Origin: Squalus acanthias
Lineage: Eukaryota
Assembly (NCBI GenBank): GCA_030390025.1
Contig: CM059432.1
Span: forward strand, 18,106,001 to 18,170,000
DNA: 64,000 nt
Reading direction: 5' to 3'
The notes below the pieces were generated by a model. The model was not told the origin of the DNA, did no database searches, and worked only from the letters and a program-made list of their open reading frames with translations. This document shows positions 1-64,000 of this stretch, in pieces. The position numbers and the translations under genes were made by a program. Positions within the stretch are counted from its first letter, which is position 1. Each line of letters starts with the position of its first letter.

Positions 1-677
1 TATTTAGCAAGTTTTGGTCATTATTGGTCTGCCCAACAAATGCAAATTTTGTTTGTTAAAATCGCTCATTCGTCGCCTTATGCTTTGACACATGGCCTCA
101 GGTTATTGAGCTGATGCATGTTAGATTGCTTTGCTTTTTTACCCAACACAAACAAACTGGAACCAGCCAGTCAGGGAAATAGAATGCTAAAATTACTCTT
201 TGATTGCCTTGTACCATCAAACCCGTCTTGAGTCTTAATTGAACATGTTCGTGCCCAACATTAAAAATACAGTATAACATGGGAAAATGTGCATAGCTCA
301 GTGGGTCACTGTGCTCACTTTGTAGTGTAGCACTGAGTCACACAGACCAGGTAAATTCCAGTTTCACACTTCCCTATCACCCAATCCTTGCTGAGTTAAT
401 CGATCTGTTGGAGGAGCTGTGGTTTGATAAATAACTTGTATTTATGTAGTGCCTGTTACATCCTTAGGACATCCCAACGCGCTTCACAACCATAAAGGAG
501 GTATTTTTGTCTTGGTTTGGTAACTTGTTTTAAAATCCAGACAGCGATCATAAGCCGTTTTTAAAAAAAAACTTGAATTCAAATCTGGTACCAAGCTTAT
601 TTCAATGTTTCAAGTTTTGTTGATTACTGGTTTGGGAGAAGCTAATCTTGATTAATTTTAATCCTGCCAAAGTCTAG

Positions 678-1040
678 GTGTCAGTTTGGCTAAATTAACA
701 ACATTCTTTTGTTTGAATTAGAAGGTTATGGGTTCAAGATCCCTTCCAGAACTTGAGCACATAATCCAAGATGACATTTCAGTGCCGTACTGAGGAATGC
801 TGTTTTTCAGATGAGATATTAAATCAAAGGCCCCATCTGTTTCACATGGATATGAAACACCTCATGGCACTATTTGGAGAAGAACAGTGACTCTCCAAGT
901 GTCCTGTCAAATATCATCCTCAACTAACAGCAAAAAATTAATTAATTGATTATTTTCTCATTTGCTGTTTGTGGGACTTTGCTATGTGCAAATTAGCTGC
1001 CTTCTGTGTCAACATAATTGGTGACTGCACTTCAAAAGAG
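678..1040 (+). mobile_element. Degraded tRNA-derived Deu-domain SINE (SacSINE1-like)
   Basis: GGGTTCAAG B-box-like motif and GATGAGATATTAAATCAAAGGCCCC core; diverged version of the copies at 7027 and 36369. Confidence 0.65.
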
Positions 1041-1231
1041 CAACTTCCTGATAGCAGTCTTAAATTTACCTTTTACTAGTTTGACCCATGCCTCCTTGTC
1101 CTACTATCACAATTTAAAGTAATATTCTGGGTTTACCTTTTTCCATACTCTTAACTATCTTGCATAAGATCACCACTTCTGTTCCAAACTGAAAACCAGA
1201 AGTTTCTCATTACTTTGACCTTTGACATTAA

Positions 1232-2270
1232 GGGCTGGATTTTCTGAATGGGAAGCTTTTGGAGGCGGGACTGCTGCTTGCCGGGTCTCAGTCCCGCCTC
1301 CATCAGCTTCTGGCCAACCAGAGGGAATTTCCCCTGATTGACCTTGTTAAGCCCGCCCAGCGGGCTCAGCAGACCAATTAGGAGGAAGTCAGTGACAGAG
1401 CACGTCAACGTATGACGTGTCATCTGTCAAGAACTTTTGAAAGAAGAAATGTCATCGTTTGACAGCTCTGTGAAGCTGTCAAACACTGACATTCTGTGTA
1501 GTTTGATGAGTGCTTGTGTTCAGGACTCATCAAACCTTTCTACTTTGCAGAAATCAGCTGGCTGTTGGATCGGAAGATGCAACAGCCAGTCTGTGATCTC
1601 TATAATGGAGATGTCAGGGACTCCGGCTCCACAGCGGCTGAAGGCTGTAGGTAGAAACAAAGGTAAGTTAACATTTTCTAACACTTTACACTCACCTCAC
1701 CCTGGAGATGGAGCACGCGGTGTCCGCCGGCACGCTTGAGTTTTTCCGCGACCGGTGGGCGCCGCGGGCACTGGAGTGCAGCGTCACCCTGGGCAACCAA
1801 ATTTTAATTTGATTTATTAAGTTTCATTTAAAGTTTTAATTGATTTACAGTGATTTGGTTCTGTCCAACCAAAAAGAGTTACACTCACCTCACATACTTA
1901 CCACTCCACACTTGCACCCATCACTCACCTCTACATCGCACTTTCAGACCCCTCCGACTCCCGCAGACCTCCTACTCACCTCCTACACCCCGGCGGGGTT
2001 CCCCCAGGTCGGGAAGCCCGCACTTCAGGATGAAAAATGGGGATAATCCTATTTTCAGCATGTTAACTACCTGTTAACAGGCAGTTCATAGGCTTTAATC
2101 CCTTCCCGCCTCCAAGGAGACGGGACCCGGGGCAGGACGGCTTCCCGCCTCCTGGCAAGAGGGCACGGAGTAGGGTTGGGGGCGGGTTTGCCACCCGCCC
2201 CCAAATTCTGCAACTTTCCCGGCAGTCCCGCCTCCAAACCCGCCTCCTCGGGGCTGAGAAAATCCAGCCC
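1232..2270. mobile_element. Non-autonomous PIF/Harbinger element (MITE-like)
   Basis: Perfect 14-bp TIR GGGCTGGATTTTCT...AGAAAATCCAGCCC; TIR and right subterminal sequence resemble the Harbinger at 20019-24752; flanks TAA/ATA do not give an exact TSD. Confidence 0.75.
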
Positions 2271-2343
2271 ATAGTATCAGCCTCGTAGCTTTTCTCTTCA
2301 ATCCCTCCAGTGCTTGAATGTCTCCCTTGTTTCTCCATGCCCA

Positions 2344-2752
2344 GAACATAAGAACATAAGAAATAGGAGCAGGAGTGGGCCATTCGGCCCCTCGAGCTTG
2401 CTCCGCCATTCAATAAGATCATGGCTGATCTGATTTTGGCCTCAACTCCACTTTCCTGCCTGTTCCCCATAACCCTTGACTCCCCTGTAGCTCAAATATC
2501 TGTCTATCTCACCTTGAATATATTCAATGACTCCACCTCCACAGCTCTCTGGGGTAGAGAATTCCAAAGATTCACGACCCTCTGAGAGAAGAAATTCCTC
2601 CTCATCTCTGTCTTAAATGGGTGACCCCTTATCCTGAAACTATGCCCCCTAGTTCTAGATTCCCCCACGAGGGGAAACATCCTCTCAGCATCTACCCTGT
2701 CAAGCCCCCTCAGAATCTTATATGTTTTAATAAGATCACCTCTCAGTCTTCT
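2344..2752 (-). mobile_element. CR1 LINE 3' end fragment
   Basis: RGDLIKTYKIL...RRNFFSQRVVNLWNSLP and a (TTCTTATG)n tail. Confidence 0.9.
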
Positions 2753-3456
2753 ACTCAAGGAACTGCCTATATTTACCACCCAGTTTATGCCTAGGAGTGA
2801 ATAATGCCCAAATCTGGATTGCCAAACTGTCTTGCATCAAGCAGTTCAGGTTACACGAGCATTTACACTACCAACCTCCCATCAGGATTTACACAAGCTA
2901 TTGAGTGATTGAATCAAGCTGCTCTTTCCAATTATCAATGAGCAAGTCAAACACAAAGTCATGAACTACAAATTGTTTATTAACCTTAGAATCATAGTTA
3001 GCAGCAATTAAATTTAAACATTGAGTATACAAAAATTAGTAGGGAGAATTAATTGACAAAATAAATAAGAGGTTACAGTTATGTCACAGTAATTCATCTG
3101 TAATTGCTTGCTGATTAATATCGTACAGTTGAGATCAATGTCTGAGGTTGGTATAAATTGGTGAGTTTAAGTTAGGATTAGACTCCTTCGGCTAGAAATT
3201 CAGTATCGCCCCAGTAGGGGCGCTAAATTTTAAAAAGTTGCAGAGTTCCTTCTGACCCCCCGCTAATTGATTGTCGGTGCTCCAAGAAAGAGCTGGAGCG
3301 CTAAATCAAGCACTAATCACCTAACTTAGGACACTGCACACTGGCTCCTTCCAGTTCTTAAAGGGGAGGTTCAATCATTCTGCACAACCTCATTCTCAAC
3401 ATTGCTGGCTCTGAAGGCGACCTCCCAGCAACTCAACAGCTACACCTCTTATCCTC

Positions 3457-4548
3457 ATGGCGGAGAGAGCTCGCCGTTTCAGTGACCAGGCATTGGTCGC
3501 GGCAGTGGAAAGAAGGAGGGCAATGCTGTTCCCGGCCACTGGCAGGAGGCCATTGCCCCAGGTCTTCAGGGCAATGTGGAGTGAAGTGGGCCAGGACGTC
3601 TCGGCCAGCAGTGTGGTCCTCAGGATCCTCACACAGTGCCGTAAAAAATTCAACGACCTCACTCGGGTGGTCAGGGTGAGTACATGCTTCAACAAGTCCC
3701 ACATACCAGCATCTGAACCTCAGTCTGTACACACTGCACAAACCACCACACCCCCCACCACTCACCCACCAACCATCTCCACCAACTCAAACTCACATCC
3801 ACATCTCACGCCTTGCCTACAATCACAGCTATTCAACTATGGCAGGCACATCTCCCAAAAACATAGCTGCACACTCACACACACACTTTACTTTCTCTTG
3901 CAGGCCAAGCTGGCCCACAAAAGGAGGGAGCAGGAACAAATAGTTGGGGGTGAAGTGGACATCCAACAGCTTACAGACCTGGAGGAGCGAGTGCTGAGAG
4001 TCATTGTGCGCCAGGTGGTGGGCGCCGTGGCCATCAGCGACGTCGACCCCCTTGGGGACAACAACGGTATGTTCATCCCCTCTCCTTCTCCCATCCCACT
4101 TCCCCCTCACAGCACAAGCCTTTCCAACTTTCCAGCTCATTATACTGTCTGCATTCCTTGCTCCCTTCCTGCCCCCCTGCCCTCACCTTAACGCGAGTAT
4201 TGTGCCTTTATGCTTTCAGGTAATTAGCAACCAGCTGACCAGCCTGTCCCTGAGCCTCCCAGTCAGAGTGAGGCAGGAGAAGAGAAGGAGGAGCAAAGCA
4301 CCGCGTCACTGCATCTCTCACCCGCAGGCACCAGCTCAGATACTGACACTACGCGATCTTTAGAGGCAAGTTTAGTGGAGGGGTCTGCACTGGGTGATGC
4401 ACTGGGGACGAGCGGGCTGCAGCAAGGTCAGGGGGAAAGGGTAGCTCGAGAGCCAGTTCCCTGGAGGGCGAGTGTGCGCATGAGTTCTGCTGCACACGAC
4501 TCAGATGAGGACCTCGATGGGGAGGCATTCACAAGAAGGATGATGGGC
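3457..4548 (+). pseudogene. Harbinger Myb/SANT-like DNA-binding protein pseudogene, 3 exons (about 3457-3675, 3904-4066, 4220-4548)
   Basis: Trihelix/Myb motif; donors GG|GTGAGT and G|GTATGT; acceptors CTTGCAG and CTTTCAG; premature TAG at start of exon 3; LINE insertion after RRMMG. Confidence 0.7.
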
Positions 4549-5635
4549 AGGACAAATATATACCGGCCAATTACCACCTCATCAGTCTACTCTCAATCAT
4601 CAGCAAAGTGATGGAAGGTGTCATCGACAGTGCTATCAAGTGGCACTTACTCACCAATAACCTGCTCACTGATGCCCAGTTTGGGTTCCGCCAAGACCAC
4701 TCGGCTCCAAACCTCATTACAGCCTTGGTCCAAACATGGACAAAGGAGCTGAATTCCAGAGGTGAGGTGAGAGTGACTGCTCTTGACATCAAGGCAGGAT
4801 TTGACAGAGTGTAGCATCAAGAAGCCCTAGTAAAACTCAAGTCAGTGTGAATCGGGGGGAAAACTCTCCACTGGCTGGAGTCATACCTAGCACAAAGGAA
4901 GATGGTTTTGGTGGTTGAAGGTCAATCATCACAGCCCAGGACATCGCTGCAGGAGTTCCTCAGGGCAGTGTCCTAGGCCCAACCATCTTCAGCTGCTTCA
5001 TCAATGACCTTCCCTCTAACATAAGGTCAGAAATGGGGATGTTCGTTGATGACTGCACAGTGTTCAGTGCCATTCACAACTCCTGAGATAATGAAGCAGT
5101 CCATGCCCACATGCAACAAAACCTGGACGACGTTCAGGCTTAGGCTGATAAGTGGCAGGTAACATTCGCACCACAGAAGTGCCAGGCAATGACTATCTCC
5201 AACAAGCAATAGTCTAACCATCGCCCCTTAACATTCAACGGCATTACCATCGCCAAATCCTCCACCATCAACATCCTGGGGGTCACCATTGACCAGAAAC
5301 TTAACTGGACCAGCCATATAAATACTGTGGCAACAAGAGCAGGTCAGAGGCTAGGTATTTTGCGGCAAGTGTCTCACCTCCTGACTCCCCAAAGCCTTTC
5401 CACCATCTACAAGGCACAAGTAAGGAGTGTGATAGAATACTCTCCACTTGCCTGGATGAGTGCAGCTCCAACAACACTCAAGAAGCTCGACACCATCCAG
5501 GACAAAGCAGCCCGCTTGATTGGCACCTCATCCACCACCTTAAACATTCACTCCCTCCACCACCGGCGTACCATGGCTGCAGTGTATACTATCTACAAGA
5601 TGCACTGCAGCAACTCGCCAAGGCTTCTTCGGCAG
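4549..5635 (+). mobile_element. CR1-group (Zenon/L2B-like) LINE RT fragment
   Basis: [38 protein letters not shown]; stops and frameshift; clade label tentative. Confidence 0.85.
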
Positions 5636-5935
5636 AATGAGAGCAGTCTGAGACTCAATGGCTGCAACCATTGACTACATTACAGCACTAAGACGTTGCA
5701 TGGCTTCCACTTGTGCGGCAATGGCTGCTGCCACATCGCCCATCACATGCGGCAGGAGGTCTGGGTCCCCACGGTCTCTCAGGGAGTCCACCAACCTTTG
5801 CAGACTGCCAAGAATGGGCTCCATGGTGTGCGCAGAGCTCTGTGCAATGTTGGAGGTGGACTCCTCCACGTTCCTTAAAATTTCTGACAGGATCTCAGGC
5901 ACCCTTGCCATTGCACCTATCATCTCCGTGTGCAT

Positions 5936-6984
5936 TTAAAAAAAATGTGTTTATGGAATGTGGGCGTCGCTGGCAAAGCCAGCATTTATTGCCCATCCCT
6001 AATTGCCCTTGAGAAGATGGTGGTGAGCCACCTTCTTGAACTGCTGCAGTCCGTGTGGTGAAGGTACTCCCACAGAGCTGTTAGGTAGGGAGTTCCAGGA
6101 TTTTGACCCAGCAACGATGAAGGATCAGCGATATAATTCTAAGTCAGGATGGTGTGTGACTTGGAGGGGAGCTTGGAGGTGGTGGATTTACCATACGCCT
6201 GCTGCCCTTGTCCTTCTAGGTGGAAGAGGTCACAGGTTTGGGAGGTGCTGCCGAAGAAGCCTTGGCGAGTTGCTGCAGTGCATCTTGTAGATGGTACACA
6301 CTGCAGCTACGGTACGCCGGTGGTGGCGGGAGTGAATGTTTAAGGTGGTGGATGGGGTGCCAATCAAGCGGGCTGCTTTGTCCTGGATGGTGTCGAGCTT
6401 CTTGAGTGTTGTTGGAGCTGCACTCATCCAGGCAAGTGGAGAGTATTCCATCACACTCCTGACTTGTGCCTTGTAGATGGTGGAAAGGCTTTGGGGAGTC
6501 AGGAGGTGAGACACTCGCCACAGAATACCTAGCCTCTGACCTGCTCTTGTTGCCACAGTATTTATGTGGCTGGTCCAGTTAAGTTTCTGGTCAATGTTGA
6601 CCCCCAGGATGTTCATGGTGGGGGATTCGACGATGGTAATGCCGTTGAATGTCAAGGGGAGGTGGTTAGACTCTTGCTTGTTGGAGATAGTCATTGCCTG
6701 GCACTTCTGTGGTGCGAATGTTACCTGCCACTTATCAGCCCAAGCCTGAATATCGTCCAGGTCTTGTTGTATGTGAGCATGGACTGCTTCATTATCTGAG
6801 GAGTTGTGAATAGCACTGAACACTGTGCAGTCATCAGCGAACATCCCCATTTCTGACCTTATGTTGGAGGGAAGGTCATTGATGAAGCAGCTGAAGATGG
6901 TTGGGCCGAGGACACTGCCCTGAGGAACTCCTGCAGCGATGTCCTGGGGCTGTGATGATTGACCTTCAACCACCACAACCATCT
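5936..6984 (-). mobile_element. Same LINE family, 3' portion with tail
   Basis: ORF 6230-6982 with FADD and YKAQVRSVMEY, plus 3' UTR; inverted duplicate of 4900-5635. Confidence 0.9.
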
Positions 6985-7026
6985 GTAGAGGTGTTATCTG
7001 TTACTCCTGGATCCTCTGCTCCTATG

Positions 7027-7485
7027 TGTGGTTAGCAGTCTCTCCTCGGAGTCAGAAGGTTGTGGGTTCAAGTCCCACTCCAGGGACTTGAGCAAAAAAA
7101 ATCTAGGCTGACACTCCAGTGCAGTGCTGAAGGAGTGCTGCACTGTCAGAGGTGCTGTCTTTCAGATGAGACATTAAACCGAGGCCCTGTCTGTACTCTC
7201 AGGTGGACGTATAAGATCCCGTGGCACTATTTCGAAGAAGAGCAGGGGAGTTATCCCCGGTGTCCTGGCCAATATTTATCCCTCAATCAACATAACAAAA
7301 ACAGATTATCTGGTCATTATCACATTGCTGTTTGTGGGAGCTTGCTGTGCACAAATTAACTGCTGCGTTTCCTACATTACAACAGTGACTACACTCCAAA
7401 AAGTACTTCATTGGCTGTAAAGCACTTTGAGACTTCCGGTGGTCGTGAAAGGCGCTATATAAATCCAAGTCTTTCTTTCTTTCTT
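7027..7485 (+). mobile_element. Deu-domain SINE with L2-derived tail
   Basis: GGGTTCAAGTCCC B box, GATGAGACATTAAACCGAGGCCC core, GGCGCTATATAAAT tail with (TTTC)n. Confidence 0.8.
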
Positions 7486-7499
7486 CTACATATATATCC

Positions 7500-7775
7500 A
7501 GAATAAGGGGCATAATCTTAAAATTATTGCTATGCCATTTGGGAGTGAAATTAGGAACACTTTTTCAGGCAAAGGGTAGTGGAAATCTGGAACTCTCTCT
7601 CCCAAAAGGCTGTGAGTTAATTGAAATTTTCAAAACTGAGATTGGTAAATTTTTCTTGGGTAAGGATATCAAGGGATATGTAGCAAAGGTGGGTAAATGG
7701 AGTTGAGGTACAGATCAGCCATCATCTAATTGAATGACAGAACAGGGTATCGAAGTTCCTGTTCCTATGTTCCTA
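7500..7775 (+). mobile_element. Old CR1 3' end fragment
   Basis: TGGAACTCTCT...GATCAGCCAT...TTCCTATG tail. Confidence 0.7.
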
Positions 7776-8787
7776 CAGCCAGCCAAGGGGGGAGATTTTC
7801 ATCCAATCTGGGCTTGATTCAAATGGAGACCCCAAGGTGTAAACCCACTTTGCCACCCAATCCCCATAAAATATGTATTTATGGTCTTTTCTCATTAATG
7901 CATTAGATAGAAAATTATGGTTTCCTGGGACTGATTTAAAAGTTCTCAATCTTATAAGAGTTCAGATGCTGTCATAAACCATACAATTGTAGCTTTATTG
8001 ATTGGTAATAGTTTAGTAACTGATAACAATCATATGAGATTATAAGGTTGAACTCACTCCAGCGTGTGCATTACCTTCAAAACGCATACTATGAAGTTCA
8101 TGTGGTTAATTCTGATTTTATGCTTTTTTGTTGCTGGCAGATGCAGTTAATGGTCAGTGTGCTCCATTTTGTTAATACCTGATATGTAACACTTAGCTAT
8201 TTTCGGCACCTAGTGACAACAACAAGCACTCCGGGGCCAGATATAGCACAGTGACATGCAGTGTGAAGTGCAATTTCCTCAGCCCCAACCACAGACGAGT
8301 ACCACCATCAATCATATTAAGTTTATCCAATTGAAAATGAATTGTTAACTAAAGAAGTAACACAATTGTCTGGAGCTAACAAGATTCTTTTAGTGTAGGG
8401 ATTAGTACACTAATGCTAACATTAATTATCCATTGCCTCCATCCTAATTTTTTTAATTAATTGCATTAACAGAACTGCAAGAAGAGTGATTAATGCACAT
8501 CCAATTCAGTGGAGAGGACATACAAGGATGAATAGGGCTAGCGCATGCAATGCAACTAATCTGCACTATTGAGAACAGTTTAAAAAAAATGTATTTATTC
8601 ATTCATGGGATGTGGCTGTCGCTGGCAAGGCCAGCATTTATTGCCCGTCACTAATTGAGACGGTGGTGGTGAGCCACCTTCTTGAACCGCTGCAGTCCGT
8701 GTGGTGAAGGTACTCCCATAGTGCTGTTAGGGAGGGAGTGCCAGGATTTTGACCCAGCGATGATGAAGGAATGGTGATATATTTCCA

Positions 8788-9006
8788 AGAGGCCGGTGTC
8801 GGGAGCTGAGAGAGCAGCAGCACAGTGAGTATTTAAACTCACTTTCGCTGGCTTTTTTTCAGAGGCCAGTGTCGGGAGCGGAGAGAGCGACGGTACAGTG
8901 AGTATTTAAACTCACTTTCGCGGGCTTTTTTTCAGAGGCCAGTGTCGGGAGCGGAGAGAGCAGCAGCACAGTGAGTATTTAAACTCACTTTCGCGGGCTT
9001 TTTTTC
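8788..9006 (+). repeat. Three 73-bp tandem monomers at the CR1 5' end
   Basis: AGAGGCCRGTGTCGGGAGC...GTGAGTATTTAAACTCACTTTCGC units start at 8788, 8861 and 8934. Confidence 0.9.
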
Positions 9007-9320
9007 AGAGGCTTACCAATCTCACAGACCGGCGGCGGCGTTCCAGAGCCACGTCACAATTCAAAAAGTGACGCGGACAAGAGGAAGCAGCTGATTGGGT
9101 GAGTAGGGCCAGGTGAGTATTTATACTACTCTGTAGTTTGACAGTTAAGGTTAATAGTTTATAAAGTTTAGAAGGTCCTAATTTTTGTGGTTATAGTTTC
9201 TAAGGTCTCTGTTGTATAGCCGGGAGAGCTAGTATACAAGGGCCCTTGAGTATATCATTTAATTGTAGTGTAATTTGTGGTATTGATTTGAGTTAATTTA
9301 AATTAATTAAAGGGTAAGCC

Positions 9321-10265
9321 ATGGCAGCACAGCCCGTGGTATGCTCCTCCTGCACGATGTGGGAAATCAGGGACACTTCCTGTGTCCCTGTTGACCATGT
9401 GTGCGGGAAGTGTATCCAGCTGCAGCTACTGGCAGACCGTATTGCGGCGCTGGAGCTGTGAATGGATGCATGCTGGAGCATTCGCGATGCTGAGGACATC
9501 ATGGATAGCACGTTTAGGGAGTTGGTCACACCGCAGGTAATGGCTGCACAGGCAGGAAGGGAATGGGTGACCACCAGGCAGAGTAGTAGGCGCAGGCAGG
9601 TAGTGCAGGGGTCCCCTGTGGACATCCCCCTCTCAAACAGATATACCACTTTGGATATTGTTGAGGGAGATGGCTTATTGGGGGAAGGCAGCAGCAGCCA
9701 ACTTCTTGGCACCATGGGTGGTTCTGCTGCACAGGACAGGAGGAAAAACAGCGGGAGAGCTATAGTGATAGGGGATTCTATTGTAAGGGGAATAGATATG
9801 CGTTTCTGCGGCCGCAAACGAGACTCCAGGTTGGTATGTTGCCTCCCTGGAGCAAGGGTCAAGGATGTCTCGGAGCGGCTGCAGGGCATTCTGGAGCAGG
9901 AGGGTGAACAGCCAGTTGTCGTGGTGCATATCGGTACCAACGATATAGGTAAAAAACAGGATGAGGTCTTAAAAGCTGAATATAGGGAGTTAGGAGGTAA
10001 ATTAAAAAATAGGACCTCAAAGGTAGTAATCTCAGGATTGCTACCGGTGCCACATGCTAGTCAGAGTAGAAATAGAAGGATATTTCAGATGAATACGTGG
10101 CTAGAGGAATGGTGCAAGTGGGAGGGATTCAAATTCCTGGGACATTGGAACCGGTTCTGGGAGAGGTGGGACCAGTACAAACTGGACGGTTTGCACCTGG
10201 GCAGCACCAGGAGTGATGTCCTAGGGGGAGTGTTTGCTAGTGCTGTTGGGGAGGGTTTAAACTAA
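9321..10265 (+). pseudogene. CR1 ORF1: Cys-rich zinc finger/zipper plus SGNH esterase
   Basis: CSSC...CGKC; GDSIVR, HIGTND, DGLHL; in-frame TGA at 9459-9461. Confidence 0.9.
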
Positions 10266-10439
10266 AATGGCAGGGGGTTGGGAACCAATGCAGGGAATGA
10301 GAGGAAAGGGAAGCAAGGATAGAAGCAAAAGACAGGGAGCAGAAAAGCAAAAGTGGAAGGCAGAGAAATCAAGGGTGTAAATCAAACAACGCTACAGTAA
10401 ATAATAATTCTAAAAGGACTAAGAGTGTTAAAAAAACAA

Positions 10440-13243
10440 GCCTGAAGGCTTTGTGTCTTAATGCGAGGAGCATTCGTAAAAAGGTGGATGAATTAGCTGC
10501 GCAAATAGATGTAAACGGATATGATATAATTGGGATTACAGAGACATGGCTCCAAGGTGACCAAGGCTGGGAATTCAACATCCAGGGGTATTCAATATTC
10601 AGGAAGGACAGACAAAAAGGAAAAGGAGGTGGGGTAGCATTGCTGGTTAAAGAGGAGATTAACACAATACAGTAGTAAGGAAGGATATTAGCTCTGATGA
10701 TGTGGAATCTGTATGGGTTGAGCTGAGAAATACCAAGGGGCAGAAAACGTTAGTGGGAGTTGTATACAGACCCCCAAACAGTAATGCTGAGGTTGGGGAT
10801 GGCATTAAACAGGAAATTAGAGATGCGTGCAATAAGGGCACAGCAGCCATCATGGGTGACTTCAATCTACATATAGATTGGGCTAACCAAGTTAGTAACA
10901 ATACTGTGGAGGAGGAATTCCTAGAGTGTATACGGGATGGTTTCCTGGACCAATATGTCGAGGCACCAACTAGAGATCAGGTCATCTTAGACTGGGTATT
11001 ATGTAATGAGAAAGGATTAATCAGCAATCTTGTTGTGCGAGGCCCCTTGGGGAGGAGCGATCATAATATGATAGAATTCTTCATTAAGATGGAGAGTGAA
11101 GTAGTTGACTCAGAGACTAGGGTCCTGAATTTAAATAAAGGAACGTACGATGGTATGAGGCGCGAGTTGGCTAGGATGGATTGGGGAGCGTTACTTAAAG
11201 GGTTGACGGTGGATAGGCAATGGCAGACATTTAAAGATTGCATGGATGAACTACAGAATTTGTTCATCCCTGTTTGGCATAAAAATAAAACAAAAAAGGT
11301 GACTCAACTGTGGCTAACAAGGGAGATTAGAGATAGCATAAGATCCAAGGAGAGGACATATAAATTGGCCAGAAAAAGCAGCAAACCTGAGGATTGGGAG
11401 CAGTTTAGGATTCAGCAAAGGAGGACAAAGGGATTAATTAAGAGGGGGGAAATAGAATATGAGAGTAAGCTTGCAGGGAACATAAAAACTGACTGTAAAA
11501 GCTTCTATAGATATGTAAAGAGAAAAAGATTGGTGAAGTCAAGCGTAGGTCGCTTGCAGTCAGAATCGGGGGAATTTATAATGGGGAACAAAGAAATGGC
11601 AGGCCAATTAAATACATACTTTGGTTCTGTCTTCACAAAGGAGGACACAAATAAACTCCCAGAGATGTCGGGGAACATAGGCCCTAATGAGAGGGAGGAA
11701 TTGATTGAAATCAGTATTTGTAGGGAAATGGTGTTAGGGAAATTAATGGGATTGAAGGCCGATAAATCCCCAGGGCCTGATAATCTACATCCTAGGGTAC
11801 TTAAAGAAGTGGCCCTAGAAATAGTCGATGCATTGCTGGTCATCTTTCAAAATTCTATAGACTCTGGAACAGTTCCCATGGATTGGAGGGTAGCTAATGT
11901 AACCCCACTATTCAAAAAAGGTGGTAGAGAAGAAACGGGGAATTATAGACCGGTAAGCCTGACATCGGTAGTGGGGAAAATGCTAGAGTCCATTATAAAA
12001 GATGTAATAGCAGAGCACTTGGAAAACAGTGACAGGATCGGACAAAGTCAACATGGATTTACAAAAGGGAAATCATGCCTGATTAATCTACTGGAATTTT
12101 TTGAGGATGTAACTGGTAGAATAGATAAGGGAGAACCAGTGGATGTGGTGTATTTGGACTTTCAGAAGGCTTTCGATAAGGTCCCGCATAAGAGATTAGC
12201 GTGCAAAGTTAAAGCACATAGGATTTGGGGTAAGGTACTGAGTTGGATAGAGAACTGGTTGGCAGACAGGAAGCAAAGAGTTGGAATAAACGGGTCTTTT
12301 TCCGATTGGCAGGCAGTGACTAGTGGGGTACCGCAGGGATCGGTCCTTGGACCCCAGCTATTCACAATATATATTAATGATCTAGACGAGGGAACTAGAT
12401 GTAATATCTCGAAGTTTGCAGACGACACAAAGTTGGGTGGGCGTGTGTGCTGTGAGGAGGATGCAGAGAAACTCCAGTATGATTTGGACAGGTTGGGTGA
12501 TTGGGCAGATGCAGTATAATGTGGATAAATGCGAGGTTATCCACTTTGGTGGCAAAAACAGGAAGACAGACTATTATCTGAATGGCAATAGATTGGGAAA
12601 AGGGGAAGTGCAACAAGATCTGGGAGTCCTTGTGCACCAGTCGCTGAAGGTAAGCATGCAGGTGCAGCAGGCGGTTAAGAAGGCAAATGGTGTGTTGGCC
12701 TTCATAGCGAGAGGATTCGAGTACAGGAGCAAGGATGTCTTGCTGCAGTTGTACAAGGCCTTGGTGAGACCACACCTTGAGTATTGTGTGCAGTTTTGGT
12801 CGCCTTATCTGAGGAAGAATGTTCTTGCCATGGAGGGAGTGCAGCGAAGATTTACCAGACTGATACCTGGGATGGCAGGAATGACGTATGAAGAGAGATT
12901 GGGTTGATTAGGCTTATATTCGCTAGAGTTGAGAAGAATGAGAGGGGATCTCATTGAAACTTATAAAATTCTAACAGGACTAGACAGACTAGATGCAGGA
13001 AGGATGTTCCCAATGACGGGGGAGTCCAGAACCAGAGGTCACAGTCTAAGGATAAGGGGTAAGCCATTTAGGACTGAGATGAGGAGGAATTTCTTTACCC
13101 AGAGAGTGGTGAACCTGTGGAATTCTCTACTACAGAAGGCAGTTGAGGCCAATTCATTAAATATATTCAAGAAGGAGATAGATATATTTCTTAAGGCTAA
13201 AGGGATCAAGGGATATGGGGAGAAAGCAGGGACAGGGTACTGA
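10440..13243 (+). pseudogene. CR1 ORF2: AP endonuclease plus reverse transcriptase
   Basis: [48 protein letters not shown]; frameshifts near 10670 and 12510, stop at 12905; start position approximate. Confidence 0.92.
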
Positions 13244-13944
13244 ATTTGGATGATCAGCCATGATCTCATTAAATGGCGGAGCAGGCTCGAGGGGCTAAAT
13301 GGCCTACTCCTGCTCCTATCTTCTATGCTTCTATGCTAAGTCAGGATGGGGTGTGGCTTGAAGGGGAACTTGGAGTTGGTGGTTTTCCCATGCGTCTGCT
13401 GCCCTTATCCTTTTAGATGGCAGAGGTTTAGGGTTTGGGAGGTGCTGTCGAAGAAGCCTTAGTGAGTTGTTGCAGTTAATCTCGTAGAAGGTACACACTG
13501 CAGCCAGGTTGCGCTGGTGCTGGAGGGAGTGACTGTTTAAGGTGGTAGATGGGGTCCCAATCAAGTGGACTGCTTTGCACTGGATGGTGTTCAGCTTCTT
13601 GAGTGTTGCTGGAGTTGAACTCATCCAGGCAAGTGAAGAGTATTCCATCACAGTCCTGACTTGTGCCTTGTAGATGGTGGAAAGGCTTTGAGGAGTCAGG
13701 AGGTGAGTCACTCGTCGCAGAATATCCAGCCATTGACCTGCTCTTGTATCCACAGCATTTATGTGGCTGGTCCAGTTAAGTTTCTGGTCAATGGTGAACC
13801 CCAGGATGTTGTTGGGGGATTCGACGATGGTAATGTCTTTGAATGTCAAGGGCCGGTGATTAGACTGTTGGAGATAGTCATTGCCTAGCACTTGTACTTG
13901 CCACTGATCAGCCCAAGCCTGGATGCTGTCCAGGTCTTGCTTTC

Positions 13945-14180
13945 AGCTGCCAAGGCCCTAGCCTCTGGAAATCCCTCCCTAAACCTCTCCGCCTCTCTAC
14001 ATCTCTTTCCTCCCTTAAGACGCTCCTTAAAACCTACCTCTTTTACCAAGCTTTTGGTCATTTGCCTTAAAATCTCCTTGTGTGTCTCAGTGTCAAATTT
14101 TGTTTGATAACGCTCCTGTGAATTGCCTTGGGATGTTTTACTACGTTAAAGGAGCTATATAAATACACGTCGTTGTTGTT
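13945..14180 (+). mobile_element. L2 LINE 3' end
   Basis: Matches the tail of the L2 at 28680-28915; (GTT)n end. Confidence 0.8.
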
Positions 14181-15704
14181 GCGTGCGGACATGGACTGCT
14201 TCATTATCTGAGGAATTACAAATGGAACTGAACACTGTGCAGTCATCAGCGAACATCCCCATTTGTGACCTTATGATGGTGGGAAGGTCATAGATGAAGC
14301 AGTTGAAGATGGTTGGGCCTAGGACACTGTCCTGAGGAACTCCTGCAGCAATGTCCTGGGGCTGAGATGATTGGCCTCCAATAACCACAACCATCTTCCT
14401 TTGTGGTAGGTATGACTCCAGCCAGTGGAGAGTTTTCCCCCTAATTCCCATTGACTTCAATTTTACTAGGGCTCCTCGATGCCACACTCGGTCAAATGCT
14501 GCCTTGATGTCAAGGGCAGTCACTCTCACCTCACCTCTGGAATTCAGCTCTTTTGTCCATGTTTGGACCAAGGCTGAAATGAGGTGTGGAGCAGAGTGGT
14601 CCTGGCGGAACCCAAATTGAGCAACAGTGAGCAGGTTATTGGTGAGTAAGTGCCGCTTGATAGCACTGTCAATAACGCCTTCCATCACTTTGCTGATGAT
14701 TGAGAGTAGAGTGATGGGGCAGTAATTGGCTGGATTCAATTTGTCCTGCTATTTGTGGACAGGACATACCTGGGCAGTTTTCCACATTGTTGGATAGATG
14801 CCAGTGTCATAGCTTTACTGGAACAGCTTGGCTAGAGGCGTGGCTAGTTCTGGAGCACAAGTCTTCAGCATGACAGCCGGAATGTTGTCAGGCACATAGC
14901 CTTTGCTGTATCTAGTGCACTCAGCCATTTCTTGATATCGCACGGAGTGAATTGAATTGGCTGAAGACTGGCTTCTGTGATGGTGGGGACTTCAGGAGGA
15001 GGCCGAGATGGATCATCAACTTGGCACTTCTGGCTGAAGATGGTTGCAAACGCTTCAGCCTTGTCTTTTGCACTCACGTGCTGGGCTCTGCCATCATTGA
15101 GGATGGGGATGTTCATGGAGCCTCCTCCTCTCGTTAGTTGTTTAATGGTCCACCACCATTCACGACTGGATGTGGCAGGACTGCAGAGCTTTGATCTGAT
15201 CCATTGTTTGTGGGTTTGCTTAGCTCTGTTTACAGCATGCTGCTTCTGCTGTTTAACATGCATGTAGTCCTGTGTTGTAGCTTCACCAGGTTGGCACCTC
15301 ATTTTCAGGTACACCTAGTGCATGCTCTTCTAAACTCCTCATTGAAGCAGAGTTGGTCATCTAGATTGATGGTAATGGTAGAGTGAGAGATATGCCGGGC
15401 AATGATGCTATAGATTGTGGTGGAATACAATTCTGCTGCTGCTGATGGCCCACAGCGCCTCATGGATACCCAGCTTTGAGCTGCTAGATTTGTTCTGAAA
15501 CTATCCCATTTGGCATGGTGGTAGTGCCAAATAACACGGTGGAGGGTGTCCTCAGAGTGAAGACGGGACTTCGTCTCCACAAGGACTGTGCGGTGGTCAC
15601 TCCTATCAATACCGCCATGGACAGATGCATCTGCAACAGATTGATGAGAATGAGGTCAAGTTGGTTTTTCCCTCGTGTTGGTTTTCTCACCACATGCCGG
15701 AAGA

Positions 15705-16290
15705 TGCCACTAAATGCAAGTGCAATTGTTGATAAAAGTAAGGCATAGCATGTTAAACAGAATGTGGCAGCATAGATAGGAAGAACAGTAAACAGAAGTT
15801 GTGGTTAATGGATGATTTTGGACTGGAGGGATGCAAATAATGACATAACAACCAAATATATGAGCTGGTCTTGGGTATAGGAAGTACAATATCAAAATTA
15901 GCAAGTTACACAAAATTAGGGAGTGTGGTTAACTATTAAGAAGACTGTAAGCAACTTCAAGTCGGTTAGAAGATTGCGCAGATGAAATTTCATGTGGAAA
16001 AATGTGAAGCAATATATTTAGGAAGAAAGAATAAGGGCAGCTCACACATTGAATGAAATATTTTGAAAGGAGATGATGAACAGAGAGAATTAGTGATCCA
16101 GATACATAAAAATGGTTAAAAGACAAGTTGATAAAACTAAAAAAAAGGAAATTATAGGTTTTATAAAGAGGAATATAAAGTACCAAAGTGAAGAGGTAAT
16201 GCTAAACCTGTACAAATCATTGGTTAGACCACAAGTTACAATATTATGTCCTATTTTTGGCATCCTACTGTAGGAAGGATGTCAAGGCCA
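15705..16290 (+). mobile_element. Highly decayed CR1 RT fragment
   Basis: LNLYKSLVRP-like codons near 16200. Confidence 0.55.
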
Positions 16291-16849
16291 CACGTCTTTT
16301 CTAAGCATTAGTTGTGTTAACACATGCATCCAAGATGTTTAGACAACCAGAGCTACAAGAGGAATTGACTGTCAGACAGGCTCCCTATTTAAAACAAACA
16401 AAAATCTTACTTGTCATTGCAGTCATCATTGTAGGCAAATTAGAGATAGAATGTGAAATGGGTCCAGAATCACACAGTGCAACATAAGCCAAATGAAAAT
16501 TTATCATCATTGGTGTCTTGAACAGCACACAGGGAGCTGAGGCCAAGTGGAATGAGTTAAAGAGGCCTGCAAAGTAGCATTGGACACAATCAGTCATGTT
16601 CAACCACACCAACAAGACAATGCAAACAATACAGAATGTCTCAGCAGAGAGGAGATTAGCATATCTCAGCTGGTTAAGTGACAAGACCCTGCTTAATAAG
16701 ATGCAGCACAGACGTCATAAGATATGAAATGAGTGGGGGGTAAAGAAGGAAGATAAGATCTAGATATTTGCAGAGAAAAGCGACTTTAAGAAACTTCAAT
16801 GAGGCTTTTGTGATGCCGTTTGTTTTTATATAGTGCTTTTAACGGAAGG

Positions 16850-18060
16850 GAGTAACCCATACGAGTAAGAAAAACGAGTGCCCAAGTCAGGAAGAGAAAG
16901 ATGGCTGAATGTACCCTCTTTGTTGACCTCACAAAAACATTTGACCTGTTTAGTAGGGAGGTTCTTTGGAAGCTGCTGTCACAATTTGGGTGCACAAAAG
17001 TTTATCAAGATCTTGTGCGGACATGTGCTAGATAAATTAGTGGTCATTGGGGGGAATCTTCCAAACTTTACCCGATCTCCAACATCATGAAGCAAAGCTG
17101 CTTCCTCACAATATTTTAGAATCTTCCATGGCCAATGAGAGCACTACAGACATGAACAAGAAGGTGCACATCTTGTTCTGCACTGAAAGAAAATGATTCA
17201 TTCAATGGAGGTCCGAGGCCAAGGGACAATTTCAAGGAAGAAATCATTCAGGAACTAGTCTTCGCTGACTAATGGGCTCTTCCTGTCAATATAGAAAAGG
17301 ATATAAAATATAATATTGACAGTTTTACAAGGCAATTTGGTCTCATGTTACGCCTGAAGGAAACAGAACTCTTAAAAACCATTCTCCAGCAGCATTGAGG
17401 GTACTATAATGACCCCAGTGATATGGTTAACCTGTAATGTCCATCGAAGAAATATTAAACTCAGTAGTTCAAAACATATCAAGACGGCCAAAAATAAAAC
17501 CAGAAAATGCTGGATAACGCTCAGCAGGTCAGGCAGCATTTGCCTTTAGTAGACTTAGAAAAACTAAAGTCAAAGGTTATCATGCTAATAGCACTGTGCT
17601 ATATTGTGAAACTTGGATGGAGTATTGTGAGTGTATCAAGGAACTAGTGAGGCTCTATGAGGTGCCTCTGCACCTTTCTTAACATAAAATGGCAGGACAA
17701 GGTCCGTAACACTGACATTTTGTCCAGGAACCACTAGGAATTAGACTATGCTGGTGATGGCACAAATAATGTAGACCAGGATGTGATAAAATTCCGTAGG
17801 ACTGTACTGTACTCGGAGCGGAAGGAAGCAAACCCACCACCGCCACCCCACCACCCCACACCCCCCCCCCACCCTTCCCTCATGTGGTGGCCAGTAGAGA
17901 TGCATCAAAGACACTGAAATGGAATTTGAGGCTTTTCAAAATACAGCTTGACTCTTGGGGAGTCACAGCTAAGGACAGTATGAGATGACTGCAGCCTATG
18001 ATGTAGTTCAGCAATTTGAAGAAACCAGAATTGGGCAACATCAAGACCAAGTCCGAATTC
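16850..18060 (+). mobile_element. Decayed RTE/BovB-like LINE
   Basis: FVDLTKTFD..SRE.LWKLL..FGC near 16920; LVFAD near 17255; AFSRL and YCETW-like codons downstream; boundaries approximate. Confidence 0.65.
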
Positions 18061-19314
18061 CAGAACATTGAATTGCAGTTGGAGCATGCAGGTGCCATTT
18101 CCTGCTGTGATGTATGGGAGAGCCTGCAGTGCCCAGCTTCTTTTGGTGCAGGATCAGTTTTGCAACAGATTAATGGCTAACCTGTTTTGCCGCCATCATG
18201 ATTAATATGACTACGGTGATAATGGTGAACATTATTCTTTATTTCGGCGCAACAATATTTCAGCTTTCATACAGTAACTGATGTTACTCATGGGGAGAGG
18301 CGATAGTGACATTGGCATTGCAGTGGTGGCAACGAGGGCACATTATGAGCAGAGAGGGGTCAAAGGTTGCTTGGAGAGTGAGGAAAAATGACATGCATAA
18401 GAACAGTGTTGAGGGGCACAGAGTTAGCCGGTGTTGAAGGGCAAGAAGAGTAGGAGCTCTGGAAATGTAGCAGAAAGCAAGCCCAACTGCTAGAAAGGAG
18501 AAGATTATGGTGAATGCATGGTGAGATGTAATGGGTGATTTTATTGATAAATTTTGTGTTTGTGTTTCAGAATTCTTGAATTTTGTTTGTGTTTGTTATG
18601 TTAGGGCTTTAAAGGTTGGGCTGGTAAGCAGCAATATGACCAATGGCAACTTTTCCTGTTGGTCTATATCCGAGTGAACCATATGATTATTTGAATCGGT
18701 CAGAGAGGAGTGACATTTGAAGTTTGGAGAATGCTATACACGAAACTTTCAATGATGTCAAAAGATATCACAATGGCATTACCCACTGTAAAGTTTAAAA
18801 ATGAAAGACACAGAAAAATGAATGAAAAGAAACCCCAATATAAGGCAAAGTAGAGCAGAGAGCACAGATACAGTGGCCAGAGCAGAGTAAAGCCACAGCG
18901 AAAGAAAATAGGGAATGGAAGAGAAAATAAATACCGAACATGAACAGGAACACACACAGGCAAACGGATTTTTGTTGTACCATCAGAGTTCCAAGAAATA
19001 GTGTGACAGACTTGAGCGATAAACTCAAATCAGATAGACATCTCCTGTGCTATGTTCATTTTCGTTTGATGTCATGTCTTCTACCTCCGAGATGTGGCTG
19101 TGCTTGTTATTTTATATCTTCAAATTTGTTTCCTGTCTTGCACTCTTGACAGAATTAGCTCTTCTGTGCAGAGTTTTTCTCTGTTCCCTTTCCAGATCGA
19201 GTTCCGTTGTTTTGTTCCCCTCTCTTTAATCTTTCCCAGCTGCACTCAAGTTTACCTTTCACTCTGCTGTTTATTTTTAAAGAAAACATTATACTGCTCT
19301 CTTTTGGTTTTCCA

Positions 19315-19930
19315 GCTCAGTTGGTAGGATTCTCGCCTCTAAATTAGAATGTTGTGAGCTCAAACCTTAAGCACATAATCATTAATCTAGACTGGTGTTC
19401 CAATGTAGTACAAAGGGAATTCCGCATAGTTGGAGGTCTTGTCTCTCAGCTAAGATGTAAAATCAAGGCTTGTTTTTCTATTCCAATGTTAAAAATCCTA
19501 TGGCGTTGTTCAAAGAAGAGCTGGGGTCTCCTGGCGTGCTAACCAATATTCCTCCCACTGCTAACAACAGATTAACAGACCCTTGTGAAAAATAGCAACT
19601 GCATTTACTTTCCTAACAACAGCCACTGCATCAAAAATGCCATTCATTGTATATGAAGCATTTTGAGACATTTCTGAGATAAGAGATGAGGAGAATTTTT
19701 TTTATGCAGTGAGTTTTTGTGATCTGGAATGCACTGCCTGAAAGGGTGGTGGAAGCAGATTCAATAATAACTTTCAAAAGGGAAATGGATAAATACTGGA
19801 AGGGGGAACATTTGCAGGGCTATGGGAAAATGGCAGGGGAATCTGACTAATTGGATAGCTCTTTCAAAGAGCCGACAAAGGCACAAGGGGCCAAATGGCC
19901 TCCGTCTGTGCTGTATCATTCTATGATTCT
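19315..19930 (+). mobile_element. Decayed Deu-SINE followed by a CR1 3' end (about 19680-19930)
   Basis: GCTCAGTTGGTAG A-box-like motif; TGGAATGCACTGCC...ATTCTATG tail. Confidence 0.6.
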
Positions 19931-20298
19931 ATTATTGACTCCTGCTCTAACAAACTCTTTACCAGGACCTCAAAACAGTGGATGTGCCTTCTCTTCTTCC
20001 GATAATTTGCTAAACTAGGGGCTGGATTTTGTCATGGGGGCGGGCTGGGGGTGTGTCAGGTGGTCGTCGTGTCAGGACCCTGCCTCCGATGTGAGGCGGG
20101 ACAAATGAGCGATTTTGCCCTAATTGGCCACTTGATTTCCAGCGTGTGGGAACCCCTGGCCCAATGAGTATTTTGATGCTGCAACTCGCCTCCGATGACG
20201 TCATCAATGCTGCTGCATTTAAGGCCTGCAAGCAGCCTTGGTTCTTTTTCAGCCTTTCAGCTTGAACATAATACTTCTGAGGGATTCGTGCAAAAACC

Positions 20299-22204
20299 GT
20301 GTCAGGCACCAGACCAAAGTGTGCACCCCGATTTGATGAGAACTTCCTCCAAGCTCTGGTGGAGGGAGCAAGAGCAAATAAGGAAGTGCTGTTTCCTTCT
20401 TCAGGGAGGAAAAAGCCTCCACAACAGACCAAAGCTGTGTGGCTGCAAGTGGCACAGGAGGTGAATGCCATTTCAATGTGCAGCAGAACCTGGCTGCAGT
20501 GCAGAAAGAGGTTTCATGACCTTCTCCACACAGGAAAAGTGAGTGTTCCATCCCCATGACCCTCAATCTGATCCCCATCGCCTCTCATCACCAGCACTCT
20601 GCTTTGTCAACCTCCTCCTCCACATACCACTTGACCTTTACATCTCTGCGCCCTTAACCATTCCCTCTCTCTGTATGTTCAGATTCACTTAACTATTTGA
20701 CTATGCAGCCCTCACACTCCCCATCACTGTGATGCAATGACAACAACCTACAACACACAGGGAGGGCCCTTGGTCTTGGCACCTCACTCCATCTTTGTGT
20801 CCTTCTAAGCACCTATGCTATGGATTCTCTACACTCACTCCTTCATTCTCACTCAAACTTCACTTGTGTCCCTCATTGCAGGAAAAGAGAGCCCACAATA
20901 AGAGGGAGAGGGTGAGGACAGGAGGAGGGCCACCCTCAATAGCCCAGCACACCACTGCAGAGGAGGAGGCCCTGGAGATCGTGGGAGTGGAGGAGGATGC
21001 GCAAGTGAGGGACAGACAGACGGGCGCATCAGAGCAAGCTGGTGACAGAATAGTTTTTCATCTCTCTCATTGACATTGCAGGAGTGACTGATATTGATTC
21101 TGATGCTCTAACAGATTGACTTATGATCATCTGCACAATTCAATGTGCATGCAACGTTTATCTCACATGTCTATCTCTTTCCTTTACTCCCCCACAGGAC
21201 CATTGACAGCCCCCATCCCTACTGTCCAGGAGGAACAGCCTGAGCCCCCCGAATCCTCAGAGGAAGCTGAAACCTCTGAGGGTGCAGCGTCAGCAGAATT
21301 AAGCACACCCAGCACCAGCGCAGACACTCACACCTCGGTGGGACCTTTGGGACATAGAGTAGAGTTGTCACCTGGTGTATCACAGCTCACAAGTGAGCAT
21401 CAGCAGCTGGTGGAGACAGGGACAGCAGTGGAGAGTCCTCATCGGAGGGCGCGGGACTCTGCCAGCTCGACTCCGCTGCATGTCGATCCAGTGCCTCCGG
21501 GTCCATCCAGAAGGAGAGCGGTACTGGAACTCCAGGAACAGGTGCAGGAGTCTCTGGCAGGTTTTGTCTCCAGGGTCGCTGCGAGTGTGGAGCGAATGGA
21601 AGAGTCCATCGCTAACATGAGCAGGGCATTTGTGGAGGCGTTGGCACATGAACGCATCACCACGGAAAGGATGGCAACCTCCATGGTAAGGCTGGCTACC
21701 GTAGAGGAGAGGATGGCTACCGTAGAGGAGAAGATGGCTACGGCCATGGAGGAGCTAAGTTGCCAGGGTCTTGAAAATATGGTCATTGTTCAGAATAGAC
21801 TGACATCTCTTGAGGAGCGATGGTCAGCTATTGAGCAGAGAAACCAGACCTTCATGGTAGTCCTCTGGAGTAGGACTTCCAGTGCAGAAACGGGTCCTCG
21901 TGGCCCCCCTGAAGTGCAGCAAGGTGCTGTCAAGCCACTTGCTAGCTCTGAAGTGGGGCTGACCCATAAGAGGGATATTGGTGGCAGAGAACAAGGAAGT
22001 GGGGGCTCCTCTCCAAGTGCTCACACGACCATGCCACTACTGAGCCCTCGGTCAGATCCCCACCAGAGTCCTCACCCAACTGAGATCGGCATCTCAACCC
22101 CTGCACAGCCGCAGGAGCAGCAGACTGTCAGCCGAGCCCTCACAGGCTCGCAACCCCAGAGGACGCCCGCCAAAGGTGTCGAGGCAGGAGCAGCAAGAAA
22201 GTGA
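20299..22204 (+). CDS. Harbinger Myb/SANT-like protein; exons about 20299-20538, 20882-21041, 21198-22204
   Basis: APRFDEN...W..VA..VNA...RTWLQCRKRFHDL; GT-AG junctions preserve frame (GK|EKRAHNK; G|GA); coiled-coil third exon; begins with GTG and probably has a C-terminal frameshift. Confidence 0.75.
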
Positions 22205-22543
22205 GCAAGGGGCCTCCACATCTGCTGAAGCCACAGGGGAAGCACCATATAGGAGCACGCGTAAGAGGAAGATAAAGCACAAATAGTCACAAGGGTAGTC
22301 ACTTGGGTGTTCTGTTGTGTTTATTTTTGAAAAGCCATCCGTGACTTTGTGATAAAAAAAACTTGATGGCAAATTGTTGAAGTTGTGGCCTGTGTCATTT
22401 CGCAAATGAGACTTCCACATTGAGGGCTTAGGACGACTTGCAATTGTCAGTATGGTGGTCAGAGTGATAGGAATCCGCAGGTTCTTGGCCATTTTCAATG
22501 CTCTGGTAAGAAGGTGCGAGGCAAAAGTGTTTGATTGGGCAGG

Positions 22544-23796
22544 CTAAGCAAATCTGCCCAAGATGAGTGCGTGCCTTGCATCCCAGGCAGCAATGTGCTC
22601 GCGTACTGCTGGCTCTGGTTGATGCGCCTCCGCAAGCTGTTCGTTGTCGCTCTCCTCCCCCTCCTCCTCCTCCTCCTCCTCCTCATCTGAGGAGGCTATG
22701 CGATGAGCCACTTGTACCTCAGGCAGCTGCAAGCCACGATGCTGTGCCATGTTGTGAAGTGCACAGCAGACCACGACCATTCTAGAGACCCTGGCTGCTG
22801 AGTACTGCAGGGCTCCACCTGATCTATCAAGGCATCTGAATCGCATCTTCAGCAAGCTGATGGTTTGCTCGATTATGGATCTGGTGGAAATATGACTGGA
22901 GTTGTAGCTCTCCTCAGCTTTGTTGGATGGGCTCCTCAACGGCGTCATTAGCCACGTCTTCAGCAGATAGCCCTTGTCTCCAAGTAGCCATCCGAAAAGT
23001 TGGTCTGGCGGATTGAAGAGCGGAGGCACACTAGACTGGTGCAGGATGAAGGAGTCATGGCAACTGCCAGGGTACTTGGCGCAAACATGCAAAATTTCCT
23101 TCTGTGGTCACACACCAGCTGCACGTTGAGGGAGTGGAAGCCCTTGCGGTTGACAAAAATACCTGGATTGTGATGGGGTGCCTTAAGGGCCACATGTGTG
23201 CAGTCAACGACGCCCTGCACCCTTGGAAAGCCTGCCAGATTAGCAAATCCAACCGCACGTGCAGTTACACTTGCTTGATCTTTGGAGAAGTTGATGTAAT
23301 TGTGCGCGTTGGCAAAGAGGGCATCGGTTACCTGCGTGATGCGTGTGCTGCCGCCTGGGAGACGCCGCTGATGTCTGCTGTTGATCTCTGGAATGAGCCT
23401 GAAGCAAAAAATGTTGAGTGCGGTGGTGACTTTGACGGCCACTGGTAAGGGGTGTCCACCCGCTCCTCTGGGCTCCAGGTCTTGGTGCAGCATTGCGCAG
23501 ATGTCACCCACTACCTCTTGCGAAAGTCGGAGCCTCCTTTGGCACTGCTGCTCAGTCATGTTGAGGTAGCTCATCCTCTGTCTGTAGACTCTGTCTTGGG
23601 GGTATCTCCTGCGGCGACGTGCTTCCATGCGCTGGCGCCTTCTGGCCTGTGCAACTTCAGATGGGTGAGCAGCAGCTTGACGCTCCTGTTGTTGCTCCTG
23701 CTGTTGGTGCTGCTGTTGTTCAGGGTTCTGCTGCTGCCGTGGCTGGTCTTCATCCGAATCTGATGTCCAGGAGGAAAGGAAATAAATGGTTCCCAT
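22544..23796 (-). pseudogene. Harbinger DDE transposase (HARBI1-like), frameshifted
   Basis: [58 protein letters not shown]. Confidence 0.9.
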
Positions 23797-24021
23797 GCTT
23801 CTGGTATATACCTCAGTTGAGGAAGCGCTCAGTCAAGGTGGGGAGAGGGGTTTCCCAGGAGGTCACACTGGAGATGGGTGTCAGGCTCCAAACTTTCACA
23901 ACAATGAGTAGGCCTGCTAAAAGTTCTCCCAGACCTGAGACAACAAAGTTCTGCCACTTGCAAATGATCATTGCTGAAAACTCCTTTTTACTGGTGGAGC
24001 TGCAGCTGTTAGTAAGCCATC

Positions 24022-24448
24022 CATAGAAACATAGAAACATAGAATCTAGGAGCAGGAGTAGGCCATTCGGCCCGTCGAGCCTGCTCCGCCATTCAATACG
24101 ATCATGGCTGATCATCCAAATCCAGTACCCTGTCCCTGCTTTAATCCCCACAGTACACATATCCCACCCTACCCCCGTAACCCCACGTATTTAATTCCCC
24201 CTAACATATCCCATCCTATCCCCATAACCCCACATATTTAATCCCCCCTAACACTAAGGGTCAATTTATCATAGCCAAATCAACCTAACCCACACATTTT
24301 TGGACTGTGGGAGGAAACCGGAGCACCCGGAGGAAACCCACGCAGACACGGGGAGAATGTGCAAACTCCACACAGACAGTCACCCGAGGTCAGATTCGAA
24401 CCCGGGTCTCTGGCGCTGTGAGGCACCAGTGCTAACCACTATGCCACC
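24022..24448 (-). mobile_element. HE1-type V-SINE with CR1-derived tail
   Basis: tRNA-like head, V domain GTGGAGTTTGCACATTCTCCCCGTGTCTGCGTGGGTTTCCTCCGGGTGCTCCGG, (TTTCTATG)n tail. Confidence 0.9.
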
Positions 24449-25299
24449 ACTTGTGAGATCGCCAGGATTAACTGGCGTGTTCCAGCGGAGACGTGCAGCA
24501 CGGGGGAAATGTGTTTAACTCATAAAGGCCTCTCAAAATGTGATTATAGAGGCACTTAACTGGTTGTTAAGGGCATTAAGGGCCTATCCCGCCTCTTGGA
24601 GGCGGGATGGAAACGAGGTCTGAAACCCCAATTTTGGGGAAATTGCTCGGAGGTGGGCTGGAGGCGGGATCGGATTCGCCCGCCATTTTTTGCGATTCTA
24701 ACACCTCACACGCCTCCAAACCTGCCTCCTCGGGCCTGGCAAAATCGAGCCCTAGGTGTCAACTAACCACTATTTCCCATTTTATCTTATCTGCTACCCT
24801 ACGTTTAATTTGATGTTTTCATGTACTATGTGCCTTGGCCCTTTACCTAAACAAAAAAAATGAATAAAGCAATATCATAGCAAGAACAGAATTTATGTCT
24901 ACCCCTTCTTTAGATTCATTGTCCTAAAGTGCACAGATGCTGGAAGTGGCTTTGTGCTGTGCAGATGAAATTCTGTACCAACACTACGGGCAAATGCAAA
25001 CTACTCTACACATTCAGATTAAGTCATACATTTCTTATGTGTTTAGAGCAATTAGTCTCATTGAAAATGGCAGAGGCAGCCTGCATATGTTCCAGGATGG
25101 AAACGAAGGATGACATTGGCTCTGAAAGGAATAAGGAGGCTTTATACCGGGCATAGAGAATTCATTCTGTGTAACTTCTGCAAAGGACACGAGGAGATGT
25201 ACCACTGTGAACTAAAAGTTCAAGTTCAAAAATGCTCACTGTGAACTATCCCACTATTGATCTGCTTACTCAATGGGCCTTCCAAGATTGAAAGCAATG

Positions 25300-25730
25300 G
25301 GTACGGTAGTGTAGTGGTTATGTTACCTGACTAGCAATACAGAGGCCTCGACTAACAAGAACGTGAGCTCATATCCCATCCTGACAGTTTGAGAACTTGA
25401 ATTCAGTTTAACAAAAAATAAAAAAGCTGATATCAAAGTGACTGAGGTATTTGTAAAAACCCAACTGGTTCACTTTAGGGAAGGAAACCTACTGTCCTTA
25501 CTTGGTCTACCTGTACGTAACTCCAGTCTCATACTGACGTGGTTGACTCTTAACTGCCCTCTGAAGAGGCCTAGCAAGCCGCTCAGTTGTATCAAACTAC
25601 TACAAAGAATAACACCACAAGGTTCAAGAAGAAGACCCACCATCACCTTCTCAGGGCAGCTTGGGATGGGCAACAAATGCCGGCCTCGCCAGCAATGCCC
25701 ACATGCCGAACGTGAATTTAAACTAAAATG
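25300..25730 (+). mobile_element. tRNA-derived SINE carrying the 3' tail of the Zenon-like LINE
   Basis: GGTAGTGTAGTGGTTATG head; tail GGTTCAAGAAG...GATGGGCAACAAATGC matches the reverse complement of about 5960-6040. Confidence 0.6.
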
Positions 25731-25864
25731 ACTGGACCAATAGTTAAATAAAAAATATGGTTCTTCAGCTTTAACAGTAGGAAGTATGAATTTACAGGTA
25801 CGAAAGCTTAATATTCGCCTGCAAGTAAAATGCAATTTGTGAAAAGGAGTGACAGAGCAAAGTT

Positions 25865-26035
25865 TTTTTTTTCCTTGCGTCATGACCCTTGCTCTACTAA
25901 CATCTATCTTCTCCACACACTCCCTTGATGCCTATGTCAGTTTGATTGTGGGATCTGGAATAGTACCACGATCCTCCCTCATAAAGAGAACAGTGAAGAA
26001 CTCATTCAGAGATTCAGCCATGCCCTTATCGGCAA
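25865..26035 (-). mobile_element. Ancient CR1 ORF2 fragment
   Basis: Minus frame reads GMAESLNEFFTVLFMRED, like the CR1 MAxxLNxYFxSVFTxED motif. Confidence 0.5.
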
Positions 26036-26512
26036 GGTTTAATTTGCAGAATTCACAGGGGACTGTGTATTGTGTACAGTAGACTTTGAAATGCAGCCAA
26101 AGTAGACAAAGCTGGAGAAATACTGCAGCTGTGGTCTAGTTAATGTAGGACAGTGACAGAGATAATGCGTCTTGAAACTTTACATCTTGTGTCACTTCTT
26201 TAGTCCTTAGGGCTACCGTACCATTAAAAAAAACAATGGATTAGTAAAGATATTTGATAAGTAAACATTATAAACCTCATGGGTGATCATTTGGTATATA
26301 TGTTTTAGATTGGTGGTCCTAGCGCAGTGAGCTCTGTGAGGATCGCTGTATTGTGAAACTTTCTGCTGCAGTGCTTTCGTTTTTTTCTGAAAGGTATTTA
26401 TTATTTCCCTGGTTTATTGATCCTTGTGTATTTTCCTAGGCCATGTACCATATTTACATTTCATAATGAAACAAATTGATGTGCAGTAACAACATTCCAA
26501 AAATGTAACTTA

Positions 26513-27245
26513 GGGGGAAAAATTCGGTTGCTTTCCGCTTCCCGTTAGTGCCCTGAGGCGGGGCGCAAAGCCCCTAGCGCCCGGGCGCGGCGCCGCTAAC
26601 GCCTCCCGCGAAATTCAGCGCGAGGTTAGTGGCGGCAGTAGCCGGTAGTGCCCCGCGGTGCTGCACCTCTGGTGATGACGTCATCGCCGTGCGCAGCGCC
26701 CCGCTCGCGCCCCGGCCGCAAACTTGGCTCACGCCCCCTGACCTACCGCCGGATGCTATGTCCGACAGGGTCAGGGTGGTGTTTTTGCGGCCGGGGCGGC
26801 GCAAATTAAAGGGCAGGTGCCGGGCGGCCATTTTTTCTGGGCCGCCTGCCAGCACCTGCCCCCCCTGGCCTCCTCCTGCAGGGTGCTAGCCGCGATCGCT
26901 CACTCCTCTTGAGTGTCCGGCTCTTTTGCCGGCACCCTGCTCCCTGGTGGTCCAGCAGGGCTCTGGTGCACGCTTCACTAGGCCCCTCCCTTTTAATCAG
27001 GGGTGGGAAGCCTGCAGTACTGTGGCGCTACGTGCCGACACGCGTGGCGCTGTTGCACATAGCGCCGCGATATTCAATGGGAGCACCCCAAGAGGGTTGG
27101 GGAGCGCTTCTAGTAGTGCCCCGCCTCCTGCTTGGGGCGCTACCATTGAATTTCGGGCGCGGGGGTGCTAACTTTTTCGGGGCGCTAAAAGTAGCGCCCC
27201 AGCGAAGTTATCGCCCCACGGGGGGCGTGAGCCAATTTTCCCCCC
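26513..27245. mobile_element. GC-rich Harbinger MITE
   Basis: TIR GGGGGAAAAATT / AATTTTCCCCCC; exact TTA TSD; left end resembles the element starting at 61720. Confidence 0.85.
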
Positions 27246-27544
27246 TTAAATTCTAAAGTTGCAGTGGAAACATTAGCAGTATTCTAGAGATATGGATGTA
27301 TCATCAGCTGACTGCTCGTTGGCTAATCAGATGCTAAGAATTCCGATTCACACTGTGATTTGAACTCAAACATCGAAATTTTCTTCTGCGCCAGTTAAGA
27401 TTAAGATTACTAAACCAGGAACAACAGTTGGAGATGGAGCAGATAATCCCATATTAACCCACTGACTAGTGAATGCTTTTGAAAGTTTAAAAAAACCATA
27501 TCTGCCTTTGTATTGTGTAATATCTTCAGAGGTAGGACCGTCGG

Positions 27545-27800
27545 AACAGGAGTAGGCTAGTCAGCTCCTCGAGCCTGTTCCACCATGTAATTAGGTCATG
27601 GCTAATCTGTATCTTAACCCTGCCTTGGTTCCATAATCCTTCATACCCTTGCCTAACAAAAATCTTATCAATTTCAGTTTTTAAATTTTCAATTGTCCGG
27701 CCTCAACAGTTTTTTGGAGGAGAGAGTTCCAGATTTCCACTACCCTTTATGTGAGGAAGTGCTTCCTGACATCACCCCTGAACGGCTTAGCTCTAATTTT
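27545..27800 (-). mobile_element. CR1 3' end fragment
   Basis: GGAACAGGAGTAGG...CTCGAGCCTG terminal motif. Confidence 0.7.
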
Positions 27801-27929
27801 TAGTCAATTTATGTTTTATAATGAAATTTTGACTGGTTTAGCTGGCTCCCTTTCTGTTTTTCTTTTAGTACATTTTCCTCATGGCTCAATAACAGGGTTT
27901 AGCCATTTCGGACATTATCTGAAAAGACA

Positions 27930-28917
27930 GCGTCAGTTTCCACATGTACGCTGACAACACCCAGCTCTACCTGACTACTTCTTCTCTCGACCCCTCCACG
28001 GAGTCTAAATTGTCAGACTGCTTGTCCGACCTACAGTTCTGGATGAGCAAAAATTTTCTCCAATTAAATATTGGGAAAACCGAAGCCATTGCTTTCGGTC
28101 CCCACCACAAACTACGTTCCCGAGCCACTGATTCCATCCCGCTCCCTAACATCTGTCTGAGGCTGAACCACACTGTTCGCAACATTGGTGTCATATTTGA
28201 CCCTGAAATGAGCTTCCGACCAGATAGTCGCAGCATAACTAAGACCGCCTATTTCCACCTCCGTAACATCGCCCGTCTCCGCCCTAGCCTCAGCTCATCT
28301 GCTGCTGAAACCCTCATCCATGCCTTTGTTACCTCTAGACTTGACTATTCCAACGCACTCCTGGCTGGCCTCCCACGTTCCACCCTACGTAAACTTGAGG
28401 TCATCCAAAACTCGGCTGCCCATGTCCTAACTCGCACCAAGTCCCGTTCGCCCATCACCCCTGTGCTCGCTGACCTACATTGGCTCCCGGTTAAGCAGTG
28501 CCTCGATTTCAAAATTCTCATCCTTGTTTTCAAATCCCTCCATGGCCTCGGGCCCTCCATATCTCTGTAATCTCCTTCAGCCCCACAACCCCCCGAGATA
28601 TCTGTGCTCCTCTAATTCTGCCCTCTTGAGGATCCCTGATTATAATCGCTCAACCTTTGGTGGCCGTGCCTTCAGTTGCCTAGGCTCTAAGCTCTGGAAT
28701 TCCCTGCCTAAACCTGTCCGCCTCGCTACCTCTCTTTCCTCCTTTAAGACGCTCCTTAAAACCTACCTCTTTGACCAAGCTTTTGGTCACCTGCCCTAAT
28801 TTATCCTTATGTGGATCGGTGTCAAATTTTTTGTCTTAAAATACTCCTGTGCAGCGCCTTGGGACGTTTTACTACATTAAAGGCGCAATATAAATACAAA
28901 TCGTTGTTGTTGTTGTT
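27930..28917 (+). mobile_element. L2 LINE 3' portion
   Basis: FHMYADNTQLY, LNIGKTE, HAFVTSRLDYSN, LHWLPV; (GTT)n tail. Confidence 0.92.
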
Positions 28918-28989
28918 GGTTCTGATTTGTTCTGGCCATCATGATTTTGAAGAAGATTTTTGAGTAATTTGAAGTAAAAGAGAATTGGA

Positions 28990-31574
28990 TAACATAGAAA
29001 CATAGAAGATAGGAGCAGGAGTAGGCCATTCGGCCCCTCGAGCCTGCTCCGCCATTCGATGAGATCATGGCTGATCATCCAAACTCAGTACCCTGTACCT
29101 GCCTTCTCCCCATATCCCTTGATCCCTTTAGCTTTAAGAAATATATCTAACTCATTCTTGAATATATTTAATGACTTGGCCTCAACTACCTTCTGTGGTA
29201 GAGAATTCCACAGGTTCACCACTCTCTGGGTGAAGAAATTCTTCCTCATTTCTGTCCTAAATGGCTTACCCCTTATCCTTAGATTATGACCGCTGGTTCT
29301 GGACTCTCCGACCATCGGGAACATTCTTCCTGCATCTAGTTTGTCCAGACCTGTCAGAATTTTATATGTTTCGATGAGATCCCCTCTCATTCTTCTATAC
29401 TCCAGCGAGTATAAGCCCAATCGACCCAATCTCTCCTCATATGTCATTCCTGCCATCCCAGGTATCAGCCTTGTGAATCTTCGCTGAACTCCTTCCATGG
29501 CAAGAACATCCTTCCTCAGATAATTCGACCAAAACTGCACACAGTACTCAAGGTGTGGTCTCACCAAGGCCCTGTACAACTGCAGCAGGACATCCCTGTT
29601 CCTATACTCAAACCCTTTCGCTATGAAGGCCAACATACCATTTGCCTTCTTCACCGCCTGCTGCACCTGCATGCTTACTTTCAGCGACTGGTGCACAAGG
29701 ACACCCAGGTCTCGTTGCACTTCCCCTTCTCCCAATCTATTGCCATTCAGATAATAGTCTGCCTTTCTGTTTTTGACACCAAAGTGGATAACCTCGCACT
29801 TATCCACGTTATATTGCATCTGCCACGCTTCTGCCCACTCACCCAACCTGTCCAAATCATCCTGGAGTTTCTCGGTATCCTCCTCGCAGCACACACTCCC
29901 ACCCAGCTTTGTGTCATCTGCAAACTTGGAGATATTGGCCCAGAAATTAAAGACGGAGCCTTCCTGCGGGGGTAAGGCTTCCCCGCGATATCTCACTGCG
30001 CGCCTGCCTTTTCCTTCCGAGCTCACACGAACTTTAGTTTCAAGGCTGCAGCTGTGCAGTGTGTGCGTATCCCACAGGCGCAGTTAATTCGTGCGAGCTA
30101 TGGGATCACGTGATTCAGTTAGAGCCAATGGCAGCACACCATCTTTCATTCATAGTTTTGACAGCAAGGGCTGTCAAAGCTATGAATCTATACCCCCACA
30201 AAAGAACAGCTAAACCTCAATTAAATTTTTTTTAAAAACCATCACATTAATAAAATAAGTATAATTAAATAAATTAACCACTTTAAACAAAAAATTAAAT
30301 TTTTGAAAATATTTAAAATCTTTTTAAAAGTTATAAAAATAAACTTACCTTTCTTTAAAGTCTCTAAAAAAGATAAACCTGTTGAAAATTTTTTTAAATA
30401 ATACTTAATTAACTACTTACCTTGTTAAAAGAGGGTCTTACGCCTCCTTTCTTTATATGCGAAATCTTCCATGCTTACCTGCGCGTTCAAAGCACTAAGT
30501 GCACTGCGTGCGCGCAGCCTGTAGCGCGCACGCGGTTCACTTAGGAACCGCCCCCTTTTGAATTCACCAAGTGCCAGTTTTCAGCGCATGCGCAGTGCAT
30601 GCAGAAAACCGGCAATTGGAGACAGAATACGCGAGAGTACACAATGCGTACTCTCGCGTACTAAGACTAATTTTTGGGCCATTACATTTAGTTCCCTTAT
30701 CTAGATCATTAATGTATATTGTGAATAGCTGGGGTCCAAGGACCGATCCCTGCGGTACCCCACTAGTCACTGCTTGCCACTCGGAAAAAGACCCATTAAT
30801 TCCTACTCTCTGCTTTCTGTCCGCCAACCAGTTCTCTATCCAAGTCAATACCTTGTCCCCAATCCCATGTGCCTTAACTTTACACGCTAATCTCTTATGC
30901 GGGACCTTATCGAAAGCCTTTTGAAAGTCCAAATACACCACATCCACTGGTTCTCCCTTATCTATTTTCCCAGTTACATCCTCAAAAAGTTCCAGTAGAT
31001 TAGTCAAGCACGATTTACCTTTTGTAAATCCATGTTGACTTTGTCCGATCCTGTCACTGTTTTTGAAGTGCTCAGCTATTACATCCTTTATAATGGACTC
31101 ATATTTTCCCCTATACCGATGTCAGGCTTACCGGTCTGTAATTCCCCACTTTCTCTCTACCACCCTTTTTGAATAGTGGGGTAACATTAGCTACCCTCCA
31201 ATCCATGGGTACAGTTCCAGATTCCATCGAATGTTGGAAGATGATCAGCAATGCATCTACTATTTCTAGGGCCACTTCCTTAAGTACCCTAGGATGTAGA
31301 TTATCAGGCCCTGGGGATTTATCGGCCTTCAATCCCGTCAATTTCCCTAACACCATTTCCCTGCAAATACTGATTTCTTTCAGTTCCTCCCTTTCATCAG
31401 ACCGTATGTTCTCCAACATCTCTGGGAGGCTATTTGTGTCCTCCTTTGTGAAGACAGAACCAAAATATGCATTTAACTGGTCTGCCATTTCTTTGTTCCC
31501 CATTATAACTTCCCCCGCTTCTGACTGCAAGGGACCTACACTTGATTTCACTAATCTTTTTCTCTTCACATATC
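28990..31574 (-). mobile_element. 5'-truncated CR1 LINE (same family as 8788-13336) with a nested MITE
   Basis: Minus ORFs 29085-30026, 30564-31007, 31111-31665 closely match ORF2 of the first copy. Confidence 0.92.
29937..30680. mobile_element. Harbinger-type MITE inserted in the CR1 RT
   Basis: TIR GGCCCAGAAATTA / TAATTTTTGGGCC; ATT TSD; removal restores CR1 GAGATATTACATT. Confidence 0.85.
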
Positions 31575-32099
31575 TCCTCCAGTCTTCTGGCACCACCCCC
31601 ATATCCAAGGAGGATTGGAAAATTTTGACCAGAGCCTCCACAATTGCCACGCTTACTTCCATCACGCCATATTTATATGCAATTTCATCGAATATTTACA
31701 AGCTGACTCCCCATACCTGAAGGAAAAAAAATTGCAGGGCTATGGGGAAAGGGCGGGGGAGTGGGACTAGCTGAAGTGCTCTTGCAGAGAGCTGACACGG
31801 GCTCGACGGGCTGAATGGCCTCCTCTGTGCTGCAACTATTCTATGATTCTATGATTAGTTATGTCTCCGCTTTATTTTTCTTCTGTAATTTCCCCATGGT
31901 TCATAGGTACAGAGTTCTGATTCGTCATTGTTTTATTAACATGAAATTTGAGTGAATGAAGTAAAAGTGTGACACAGGAATGTGACAGCGAGAGGAAATG
32001 TAATTGTACCCTTTTTATAATCTGACTGGTGGATCTCCAGTGATGTTACTAGTGGATGTCAGCGTGGAAATATTCGATGAAATTGCATATAAATATGGC

Positions 32100-33590
32100 G
32101 TGATGGAAGTAAGCGTGGCAATTGTGGAGGCTCTGGTCAAAATTTTCCAATCCTCCTTGGATATGGGGGTGGTGCCAGAAGACTGGAGGATTGCAAATGT
32201 TAGACCCCTGTTTTTTTTTCAAAAAGGGAGAGGGACAAACCCAGCAACTACAGGCCAGTCAGCCTAACGTTGTTGGTGAGGAAACTTTTAGTGACAATAA
32301 TCTGGGATAAAATTAATTGGCATTTGGAAAAGTATAGGCTAATAAAAGAAAGTCAGCATGGATTTGTTAAAGGCAAATCGTGTTGGACTAACTTGATCGA
32401 GTTCTTTGCTGAAGTAACGGTTAGAGCTGATGAGGGTAGTGCGGTTGATGTTGTGTATGTGGACTTTGAAAAGGCGTTTAACAAAATACCACATAATAGA
32501 CTTGTCAGCAAAATTAAAGCCCACAAGATTAAAGGGGCAATGGCAGCATGGATACAAAATTGGCTAAGGACAGAAAGCAGAGGGTAGTGGTGAATGGTTG
32601 TTTTTCAGACTGGGGGGAGATATACCGTGGTGTTCCCCAGGGGTCGGTATTAGGACCACTTCTCTTTTTGATATATATTAACGACCGGGACTTGGGCATA
32701 ATTTCAAAGTTTGCAGATGACACGAATCTCGGAAATGTAGTAAACAATGAGGAGGGTAGTAACAGAGTTCAGGAGGACACAGACAGACTGGTGAAATGGG
32801 CAGACACATGGCAGAGAAAATTTAACGCAGAGACGTGTGAAGTGATTCATTTTGGTAGGAAGAATGAGGAGAGGCAATATGAACTAAATAGTGCAATTTT
32901 AATGTGCGTGCAGGAACAGAGGCCCGGGGGTGTATGTACATCAATCTTTGAAGGTGGCAGGGCAAGTTGAGAAGGCTGTTAAAAAACCATATGGAATCCT
33001 TGGCTTTATTAATCGAGGAATAGTGTACAAAAGCAAGGAGTTATGCTAAACCTCTATAAAACGCTGGTTAGGCCCCAGCTGGAGTATTGTGTTCAATTCT
33101 GGACGCCACACTTTAGAAAGGATTCCAAGGCCTTAGAGACGGTGCAGGAGAGATTTACTAGAATGGTACCAGGGATGAGGGACTTAAGTTATGTGGAGAG
33201 ACTGGAGAAGCTGGGGTTGTTCTCCTTAGAGTAGAGAAGGTTTGATAGGGTGTTTAAAATCATGAACGGTTTTGATAGAGTAAATAAGAAGAAACTGTTT
33301 CCCAGTGGCAGAAGGGCCAGTAACCAGAAGACAGATTTAAGATGATTGGCAAAAGAACCAGAGGCGATATGAGGAAACAGCGAGTTGTGATCTGGAATGC
33401 ACTGTGTGAAAGGATGGTGGAAGCAGATTCAATAGTAACATTGGAGAATTGGATAAATACTTGAGGGAAAAAATTATAGTGCTATAGGGAAAGAGCAGGG
33501 GAGTGGGACTAATTGGATAGCTCTACCAAAGAGCCGGCACAGGCACAATGGTCCAAATGGCCTCCTTCTGTGCTGTATCATTCTATGATT
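32100..33590 (+). mobile_element. Older CR1 LINE 3' half
   Basis: [27 protein letters not shown] across frameshifts; ATTCTATG tail. Confidence 0.88.
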
Positions 33591-33781
33591 CAAATTTCAA
33601 ATTTCTAGGAATTGACATTTTGAGAACACAATTTCAAAGGGCCTTGTTAAGGATGAATTCCAATTGGAATTTTGCAACTGATTTGAGAGCATGACTTTTT
33701 CATCCTTTTATAGTTTTGAATTATAGTTTTGTTTGTTAGTTGTTGTTTTTGGTGTCTGTGTTTGGTATCCTTGGAATATCT

Positions 33782-34480
33782 GGGGTAGGCATTTGGGGTG
33801 CCTATTTTTCAGTGTGCGGTCGGGTGCAGGGTGTGTTCCCTGTGCTTGAATGGTAAGGCTCAAGACGCCCTCGACATTGGACCTCGGGCCTCATTACAAT
33901 GGCGTGAACAGCCAGCCGGTGAAGAGGAGACCAAGATTGGGCCGCTGCTAGCGTCGCAGCGGCCCTCGGGTAAGTGAAGCCGGGAGTCAGGAGATAGAAA
34001 GTCGGGGGTGGGATCGGAAGCCGGGTCGGGGGAAGTGGTGGCGATCGGTGGAGGGGAGAAAGCGCGATTATCGGGGGGAGAGCATTAGCCCGCGTTCTTC
34101 AAATGTAGGATTGGGAGGAGCAACCCCCCCCGCCGGCTGCTACGTTCAGGTAACTAACTTTCAACAGTAAGTAAATTACTGGACGGACCCAAGGTCTGGT
34201 TTTACTGAGTGCAGCCTGTGCTGGCACCGGCTACAGCAGGGCGAACCAATCTTACAGTGGGGGCCTGAAACAGGTGTTAGGCCCCCTTATTTCCATATGC
34301 AAAGGGCCTAACATTTGTTTCAGGCGTGTGGCTTGAACGCCTATTGTTTTGCTATCACCAACATGGCAGACGCGCACCTTCGGCTGGAAATGTGCACCCG
34401 CATCCTGCCCGCCATAGTGGCAGCTTAGTAGGCTGGTTAGCACCTGAAAAACGAGTCTTGCGTGGCCAAGTTCATAGGCC
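33782..34480. mobile_element. Probable decayed non-autonomous DNA transposon
   Basis: GC-rich island with imperfect inverted subterminal motifs (TTTTTCAGTG / CACCTGAAAAA); TIR and TSD unclear. Confidence 0.35.
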
Positions 34481-34539
34481 TATGTGTTTGCATTTCAGTT
34501 GCTTTTCCCTGTTGTTAGTTTTTAGTTTGTGTTTATGTT

Positions 34540-35015
34540 GAGTACTGGGAGGGGTCATGGGGTTTGACAGCGACATAGGGGTTTTGGGAACACTGATGTG
34601 TCTTGCAGTTTGAAAGCACTGGGGCTTGGCAGAACTGGGATGGGGGTCCAGGATTTTGACAGCACTGCAGGAAGTGGGGTCCTGGGTCTGGTAATTTAGC
34701 AGAACTGGAGGTATAATGTTCACTAGGAAGTCCCTGGAGTCTGGCAGTACTGGGAAATGGGAGAGGGCTGGGATTCTGGAAGTACCAGGAGGGCAACACA
34801 AGGATTATGTTCCAGTACTCTGGTAGCGCTAGGGAGTGGGCCTTAGAGTCTGGCAGCACTGGGGAGGGGCGGAGCGATATGGTCTGGCAGCAATAGAAGG
34901 GGTCTTGAGATCTTGAAGCACTGGAAGGGAATGCCAGGGTCTTGCAGTACTAGGGGAGAGCTGGAGTTCTGCAGCACTCGGATTAGGTTCTCAGAGCCTG
35001 GCAGCACTGAGGGGG
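34540..35015 (+). repeat. Degenerate minisatellite with GCAGYACTGGG core
   Basis: Core recurs roughly every 25-35 bp. Confidence 0.55.
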
Positions 35016-36368
35016 AGACACACAAGAAAAATCTGCACCAACTTGTGACACCTGCTTCTGGTCCCTTCCCTGCTCTTAACTGGTTTTTAGCGCTACATAT
35101 GCTTTAATACTGTAAAAGTGACGTATTGTTGGTGGGGATCCAAGCCTATGATGTTGACCTGCGGATGGCAGTTAAGGGGAGAGCGAAGGGGAAATGGAAG
35201 GCAATAAAGTACAGATGGAAAGGGGAAGAAAGGGGAAGGGGTGAAGACTCTACTAGTCCCGTTCAAGGCCAAAGAGGTCAGGGGTGAGGATTCTCTATCC
35301 TGCAAGTTCCAATTTCCTTGGTCCAGTTGGGTATTATTTGAGATTTGTACACCAAATGAGAGGAGACGTACTGCCCAACAGATAGGCACAAGTAGGCCCC
35401 ACTGGGGGATGGCCTGGATCCCTGAATAAAAGGTAAGCCTGAACCTCAACTTTACTCAACCGGCCCCTTCCCAGGACCGGTGCTAACTGCATCTTTGCCT
35501 GCTGAATTCAAATGCCATGGTGGGGGGGGGGTGGGGGGGGGGGGCTGGACTCAGGTCCCTGGACCATTTTCCTTCTGGCCACCATAGTTACTGCCAATTC
35601 CTGGGATCATCATGGTGGTCATGGATCGCCATGGTTGAGGCCTCAACGTCAGGCAATGGAGGGAAAGCGCCTAGTAGAAGCCTCCTCTCCTTCCACATAG
35701 CTCCGCACTCATTTATCTATGCAGGGCTTGGTCTTTGCCGAGGCTTACAAGTCTGCAGCTCCCTTGATTTCTGGGATTCTTCTGATCCTTTATATGCCTC
35801 GACTGCAAAATCCCGCTGATGCAGTAGCAGAAGTCCTGCTGCAGAATTGCTGGCGTTTTGCGGCTGGGCACTGACAGATTTTCCTCTTAGGAGCCGACCC
35901 TGCATCAATAATGAAATAGATCAGGGGTGGGCGGAAGTCCTATCCTGCTGCTACTCTGCCCCAAAGAGGAGAACCCTGCTCGAAGAGTCTTTGGGGTTCT
36001 AATAGATTGCATATTTAGTTAAGTGCTTGTACAACACAAAGCACAACACGTGCCCAAAACCCTGCCAAAGCAAATCCCTGCAATTGCTCTTAGTCTTACA
36101 GTAAGACCCATGAATACCTCTGCATTCCCCCACAAATTCCTAATTCCATTTCATCCCAATGAAACTCTCGCAGCATATTCAAATATCAGTAACATCAAAT
36201 GTTTTTAACCATGGCAGTGTGTAGTGCAGATGTGTTCAGTATGTGCTTCCTGTTTATGAAAGTCTATGATGTGTGTCTTCTACCTAATAACCATGTGCTA
36301 CTTCTAATTATTTCCCCAGTGGAAGGAAGAAGTGACATGGATGGCTGCTGAATATCACTGTCTCCCAG

Positions 36369-36815
36369 TGTCAGCTGTGGCTCTGTGGGTAGCACACTCG
36401 CCTCGGAGTCAGAAGGTTGTGGGTTCAAAGTCCCACTCCAGGGACTTGAACACATAAAGCTAGGCTGACACTCCCAGTGCAGTGCTGAGGGAGTGCTGCA
36501 CTGTCGGAGGTGCCGTCTTTCGGATGAGACGTTAAACTGAGGCCCCGTCTGCTCTCTCAAGTGGACGTAAAAGTTCCCATGGCACTATTTTGAAGAAAGA
36601 GCAGGGGGAGTTATCCCCGGTGTCCTGGCCAATATTTATCCCTCAATCAACATAACAAAAACAGATTATCAGGTCATTATCACATTGCTGTTTGTGGGAG
36701 CTTGCTGTGTGCAAATTGTTTCCCACATTACAACAGTGACTGCACTTCAAAAGTGCTTCATTGGCTGTAAAGCGCTTTGGGATGTCCTGAGGTTGTGAAA
36801 GGAGCTATATAAATG
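36369..36815 (+). mobile_element. Full-length Deu-domain SINE
   Basis: A/B boxes, GGATGAGACGTTAAAC core, L2-type tail. Confidence 0.85.
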
Positions 36816-37430
36816 CATAGGATTACATTGGATATACGGCACAGAAACATGCCATTCGGCCCAACCAGTCCATGCCGTCGTTTATGCTCCACTCGAGCCT
36901 CCTCCCGTCTTTCCTCATCTAAATCTATCAGCATAACCCTCTATTTCCTTCTCCCTCATATGTTTGTCTAGCCTCCCCTTAAATGCATCTATACTGTTCG
37001 CTTCAATCACTCCCTGTGGTAGCGAGTTCCACATTCTCACCACTCTTTGGGTAAAGAAGTTTCTTCTGAATTCCCTATTGGATTTCTTGGTGACTATCTT
37101 ATATTGATGGGCTCTAGTTATGCTCTTCCCCACAAGTGGAAACACTCTCTCTGTATCCACTCTATCAAAATGTTTTCATAATTTTAAAGACCTCTATTAG
37201 GTCACCCCTCAGCCTTATTTTTTCAAGAGAAAAGAGACCCAGCCCGTTCATCCTTTCCTGATATGTAGATCATCGCATTTCTGGTATCATCCTTGTAAAT
37301 CTTCTCTGCACTCTTTCCAGTGCCTGTATATCCTTTTTATAATATGGTGACCAGAACTGTACGCAGTACTCTAAGTGTGATCTAACCAAGGTTCGATACA
37401 GGTTTAGCATAACTTCCCTACTTTTCACTT
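36816..37430 (-). mobile_element. CR1 3' fragment
   Basis: RRNFFTQRVVRMWNSLP. Confidence 0.85.
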
Positions 37431-40364
37431 TACACTCCAAAAAAGTACTTCATTGGCTGTAAATTGCTTTGAGATGTCCGGTGGTCGTGAAAGGCGCTAT
37501 ATAAATGTAAGTCTTTCTTTCATGGACAGAAGTGGTCTAATACCTCCTTGCGTTCGGTCAATAGATGGCCCTGTAGCCATGAGTAGGCCGGCAGGGTTTC
37601 TTGCTAGTCTAATCATTTGAATGGGGTAGCTGGGCGGAATGGATGTGGCATCACCCTGAGAGACATCTCCATTGTCCATGCCAGCTCCTACCATTTCCGT
37701 GCTGCTTGGCACTCCTTGGGTCCAGGTGTGGGAGCAGAGTGCTGACCAGTAACGAGATTGTTGATGCTTTGAATTAAGGCTATCTGACTTTGATTTCTTT
37801 GGATGGTGAATCTAGACAAGACTGACTGCAGTAAATGGAACACAATATTTTCAGATCCTCAGTTTGGAAATGATGCCTGAACATAGGACCTCAGTCAGAG
37901 GAGGCTCCAATGGAGGACTGTGGATTGAACACACCTGCTGCCATAGTGGGCTGCAAGAGATCAGGTAGTCATGCAGCACTGCACAAATGCGACTTGGGGC
38001 CTCTGTCATAGGCACCCTTAAAATTAGCAGGCTGCTAGGCACGCTCTAAAATTACTTCGCGAAGTGTTGTTCTGAGCTGTCAAACTGTGTCTCTAGAAAG
38101 GTTCTGTGATAACAGAATCCCTGGCTCAACAGTTGAAGAACCCTTTGAGACGACCCTCTGGTCAACAGGTTGTGACTTCTCCAAATCCACTTCAATTTCT
38201 TCCTCATCACTCATGCTCAGTGAACCCGCAAGCCCAACATCATTGATGTTGGGTTTGGGCAGGAGCCAGGCCCAGGAGTTAAAATAGCCTTTGGCCCCAA
38301 GCTCACCCCTTGCCTCCCCCCCACCAGTTAAAATTGGGCCTTAACTTACAGAAATGTATAAACGGAATGGTCTGAATCTTTAAACTTTTGACATTTCCTT
38401 TAGTGGAGCTCCATGCCTTCATTCAGAAGGCCATGGGGTGTTATTTGTGCAGTGTCTGGTGCATCAATGAAGTTTTTCTTCCTTCGAGAAGATTCACATC
38501 AGCATGAATGTTAATTTTAGCCAACTTTGATGTCTTCATCGATTGCCAGGGAAATAGCTCCACTTGCCCTCCCCTGACAACCATGGAAACAGTTATCTTG
38601 GATGCACCAAATTAATTTTGAAAAAAAAACATTGAAAACATCATTTGGAAGTTCAAGTACTCTCCTCCCAAAACCAAAACCACCTCAAAGGAAGAGCAGG
38701 AAGATCAACACAGGATGGGAAAACAACCAGCAACAGTGACCCGCCTGAAGTCAGGCAAGAACAGTGACCCAAATAAACATAACCTCGAGTTAATGTAGGC
38801 AGGACCATTTGTTCCCATCGACCCAATTAAACCTCAGGGACCAAGACTAAATGAATTGCTTCAACCCTTAAAACTGCATCACTGCCAAAATATACACAGC
38901 AAAGCCAAGAAAACGAATGTACCAATTACTAGTCCGACAAGCACCATGGAATGAAAGCGTACATGGTTTCACCAAATATATGTAAGGGTATAAACTGTGG
39001 AAAATTCAATGAAAATGATCTCCTTTTGAATCACCGATAGGAGAAGCGCATAAAATAAGAATCATATACGAACATACGAATTAAGAGTAGGAGTAGGCCA
39101 CTCGGCCCCTCGAGCCTGCTCCGCCATTCAATAAGATCATGGCTGATCTGATTACTCCACATCCCCGCCTACCCCCGACACAGGACAAATCAAAGAAAAT
39201 GTGTCACAACACGTCTTGCTGCATACATATGGTGCCATGTCTAGAAAAAGGATAGGCCGAAAACATGGATTTAAGGATGAAAAAGTAATGCTTTCAAATC
39301 AGATGCAAAATTCCTATTGGAATTCATATAACAAGGCCCTTTGAAATTGTGTTTTAACTGTTCTCAAAATGTCATTTCCTAGAAATTTGCATTTGGTCTT
39401 TTCTATGTATTGATTTAACAGGTTGCCAGCTTCATCCATATTGGCCGAATGGTGTGCTGTTATCTGTCGATTGCACACACATACAGTCAGGAGCCAGGAC
39501 CACGAGAGTACTGGAGTGAGTCCATAAAGATCTGAAGCTTAACAGCAATGCTGAAAGAGGAAAAAAAAAGCCAATGCATAATTGTGCCAGTCAGGATACG
39601 TGACGAATAGTTCTTGAAAGCATCAGCATGTGGTTCTGTGAGCAAGTCTTCAATGGAAATAAAAATCGGGATAGATGTAAAACAGGCTGCCAACTCACCC
39701 ATTTTACACTATCGCACAAAGTCAAAATCTACCCCAGCAGGCTGCACTGTGGGGGCATCGCACCTGATCCTGCTCTCAACCAATGTTCACACGTGTGCTT
39801 TTTTTTCCAGTAAGGGCCACAGTTGGCGTGCCCAGCAGTGTAGTGCTCCCTCAGTACTGCACTAGACTGTCAGTTAAGCTATTTTTGGGGGGGAAATGTT
39901 TGCAATTTCTGAGGGGCCCATTACTGCAACGTTAAGGACGCTGGATGTTTTGGTCCTAGATGGGCAGTGAAATAAAACATTTTGAAGAATTCATGGTTGT
40001 CACTTTCCCAATGACGGCCAATCACCCTGCAATCAATTGCCATTAGAAAACTGTCTTTTGAAGCAGTTCTGCCAGGATCTGGGCAGTCCTTTACAGGAAG
40101 GATATTATAGCTATGGTTGACTAGAATAATACCAGGAACCATACATAGTTATGAAGTAATTATTCCCAAATATGCATTCTACTTTATATAAACCATTCAA
40201 ATCTCCTCTAGATGGACAAAAAGCCAAGTACTGCAGCTACTGGAAATCTGAACCAAATTCTGGAAACAGTCAGTGGAGTGAAGAAACAAATTAACGTTTC
40301 AGATCGGGACCCTTGGTCAGAATTGCCTTTGAAAGTTCAGTACTAGCCTTACATCAGCTCTCCG

Positions 40365-41550
40365 ATCACAACAACTCGCTGTGTGAAAAGAATATTCCCA
40401 CATGTCGCCTCTGCCTCATTCGCCAGTCACCTTCAATCTGGGTCCTCTGGTTGCCGACCCTTTTTGCCACTGGAAACAGTTTCTCCTTATTTACTCTCTC
40501 AAAACCGTTGATGATTTTGAACACCTCTATCAAATCTCCTCTTAACCTTCTCTGCTCTAAGGAGGACAACCCCAGCTTCTCCAGTCTCTCCACATAACTG
40601 AAGTCCCTCATCCCCGGTACCATTCCAGTAAATCTCTTCTGCACCCTCTCCAAGGTCTTGGCATCCTTCCTAAAGTGTGGTGCCCAGAATTGAACGCAGC
40701 TGATGCCTAACCAGTGTTTTATAAAGGTTTAGCATTTGTACTTTTGTACTCTATTCTTCTATTCGTAAAGCCAAGGATCCAATATGCTTTTTTAACAGCT
40801 TTATCAATTTGTCCTGCCACCTTCAAAGATTTGTGTACATACACCCCCAGACCTCTCTCTTCCTGCACCCCTTTAAAATTGTACCATTTACTTCGTATTG
40901 CCTCTCCTCGTTCTTCCTACCAAAATGTATCACTTCACACTTCTCTGCGTTTCATCTGCCATTTGTCTGCCCATTTTACCAGTCTGTCTATGTCCTCTTG
41001 AATTCTGTTACTGTCCTCATCATTGTTTACTACATTTCCAAGATTCGTATCATCTGCAAACTGTAAAATTATGCCCTGTATGCTCAAGTCAAGGTCATTA
41101 ATATATATCACAAAGAGCAGTGGTCCTAATGCTGACCTCTGGGGAACATCACTGCACACTTCCCTCCAGTCTGAAAAACCATTTACCACCACTCTCTGCT
41201 TTCTATCCCTTAGCCAATTTCGTATCCATGCTGTCACTGTTCCTTTAATTCCCATGAGCTTTAATTTTGCTAACAAAGCTATTACATGGCACTTTGTCAA
41301 ATGCCTTTTGAAAGTCCATATACACAACGTCAACCGCACTACCCTCATCAACCCTCTGTGTTACTTCATCAAAGAACTCGATCAATTTAGTCAAACATGA
41401 TTTGCCTTTAACAAATCTGTTTTGACTTTCATTTATTAGCCCATCATTTTCCAGGTCCCTATTAATTTTGTCCAGGCTGACTGGCCTGTAATTGCCGCGT
41501 TTATCCCTCTCCCCCTTTTTAAAGAGGGGTGTAACATTTGCAATCCTCCA
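40365..41550 (-). mobile_element. CR1 RT fragment
   Basis: [36 protein letters not shown]. Confidence 0.88.
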
Positions 41551-43084
41551 GTGACCTTTTGAGCCTATTATGAGCTTAATTAATATAAATGAAGAGGTGA
41601 ATGGAGCCTCCATACAGTTGTACTGTCACTAAGGCTTGGGGGGAAAATAGCTTGTTGCTATTTTAGCCCATGAGCTTAAAATCGACTCACTTTAAATAAA
41701 ATGTTAACTCTGTTCCAGCAATGTACCTCAGTCCCAACCTCAGAAGAGCAAACCATAATTGCAGTAGAGATTAACGATGGCAGAGGGGTGGCTCGGAGGG
41801 AGTTGCGAGAAGTGATATTCTTCCTTTAATTAAAAAATAGGAAAATATCCATGTTTTTCTCATAATTAATGACCACCCAGTGAAATTGTGGAGACGGACT
41901 TTGAAACGTATGCTTTCTGAGATTGCAATTTTGCTAGCAGATCATTAATTAGAAATTCACCTGATTTTTCATTAAAAGATGGATTTTGCTCTGAATGGCA
42001 AATTAAGGGCAGTTTTCTGCTGTGGGTCCATGCCCACTAGGAACTGGGCTGATGCGACCTGAACTCATTTCAACAACAACAACTTGAATTTATATAGCGC
42101 CTTTATCGTAGTAAAACGTCCCAAGGCGCTGCACAGGAGTATTTTAAGACAAAAAGGTTCTCAGTAAAATAGTATAGCTCTCTTTCACCATTGAACCCTC
42201 CACAGTTGTCCAAATAGTCACCAAAGTGATATCAACTTATCAAACGCTCTGAAAAACCTGTTTAAATACTAACTTTTTTTCACATCACTTATACTAACTC
42301 AACCCAATGTGCAGGACCTTGTACCTGTGTCCCCGCCTAGGAAAATCACAACCTTGGTGTTCTGGTGAATTAACTATGATTAAAAATGCGACGTCTGCAG
42401 CATACGTTTAAATAACTATTATCACCCAACTCATGATTAGTTAATTTATTCTCCTTTTTCCTACTCCAGCAAGTTTGTAATTACTGTCCTTTCCTCATTG
42501 ATTAAATACTGTAATTATTGTACTTTACCTCATTAAGTGCTGTAATTAATGCCATTTTTTTTAACTGGAGACCTAGACAGTACACTGCGATTTCATAAAT
42601 AAACTGAACGGTGCTAGACCCACTTTCAGCTCTTCATTCCAAACTATTGCAGTGAAATCCATTTTCAATAATATTGGGGTAGAGCTTGAAGTCAATGGAA
42701 ATATAAAGCGGGAGAGATGTAAAATGGGGTGCCTACTCGCTATCACCCGTTTCACACTACCGCACAACGCTAAGATCTACCCCATCCTGTTTATTTGTCG
42801 TAAGGAGGAGAAATTGTTGGAAATGCAGAGCAGGTTAACCAGCATCTGAAAAAGAAAGGTAGGTTGATGTTTTGGGTGGAGCCCTTCATAAGAAATACAT
42901 TTGAATCATGAACCTATCTTTAGACAAGAAGGAAAGCTGAATGTTGTAAATCTGGGAGTCATAGAGCAGGTTCTGATGAAAGAGCTCACCCACAACAGTA
43001 ACCTATCATTCTCTCTCAGATGTGACTGGTTCACTGAGCACTTCCAGCATTTTCAGTTCTGTTTATATTTGTAGAATTAAAGAA

Positions 43085-43522
43085 AAAAAAGAAAGACTTG
43101 CATTTATATAGTGCCTTTCACGACCACCGGACGTCCCAAAGCGCTTTACAGCCAATGAAGTACTTTTTGAAGTGTAGTCACCGCTATAATGTAGGAAACG
43201 CGGCAACTAATTTGTACATAGCAAGCTCCCACAAACAGCAATGTGATAATGACCAGATCATCTGTTTTTTAGTTGTGTTGATTGAGGGATAAATATTGGC
43301 CAGGACACCGGGGTTAACTACTCTGCTCTTCTTCGAAATAGTGCCATACGAAATAGTGCAATACATCCACCTGAAAGAGCAGACGGGGCCTCGGTTTAAC
43401 GTCTCATCCAAAAGATGGCACCTCCGATAGTGCAGCGCTCCCTCAGCACTGCACTGAAGTGTCAGCCTAGATTTTTGTGCTCAAGTCTCTTGAGTGGGAC
43501 TTGAACCCACAACCTTCTGAGG
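43085..43522 (-). mobile_element. Deu-SINE body; its 5' head lies at 56700-56736, split off by the provirus
   Basis: Left flank ends ...GAACCCACAACCTTCTGAGG; right flank continues GAGGTGAGGGTGCTACCAACTGAGCCACGGCTGACAC. Confidence 0.88.
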
Positions 43523-45214
43523 TGTAAAGTTTCGCAATTATCGCGATTCGAAATAACAAGATAGAAGCAGATTCGGTTGGTCAGTTTATTTAAACGAAAT
43601 GCTGTCCTGTTATAAAGGACACAGAAGCCTATAAAATGGCCGCCGAGCATCGTGGCAGAAGCTTCCAGAATTACAGTGGGCAGACAAGATGGCGTTCGAA
43701 TATACATTTCAATATAAGACGGGATCATGCTCGATGGGCACTGATGGAGACAGGATGCAACCTGTTTGCATTCGAAACAATAGCAAAAGATGTGAGTGCT
43801 GGAATCGTTTTCCATGCACAAGTAAGGACCATTGTACTGGGCAATCGAAGGCCCATCCAGACACATCAATACACAAATACCCCCACGGCTCTACAATGAG
43901 AGAGCCATTCTCGGGTGATTAAACCAGTATTCGGGGGCCCCCAAAACCCAGCCAGGGAGGCTCCTAGCCGGTCCAACAATGAGGAAAACATTAACGGGTA
44001 GTTGGCCAGTTTCAGGTGCTACCGAAACCCGTTAAGGAAAGAATCGCCCCATGCTGGGAGTTTTGAGCGCCAATATTTCACAAAGGACAAACATTAAGAT
44101 TTGAGCGGGAGATAAGGGGACACAGCACTATAACTATAGACAACAAATGTCCATCGCTCTCTTATTCGCTTGATTCGTGCTCTTATCTCTGCGGACTCTT
44201 GACTCGGGCTGAACTCTGCTGGACGAGCAGCCTTCTGTGTTTTCTCTGGACTCTGTTGACCCTGGACTTTCAGCCGCACTGGACGGTTATTCGAATGTTG
44301 GGTGAAGCTCAATTGGAACGAGTCGCCCCGACGAAGGCCAATGACCGGGTGCACCATCCCGAGAGTCGGTAAACGGTGTTTGGACCCGAAGGCCCAACAA
44401 GACGAGACGAAATGACAAGAGAAGAAGAAGAATCCACGTGCCACCGCGGTCAGTAAACCCCGACCGCGCCCGAAAATATATGACCCATTTCTTGAACTCT
44501 ATAGGTTACTGCACGAACCGGTCAAAGACTCTTCTTTGAATTCTACCGGCAACTGGTGTCGGTACAGGAAGACTTTTCTTTGAGTTCTACAGCCGGGCCC
44601 GAGTTCTGTCGAGTTCTTCATGACAACGGGGAGCCCAGCCTGCTTGTCGCAGCAGTGAAAATAAACAAGTGGGGTACAGAGACCCCTCCAAACACGTGAC
44701 AGTCAGGCGCTGCAGCGAAACGAGCCGAGTGCCTCACTTTAAAATTCTCCGAAGTATCACGAGTGGTGAGCATGTTTCCCGATCCTACAAATCTAGATGT
44801 AGTGTAGGTATTGATAGGGGAGGGTGGTTTTATTAAGGATAAAGTATAATGTGTTCCCCTTTTTACGATGTGCCGTGCGTTCTTCATTACCATAGACCAA
44901 GCTTTATGAATGTATGTATACTTGTACTCTCGTTAATTTGCGCCTATGACATGTACTTCATGATCTTGGACGCTATGCAATAAAGATTTCCATTTCGTAC
45001 TATTCAACCGGGTCTATTTTGAGTTTTTCTCTGCATTACTGCTCTCGCACCTAAGTCCAGTGTTAGAACCGTAAGGGTGAGTGGGTCGGACCACTCACAG
45101 GTGCTTATTGCAACAAGGCTGGCTGGAGACCAGAGCAAGCAATAGTATTAGGCAACGAAGGCCTAACCTCGCACCAGCACCATCTGCGATACAAGCACGA
45201 CAAAACCCCTTACA
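43523..45214 (+). repeat. 5' LTR (1692 bp)
   Basis: TGTAA...TTACA termini; direct repeat of 55008-56699; AATAAA at 44979-44984. Confidence 0.97.
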
Positions 45215-45219
45215 GAAAA

Positions 45220-45237
45220 TAGCGACCACGGCAGGAC
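45220..45237 (+). promoter_or_regulatory. Primer-binding site, tRNA-Arg-like (TGG changed to TAG)
   Basis: TAGCGACCACGGCAGGAC, 5 nt after the LTR; resembles the complement of the vertebrate tRNA-Arg(TCG) 3' end as recalled. Confidence 0.7.
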
Positions 45238-45290
45238 ATTGGCAGCGAGAGAGTAATGTTTTAGACCCTGGTGTGAATAGGCGAAATGTG

Positions 45291-47042
45291 ATGGATGAGA
45301 GGGTAGCCGACTATGTGTTTGGGAAGGTTAACTTAACCAAAAGGTGGATAAGTGACCTACTGATGGATAAGCGTCCGCTAGACGCAGCCATCAAATGGAC
45401 AGGCAGTAAAGAGCATAAGAAGTCGGTGGAGAAAGCGGACTGGCTGATGTGCTACAAGAAGCAAGTCGAACTTTCGGACCAGGTCATTGTGGCACAGGCA
45501 GCTCAGATCAGGGATTTGGAAGTTGAGATGGAGGAAAAGATCACGGGAGGACAGAAACTCATTGCATCCTTGAACGCGTTACATCAGGAACGCCAGATAG
45601 TAGCCAACCACCATGAGGCTAAAATTGAGTACCTAGAGTGTCAGGTCACAGAAGCGAAACTAAACGAGGGTAGGATTAGAGAGTGGTGTGCCCGCCTAGC
45701 TAACCAGATAAAAGCCCAGGAAGAAAGCTTGAAGGGAGTTAGGGCGGCATATAAGATGGCCCTCGAGGATAGGCATGAGGGAGCCAACCACAGTGTTTGC
45801 CAGAAGGAGATAGGGAACCTAAGAGAGGCTCTGAATAAGGCAAACGGCTTGGTGTGCCTCATCAGCCCGTCAGAAAATCAGCCACAGGTGGGTAGGGAAT
45901 TCCCAAAATCCCTACCAGACAAAGCAGAGGAGGTATTGGCCACTGTGCCCTCCGCGCCTCCCAGCTATTCGGCAACCTGGGTAAGGGAGGAAGTGGTGGA
46001 AATAGAAAAGGAGGTTCCCGAGCTAGGACAATCCCCGGAGGTAGAGTCGAGCCCGGGACCGATGTGTCCGCTCCGAGGTCACAAGAGAGGCCCGAACGCA
46101 GCCAATGGGGATGCCGGGGATGTCCTGAACCAGCTGGTATTGCCCCACAGCTCACACCAGCTGAGAGCAATGATTAGCCATGTACGGAAGCTGTCCGAAT
46201 CAGACGACCCTTCCGTACACTTTAGGGAGGTAGAACAGACCGCAGCAATTAATGGCTGCGACGATGTGGAAAAGACCAAAATGTTGCTGTTCTCTTTAGA
46301 TAGCTCGATCCTTCAGTGTCTCTCAGACGAGAGCAAGAAGGGAAATAAAACCTATGGGGAGTTACGGGACGAGGTCCTAGAAGTGTTAGGGGCGGATGAC
46401 GAAGGTCCGTTCGTCAGATTGGGTCAGACCGTACAGATGGAGGGAGAACCCCCGAAGGTTTTCGCCGACAGGCAGTGGCCAGTATACCAGCGTAGCTGCC
46501 CAGGTGCGCCAGCGCGCACCTATCTGGACGGTGCCGGTCTAACTCATTGGCTCAGGTGTTTAGTAGCCAACAGTTTGCCAGCCGTCAGGGAGCAGGCCAA
46601 AGCGTGGTTTGATCCCACTAACCCCGCCACAACAGAGGAGTCGGTCCTAAATCGACTCACGATAGGGTATCGGAACACTAGGAGCACGGGAGCGCGTCCC
46701 CTTAAGGGAAAGGTGCATGAGGCACGGCCCGCAGCCCCGGCTCAAAAGGAGTGGCATCAGGAGGGTAACCGCGCCACACAAGCCAGTGGTGCTTGCTACG
46801 GGTGCGGGAAGACAGGTCACTGGCGTAAGAACTGTAGGAACCCCTGGAAGGACCCCAGGGATAAAAATCCCGCAGCCTGAACCCAAGCGCCTGTCTCTGA
46901 GAGAGGAGCTGGTGTGCCTATCCATCCCGATGCGATAGAATCAATGTTGGGAGCTATGCGGTCCCTTATGATTTCGCAAGGAAGGGTGGCAGTCGCTACC
47001 GGCCCCACAGATGTCACGACCCCGTCCACCAGTACCCAATGA
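45291..47042 (+). pseudogene. gag: gag (coiled coil, PSAPPSY, capsid-like region, CCHC); internal TGA at 46878-46880, presumed natural stop at 47040-47042
   Basis: CYGCGKTGHWRKNC knuckle; first in-frame ATG after the PBS at 45291; frame stays open between the two TGAs. Confidence 0.85.
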
Positions 47043-50000
47043 CTAGAGCCCGCGCAGCCCGTTTACCTGTGTCCGCTCAGCTATGGTGCGTGGAAAAGAC
47101 CCCTGGTTGAGATGGAGGTAGAGAAGCAGAAGGGTAGTTATTTGTTGGACACGGGAGCTTCATGCACCGTGATTCATACGGATAGCCCCTTTGACTCACC
47201 ACTGTCTACCAAGGTCCCATTCACATTAGCGGGGTTCACGGGAAAAGAGCAGGCTGGCGCGTTCTCCATTCCGCTCTCCATTCATTTAGGAGCACTCCAC
47301 ACCACATGGAAGTGCATACTGATGAAATGGCAAGAGGGGGGTGGCAGAGGTATCCTCGGATCGGATCTCCTATCGGAACACGGGATCCTCGTGGACCTTA
47401 GGAATCACTGTCTCTGGGGAGCCAAGGGTGGGAAAGGCAAGGTAGTTGTTATCCCGGGGAAGGAAGGTAAAGGGGCCCTGTGTACCATGAAGCCATCCGG
47501 AGGTTACGACCTCGGGCTTATGGTCGCGGATGTCCCAACGGACATGCAAACGTACGTGTCAGATAATATGCACGCGTTTGCAACCCACAAGCATGATTGT
47601 GGGAGGGTTACCGGGTTTGAGGTCAGCGTAGATGGGGACCCCATGACCCGGCCCCAGAAACAGTATAACTTCCCCAAAGAAGCAGAACCCGATATGGAGA
47701 CAGCAATGTCCTCCTTGGTGCAGCAGGGCGTGTTGAGGCCGATAGCCACACACGTGAACTCCCCATTATGGCCGGTGAGGAAGCCGGATAATTCGTGGAG
47801 GGCCACGGTGGACTACAGAGTCCTTAACAGTAACATCCCCGCCTGCGCGCCCACAGTAGCAGCAGTTGCTGACCTAATAGGGAGTATCCCAGCGTCCGCG
47901 ACCACGTTCACGGTGCTGGATATCTCGAACGGATTTTGGTCCATCCCGCTGCGGCGAGAGGACCAGTACAAGTTTGCCTTTACTTTCAAAGGACAACAGT
48001 ACACATGGAACTGTTTGCCACAGGGTTTCCACAACAGCCCCAGTATTTTCCATCCGTGTATGGCAGGAAGTTTAAAGGAGTTTAGTCAGCCCAATCAGAT
48101 AGTGCAGTACGTGGATGATTTGCTCCTGTTCACAGACTCAAGGGAGGAGCATGGACCACTGCTAGCCGAGTTATTGGAGCTGCTAGGGAGAAAGGGTTTT
48201 AAAGTTAACCCTAAGAAAGCACGTATCGGTCAGCAGGAAGTAAAATTCCTGGGTCTGACCATTCGCGCTGGGGAAAGAGCCATAGATAAGGCTAGGAGGG
48301 AGTTGGTGCAGGAGTTACCGATTCCCAACACCATAACGGGTGTGAGGTCCTTTCTGGGACTGATCGGTTACTGTAGAGACTTCATCGAGGACTATGCGGC
48401 CACAGCAGCTCCGCTGCTCCGACTCCTCCATAAGGGAGTGGAGTGGTCTTGGGACGAGGGTTGTCAGGCAGCATTCGAGAAGTTAAAAAGGGATCTGCAG
48501 ACCGCGCCAGCTTTAGGGGCCATAGATGGGGGGAAGGAGTTTTTCCTGGAGGTAGCTGCCAGCAGAGACAGCTTGAGCGCCGTGCTGCTCCAAGAGCGTC
48601 ACGGCAAGCTGAGGCCGGTTGTCTATTCGTCCAGGGTGTTAACGGATGTGGAGAGGAGTTTCTCCAATTGCGAAAGGCATCTTTTAGCCACGCATTGGGC
48701 TGTGAAAAGATCAGCGATCTTCACAGGGCTCTCTCCCATCACTCTCCTCACCCATCACACACCAACTAAGATGCTTCTAGATGGGAGGATTAAGGATGGG
48801 ACCGTAAGCAGCGCTCGCATTGCGCGCTGGACCCTTCTCCTTTCCCAGATGGATCTTAGAGTTAAAGATCTTTGCGAGCCCAGGCTTGCGGCCAACTTGG
48901 TATACCCCGGAACAGCCCACCGGTGTTCGGTGGAAGGGGTGTGGGAGGTCAACATAGGTTTGTGGGCCGGGATACATCCCATAAGTCGCGAGATTTATGT
49001 TGATGGTTCCAGCACAGTGTCCGCTGGCGAATGACTCACAGGGTGTGGAGTTTATGACCCTGCGGCAAACCTTGCCCTGGCAATTAAACTCCCCAGCACC
49101 ATGAGTGCGCAGCAGGCTGAGCTGTCTGCGGTGGCGTATGTCGTTACCCACCCAGAAATTTTCCCAACCCCATACACGATTTGTTCGGACAGTATGTTTA
49201 CGTGCAATTCGTGTACGGAATACCTGGCCATTTGGTCCCGCCGTGGTTACACCTCCGCGGACGGGCGACCTTTAACGGTGAAGCCCTTGCTGGAAAAGAT
49301 CCTAGCAGCAGTAGGGGAGGAAGGGGAGATTTTCATCCATAAGGTGAAGGCTCACTCCTCCACAGGGCCCTGTGGGGAGGGCAACCAGCAGGCGGATGCG
49401 CTAGCCAGGGAGGGTGCCCGTAATGGCATTTTCTGGGACCCCTATGGACCCGGACCCGTGGCAGCGATCCAAGGTAGGGACGGGAATCCCGGGAACACCA
49501 GGGTAGCACTGCCCCTAGACCTTAAGACCGTCCAGAACCAGGATCCCGCCCTAAAAGCAGTTCTCAGAGCGATTACTGAGGGCAAGCAGGTAGAGGGCCC
49601 GTACAGTACGGCAACCCTCTCTGTTAAAGAAGGCATGCTGTTCCGCGAGGAACAGTGGGTTGTGCCGCAGCAGCACAGGAGGGAATTCCTCCAGTTGGCT
49701 CATGAGGGGCCGGGGGCAGGGCACCCCGGGCCCGAGGTTACCTGGCAACGGGTAGAGCAGGCGGGATGGTGGCCGGGACTCAGGGAGCAGGTCCGCGAGT
49801 TCTGTGCAAACTGTCTTGTGTGCGCTGCAAACAACCCAGACCCCCAGAAAAGGAAAGTGCACATGGGGCACATCAGGAGGGTGGAGGGACCATGGCAGTC
49901 AATACAGATCGATTACATAGGGCCCCTGCCCACCACCCAGGGAGGCTACAAATACTGCCTCGTCTTGGTGGATGTGTTTTCCAAATGGGTAGAAGCCTTC

Positions 50001-50967
50001 CCCTGTAGAACAGCTACGGCGCTGGGTACTGCGAAAATCTTGGTCCGGGAAGTGTTCTCGCGGTGGGGGCTCCCCCGTTTCGTGGAGTCAGACCAAGGGA
50101 GTCATTTCACTGGCCAGGTGATGCAGAACACCCTCATGCTTTTGGGCATTGAAGGGAAGTGGCACGTAGCGCACAATCCCCAGTCATCCGGAATTGTTGA
50201 ACGCATGAACTGGACCCTGAAGGAGAAGCTGAGGAAAGAGACTATGAACTCGCCCCAAAAATGGGCTGAGGTTCCGCCTCTAGTCCTCATGGGGATCCGG
50301 GCCAGTCAGTCGAAAAGTACGGGGTACTCCCCGTACGAGGTGATGACTGGGAGGATCATGCGAACCCCCACCCATGTACTAGCGCCGGTGCTCACTGAGG
50401 ATCAGCTCCAAGAGGTGAAAAGGGACAAGTTTGTCCCGACCCTCTTGGAGCGCCTGAAGCAGGTTTATGAGCAGGCGGCTGGGAACATGGGAAGACAGCA
50501 CCAGGGCAATCGCCTGTTGCTGGAACCCCGCAAGAAGCAGGAGTGGGAAGTTGGAGATCAGGTCATGGTTAGGAACTATGCCAGAGTAGGGAGTTTGGAA
50601 CAACTGTATATGGGGCCCTACAGTATTGTAGATAAAGCGAGTCCCATGGTGTACGCCGTAAAGGTACTTCGGCGCACGAAATGGTTCCACATTAACCAGT
50701 GCAAGTTGTATAAGCCGGGTGCACAAGGGCCAATCACAGGGGCCAAAACTGCGAGTGGGGACTCGCAGCCCCGGGTAGGACCGCAGGGCACACAGACCGG
50801 TAAAGCAGCCTGCTTGAGGGGAGAGGACATTCTAGAAAAGTGTAGGATCTTTTCTTGGTGTTGGGATTCAGATGAGGAAGAGCTCGAGGAGCTCGACCAA
50901 GGTAGTGACCCGATCGGAGAGGTGCTGGGGTCGGAGGACGAAAGTTTCGTCCTCGACTCAAGCTCAG

Positions 50968-51323
50968 GGGAGATAGGGACTGCGAGTGGAGTTCCACACA
51001 GGGTGGAGCCAGAAACTGCAGATCCCGAGCCCAGGGGGGCGGAGCTAGGGGAGACGGAGCCAGCGGCTGTGGTAGGACCACAGGTCGTGATGGTGGAAGT
51101 CTCGGTACCCGGTCCGTCGGCCCTGGAAGTCTTGCCCTTGGGGGAGGTAGGGATTGCGAGTGGAGGACCACATACTGGGCCAAGTAGGGTGGAGCCAGAA
51201 ACTGCAAATCCCAAGTTCAGGGGGGCGGAGCCAGGGGAGACGGAGCCAGCGGCTGTGGTGGGACCACAGGCCGCAACGGTGGAAGTCTTGGTTCCTGGTC
51301 CGTCGGCCCTGGAGATCTTGCCC
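50968..51323 (+). repeat. Two in-frame repeats of about 175-185 bp in the integrase C-terminal tail
   Basis: GEIGTASG...PGPSALEVLP / GEVGIASG...PGPSALEILP. Confidence 0.9.
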
Positions 51324-51338
51324 AAAGTAGCCCTCCGT

Positions 51339-51794
51339 GGGCAACACGGTGGCATAGTGGTTAGCACTGGTGCCTCACAGCGCCAGAGACCCGGGTTCGA
51401 ATCTGGCCTCGGGTGACTGTCTGTGTGGAGTTTGCACATTCTCCCCGTGTCTGCGTGGGTTTCCTCCGGGTGCTCCGGTTTCCTCCCACAGTCCAAAAAT
51501 GTGCGGGTTAGGTGATTTGGCTATGATAAATTGACCCTTAGTGTTAGGGGGGATTAAATATGTGGGGTTACAGGGATAGGATGGGATATGTTAGGGGGAA
51601 TTAAATACGTGGGGTTACGGGGATAGGGTGGGATATGTGTCGGTGCAGGCTCGATGGGGATTCTGTGTGAGGGGGCAGGGACAGGGTACTGGATTTGGAT
51701 GATCAGCCATGATCGTATTGAATGGTGGAGCAGGCTCGACGGGCCGAATGGCCTACTCCTGCTCCTAGTTTCTATGTTTTCTATGTTTCTATGT
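51339..51794 (+). mobile_element. HE1-type V-SINE inserted into the pol tail
   Basis: Near-identical to 24022-24448; (TTTCTATG)n tail. Confidence 0.92.
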
Positions 51795-52260
51795 AGGTTA
51801 AGTCGGACACCCCAGCCCAGCCCAGGAAGTCATGGCCGAATCCCCCGTGTACCCCCAGGCGTAAGTTCAAGGTCAAGGCAGCCCAGGGAGATCCCAGTCC
51901 CAGCGCAGCGACGACAGGCTGCGGCAGATCAAAGGAAGGGGTCAGTGCCCTCCCACCACTGGGAAAAGCTCGTGGCAGCCTTCACAGAATTTAGGTAGGC
52001 CGTCCTGGGAATGGGCGGCGCTGTACAGTTTAAGTTTATAAGTTTAAGTTTAAGTTTTGTAAGTTTGGTAAGTTTGTAGTTTAATTTTATAAGTAAATGG
52101 TAAAATGATGGGAGTTAGTGATAGGAATAGTTAAAGTCTATCCAGCATACATGTCGTTATACGTGAGATGAGGTCAAGGGACCCGCTCACCCTTCACAAA
52201 AGCCAGAGACTCTTGGGAGGCTGGCTACATCATTTTATCTGATCACAGGAACCAGGAAAG

Positions 52261-54610
52261 ATGGAACGGATTCTGATAGTGCTCGCAACGATCGGATATG
52301 GATTGGCCTATCGGGGCCTCACCAAGGATGTCGTTGTGTTTGGTTGCTCCGGGGACACGGCCCCCATCGCGACGGATGGGACCGGGGAGCGAAAGGCTGA
52401 GGAGACCGCCACTTATTTCCACAAGGGAAGGTGGCCGGGATGGCTGGGAACGAATTCGACGGAATACTCCAGCGCATCCGGATTTGCCTACAAAGAGACT
52501 TCTTTACTGTGCCCCAGAGTGAGGATCATTGCACCCAGAATCAGCGTCACCGTCGGCAAAAGGATTTGTTTGACATGCAATGGGAAGGTCCCATTGAGCC
52601 GATGGTGGTGGTTACGGAAATTAAGCAAGACTATGAGAAATTCCTCGGTTGAGTGGGAACGATTGGGTAACAATACCCATCGGACAATTACGGGGACTAA
52701 CGGACAATTGAAAGTCTGTTGGGACAAATGGTGGGAACCGGATGAGGGAATATATGTTTGTATGTGGGGATCGAAGTACGTTTGCCCCAAGGGTATATCC
52801 ATATTTTTCGTACACCAGTGGCAGGATAACGGGAAAGGGATGAGGTGGGATGTTAGCACCAAGGGGTGCGGAGCTCCATTCTCCCCGATCCCGGTAAACG
52901 CCACTGAACTCATCACGCGCCCACGCAAGTCTCCGCCCGCGATTCCGGTGGTTTTGGCTCAGGAGGAAGGGTGCCCTAAAACCACTAAGGGGACCGGGAA
53001 TGGTTTGGTACTGGTCCCAACAGACCAGATACTATTTCAGGGGGTACATTACGCGGTGGCTTCGGTGATTCTAAATCTCACCGAGGTGCGTTTACCAGAG
53101 TGGTGTCCCAAAGAAACGGAACAATTGTACCAGGTCCTGTTGACAAACATGTTCAGACAATTCTACGAGTTTGATTTTGCAGAGATTGACAAAAAAAGCT
53201 TGTACACCACACCACACGAAGTTTTGGGTCAGGTGGGGAGACAAAGAAGGGGTGTTGTGAACGATGTGTTCACTGCTTTTAATACAGGAACATCTGTGGT
53301 CAACGCTCTAGACAACGTGGAGCTGCAGACCCAGATCAATGGTTTAAAAACACAATTGAAAAGCATCCTCACAAGCGAAAACAAGGTAGTAGGGTCTGAG
53401 TTACACGAGGACCAGGCCATGACACTACACTTAAAAGAGATTATAGCAGAGCTGGAGAAGCATGCGAGAACGGTAAATGCCCTGATCAGGGAAGATCGAA
53501 ATGCATCCGATCAAGCTGCGCAGAACGAGGTGTGCGTACTATACGGGGCGTGGTTACTGGGCGAGGGCCGCAGTAATTTGGAGGATTTAAAACAAGGTTT
53601 GGTCCCGTCCTGGATAAGTAACAAACACCTGCAGGTGCTCCAACCTTTTCAGAACGCATTAAGCCCGTGCCAGTTCAGGCTAGCCTCAGAGGCATACCCA
53701 GTCCCCGTGGACTGCGGACGGTCAAACCATACTATCATGGGTATAGTACTACGTATGCCGGTGTTGGGCAACACAGCAAAGCCCGCCCCGGTGTATCGGG
53801 TGGAGAACATTGTTGTCATTCAGGGGGGAGCCCACATTCGCTACGCAGCGGTCCCACCTTACGTCATCCGCTGGGAGCAAACGATGACAGGTACCGACCT
53901 ACCGGGTTGTCGTGGCCGGGGAGCACACATAATACTGTGTCCCCAGCACTTGAATGCCTTTCTAACACCACAATGCGGGTTCAGAACGGCTGGCGCCAAG
54001 CCCATGAATTGCACCATGGAGGCAATGACACAAGATCATGTGCCTCCGCAGGTGGCATACATAGGGGGTGGAACATATTGCGTTACCACTGCAGCGCAAC
54101 ACTACCAGCATGGAAACCACAGCCGGTGTCCGGTGAGTGACAGCAGTTTCTGTTTTAAACCCAGGGCTGAAGTTCAAGTGGCACAACAGCGAATTGTCCC
54201 GATCCCTGAACCATCCTGTTCATCTTAATGTAAAAGAGAATTTCACCGACTTGCAGCGATTCGTCGCGCGTTTCGGATACATCATTCCCCCTCTCCCTGT
54301 ACACCTCACCAAACTTTTGAAAGCCGTTGCGGTATCACAAAAACATTTTTACACCCTGGAACAAAAGACTGTAGAAATAGGGACAGAAATTTTGGACATA
54401 GTAATCCCACCGTGGTGGGATCTGTTCACTAATATTGAAGTTCCTTCATGGATCAGGATAGCCTCCCACATTTTGGTAGTGTGCCAAGTTATAATTGTAG
54501 TGTACCTATTGGTCGTGCACTGCAAAAGAGGCAAACGCCTCACAAAGCAGGAGAACACAGGGGAGTGGAGAGAACGTTACGTGCGCGTGAACGAAGAGAG
54601 TACTGCGTAA
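52261..54610 (+). pseudogene. env: env: signal peptide, Ig-like domain, class I fusion (F-like) ectodomain, TM; one frameshift near 54215
   Basis: Hydrophobic N-terminus; RQRR|GVVNDVF cleavage site and fusion peptide; heptad repeat; Cys-rich region; TM ILVVCQVIIVVYLLVV in the 54137-54610 frame. Confidence 0.88.
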
Positions 54611-54995
54611 ACGGCCAGGATGACGCCGCTCCATTTTTACCATGTGTGTTTTTGTAATTGATTATTGGTTATGAATATGTGTAACTAAGTTTTTGGAACT
54701 TTGTATTTTAAAAGAGTTGTCTTGATTATTTTTCCTTGTATAATAAAAACGTGCATATACAGGTGGTGCGAGAGGCATCGGCCTGTTGCACCTGGAAGGC
54801 GTATTCGCAATGTAAGTTTAAAGGCAATACTGCCTACGGTTTGTCCAAGTTTAGACAATATAATTTCCCTGGGAAATGAGGACGGCACGGAGGCCATAGA
54901 TAGTTTAAGTTAAGGGAGTGTTTGGATGTGGAGAATCGGGATAATTTTGCTCACCACCACTTTTAATTGATACGATAAGCGGAGTTATTCGCATC

Positions 54996-55007
54996 AACAG
55001 GAGGGAC
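54996..55007 (+). promoter_or_regulatory. Polypurine tract
   Basis: AACAGGAGGGAC directly before the 3' LTR. Confidence 0.7.
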
Positions 55008-56699
55008 TGTAAAGTTTCGCAATTATCGCGATTCGAAATAACAAGATAGAAGCAGATTCGGTTGATCAGTTTATTTAAACGAAATGCTGTCCTGATATAA
55101 AGGACACAGAAGCCTGTAAAATGGCCGCCGAGCATCGTGGCAGAAGCTTCCAGAATTACAGTGGGCAGACAAGATGGCGTTCGAATATACATTTCAATAT
55201 AAGACGGGATCATGCTCGATGGGCACTGATGGAGACAGGATGCAACCTGTTTGCATTCGAAACAATAGCAAAAGATGTGAGTGCTGGAATCGTTTTCCAT
55301 GCACAAGTAAGGACCATTGTACTGGGCAATCGAAGGCCCATTCAGACACATCAATACACAAATACCCCCACGGCTCTACAATGAGAGAGCCATTCTCGGG
55401 TGATTAAACCAGTATTCGGGGGCCCCCAAAACCCAGCCAGGGAGGCTCCTAGCCGGTCCAACAATGAGGAAAACATTAACGGGTAGTTGGCCAGTTTCAG
55501 GTGCTACCGAAACCCGTTAAGGAAAGAATCGCCCCATGCTGGGAGTTTTGAGCGCCAATATTTCACAAAGGACAAACATTAAGATTTGAGCAGGAGATAA
55601 GGGGACACAGCACTATAACTATAGACAACAAATGTCCATCGCTCTCTTATTCGCTTGATTCGTGCTCTTATCTCTGCGGACTCTTGACTCGGGCTGAACT
55701 CTGCTGGACGAGCAGCCTTCTGTGTTTTCTCTGGACTCTGTTGACTCTGGACTTTCAGCCACACTGGACGGTTATTTGAATGTTGGGTGGAGCTCAATTG
55801 GAACGAGTCGCCCCGATGAAGGCCAGTGACCGGGTGCACCATCCCGAGAGTCGGTAAACGGTGTTTGGACCCGAAGGCCCAACAAGACGAGACGAAATGA
55901 CAAGAGAAGAAGAAGAATCCACGTGCCGCCGCGGTCAGTAAACCCCGACCGCGCCCGAAAATATACGACCCATTTCTTGAACTCTACAGGTTACTGCACG
56001 AACCGGTCAAAGACTCTTCTTTGAATTCTACCGGCAACTGGTGTCGGTACAGGAAGACTTTTCTTTGAGTTCTACAGCCGGGCCCGAGTGCTGTCGAGTT
56101 CTTCATGACAACGGGGAGCCCAGCCTGCTTGTCGCAGCAGCGAAAATAAACAAGTGGGGTACAGAGACCCCTCCAAACACGTGACAGTCAGGCGCTGCAG
56201 CGAAACGAGCCGAGTGCCTCACTTTAAAATTCTCCGAAGTATCACGAGTGGTGAGCATGTTTCCCGATCCTACAAATCTAGATGTAGTGTAGGTATTGAT
56301 AGGGGAGGGTGGTTTTATTAAGGATAAAGTATAATGTGTTCCCCTTTTTACGATGTGCCGTGCGTTCTTCATTACCATAGACCAAGCTTTATGAATGTAT
56401 GTATACTTGTACTCTCGTTAATTTGCGCCTATGACATGTACTTCATGATCTTGGACGCTATGCAATAAAGATTTCCATTTCGTACTATTCAACCGGGTCT
56501 ATTTTGAGTTTTTCTCTGCATTACTGCTCTCGCACCTAAGTCCAGTGTTAGAACCGTAAGGGCGAGTGGGTTGAACCACTCACAGGTGCTTATTGCAACA
56601 AGGCTGGCCGGAGACCAGAGCAAGCAATAGTATTAGGCAACGAAGGCCTAACCTCGCACCAGCACCGTCTGCGATACAAGCACGACAAAACCCCTTACA
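55008..56699 (+). repeat. 3' LTR (1692 bp)
   Basis: Same length as the 5' LTR, about 21 substitutions, no indels seen. Confidence 0.97.
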
Positions 56700-58604
56700 G
56701 AGGTGAGGGTGCTACCAACTGAGCCACGGCTGACACTAATTCACAGTTTTTCTATTTAATCTCACCCTGTTTATTTGCATGTTTCTAAAATCCAATTTTT
56801 CTCATTGATTTACAAGCAAAATCCTGCTACAAGAACACCTTTTCCCAGTATAAGAGAAATTTCTAATAATAGATCCACGTCTCCCATTTCCTGGAACTAC
56901 AGGTGTCGCTTAGGATGGAAACAAAATGCTTGCTGTCACTCAATTAAGGATGCATTCATCATATAGTTCTTTATTTTCAGCTTTTAAATTAAAATTTTAG
57001 GAGTTTTTCAGCTTTTTATTCGCAAAAGATTAAATCCAGTTAAAAGTCAGCTGAAAAATTCAATGGGATGTATTTCCTCAGGACTTCTCATATTCCACTG
57101 CTGTAAACAGTGTTAGCGCCGAATATCCGCCAAAGTAATGGTGGTGGACTGGGATAATCGCTGAGTAAATTCATCCCCAATTTTACAAAGAATTCAACAA
57201 ACCTTTCGCATAATTATCCACTGAGGGCTGTATTTTTACTCCATGTGTTGATTTTAGTGAAAATGTAGATCTGAGTGACAACTTTATACTGAGGGAACAA
57301 CCTTATACTCAAAAAGCAAAATGCTGCGGATGCTGGAAATAAATCCAATTATTATGAAATAGGAACAGAAAATGCTGGAAACACTCTGGAGGTCAGGCAG
57401 CATCTGTCCAGAGAGAAACAGAGTTAAGGGCCCCGTAAATATCGCTCGGAGTGGGAGGGAAGAGTTATGAATGGGAAACCTGGAAGTACGGATTTCCCGA
57501 CCGTCCTGCGGTTTTTAACTGGATTCAGCCCTTCTCGCCTCCTTTTACCTGCCGGGTTTCCTGAGGCCTGGGGAACCCAACCGACATCAGTTAAAAATAG
57601 AAATCTTGTTAAAATGGAGGCTCGCAGCCTTCTTAAAAGGTTTTACCGACCGACCCGCCTCTTGAGAGCAGATTGGTCACCCGCCTCCATTAATGCCAGA
57701 ATTGGGCGGGCTCGAGGCAGGTTGGGGTCTTGTTTCAAATTTTTTAAATTTTAACTTCTCATCCAACCCAAACCCACCCATTTTTGGGGGTTAAAATTAC
57801 CCCAATGTTTCAGGTTGATGACCAATGAGATATCTGGTGGTATCAGCCTTGAAAGTATACTTTGAGATACTAATGTATCAATGATTAATGCACCAAAATG
57901 AAATTCCTTTCCCTGCTATTCTAAAAGAAGCATTAATCTGTTTAATCTATGTAAACTCTATGTAATTCTAAAAAAAAAGTGGGCTACGACCTCTGTCAAA
58001 ATAATGAAGAAACCTCTTGAATGATCATTAGCCAGTGTCTCACGGCATAATTGTTTGGTCTTTAGTTTTATTTGTTTCATATTGTAGTTTAGGTTATACA
58101 CATAATTTATTACTTTTTGATGGTGTACTGGAGGAAGAGATGAGAGAAAACTGGACAGATCTCACCAGATGATATCTTCATATGCAAATGAGAGACACAA
58201 ATTTGTGAGACAAATCTTGTGAGACTTGAGCACAACATCCAGGCAAACACTTCAGTGCAGTACTGAGGGAGGTGCCGTCTTTGGATGAGTCGTTGAGGCC
58301 CCATCTGCCCTCTCAGGTGGATGTAAAAGATCTCATGGCACTATTAATTAAAAACAAAGAGCATTCATCTTGAAATAAGTTTGAAACGTGATACTACCAT
58401 GATCTGCTCTGTGAGCAGAGTTGAAGTAGATCAGGTGCACTTACTCATAGTAAATCTGACCACAGATTAAGTAATTAAAGAGTTTGCCTTTGGCAGCACA
58501 TCTTTTCATCACATTTTTCAGTCTTCGGAGCAATCACACCTCAAAGTGTCAAACTTCAGGGCATCATACCTCATAGTGTCATACGTTTATCGATCAAAAA
58601 TCCG

Positions 58605-58915
58605 TCTTTCGAATGAGACGTTAAACCGAGGCCCCATCTGCCCTCTCAGGTGGACGTAAAAGATCCCATTGCACTATTCGAAGAAGGGCAGGGGTGTCCT
58701 GTCCAATATTTAACCCTCAACCCACATCACTAAAACATCGTCTGGTCATTATCTCATTACTACTGGTTGGACCTTGCTGTGCATAAATTGGCTGCCGTCT
58801 TTCCTCCATTACAATGGTGATTACCCTTCAAAAGTACTTCATTGGCTGTAAAGCATGTTGGAACATCCTGGAGCCGTGAAAGACGCTATATAAATGCAAG
58901 TTATTTCTTTCTTTT
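58605..58915 (+). mobile_element. Deu-SINE 3' part (a further fragment at about 58220-58345)
   Basis: GAATGAGACGTTAAACCGAGGCCCC core and L2-type tail. Confidence 0.75.
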
Positions 58916-58946
58916 CTTTCCAGTGATTGGCTGATATGAGCATGTA

Positions 58947-61414
58947 GGGCTAAAAATTTGGGGGCTTTACGGCACCCGTTACCCGCAAAAAATCACAAAA
59001 ATCTTTCTCCAGCTGGCGGCGGGTCTGGCAGTGTCCTCGGTTTTCCTTGGCCCAGCAGCGCTGCCGGTAAGATGCATCGCCCTGCAAATTAAAATGAGGG
59101 AGCAATGACTGCGCGCCGACTTAACGTCAGCACGGCGAACTTGGACCTTTGCGTTGTGTTCAGCGCTGGCTCCTAAACTCGCCCTGTAAACGCAGCGTGC
59201 AAGCAGACTCACAGAGGCACTGTCAGCAGCTCTTAAAGGGACACACACATCTTTCAGGTAAGTTTGCATTGAAGCTTTTGGACTGGTTTTTTTTTATTTT
59301 ACTCAAGTAGCGGCTTGCTGCAATAGATGTTAAAAGTTTTTTAAGTGTGTAGGGTGTGCTGCTGGATGCTTGCAAGGCCTCAGATAGTAAATGAAGGCCT
59401 CTGAGAAGACAGAAAATGCTGCCAATACTCAGCTGGTCAGGCAACATCCGTGGAGAGGGAAACAGAGTTCATGTCTCAGGTTAAGATGCTGCCTGACCTG
59501 CTGAGTATTTCCAGCATTTTATGTTGTCATTTCATATTTACAGCATCCGCTCGCAGAGGGAAGAGGAAGACGCAGAAGGGGAAGAAACAGAAGATGAGGA
59601 AGCAGAAGAGGAGGAAGCAGAAGATGAGGAAGCAGAAGAGGAGGAGGCAGAAGAGGAGGCAGAAGAGGAGGAGGCAGAAGAGGAGGAAGCAGACGAGGAG
59701 GAGGCAGAAGAGGAGGAGGCAGAAGAGGAGGAGGCAGAAGAGGAGGAGGCAGAAGAGGAGGAGGCAGAAGAGGAGGAGGCAGAAGAGGAGGAAGCGGAAG
59801 AGGAGGAGGCAGAAGAGGAGGACGCAGAAGAGGAGGAAGCAGACGAGGAGGAGGCAGAAGAGGAGGAAGCAGAAGAGGAGGAAGCAGAAGAGGAGGAGGC
59901 AGAAGAGGAGGAAGCAGAAGAGGAGGAAGCAGAAGAGGAGGAGGCAGAAGAGGAGGAAGCAGAAGAGGAGGAAGCAGAAGAGGAGGAGGCAGAAGGAAGG
60001 ATGCAACCCAGACAGCCTCTATCTGGCTGGGATATCAGGGATGGAATCAGCCGCCTGCGGTCCCAGTGACCACAACCCCAATTCCCTTTTCAACTTTAGT
60101 CCCATATCTTACCTTCCCTCTGTTACTGACCATCACAGCGTCCTCTTGGCCACAATGCTGAAATGAAAGCCACCACAAAGCAAACTTTCCAATCCAACTT
60201 TATACATCTATCTATCCAATATGACATCAAGAAATCAACTCATCACCCTTATGCATTCTCTTAGTGACTGTCTTGTATGGGCCTTTGCCTATCCTACTCA
60301 TGTCACACAGGTGGCTGGGAGTGTCAAATCAAATGACAGTGTTTCTTCTTCTTCTTCACTCTCCTCTCCCTCTTCTTGGTCAAGCACTGGCTGGGCAGGC
60401 TGCATTTCTTGGGTGTGTGAAATGAGGAAGGCACAAGGGTGGAGTTGTGTGAGGGGAGGGTGGGAAAGCAGAGGTGCATGCCAGAAGGAGGATAACGTAT
60501 GAGGATACTCAGCATCTTGTATCCTTTCAGCCCCTGGCCAAGGGCTCAACCGTGCCCCTGCCAAGAAGGGCCTGCACTGTCTCCTCCAAGGGGGTGAGGT
60601 GAGGTGAGGGAGATGTGCCTCATCATTGGTACAGATTGTTGGTAGGTGAGTGATTGGGGGAGGGGAGGTCATGCATTGAGCAGTGTGTGAGGCTAGTGGT
60701 GCAGTTGGTAGGAGACGGCTTTTGAAGATGCAGTCACTGACCTTGACCAGTGGTCTGAAGTCATGAAGCTTCTTTGGGCACTGGAGCCAGGTGGTGTGGG
60801 CGACACTGCTGGCAGTGATGCCCTCGGTGATGTGGTCCCACATCAATCTTTCTGGAGAGCCTCCTGACCACTGTGGGTAGAGGACCCCTCTTGCAGTGTT
60901 GACCCCCTGCACAAAGCTGGAGTGCTGCGTGCGAGACCCTGACGGCCCCTTCCCTGGCTTGCCATTTGTGTTAGTGCTGAAGCATGTTTCCCATTTTTTG
61001 AGATTCGGAAGGTAATTCAGCTTTAAGTGCTGAAGACTCCCATTTGGGACTTCTTTTTAATGTTTATTTTTTTTTTAAAAGGCAGTGAGGGCTGAAAACT
61101 GCCTTTTTTCACTTCATTTTAATTTTTATTAGTTCAGAAGGCATTGCCCTTTTAATTTCCCACTATTCTGAGCGAACTCGATAGCCTTGCTACCAGAGGC
61201 TGGAATGCCGCTTCAGGACAGGAACTTCGACTCCCATGCCTGCGCTAACGCCACCAGGAGGGCGTTACACGGTAAGTTAGCGCTGGGCTAAAAACCTTTA
61301 GCCCCTAGTGCGAATTTTTCCCTGGTAGCACTTCGTCCATTTTCAACGGCCGTTAACCCGAGTTGCTGGTGACACTGGACACTCTCGTGGTGACCTCATA
61401 TTTCCCCCCCCCCG
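58947..61414. mobile_element. Internally deleted Harbinger element
   Basis: Minus-strand Myb remnant WLQCPKKLHDF (60298-60965) convergent with an acidic transposase-like C-terminus (59550-60069); ends uncertain. Confidence 0.55.
59557..59995 (+). repeat. 15-bp purine minisatellite (GAGGAGGARGCAGAA)n encoding EEEAE
   Basis: About 29 units visible directly. Confidence 0.95.
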
Positions 61415-61719
61415 TAGTTTTTAAGTTTCTAATCAAATATCCAATTGAGTAAACATGAACAAATTAAAAGCTCCTTGGTTCAGTCAGTAGGTATTAATGA
61501 AGGATGAGTGTGCATCAGAAAACTGAGCAATGAAATCTCTCAAACTTTTTTCAAAGCCACAATCTTGAACTGGCGAGTGGGTGAAACCAATCAATCAAAT
61601 TGCTCAAACCTTTTGTGAACTTAGTTTGAGCTGTCATACAGTTAACTTCGACTGGACGAGCAGTGTGTCTAACTCTGTTCAAGAGTTTGTTTAAGTTCAA
61701 GAGATCGCTAATTCCTTTC

Positions 61720-63958
61720 GGGGGAGAAATTTGGTTGGTTAGCACCTCCCGTTAGTGCCTCCGGGGGGCGCTAACAACTTACCGCCCGGGCGTGGCGATG
61801 TTAGCGCCACCGGCGAAATTCACCTGGCACTTTGCGGTGGCGCTAACCACGACTGTCACGATCTCCTGCGCCCGGAGATCGTGACGTCATCCAGCTGCGA
61901 ATCGCCTCGGTAGTGCCCCGGACCGGAAATTCATTTTCGCCCCCTGCCTCAGCGCCTGCCGTTAGGAACGACAGGTAGAGGAGGTGGTTTGCAGTTGGCT
62001 GGGAGCTAAGGGAGCGCGATTTAAAGACGTGAACTTGCAGCTTTTTTCTGTCAGCAAACAATGCTGCCTTGTCACTTTGACAGAAGCAGACAAGCGTTTT
62101 GACCCATTTGAGATTTTCCTGCTTGAAGGAGTTTTGCTCCTGACAAAAATTTATCAGGTTCATTTGTCTTACTTTTGATACTGCAACATTTCCAACACTG
62201 AATGGGGGCTGTACTGGCACTGGACCTCATCCTCCAGCGTCACCGTCAGAGGCAGCGGAGGCGGAGAGAGAGAGTGGAAAACGTGGCCAGAGGGAGGAGG
62301 GCCAACAGGGCTCTCAACAGGAGGCCTTCCCCTCCCAGGGTATTCCGGGAGCACTTCTCCTACATTCATCTCTCAGAGGAGCAGTGCCTTAGAAGGCTCC
62401 GCTTCATCAAGGAGGTGGTCACAGAGCTCTGCCACCTCCTGCAATCAGAGCTCCAGCCTCAGCTCAGGACCAGAACGTCTCTCTCAGTGGCAGTGAAGGT
62501 CACAGTCGCTTTCAAATTCTACGCCAGCGGCTCCTACCAAGCTTCAACAGGGGATATTGCAAACATTTCACAGTTCACCATCCATTGCTGCATCCGGGAG
62601 GTGACAGATGCACTGTACAGAAGGAGAAGGGAGTACATCTCATTCCCCATGACCAGAGACAAACAGCATGAACGTTTATGTGGCTTTGCCAGGATAACAG
62701 GCTTCCCCATGGTTTAGGGCGCCATTGATTGCACCCACGTGGCATTGCGGGCACCTCCTCACAATGCAGAGGTGCTCCGCAACCGCAAAGGCTACCACTC
62801 TCTGAGCGTTCAGTTGGTGTGCGACCACAGACAGCGCATCCTCGCCGTCAATGCCCGCTATCCTGGCAGCAGCCACGATGCATTCATCCTGCAACAGTCC
62901 CATCACTGTTCCACCCACCACATGAAGCTCGCGGCTGGCTGCTCGGAGCGAAGGGTTATCCACTCGCCACCTGGCTGATGACACCCCTCCGCAACCCCAA
63001 CATTCCTGCTCAGCACGCAATGACAGCCATACCGCCACCAGGAACCAGATCGAACAGACTATCGGGGTGCTGAATCAACGGTTCCGCTGCTTTGACCGCT
63101 CTGGAGGAGCCCTGCAGTACTCCCCTGATTGAGTCTCCCTTTTCATTGTTGTGTGCTGCATGCTGCACAACCTGGCCATTCTGAGGGCTCAGCCACCAGG
63201 GATTGCAGGTCCACCTCAGGAGGAGGAAGAGGGAGAGGAGGAGGACAAGGTGAAAGAGGAGGATGAAGAGGAGGGGGAACAGCACCAACGTAGGAAGGAG
63301 CCACTCAATGTTGCTTCTGCAAGGGCCGTTCGTGATCGCCTTATTACACAGTGCTTCCAATAAATGAGACAGCACATGGCCTTTGCGCAGAACAACCACA
63401 TCATTATAGCCAGCTCGCAGCGCCTATCACCGGGCAAAGGTCAAATGAGAAACATCACAAAATTTACTAGGTCGAAATAAACATTTATTATTCTGCACAA
63501 CTCTCTCATCAAACACAACCAATAATAAACAAACAACAATTTATCAACAAACACAACTGGTTCTTTGCAAATGGAACTATTTTTTACCAAATTGAACAAT
63601 ATATTTACAAACACATCAATTTTTGTACACACACTCCCCCCATTTGCTATTAACATTTTATTTACTGGGCCTTCCTCAATGATTTCCCTCCCCTTTGCAA
63701 TTCCCCCGTCCCAATCTTACTGCTCCTCCGTAATGTGGCCCCAGTGGCTGCAGCAAGGCTGGTGGACGGCTGCTGAGTCTGGGAGCCAGAGACTGCAGAT
63801 GGCCTTGCAGGACGCCCTCGACCAGCTCTGGGCCTGGAAGGCCCGGCTGCAGACTGCACCAACTCAGCATGGGCGGCAGCAGTCTGGGCTGGCTGGGTTA
63901 CAGGCTGCGACAAGTGCAATAGCGGAGTGGCAGTGGTGGGAGCAGGAATGCTGTCATC
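61720..63958. mobile_element. Harbinger transposon (left end, transposase, 3' end of convergent Myb gene); runs to the window edge
   Basis: GGGGGAGAAATT end; transposase motifs; minus ORF 63662-63919 resembles a Myb-protein C-terminus. Confidence 0.8.
62202..63363 (+). pseudogene. Harbinger transposase pseudogene
   Basis: GFPMV*GAIDCTHV, NRKGYHSL, PGSSHDAFIL, IEQTIGVLNQRFRC; stops and frameshifts. Confidence 0.9.
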
Positions 63959-64000
63959 CTGAGGAAGGGGCGATCGATAGCTCCGAAAGCTTGTGATTTC

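Follow-up and report, generated by a model that had tools for sequence, protein, structure and literature searches.

A conserved UGA-CUAG gag-pol junction, probably a type II readthrough signal, in a deep-branching endogenous retrovirus family of Squalus acanthias

Readthrough in retroviruses is usually taught as a UAG codon followed by a pseudoknot. Type II readthrough, in which UGA is followed by CUA or CGG, is described for alphaviruses, coltiviruses and triatoviruses in the accessible parts of PMC13517186 and PMC3159437, and according to those of PMC4132726 UGA-CUAG is read through efficiently in four vertebrate genes, and UGA-CUA by itself at 1.5%. The preliminary description of this locus took UGA-CUA(G) to be the leaky context of alphaviruses and vertebrate genes. 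A 2026 review, in its accessible text, treats retroviral readthrough as unverified outside gammaretroviruses and gives UGA junctions for SSSV (UGAAGA), ZFERV (UGACGA) and RMEV (UGAAGU), none of them with CUA; the junction of XtERV-S is also TGA and reads TGA CAG in copy S2.

Among 49 loci compared here, all 13 in which a CCHC gag precedes the protease in the same frame have UAG at the junction, which counts against a UGA switch; the junctions of L005 and L007 are UAG, and that of the degraded L008 is UGA CGG. The contrast with UAG that had been drawn earlier is too narrow, since UGA junctions have been published (SSSV, ZFERV, a toad ERV and XtERV-S), and what is new is therefore the CUA(G) context. 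No report of a retroviral UGA-CUA was found in searches of the openly accessible literature, by term search of PMC9040795, PMC12440569, PMC6001957, PMC10435555 and two bioRxiv papers, or in the accessible text of the 2026 review with terms that included 'loki' and 'shark'.

The provirus and its gag-pol junction

The window (the whole stretch of DNA analysed, 64,000 nucleotides) contains a full-length provirus of 13.2 kb (43523-56699) with the following features:

43523-45214, plus strand: 5' LTR, TG...CA, 1692 bp (comparison with the 3' LTR; target duplication)
45220-45237, plus strand: primer-binding-site-like stretch (position after the 5' LTR)
45291-47039, plus strand: gag, with a coiled-coil-like N-terminus, capsid, CCHC knuckle and a tail with a conserved helix-like segment (likeness to skate P0061)
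46878-46880, plus strand: premature TGA, private to the window copy (4/4 runs differ; Gags of relatives open)
47037-47046, plus strand: gag stop in type II context, putative readthrough site (frame, context, relatives in register)
47043-51416, plus strand: pro-pol, with protease (PR), reverse transcriptase (RT; YVDD), tether, RNase H (RH) and integrase (IN), interrupted by an in-frame TGA at 49032-49034
47062-47122, plus strand: predicted hairpin 1, candidate stimulator, from 20 nt past the stop (folding)
47129-47192, plus strand: predicted hairpin 2, candidate, over the protease active-site codons (z -4.88)
51348-51793, minus strand: SINE-like host repeat between integrase and env (92% identical to 24022-24448; other dispersed copies)
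52261-54610, plus strand: env, with an RxRR site, a hydrophobic segment at the C-terminus and a frameshift near 54140-54228
55008-56699, plus strand: 3' LTR, with a purine-rich tract just upstream (LTR alignment)

The LTRs, the target duplication, the gag-pro-pol-env organization, the PR-RT-tether-RH-IN order and the RT placement are those of Retroviridae. The primer-binding-site-like stretch is presumably of the tRNA-Arg type. Between the two LTRs there are 21 differences in 1694 aligned bases, and a 4-bp target duplication flanks the pair (43519-43522 and 56700-56703); at the shark rate assumed in the accessible part of PMC4422223, the insertion may be dated, very loosely, to about 28 million years ago.

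Phylogenetic analysis of RT sequences places the element as a deep-branching retrovirus within a polytomy. The window sequence and its relative P0001 join proteins of fish, frog and coelacanth (support 88/96) on a retrovirus branch set apart from the gypsy-type outgroup (100/99), and their group is separate from the gamma/epsilon, delta and foamy groups. A snakehead-retrovirus (SnRV)-like locus with a UAGGGC junction (L001) lies in the same polytomy but is not the sister of the window element, and the likeness in Gag is confined to the knuckle (E 2e-4); snakehead-retrovirus-related ERVs constitute clade Huo in the accessible part of PMC6001957. The trees exclude L007-L012, L018 and L035, which have no usable RT segment, and contain no lokiretrovirus; the careful tree has 40 rows, P0123 being among those omitted. 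The element has neither the RT grouping nor the UAG-G junction of gamma- and epsilonretroviruses, and it departs from Spumaretrovirinae in RT grouping, in having a CCHC gag and in having pol in frame after the gag stop.

The window copy is defective and cannot make full-length Gag or Pol. Besides the stop at 46878, it has two defects absent from the preliminary description: the TGA at 49032, which falls within RNase H at a place where P0001 (84% identical) is open, and the env frameshift near 54140-54228. The 3' tail of pro-pol overlaps the host-repeat insertion. Env has no match in Pfam, PDB or Atlas, and its single-sequence model (pLDDT 32.6) is uninformative on a paramyxovirus-F-like fold.

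The junction, read directly from the window, is CAA TGA CTA G (47037-47046, plus strand), with the TGA at 47040-47042. As the preliminary description had it, gag and pol occupy one frame across this sequence, which is open into the protease: the gag frame comprises a stop-to-stop ORF (45081-46880) and another 53 codons to TGA 47040, and the same frame continues as a 663-codon ORF (47043-49034) encoding protease, RT and tether. Across 45081-51416 this frame has no stops but those at 46878, 47040, 49032 and 51414. The heptamer TGACTAG is not rare (eight matches in the 64-kb window versus 7.24 +/- 2.38 expected), so that its weight rests on its placement at the end of gag and not on its occurrence. 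By base composition, CTAG directly 3' of the gag stop has a chance probability of about 0.004, and CTAG follows a given codon at 14 of 1769 in-frame positions. From TGA 47040 to the catalytic Asp of the protease there are 36 codons, compared with 27-40 in the UAG-readthrough references. Thus UGA is followed by CUA and by a long ORF in the same frame without a usable start, as at type II sites; the stop and its context are also kept in relatives, among the 40 of 71 sequence differences listed for other copies and, for Gag proteins, as regards position only.

Conservation in copies, Gag relatives and other retroviruses

Contigs from four of 22 runs (four organisms, four studies) were aligned over 46760-47260; being assembled, they drop rare variants and collapse copies. 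At 46878 a letter other than that of the window is found at all depth in all four runs (9, 16, 18 and 10 contigs), so the TGA there is private to the window copy. This result, together with homologous Gags that cross the site, bears out the earlier proposal that it is a later mutation. The TGACTAG junction itself, predicted to be invariant, has no variant among the 40 of 71 differences listed, and within the same limit there is neither a sense codon at 47040 nor a conserved stop at 46878. The 40 differences listed (of 71, the weakly supported ones being unlisted) comprise 25 at 46792-47023, six at 47063-47108 and nine beyond 47179. None is listed at 47024-47062, which holds the junction, but none at 47109-47179 either, and the quiet junction is therefore not unique. 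One divergent contig (run X10), unlike the window in its upstream sequence, has TGA CTA G in exact register, two contigs (run X1) match the window from the A on, and three pieces (runs X1, X7 and X10) with 16 differences in 90 bases have alignments starting exactly at 47037.

The named Gag relatives are from skate and catshark, and are protein records, which show where Gag ends but not the stop codon or its context. Skate P0061 is 61% identical to the window gag over 579 columns; three of the four members of its cluster are open across 46878, the fourth being truncated early. In the window (47039) and in three of the four skate cluster members, Gag ends 12 residues past the motif VAVATG with Gln as its last residue, and the Gags P0087 (49% identical) and P0089/P0119 (38%) end 13 residues past the motif. 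The skate Gag models start in a stretch homologous to the primer-binding-site-like region of the window. The gene model of a coelacanth relative (P0124) shows no stop and extends into the protease by 264 residues, which counts against readthrough. A search among longer proteins yielded no Gag-Pol fusion for the close family, a negative of little weight, and viral, metagenome and prokaryote collections yielded no copies of the window family.

The same hexamer recurs in lokiretroviruses. In the accessible part of the supplement of PMC7947760, six of seven separately annotated gag genes close with TGA CTA, the context being CUAG in Ofa, Pyo and Sau and CUAA in Bsp, Dcl and Lro, with Tfu ending in TAA; in Loki-Cne, of which gag is unannotated, TGA CTA G precedes Pol. 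In Bsp the annotated Pol starts, by eye, in another frame; in the other six UGA-CUA lokiretroviruses it is in frame. Thirteen further matches in the supplement, among them a TGA CTAG with which Loki-Lch begins, do not close gag in frame and are left out of this count. The term 'gag-pol' occurs 14 times there (10 of the mentions seen), which suggests about seven fused consensuses. In the main article, as accessible, a whole-text term search showed that readthrough, stop codon and termination are not mentioned. A class III provirus of the African bullfrog related to XtERV-S also reads, by eye, TGA CTA G at its gag/protease boundary in the accessible part of PMC8278194; unlike the window element, it belongs to an ERV-L-like lineage and is defective, with a frame slip before the protease.

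Expression of Pol

Pol is very probably made by programmed UGA readthrough, a reading drawn from frame, context and conservation. UGA 47040 would be the gag-pol switch of the family: most ribosomes would stop there and release Gag, and a small share, perhaps a few percent, would decode the UGA with a near-cognate tRNA and continue in frame to produce Gag-Pro-Pol. The leak would be due to the CUAG 3' of the UGA which, aided by 5' adenines, may slow termination. The residue inserted would be Trp, Cys or Arg. The ratio of Gag to Gag-Pol would be set as in gamma- and epsilonretroviruses, but by a Beier-Grimm type II signal and not by UAG and a pseudoknot. Because the window copy is defective, the signal would have served its ancestors while these were replicating, and may still function in copies that are intact. 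Joining by simple frameshift is excluded, since gag and pol are in one frame.

Folding of the 150 nt 3' of the stop, which the preliminary description proposed to fold, predicts two hairpins (z -2.41) but no clear stimulator. Hairpin 1 is ordinary (z -2.14 over 47055-47130, -0.39 over 47040-47130) and not exceptional among gag-pol windows, and hairpin 2, though strong (z -4.88), ranks just 8th lowest of 265 such windows in folding. Among the 40 of 71 differences listed, six of eight at paired sites keep the pair, six of seven paired-site transitions do so versus a 59% baseline (not significant), and two-sided pair changes are absent. A 12-bp pairing of the hairpin-1 loop with 47160-47171, seen by eye, was dropped because all other copies have another base at 47086 and no matching change at the partner position is listed. 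The hairpins are candidate stimulators, not established ones, and readthrough would not need a stimulator, an extended 3' stem-loop being frequent but dispensable at type II sites.

The best surviving alternative, itself improbable, is that the element expresses Pol, as foamy viruses do, by splicing to a subgenomic mRNA, with CTAG as the 3' splice acceptor and the TGA merely ending gag. CTAG does match YAG, the element is near foamy and class III viruses in the polytomy, and several lokiretrovirus junctions are C-rich upstream; but no U-rich tract precedes the AG (T fraction 0.12, pyrimidine fraction 0.5), splicing gives no need for a shared gag and pol frame with a stop 4 nt before the acceptor, and three lokiretrovirus junctions read TGA CTA A, keeping the hexamer where AG is absent. 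In the foamy-like references, moreover, no in-frame CCHC gag is closed by the stop upstream of pol. The contig runs are of DNA type, so that the absence of joints in them says nothing on splicing.

It is still less probable that the TGA is an inherited disabling stop spread through a recently amplified, helper-dependent family. The window copy does bear other stops, but these are not common to its relatives, in which the Gags terminate at the same place whether 61%, 49% or 38% identical and a divergent relative retains the TGA CTA G context; the stop also lies exactly at the gag/protease boundary, as in the SnRV-like and WDSV-like references.

Just as little credence attaches to a Pol started at AUG 47112, through reinitiation or internal initiation, or at the AUG that overlaps TGA 47040 (ATGA) with a subsequent frameshift. 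The AUG at 47112 is the first in frame after the stop, and P0001 has been called from the equivalent Met, but it aligns to residue 13 of HIV-1 protease, within a beta-strand inside the fold. The N-terminal strand of the protease has a role in dimer formation; a start at 47112 would remove it, which makes readthrough the likely route. The overlapping AUG opens just about 23 codons in another frame, and either start would give a free Pol, lacking the Gag fusion by which orthoretroviruses package it. Selenocysteine insertion can practically be dismissed: UGA with hairpins downstream would suit it, but Rfam has no match, SECIS included, in 43400-56800 at E up to 1, the codon is in an unstructured linker and not a catalytic site, and efficient insertion is ill-suited to a Gag:Pol ratio switch. 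Programmed UGA readthrough is favoured by the AUG lying inside the protease, by the lack of a U-rich tract and of a SECIS, and by the known leakiness of UGA-CUAG.

Comparison with known systems

The locus likely carries a conserved type II gag-pol readthrough signal in a deep-branching ERV family, a known mechanism in a CUA(G) context apparently unreported for retroviruses. The short UGA-CUAG junction signal of this deep-branching retrovirus can be assayed directly, ties retroviral recoding to the UGA-CUAG class of alphaviruses and cellular genes, and draws attention to a feature that the accessible sources leave unremarked in published lokiretrovirus sequences and class III ERVs. In annotation, intact copies may be misjudged if the in-frame TGA is taken as damage or Pol is begun at the first AUG.

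The occurrence of the context in a chondrichthyan family, seven fish lokiretrovirus consensuses and a frog class III provirus, the last two from partly accessible sources, raises the idea that context-driven UGA-CUA readthrough is a gag-pol switch of long standing and wide spread, used by deep-branching retroviruses of vertebrates and by lokiretroviruses as their sister group, and that it may be the ancestral state, replaced by UAG and a pseudoknot in gammaretroviruses. This is doubtful. Elements may instead have converged repeatedly on the stop context that leaks most in vertebrates: a six-letter context is easily reached twice, UAG is the junction codon of SnRV-like and WDSV-like references, gag and pol are fused in many lokiretroviruses (in the accessible supplement), and the coelacanth model P0124 has no stop. 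The window element has the gag-pol-env organization and dual RNase H (tether plus RH) of lokiretroviruses, the latter common to all retroviruses and so not diagnostic. By eye, and in the accessible part of PMC7947760, the RT of Loki-Ofa has the motif CPFG, a long spacer separates its PR from RT and a CCHC is absent, in contrast to LPQG, no spacer and a CCHC knuckle in the window; the same source found a lokiretrovirus in none of six chondrichthyan genomes screened.

Like the type II viruses, the window has UGA followed by CUA with the polymerase in frame downstream, but its site is in a retroviral gag-pol junction and an extended stem-loop is a candidate only. The heptamer is identical to that of OPRK1, OPRL1, AQP4 and MAPK10, which require no 3' structure (PMC4132726, accessible part); these are cellular genes with short extensions, in contrast to the putative polyprotein switch of the window. 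SSSV, ZFERV, RMEV and XtERV-S resemble it in having UGA at the end of gag, presumed readthrough and aquatic-vertebrate hosts, but none has CUA and their lineages differ from that of the window. With gamma-, epsilon- and snakehead retroviruses it has in common one frame and a stop between the nucleocapsid knuckle and the protease; theirs, however, is a type III UAG-G signal, with a pseudoknot in gammaretroviruses, and that of the window is UGA-CUAG.

Second in-frame TGA in RNase H

The pol frame of the provirus carries a second in-frame TGA, within RNase H and followed by C (window 49032-49038), which probably represents decay; P0001, a relative with 84% identity, is open at the corresponding position (49032). 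A strongly folding window also follows this TGA (z -4.56 at 49030). The RNase H TGA would make a handy negative control.

Integrase, Gag ends and host flanks

Among gag-pol windows, the greatest folding strength lies in late integrase (window 50290-50470, z -7.4 and -5.2), a region that may act as an element for env splicing or for packaging. In the long acidic tail downstream of integrase, two 138-nt copies, 89% alike (window 51000-51323), lie beside a host-repeat insertion. A helix-like segment after the knuckle, near the Gag end (window 46920-46980), is common to the window, the skate Gags, the reference retroviral loci L001 and L005, and the lokiretrovirus consensus Loki-Ofa. A primer-binding-site-like stretch (window 45215-45290) shares the gag frame, and the start of the skate gene models falls within it.

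The provirus is inserted in a short host repeat (window 43400-43522 and 56700-56740) with relatives elsewhere in the window, at 7100-7480, 36475-36817 and 58560-58900. A tandem array of 15-nt period occupies window 59485-60082.

UGA contexts at gag ends of other elements

The other type II context, TGA CGG, is present at the gag/protease boundary of L008 (L008:2160-2168), a degraded ERV of metagenome origin. In the accessible part of the PMC7947760 supplement, gag ends in UGA-CUA in seven fish lokiretrovirus consensuses (Loki-Ofa, Pyo, Sau, Cne, Bsp, Dcl and Lro), a gag end that the main text of the paper does not mention; in approximately seven other lokiretrovirus consensuses from that part of the supplement, gag and pol are fused.

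Follow-up and report, generated by a model that had tools for sequence, protein, structure and literature searches.

A probable immunoglobulin-like domain ahead of an F-type fusogen in the envelope protein of an endogenous retrovirus from Squalus acanthias

An endogenous retrovirus (ERV) in the genome of Squalus acanthias probably encodes an envelope protein (Env) in which an F-type (class Ib) fusogen is preceded by an added N-terminal head of approximately 220 residues, whose core appears to be a diverged immunoglobulin (Ig)-superfamily domain. A single copy of this element, with two 1692-bp long terminal repeats (LTRs) flanking gag, pol, and env, is located in the window (the whole stretch of 64,000 nucleotides that was analyzed). 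Its env frame extends from the ATG at 52261 to a stop at 54228 and encodes 655 amino acids, and the following parts could be distinguished:

52261 to 52308, + strand: env start and probable signal peptide (residues 1-16), a hydrophobic N-terminus
52309 to 52509, + strand: N-terminal arm (residues 17-83) before the Ig domain, with pLDDT below 50
52510 to 52812, + strand: probable Ig-like domain (residues 84-184) with C106/C167, W115-117, and two more conserved Cys pairs, C103/C153 and C84/C175
52813 to 52971, + strand: Cys/Trp segment and Pro-rich linker (residues 185-237), the least conserved part (45-53%)
52972 to 53250, + strand: F2-like segment, ending at a furin-type site, RQRR (53239-53250)
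53251 to 54228, + strand: F1-like ectodomain, with a fusion-peptide position, a helical region, and a Cys-rich region
54458 to 54514, + strand: env transmembrane (TM) segment, in a different reading frame in this copy, with a short tail to 54610

The Ig-like domain is set apart from the signal peptide by about 67 residues, and about 53 Cys/Pro-containing residues lie between it and the F2-like part. Domains of the Ig superfamily (IgSF) are characterized by B- and F-strand Cys residues 55-75 residues apart, a C-strand Trp, and a D-x-G-x-Y-x-C motif. Such a signature had been noticed in a preliminary description of this DNA and was confirmed codon by codon in the env frame: the codons at 52576 (TGC) and 52759 (TGT) encode C106 and C167, are in frame with the ATG at 52261, and are 61 codons apart. 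Trp 115-117 are found 9-11 residues past C106, and the second Cys is embedded in D161-x-G163-x-Y165-x-C167, so that C106, W117, and D161-G163-Y165-C167 reproduce the superfamily motif.

Profile searches pointed in the same direction. The Pfam comparison suggested in the preliminary description did return an Ig_3 match on env, at a score (16.9 bits, E 0.0095) below the curated cut-off of 30, and Ig_3 matches were found in 13 of 17 related modules, which are not independent rows and all remain under the cut-off (best E 0.0045). A host Ig_3 profile built from 30 exons of the same genome, one of which (L168) had been taken from the wrong strand and was kept as noise, scored 9.2 bits against the module with HMMER; the maximum in 500 shuffles was 4.1 bits and none reached the score of the module, placing the signature beyond chance. 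Moreover, an HHalign alignment of the module with a host I-set profile (probability 64.5, E 6e-5) covered 73 columns, in which strands A', B, C, D, E, and F matched up in register. A host V-set profile (18 exons) was not significant, being equaled by 85 of 500 shuffles and reaching 1.1% in HHalign. Because the host I-set profile could be aligned and the V-set profile was not significant, the sequence favors an I-set over a V-set assignment. The closest identity of the domain to any host protein was 25%, and sequence and profile searches of env against the PDB found nothing significant. In the ESM Atlas, the domain matched Ig clusters at 0.90-0.92 with the 10 best matches all in one clan, a result that rests on 145-158 shared features and on a clan agreement that one third of shuffled proteins also reach.

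Predicted structures gave a similar but weaker picture. A single-sequence AlphaFold model of residues 76-200 had a pLDDT of 39 and was set aside, while a model based on 26 sequences (mean pLDDT 38.6, with core blocks at 49-61) is predicted to follow the Ig strand order. When this weak model was used in Foldseek, 43 of the 46 PDB rows listed were, by their titles, antibody, VNAR, TCR, or IgSF (CD147, obscurin) structures, with E values above 0.02 throughout and no row at 0.001 or better. In the structural check, the matches to the predicted model were mostly of Ig type, at a core pLDDT of 49-61 and at E values above 0.02. These fold matches were mostly V domains, a class that dominates the PDB, whereas the sequence favors an I-set. 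In VIA, model residues 67-159 could be aligned at Z 4.2-4.7 to domains of TCR, antibody, nectin-1, NKp44, and obscurin, with an rmsd of 2.8-3.6 A across 72-92 residues. The first ranks, up to Z 5.1 and tied with the Ig chains, went to beta-sandwiches outside the IgSF (phage baseplate, pilins), and Z values of at most 5.1 are, according to the tool, at a level that may reflect no more than a common arrangement. A BFVD fold search with the head model found nothing with an E value of 0.001 or lower.

Support for an Ig assignment therefore comes via four partly independent routes (Pfam Ig_3, ESM Atlas, the host I-set profile, and fold search), and residues 84-184 are likely to adopt an Ig fold. 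Another beta-rich, disulfide-bonded fold outside the IgSF, with the motif arising by convergence, would be consistent with scores that all lie under curated thresholds, with the phage baseplate and pilin sandwiches that led the VIA results in a tie with Ig chains, and with an atypical C'-D region and W-D-K-W-W stretch. This explanation seems quite improbable, given that five signature positions are in register over 73 columns and that language-model, profile, and fold searches agree on one clan.

The conservation of the domain among copies and relatives was also investigated. The signature residues are invariant in all 30 young copies. Among 35 more diverged modules of the same env family (family A), which include skate and sawshark records, C103, C106, W117, C153, and G163 are present in 35, C84 and C175 in 34, and Y165 and C167 in 33, although the Cys counts are partly built in because the modules were cut by a motif requiring C-x-x-C and a downstream Cys; D161 is replaced by Glu in 29 of the 35. 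The expectation that the Cys, Trp, and D-x-G-x-Y-x-C residues would be kept among copies was hence borne out (30/30 young and 33-35/35 diverged). In the young copies, pN/pS in the Ig part was 0.10 when shared changes were counted and 0.23 when private ones were, similar to the corresponding values for F2 (0.12 and 0.37), all of which are biased downwards because the best-scoring copies were picked. Comparison of the Ig part with seven diverged relatives gave dN values of 0.25-0.32 with saturated dS in all seven pairs, which agrees with purifying selection; dN/dS in other copies had been among the checks proposed in the preliminary description. Identity to these relatives was 56-65% in the Ig part, 61-76% in F2, and 45-53% in the linker, and the N-terminal arm is 47-61% identical in diverged relatives; the Ig core is thus better conserved than its flanking segments. 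Many Trp residues of the domain are invariant. Judged by this conservation, the Ig-like domain appears to be a working part of Env and not a passenger. Conserved N-glycosylation sites were also observed in and beside it.

The part behind the head is assigned, from its sequence features, to the F-type fusogens, in agreement with the earlier view that a fusion protein of this type follows the Ig domain. In the ESM Atlas, residues 236-652 matched Baculo_F/Gypsy clusters at 0.95 and Fusion_gly F0 clusters at 0.93, with 197-208 of 256 features in common and with clusters that carry these families on 24-61% of their members. Pfam found no F family match (PF00523, PF12259) on env, and one F0 chain was matched in the PDB search at only E 1.5. 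Downstream of RQRR (residues 327-330) come a segment that is conserved yet rather polar, then a helical stretch, and then a part rich in Cys. All class Ib parts, namely a signal peptide, furin site, fusion-peptide position, helical repeats, Cys-rich region, and TM segment, could be found; in this copy the TM segment is in a different frame, and an unusually polar sequence occupies the fusion-peptide position. Lokiretrovirus (loki) Envs have Ala/Gly/Leu-rich fusion peptides, whereas the shark env has a polar segment here. At the fusion-peptide position (53251-53310), the pattern N-T-G-T-S-x-x-N-x-L-D is kept across env families.

On the basis of layout and precedent, we consider it an evenly balanced proposition that, once Env is cleaved, the head remains part of the F2-containing subunit and binds to the target cell. 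Cleavage would take place at RQRR, the head would remain on the N-terminal, F2-containing subunit and lie on the exterior of the trimer, and it may there bind a cell-surface receptor or attachment factor, doing the job of the H, HN, or G protein of paramyxoviruses. No separate attachment gene was seen among the reading frames of this copy between pol and the 3' LTR. Receptor-binding domains are often variable, and the better conservation of the Ig core relative to its flanks counts against an attachment role. The same conservation, together with the extra conserved Cys pairs, the many invariant Trp residues, and the conserved N-glycosylation sites in and beside the domain, would fit a structural function, in which the domain caps, shields, or stabilizes the prefusion trimer and receptor binding takes place elsewhere in Env. 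Such a function appears unlikely, since loki Envs need no cap and the heads at this position differ between related env families, as swappable receptor-binding modules would. With regard to attachment, the headless state of all 18 loki Envs whose N-terminus is visible in the published material consulted and the different head of a second env family (family B) at the same place are favorable, as are the acceptance of N-terminal receptor-binding modules by the F scaffold, as far as described in the consulted parts of PMC11468914, and the N-terminal position of Ig-type receptor-binding domains (RBDs) on gamma-type Envs; against it, a head is apparently dispensable for the function of loki Envs.

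A further explanation is that virions or infected cells display the domain as an immune mimic or decoy, similar to viral CD200 or SIRP-like homologues. Viral mimics usually retain a recognizable likeness to their host counterparts, which counts against this reading, as the domain shows no detectable closeness to a particular host protein (25% identity at best). The host-like B-F Cys signature could be taken in its favor, and immune-receptor capture onto Env has a precedent in Env-Dbi, which keeps up to 12 of 19 SIRP residues that contact CD47; nevertheless, we regard a mimic as very unlikely.

The origin of the head was examined through its relatives. The named env relatives are from cartilaginous fishes only (Rhinoraja, Pristiophorus, Rhincodon, and Scyliorhinus). 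Family B (L031-L060), in the same genome, shares about 30% identity with the env studied here, and only from residue 238 on; it has a different Cys-rich head (e.g., L044:745-2946) and an RT that is only about 42% identical to that of family A. Family B is the older of the two, with a pair of CCHC knuckles in its gag, which ends in TAG (L102 and L103). In addition, an env variant of the same genome (L033 and L039) has an F2 and fusion-peptide region unlike those of families A and B. A divergent env with a third head was found in the sawshark Pristiophorus (P0015), in which C-x-x-C, a Trp 11 residues on, L-C, and Y-V-C occur at an Ig-like spacing, without profile support. Two gene models (P0005 and P0006) that fuse env pieces to Niban-like or zinc-finger genes are probably annotation artefacts.

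The preliminary description had proposed that the Ig domain was captured from a host gene, for which no backing was obtained: a search with a profile of env residues ~1-330 (N-terminal 360 columns) found no cellular donor among 1.84 billion representatives. The 15 matches to this N-terminal profile comprised 12 env relatives or fragments and three repetitive proteins matching outside the Ig part. The domain would have been gained before the shark and skate relatives diverged, and its most likely source may be a host IgSF gene whose identity has since eroded. Alternatively, it could have come from another virus or retroelement, or could be ancestral to the env lineage and have decayed in family B and P0015. 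In its favor, a C-x-x-C occurs at the corresponding position of the family B and P0015 heads, with further Cys residues downstream, and P0015 also has the Trp and Y-V-C. On the other hand, profile comparisons of the heads gave 3.8% between families A and B (equaled by one of 40 shuffles) and 2.1% between family A and P0015 (two of 40), and neither the family B nor the P0015 head was significant against the host I-set or V-set profiles. Homology of the three heads, although suggested by the motifs, was unconfirmed by these profile tests, and a non-host or ancestral origin is considered somewhat unlikely; it is compatible with an attachment function. As a tentative proposal, in which our confidence is a little under even, early-branching canonical retroviruses of cartilaginous fishes may have F-type Envs with exchangeable heads, one widespread branch carrying a host-derived IgSF receptor-binding module.

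Several known systems resemble parts of this arrangement. As far as the accessible parts of PMC7947760 show, the loki Env is likewise F-type, with a signal peptide, an R-x-K/R-R site, a coiled coil, and a TM segment; its F2-start and F1 motifs correspond by eye to those of the shark env (the F2-like G-x-G-x-V-L start matching the first loki motif), and the dual RNase H is alike. An N-terminal head is absent from all 18 loki Envs with a visible start (23 entries, of which 19 were compared and one is startless), which run from the signal peptide almost directly into the motif equivalent to residue 243. The Ig head is therefore not a standard part of the loki Envs published there. The gamma-type RBD-C and the SIRP-like RBD of Env-Dbi (bioRxiv 10.1101/2024.03.17.585361, parts consulted) also have an N-terminal Ig-type domain followed by a Pro-rich region, and Env-Dbi has the canonical B-F disulfide and one extra. 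These domains are found on class Ia gamma/alpha-type Envs, whereas the shark head is on an F-type Env, and the SIRP donor of Env-Dbi is recognizable by BLAST, whereas the shark head has no recognizable donor. According to the parts of PMC11468914 consulted, the coronavirus spike and foamy virus Env combine an F-like core with an add-on module, which in the spike is N-terminal, as here; the foamy virus RBD has its own fold and is inserted between the subunits.

The preliminary description knew of no account of such a single-chain attachment and fusion protein. The principle of building one on an F scaffold is known from the spike and foamy virus Env. In the material consulted, Ig-type RBDs and host IgV capture are already known for gamma-type Envs, as are added heads for F scaffolds. 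The full-text literature covered, mostly outside subscription journals, contained no account of an F-type retroviral Env with an Ig head, and the pairing was not found in the consulted parts of PMC7947760, PMC9040795, bioRxiv 2023.10.26.564294, PMC5210030, PMC10699275, PMC8672886, PMC4422223, PMC12583693, and PMC13709493. An N-terminal Ig module with a B-F cysteine pair on class Ib fusogens is not named in the accessible parts of PMC11468914 and PMC12583693, the latter of which (Viro3D) notes N-terminal extensions. If the present reading is true, the head would represent a third route to attachment on a minimal F scaffold, after spike S1 and the foamy virus RBD. Its Ig domain would be the second one with the canonical Cys pair on an Env of retroviruses, this time combined with an unrelated class of fusogen, and F-type env among retroviruses would extend beyond loki and foamy viruses. 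As the domain is small and separable, the receptor question is testable without a virus.

The lineage of the element was assessed from pol. RT scores were highest against MLV (213 bits), followed by foamy virus (194) and Ty3 (147), and the nearest named Pol relatives are from Xenopus, Pelusios, and Latimeria (45-52% identity). In quick trees (114 rows, and hand-picked subsets of 39 and 22 rows, with one loki reference, SnRV absent, and row labels taken from motifs, Pfam, and by-eye comparison), the RT joined ERV-L-, gamma-, and epsilon-like rows (SH-aLRT 99), while the basal forks were unresolved. Joining the RT to the sole loki-type row (P0050) was rejected at p-AU 0.039, which is modest evidence from one loki reference. 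The assignment to lokiretroviruses in the preliminary description was therefore not upheld, as the RT groups with canonical retroviruses; in the parts of PMC7947760 consulted, the loki RT belongs to a different clade (P-F-G-Y vs L-P-Q-G here). An F-like env and a dual RNase H are present as in loki, and the latter is common to all retroviruses. In a table of the same paper, six cartilaginous-fish genomes lack what seems to be the mark for loki presence. Foamy-like ERVs are described in the consulted part of PMC5210030 as having a Gag without a Cys-His box and GGGTG at the junction of the polypurine tract (PPT) and LTR; a foamy-like identity was rejected, with a CCHC knuckle in gag and GGGAC-TG at the PPT/LTR junction.

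The RT motifs match, by eye only, those of the snakehead retrovirus (SnRV) RT given in the PMC7947760 supplement, as far as consulted, and the element probably belongs to an early-branching, SnRV-like lineage of canonical retroviruses. SnRV-like ERVs are known from the elephant shark and have a similar in-frame gag-pol stop, according to the parts of PMC4977317, PMC4422223, and PMC12193657 consulted. The gag-pol junction is UAG in SnRV (PMC13517186) and UGA-CUA in the shark family, and the Env tail has 136 residues in the SnRV source material consulted and about 30 in the shark env. An F-type env on a canonical-retrovirus pol bears on whether F-type env is ancestral or was repeatedly acquired, a question raised in the accessible parts of PMC7947760 and PMC9040795. 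Searches with the RT against viral contigs, and with the env alignment and P0020 against metagenome contigs, gave no confirmed locus.

The remaining features of the provirus are as follows:

43523 to 45214, + strand: 5' LTR, 1692 bp, 98.8% identical to the 3' LTR by self-BLAST, ends read off the sequence
45220 to 45237, + strand: primer-binding-site-like stretch, starting with TAG here and with TGG in four other copies
45291 to 47042, + strand: gag, with one CCHC knuckle and a premature TGA at 46878-46880
47040 to 47042: family-typical gag stop TGA, in frame with pol
47043 to 51416, + strand: pol, with Pfam RVP, RVT_1, RT_RNaseH, RNase_H, and rve, in the order protease, RT, tether, RNase H, integrase
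54996 to 55007: purine-rich tract adjoining the 3' LTR upstream
55008 to 56699, + strand: 3' LTR, 1692 bp, from self-BLAST with ends read off the sequence
before the 5' LTR and after the 3' LTR: target-site duplication GAGG, seen in the sequence

The element in the window is a broken member of a young endogenous retrovirus family with a high copy number. Gag has its premature stop and pol an in-frame stop (49032-49034), a repeat insertion overlaps the 3' end of pol, and the env frame stops short of the TM segment, which is why the copy is called broken. The LTR pair differs at about 21 positions by self-BLAST, and this divergence of 1.2% corresponds to about 3 million years at a mammalian substitution rate; if the rate is ten times lower, as assumed for the elephant shark, the age becomes about 28 million years (both rates from the consulted part of PMC4422223). 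The N-terminal half of env has 7517 candidate matches in the 3.7 Gb genome. The 121 scored env copies, which are the best-scoring ones and not a random sample, are 96-100% identical, and 44 of these best-scoring copies have, by hand count, a 789-residue open frame without a stop within the match. A search of sequencing runs listed no RNA run with a match.

Some additional observations were made. The gag TGA stop is in frame with pol in three young and two older copies, four of which have TGA-CTA; its context in the window is CAA-TGA-CTA-GAG (47037-47048). PMC13517186 lists UGA-CUA as a readthrough context for alphaviruses and UAG for SnRV, so that the context found here is alphavirus-listed and not retrovirus-listed in that source. 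The repeat insertion over the pol end (51348-51793) is 93% identical, in reverse, to 24022-24448 and is probably a SINE. A direct repeat (89%) at 51000-51137 and 51186-51323 lies within the C-terminal extension of the integrase, which is acidic and Pro-rich, and a low-complexity tandem repeat at 59500-60070 reads as poly-Glu/Ala in one frame. Finally, among 10 family A copies checked upstream of env, four (L091, L094, L097, and L100) have gag but no pol and two (L093 and L098) have kept only part of pol, and these internally deleted copies still carry env.
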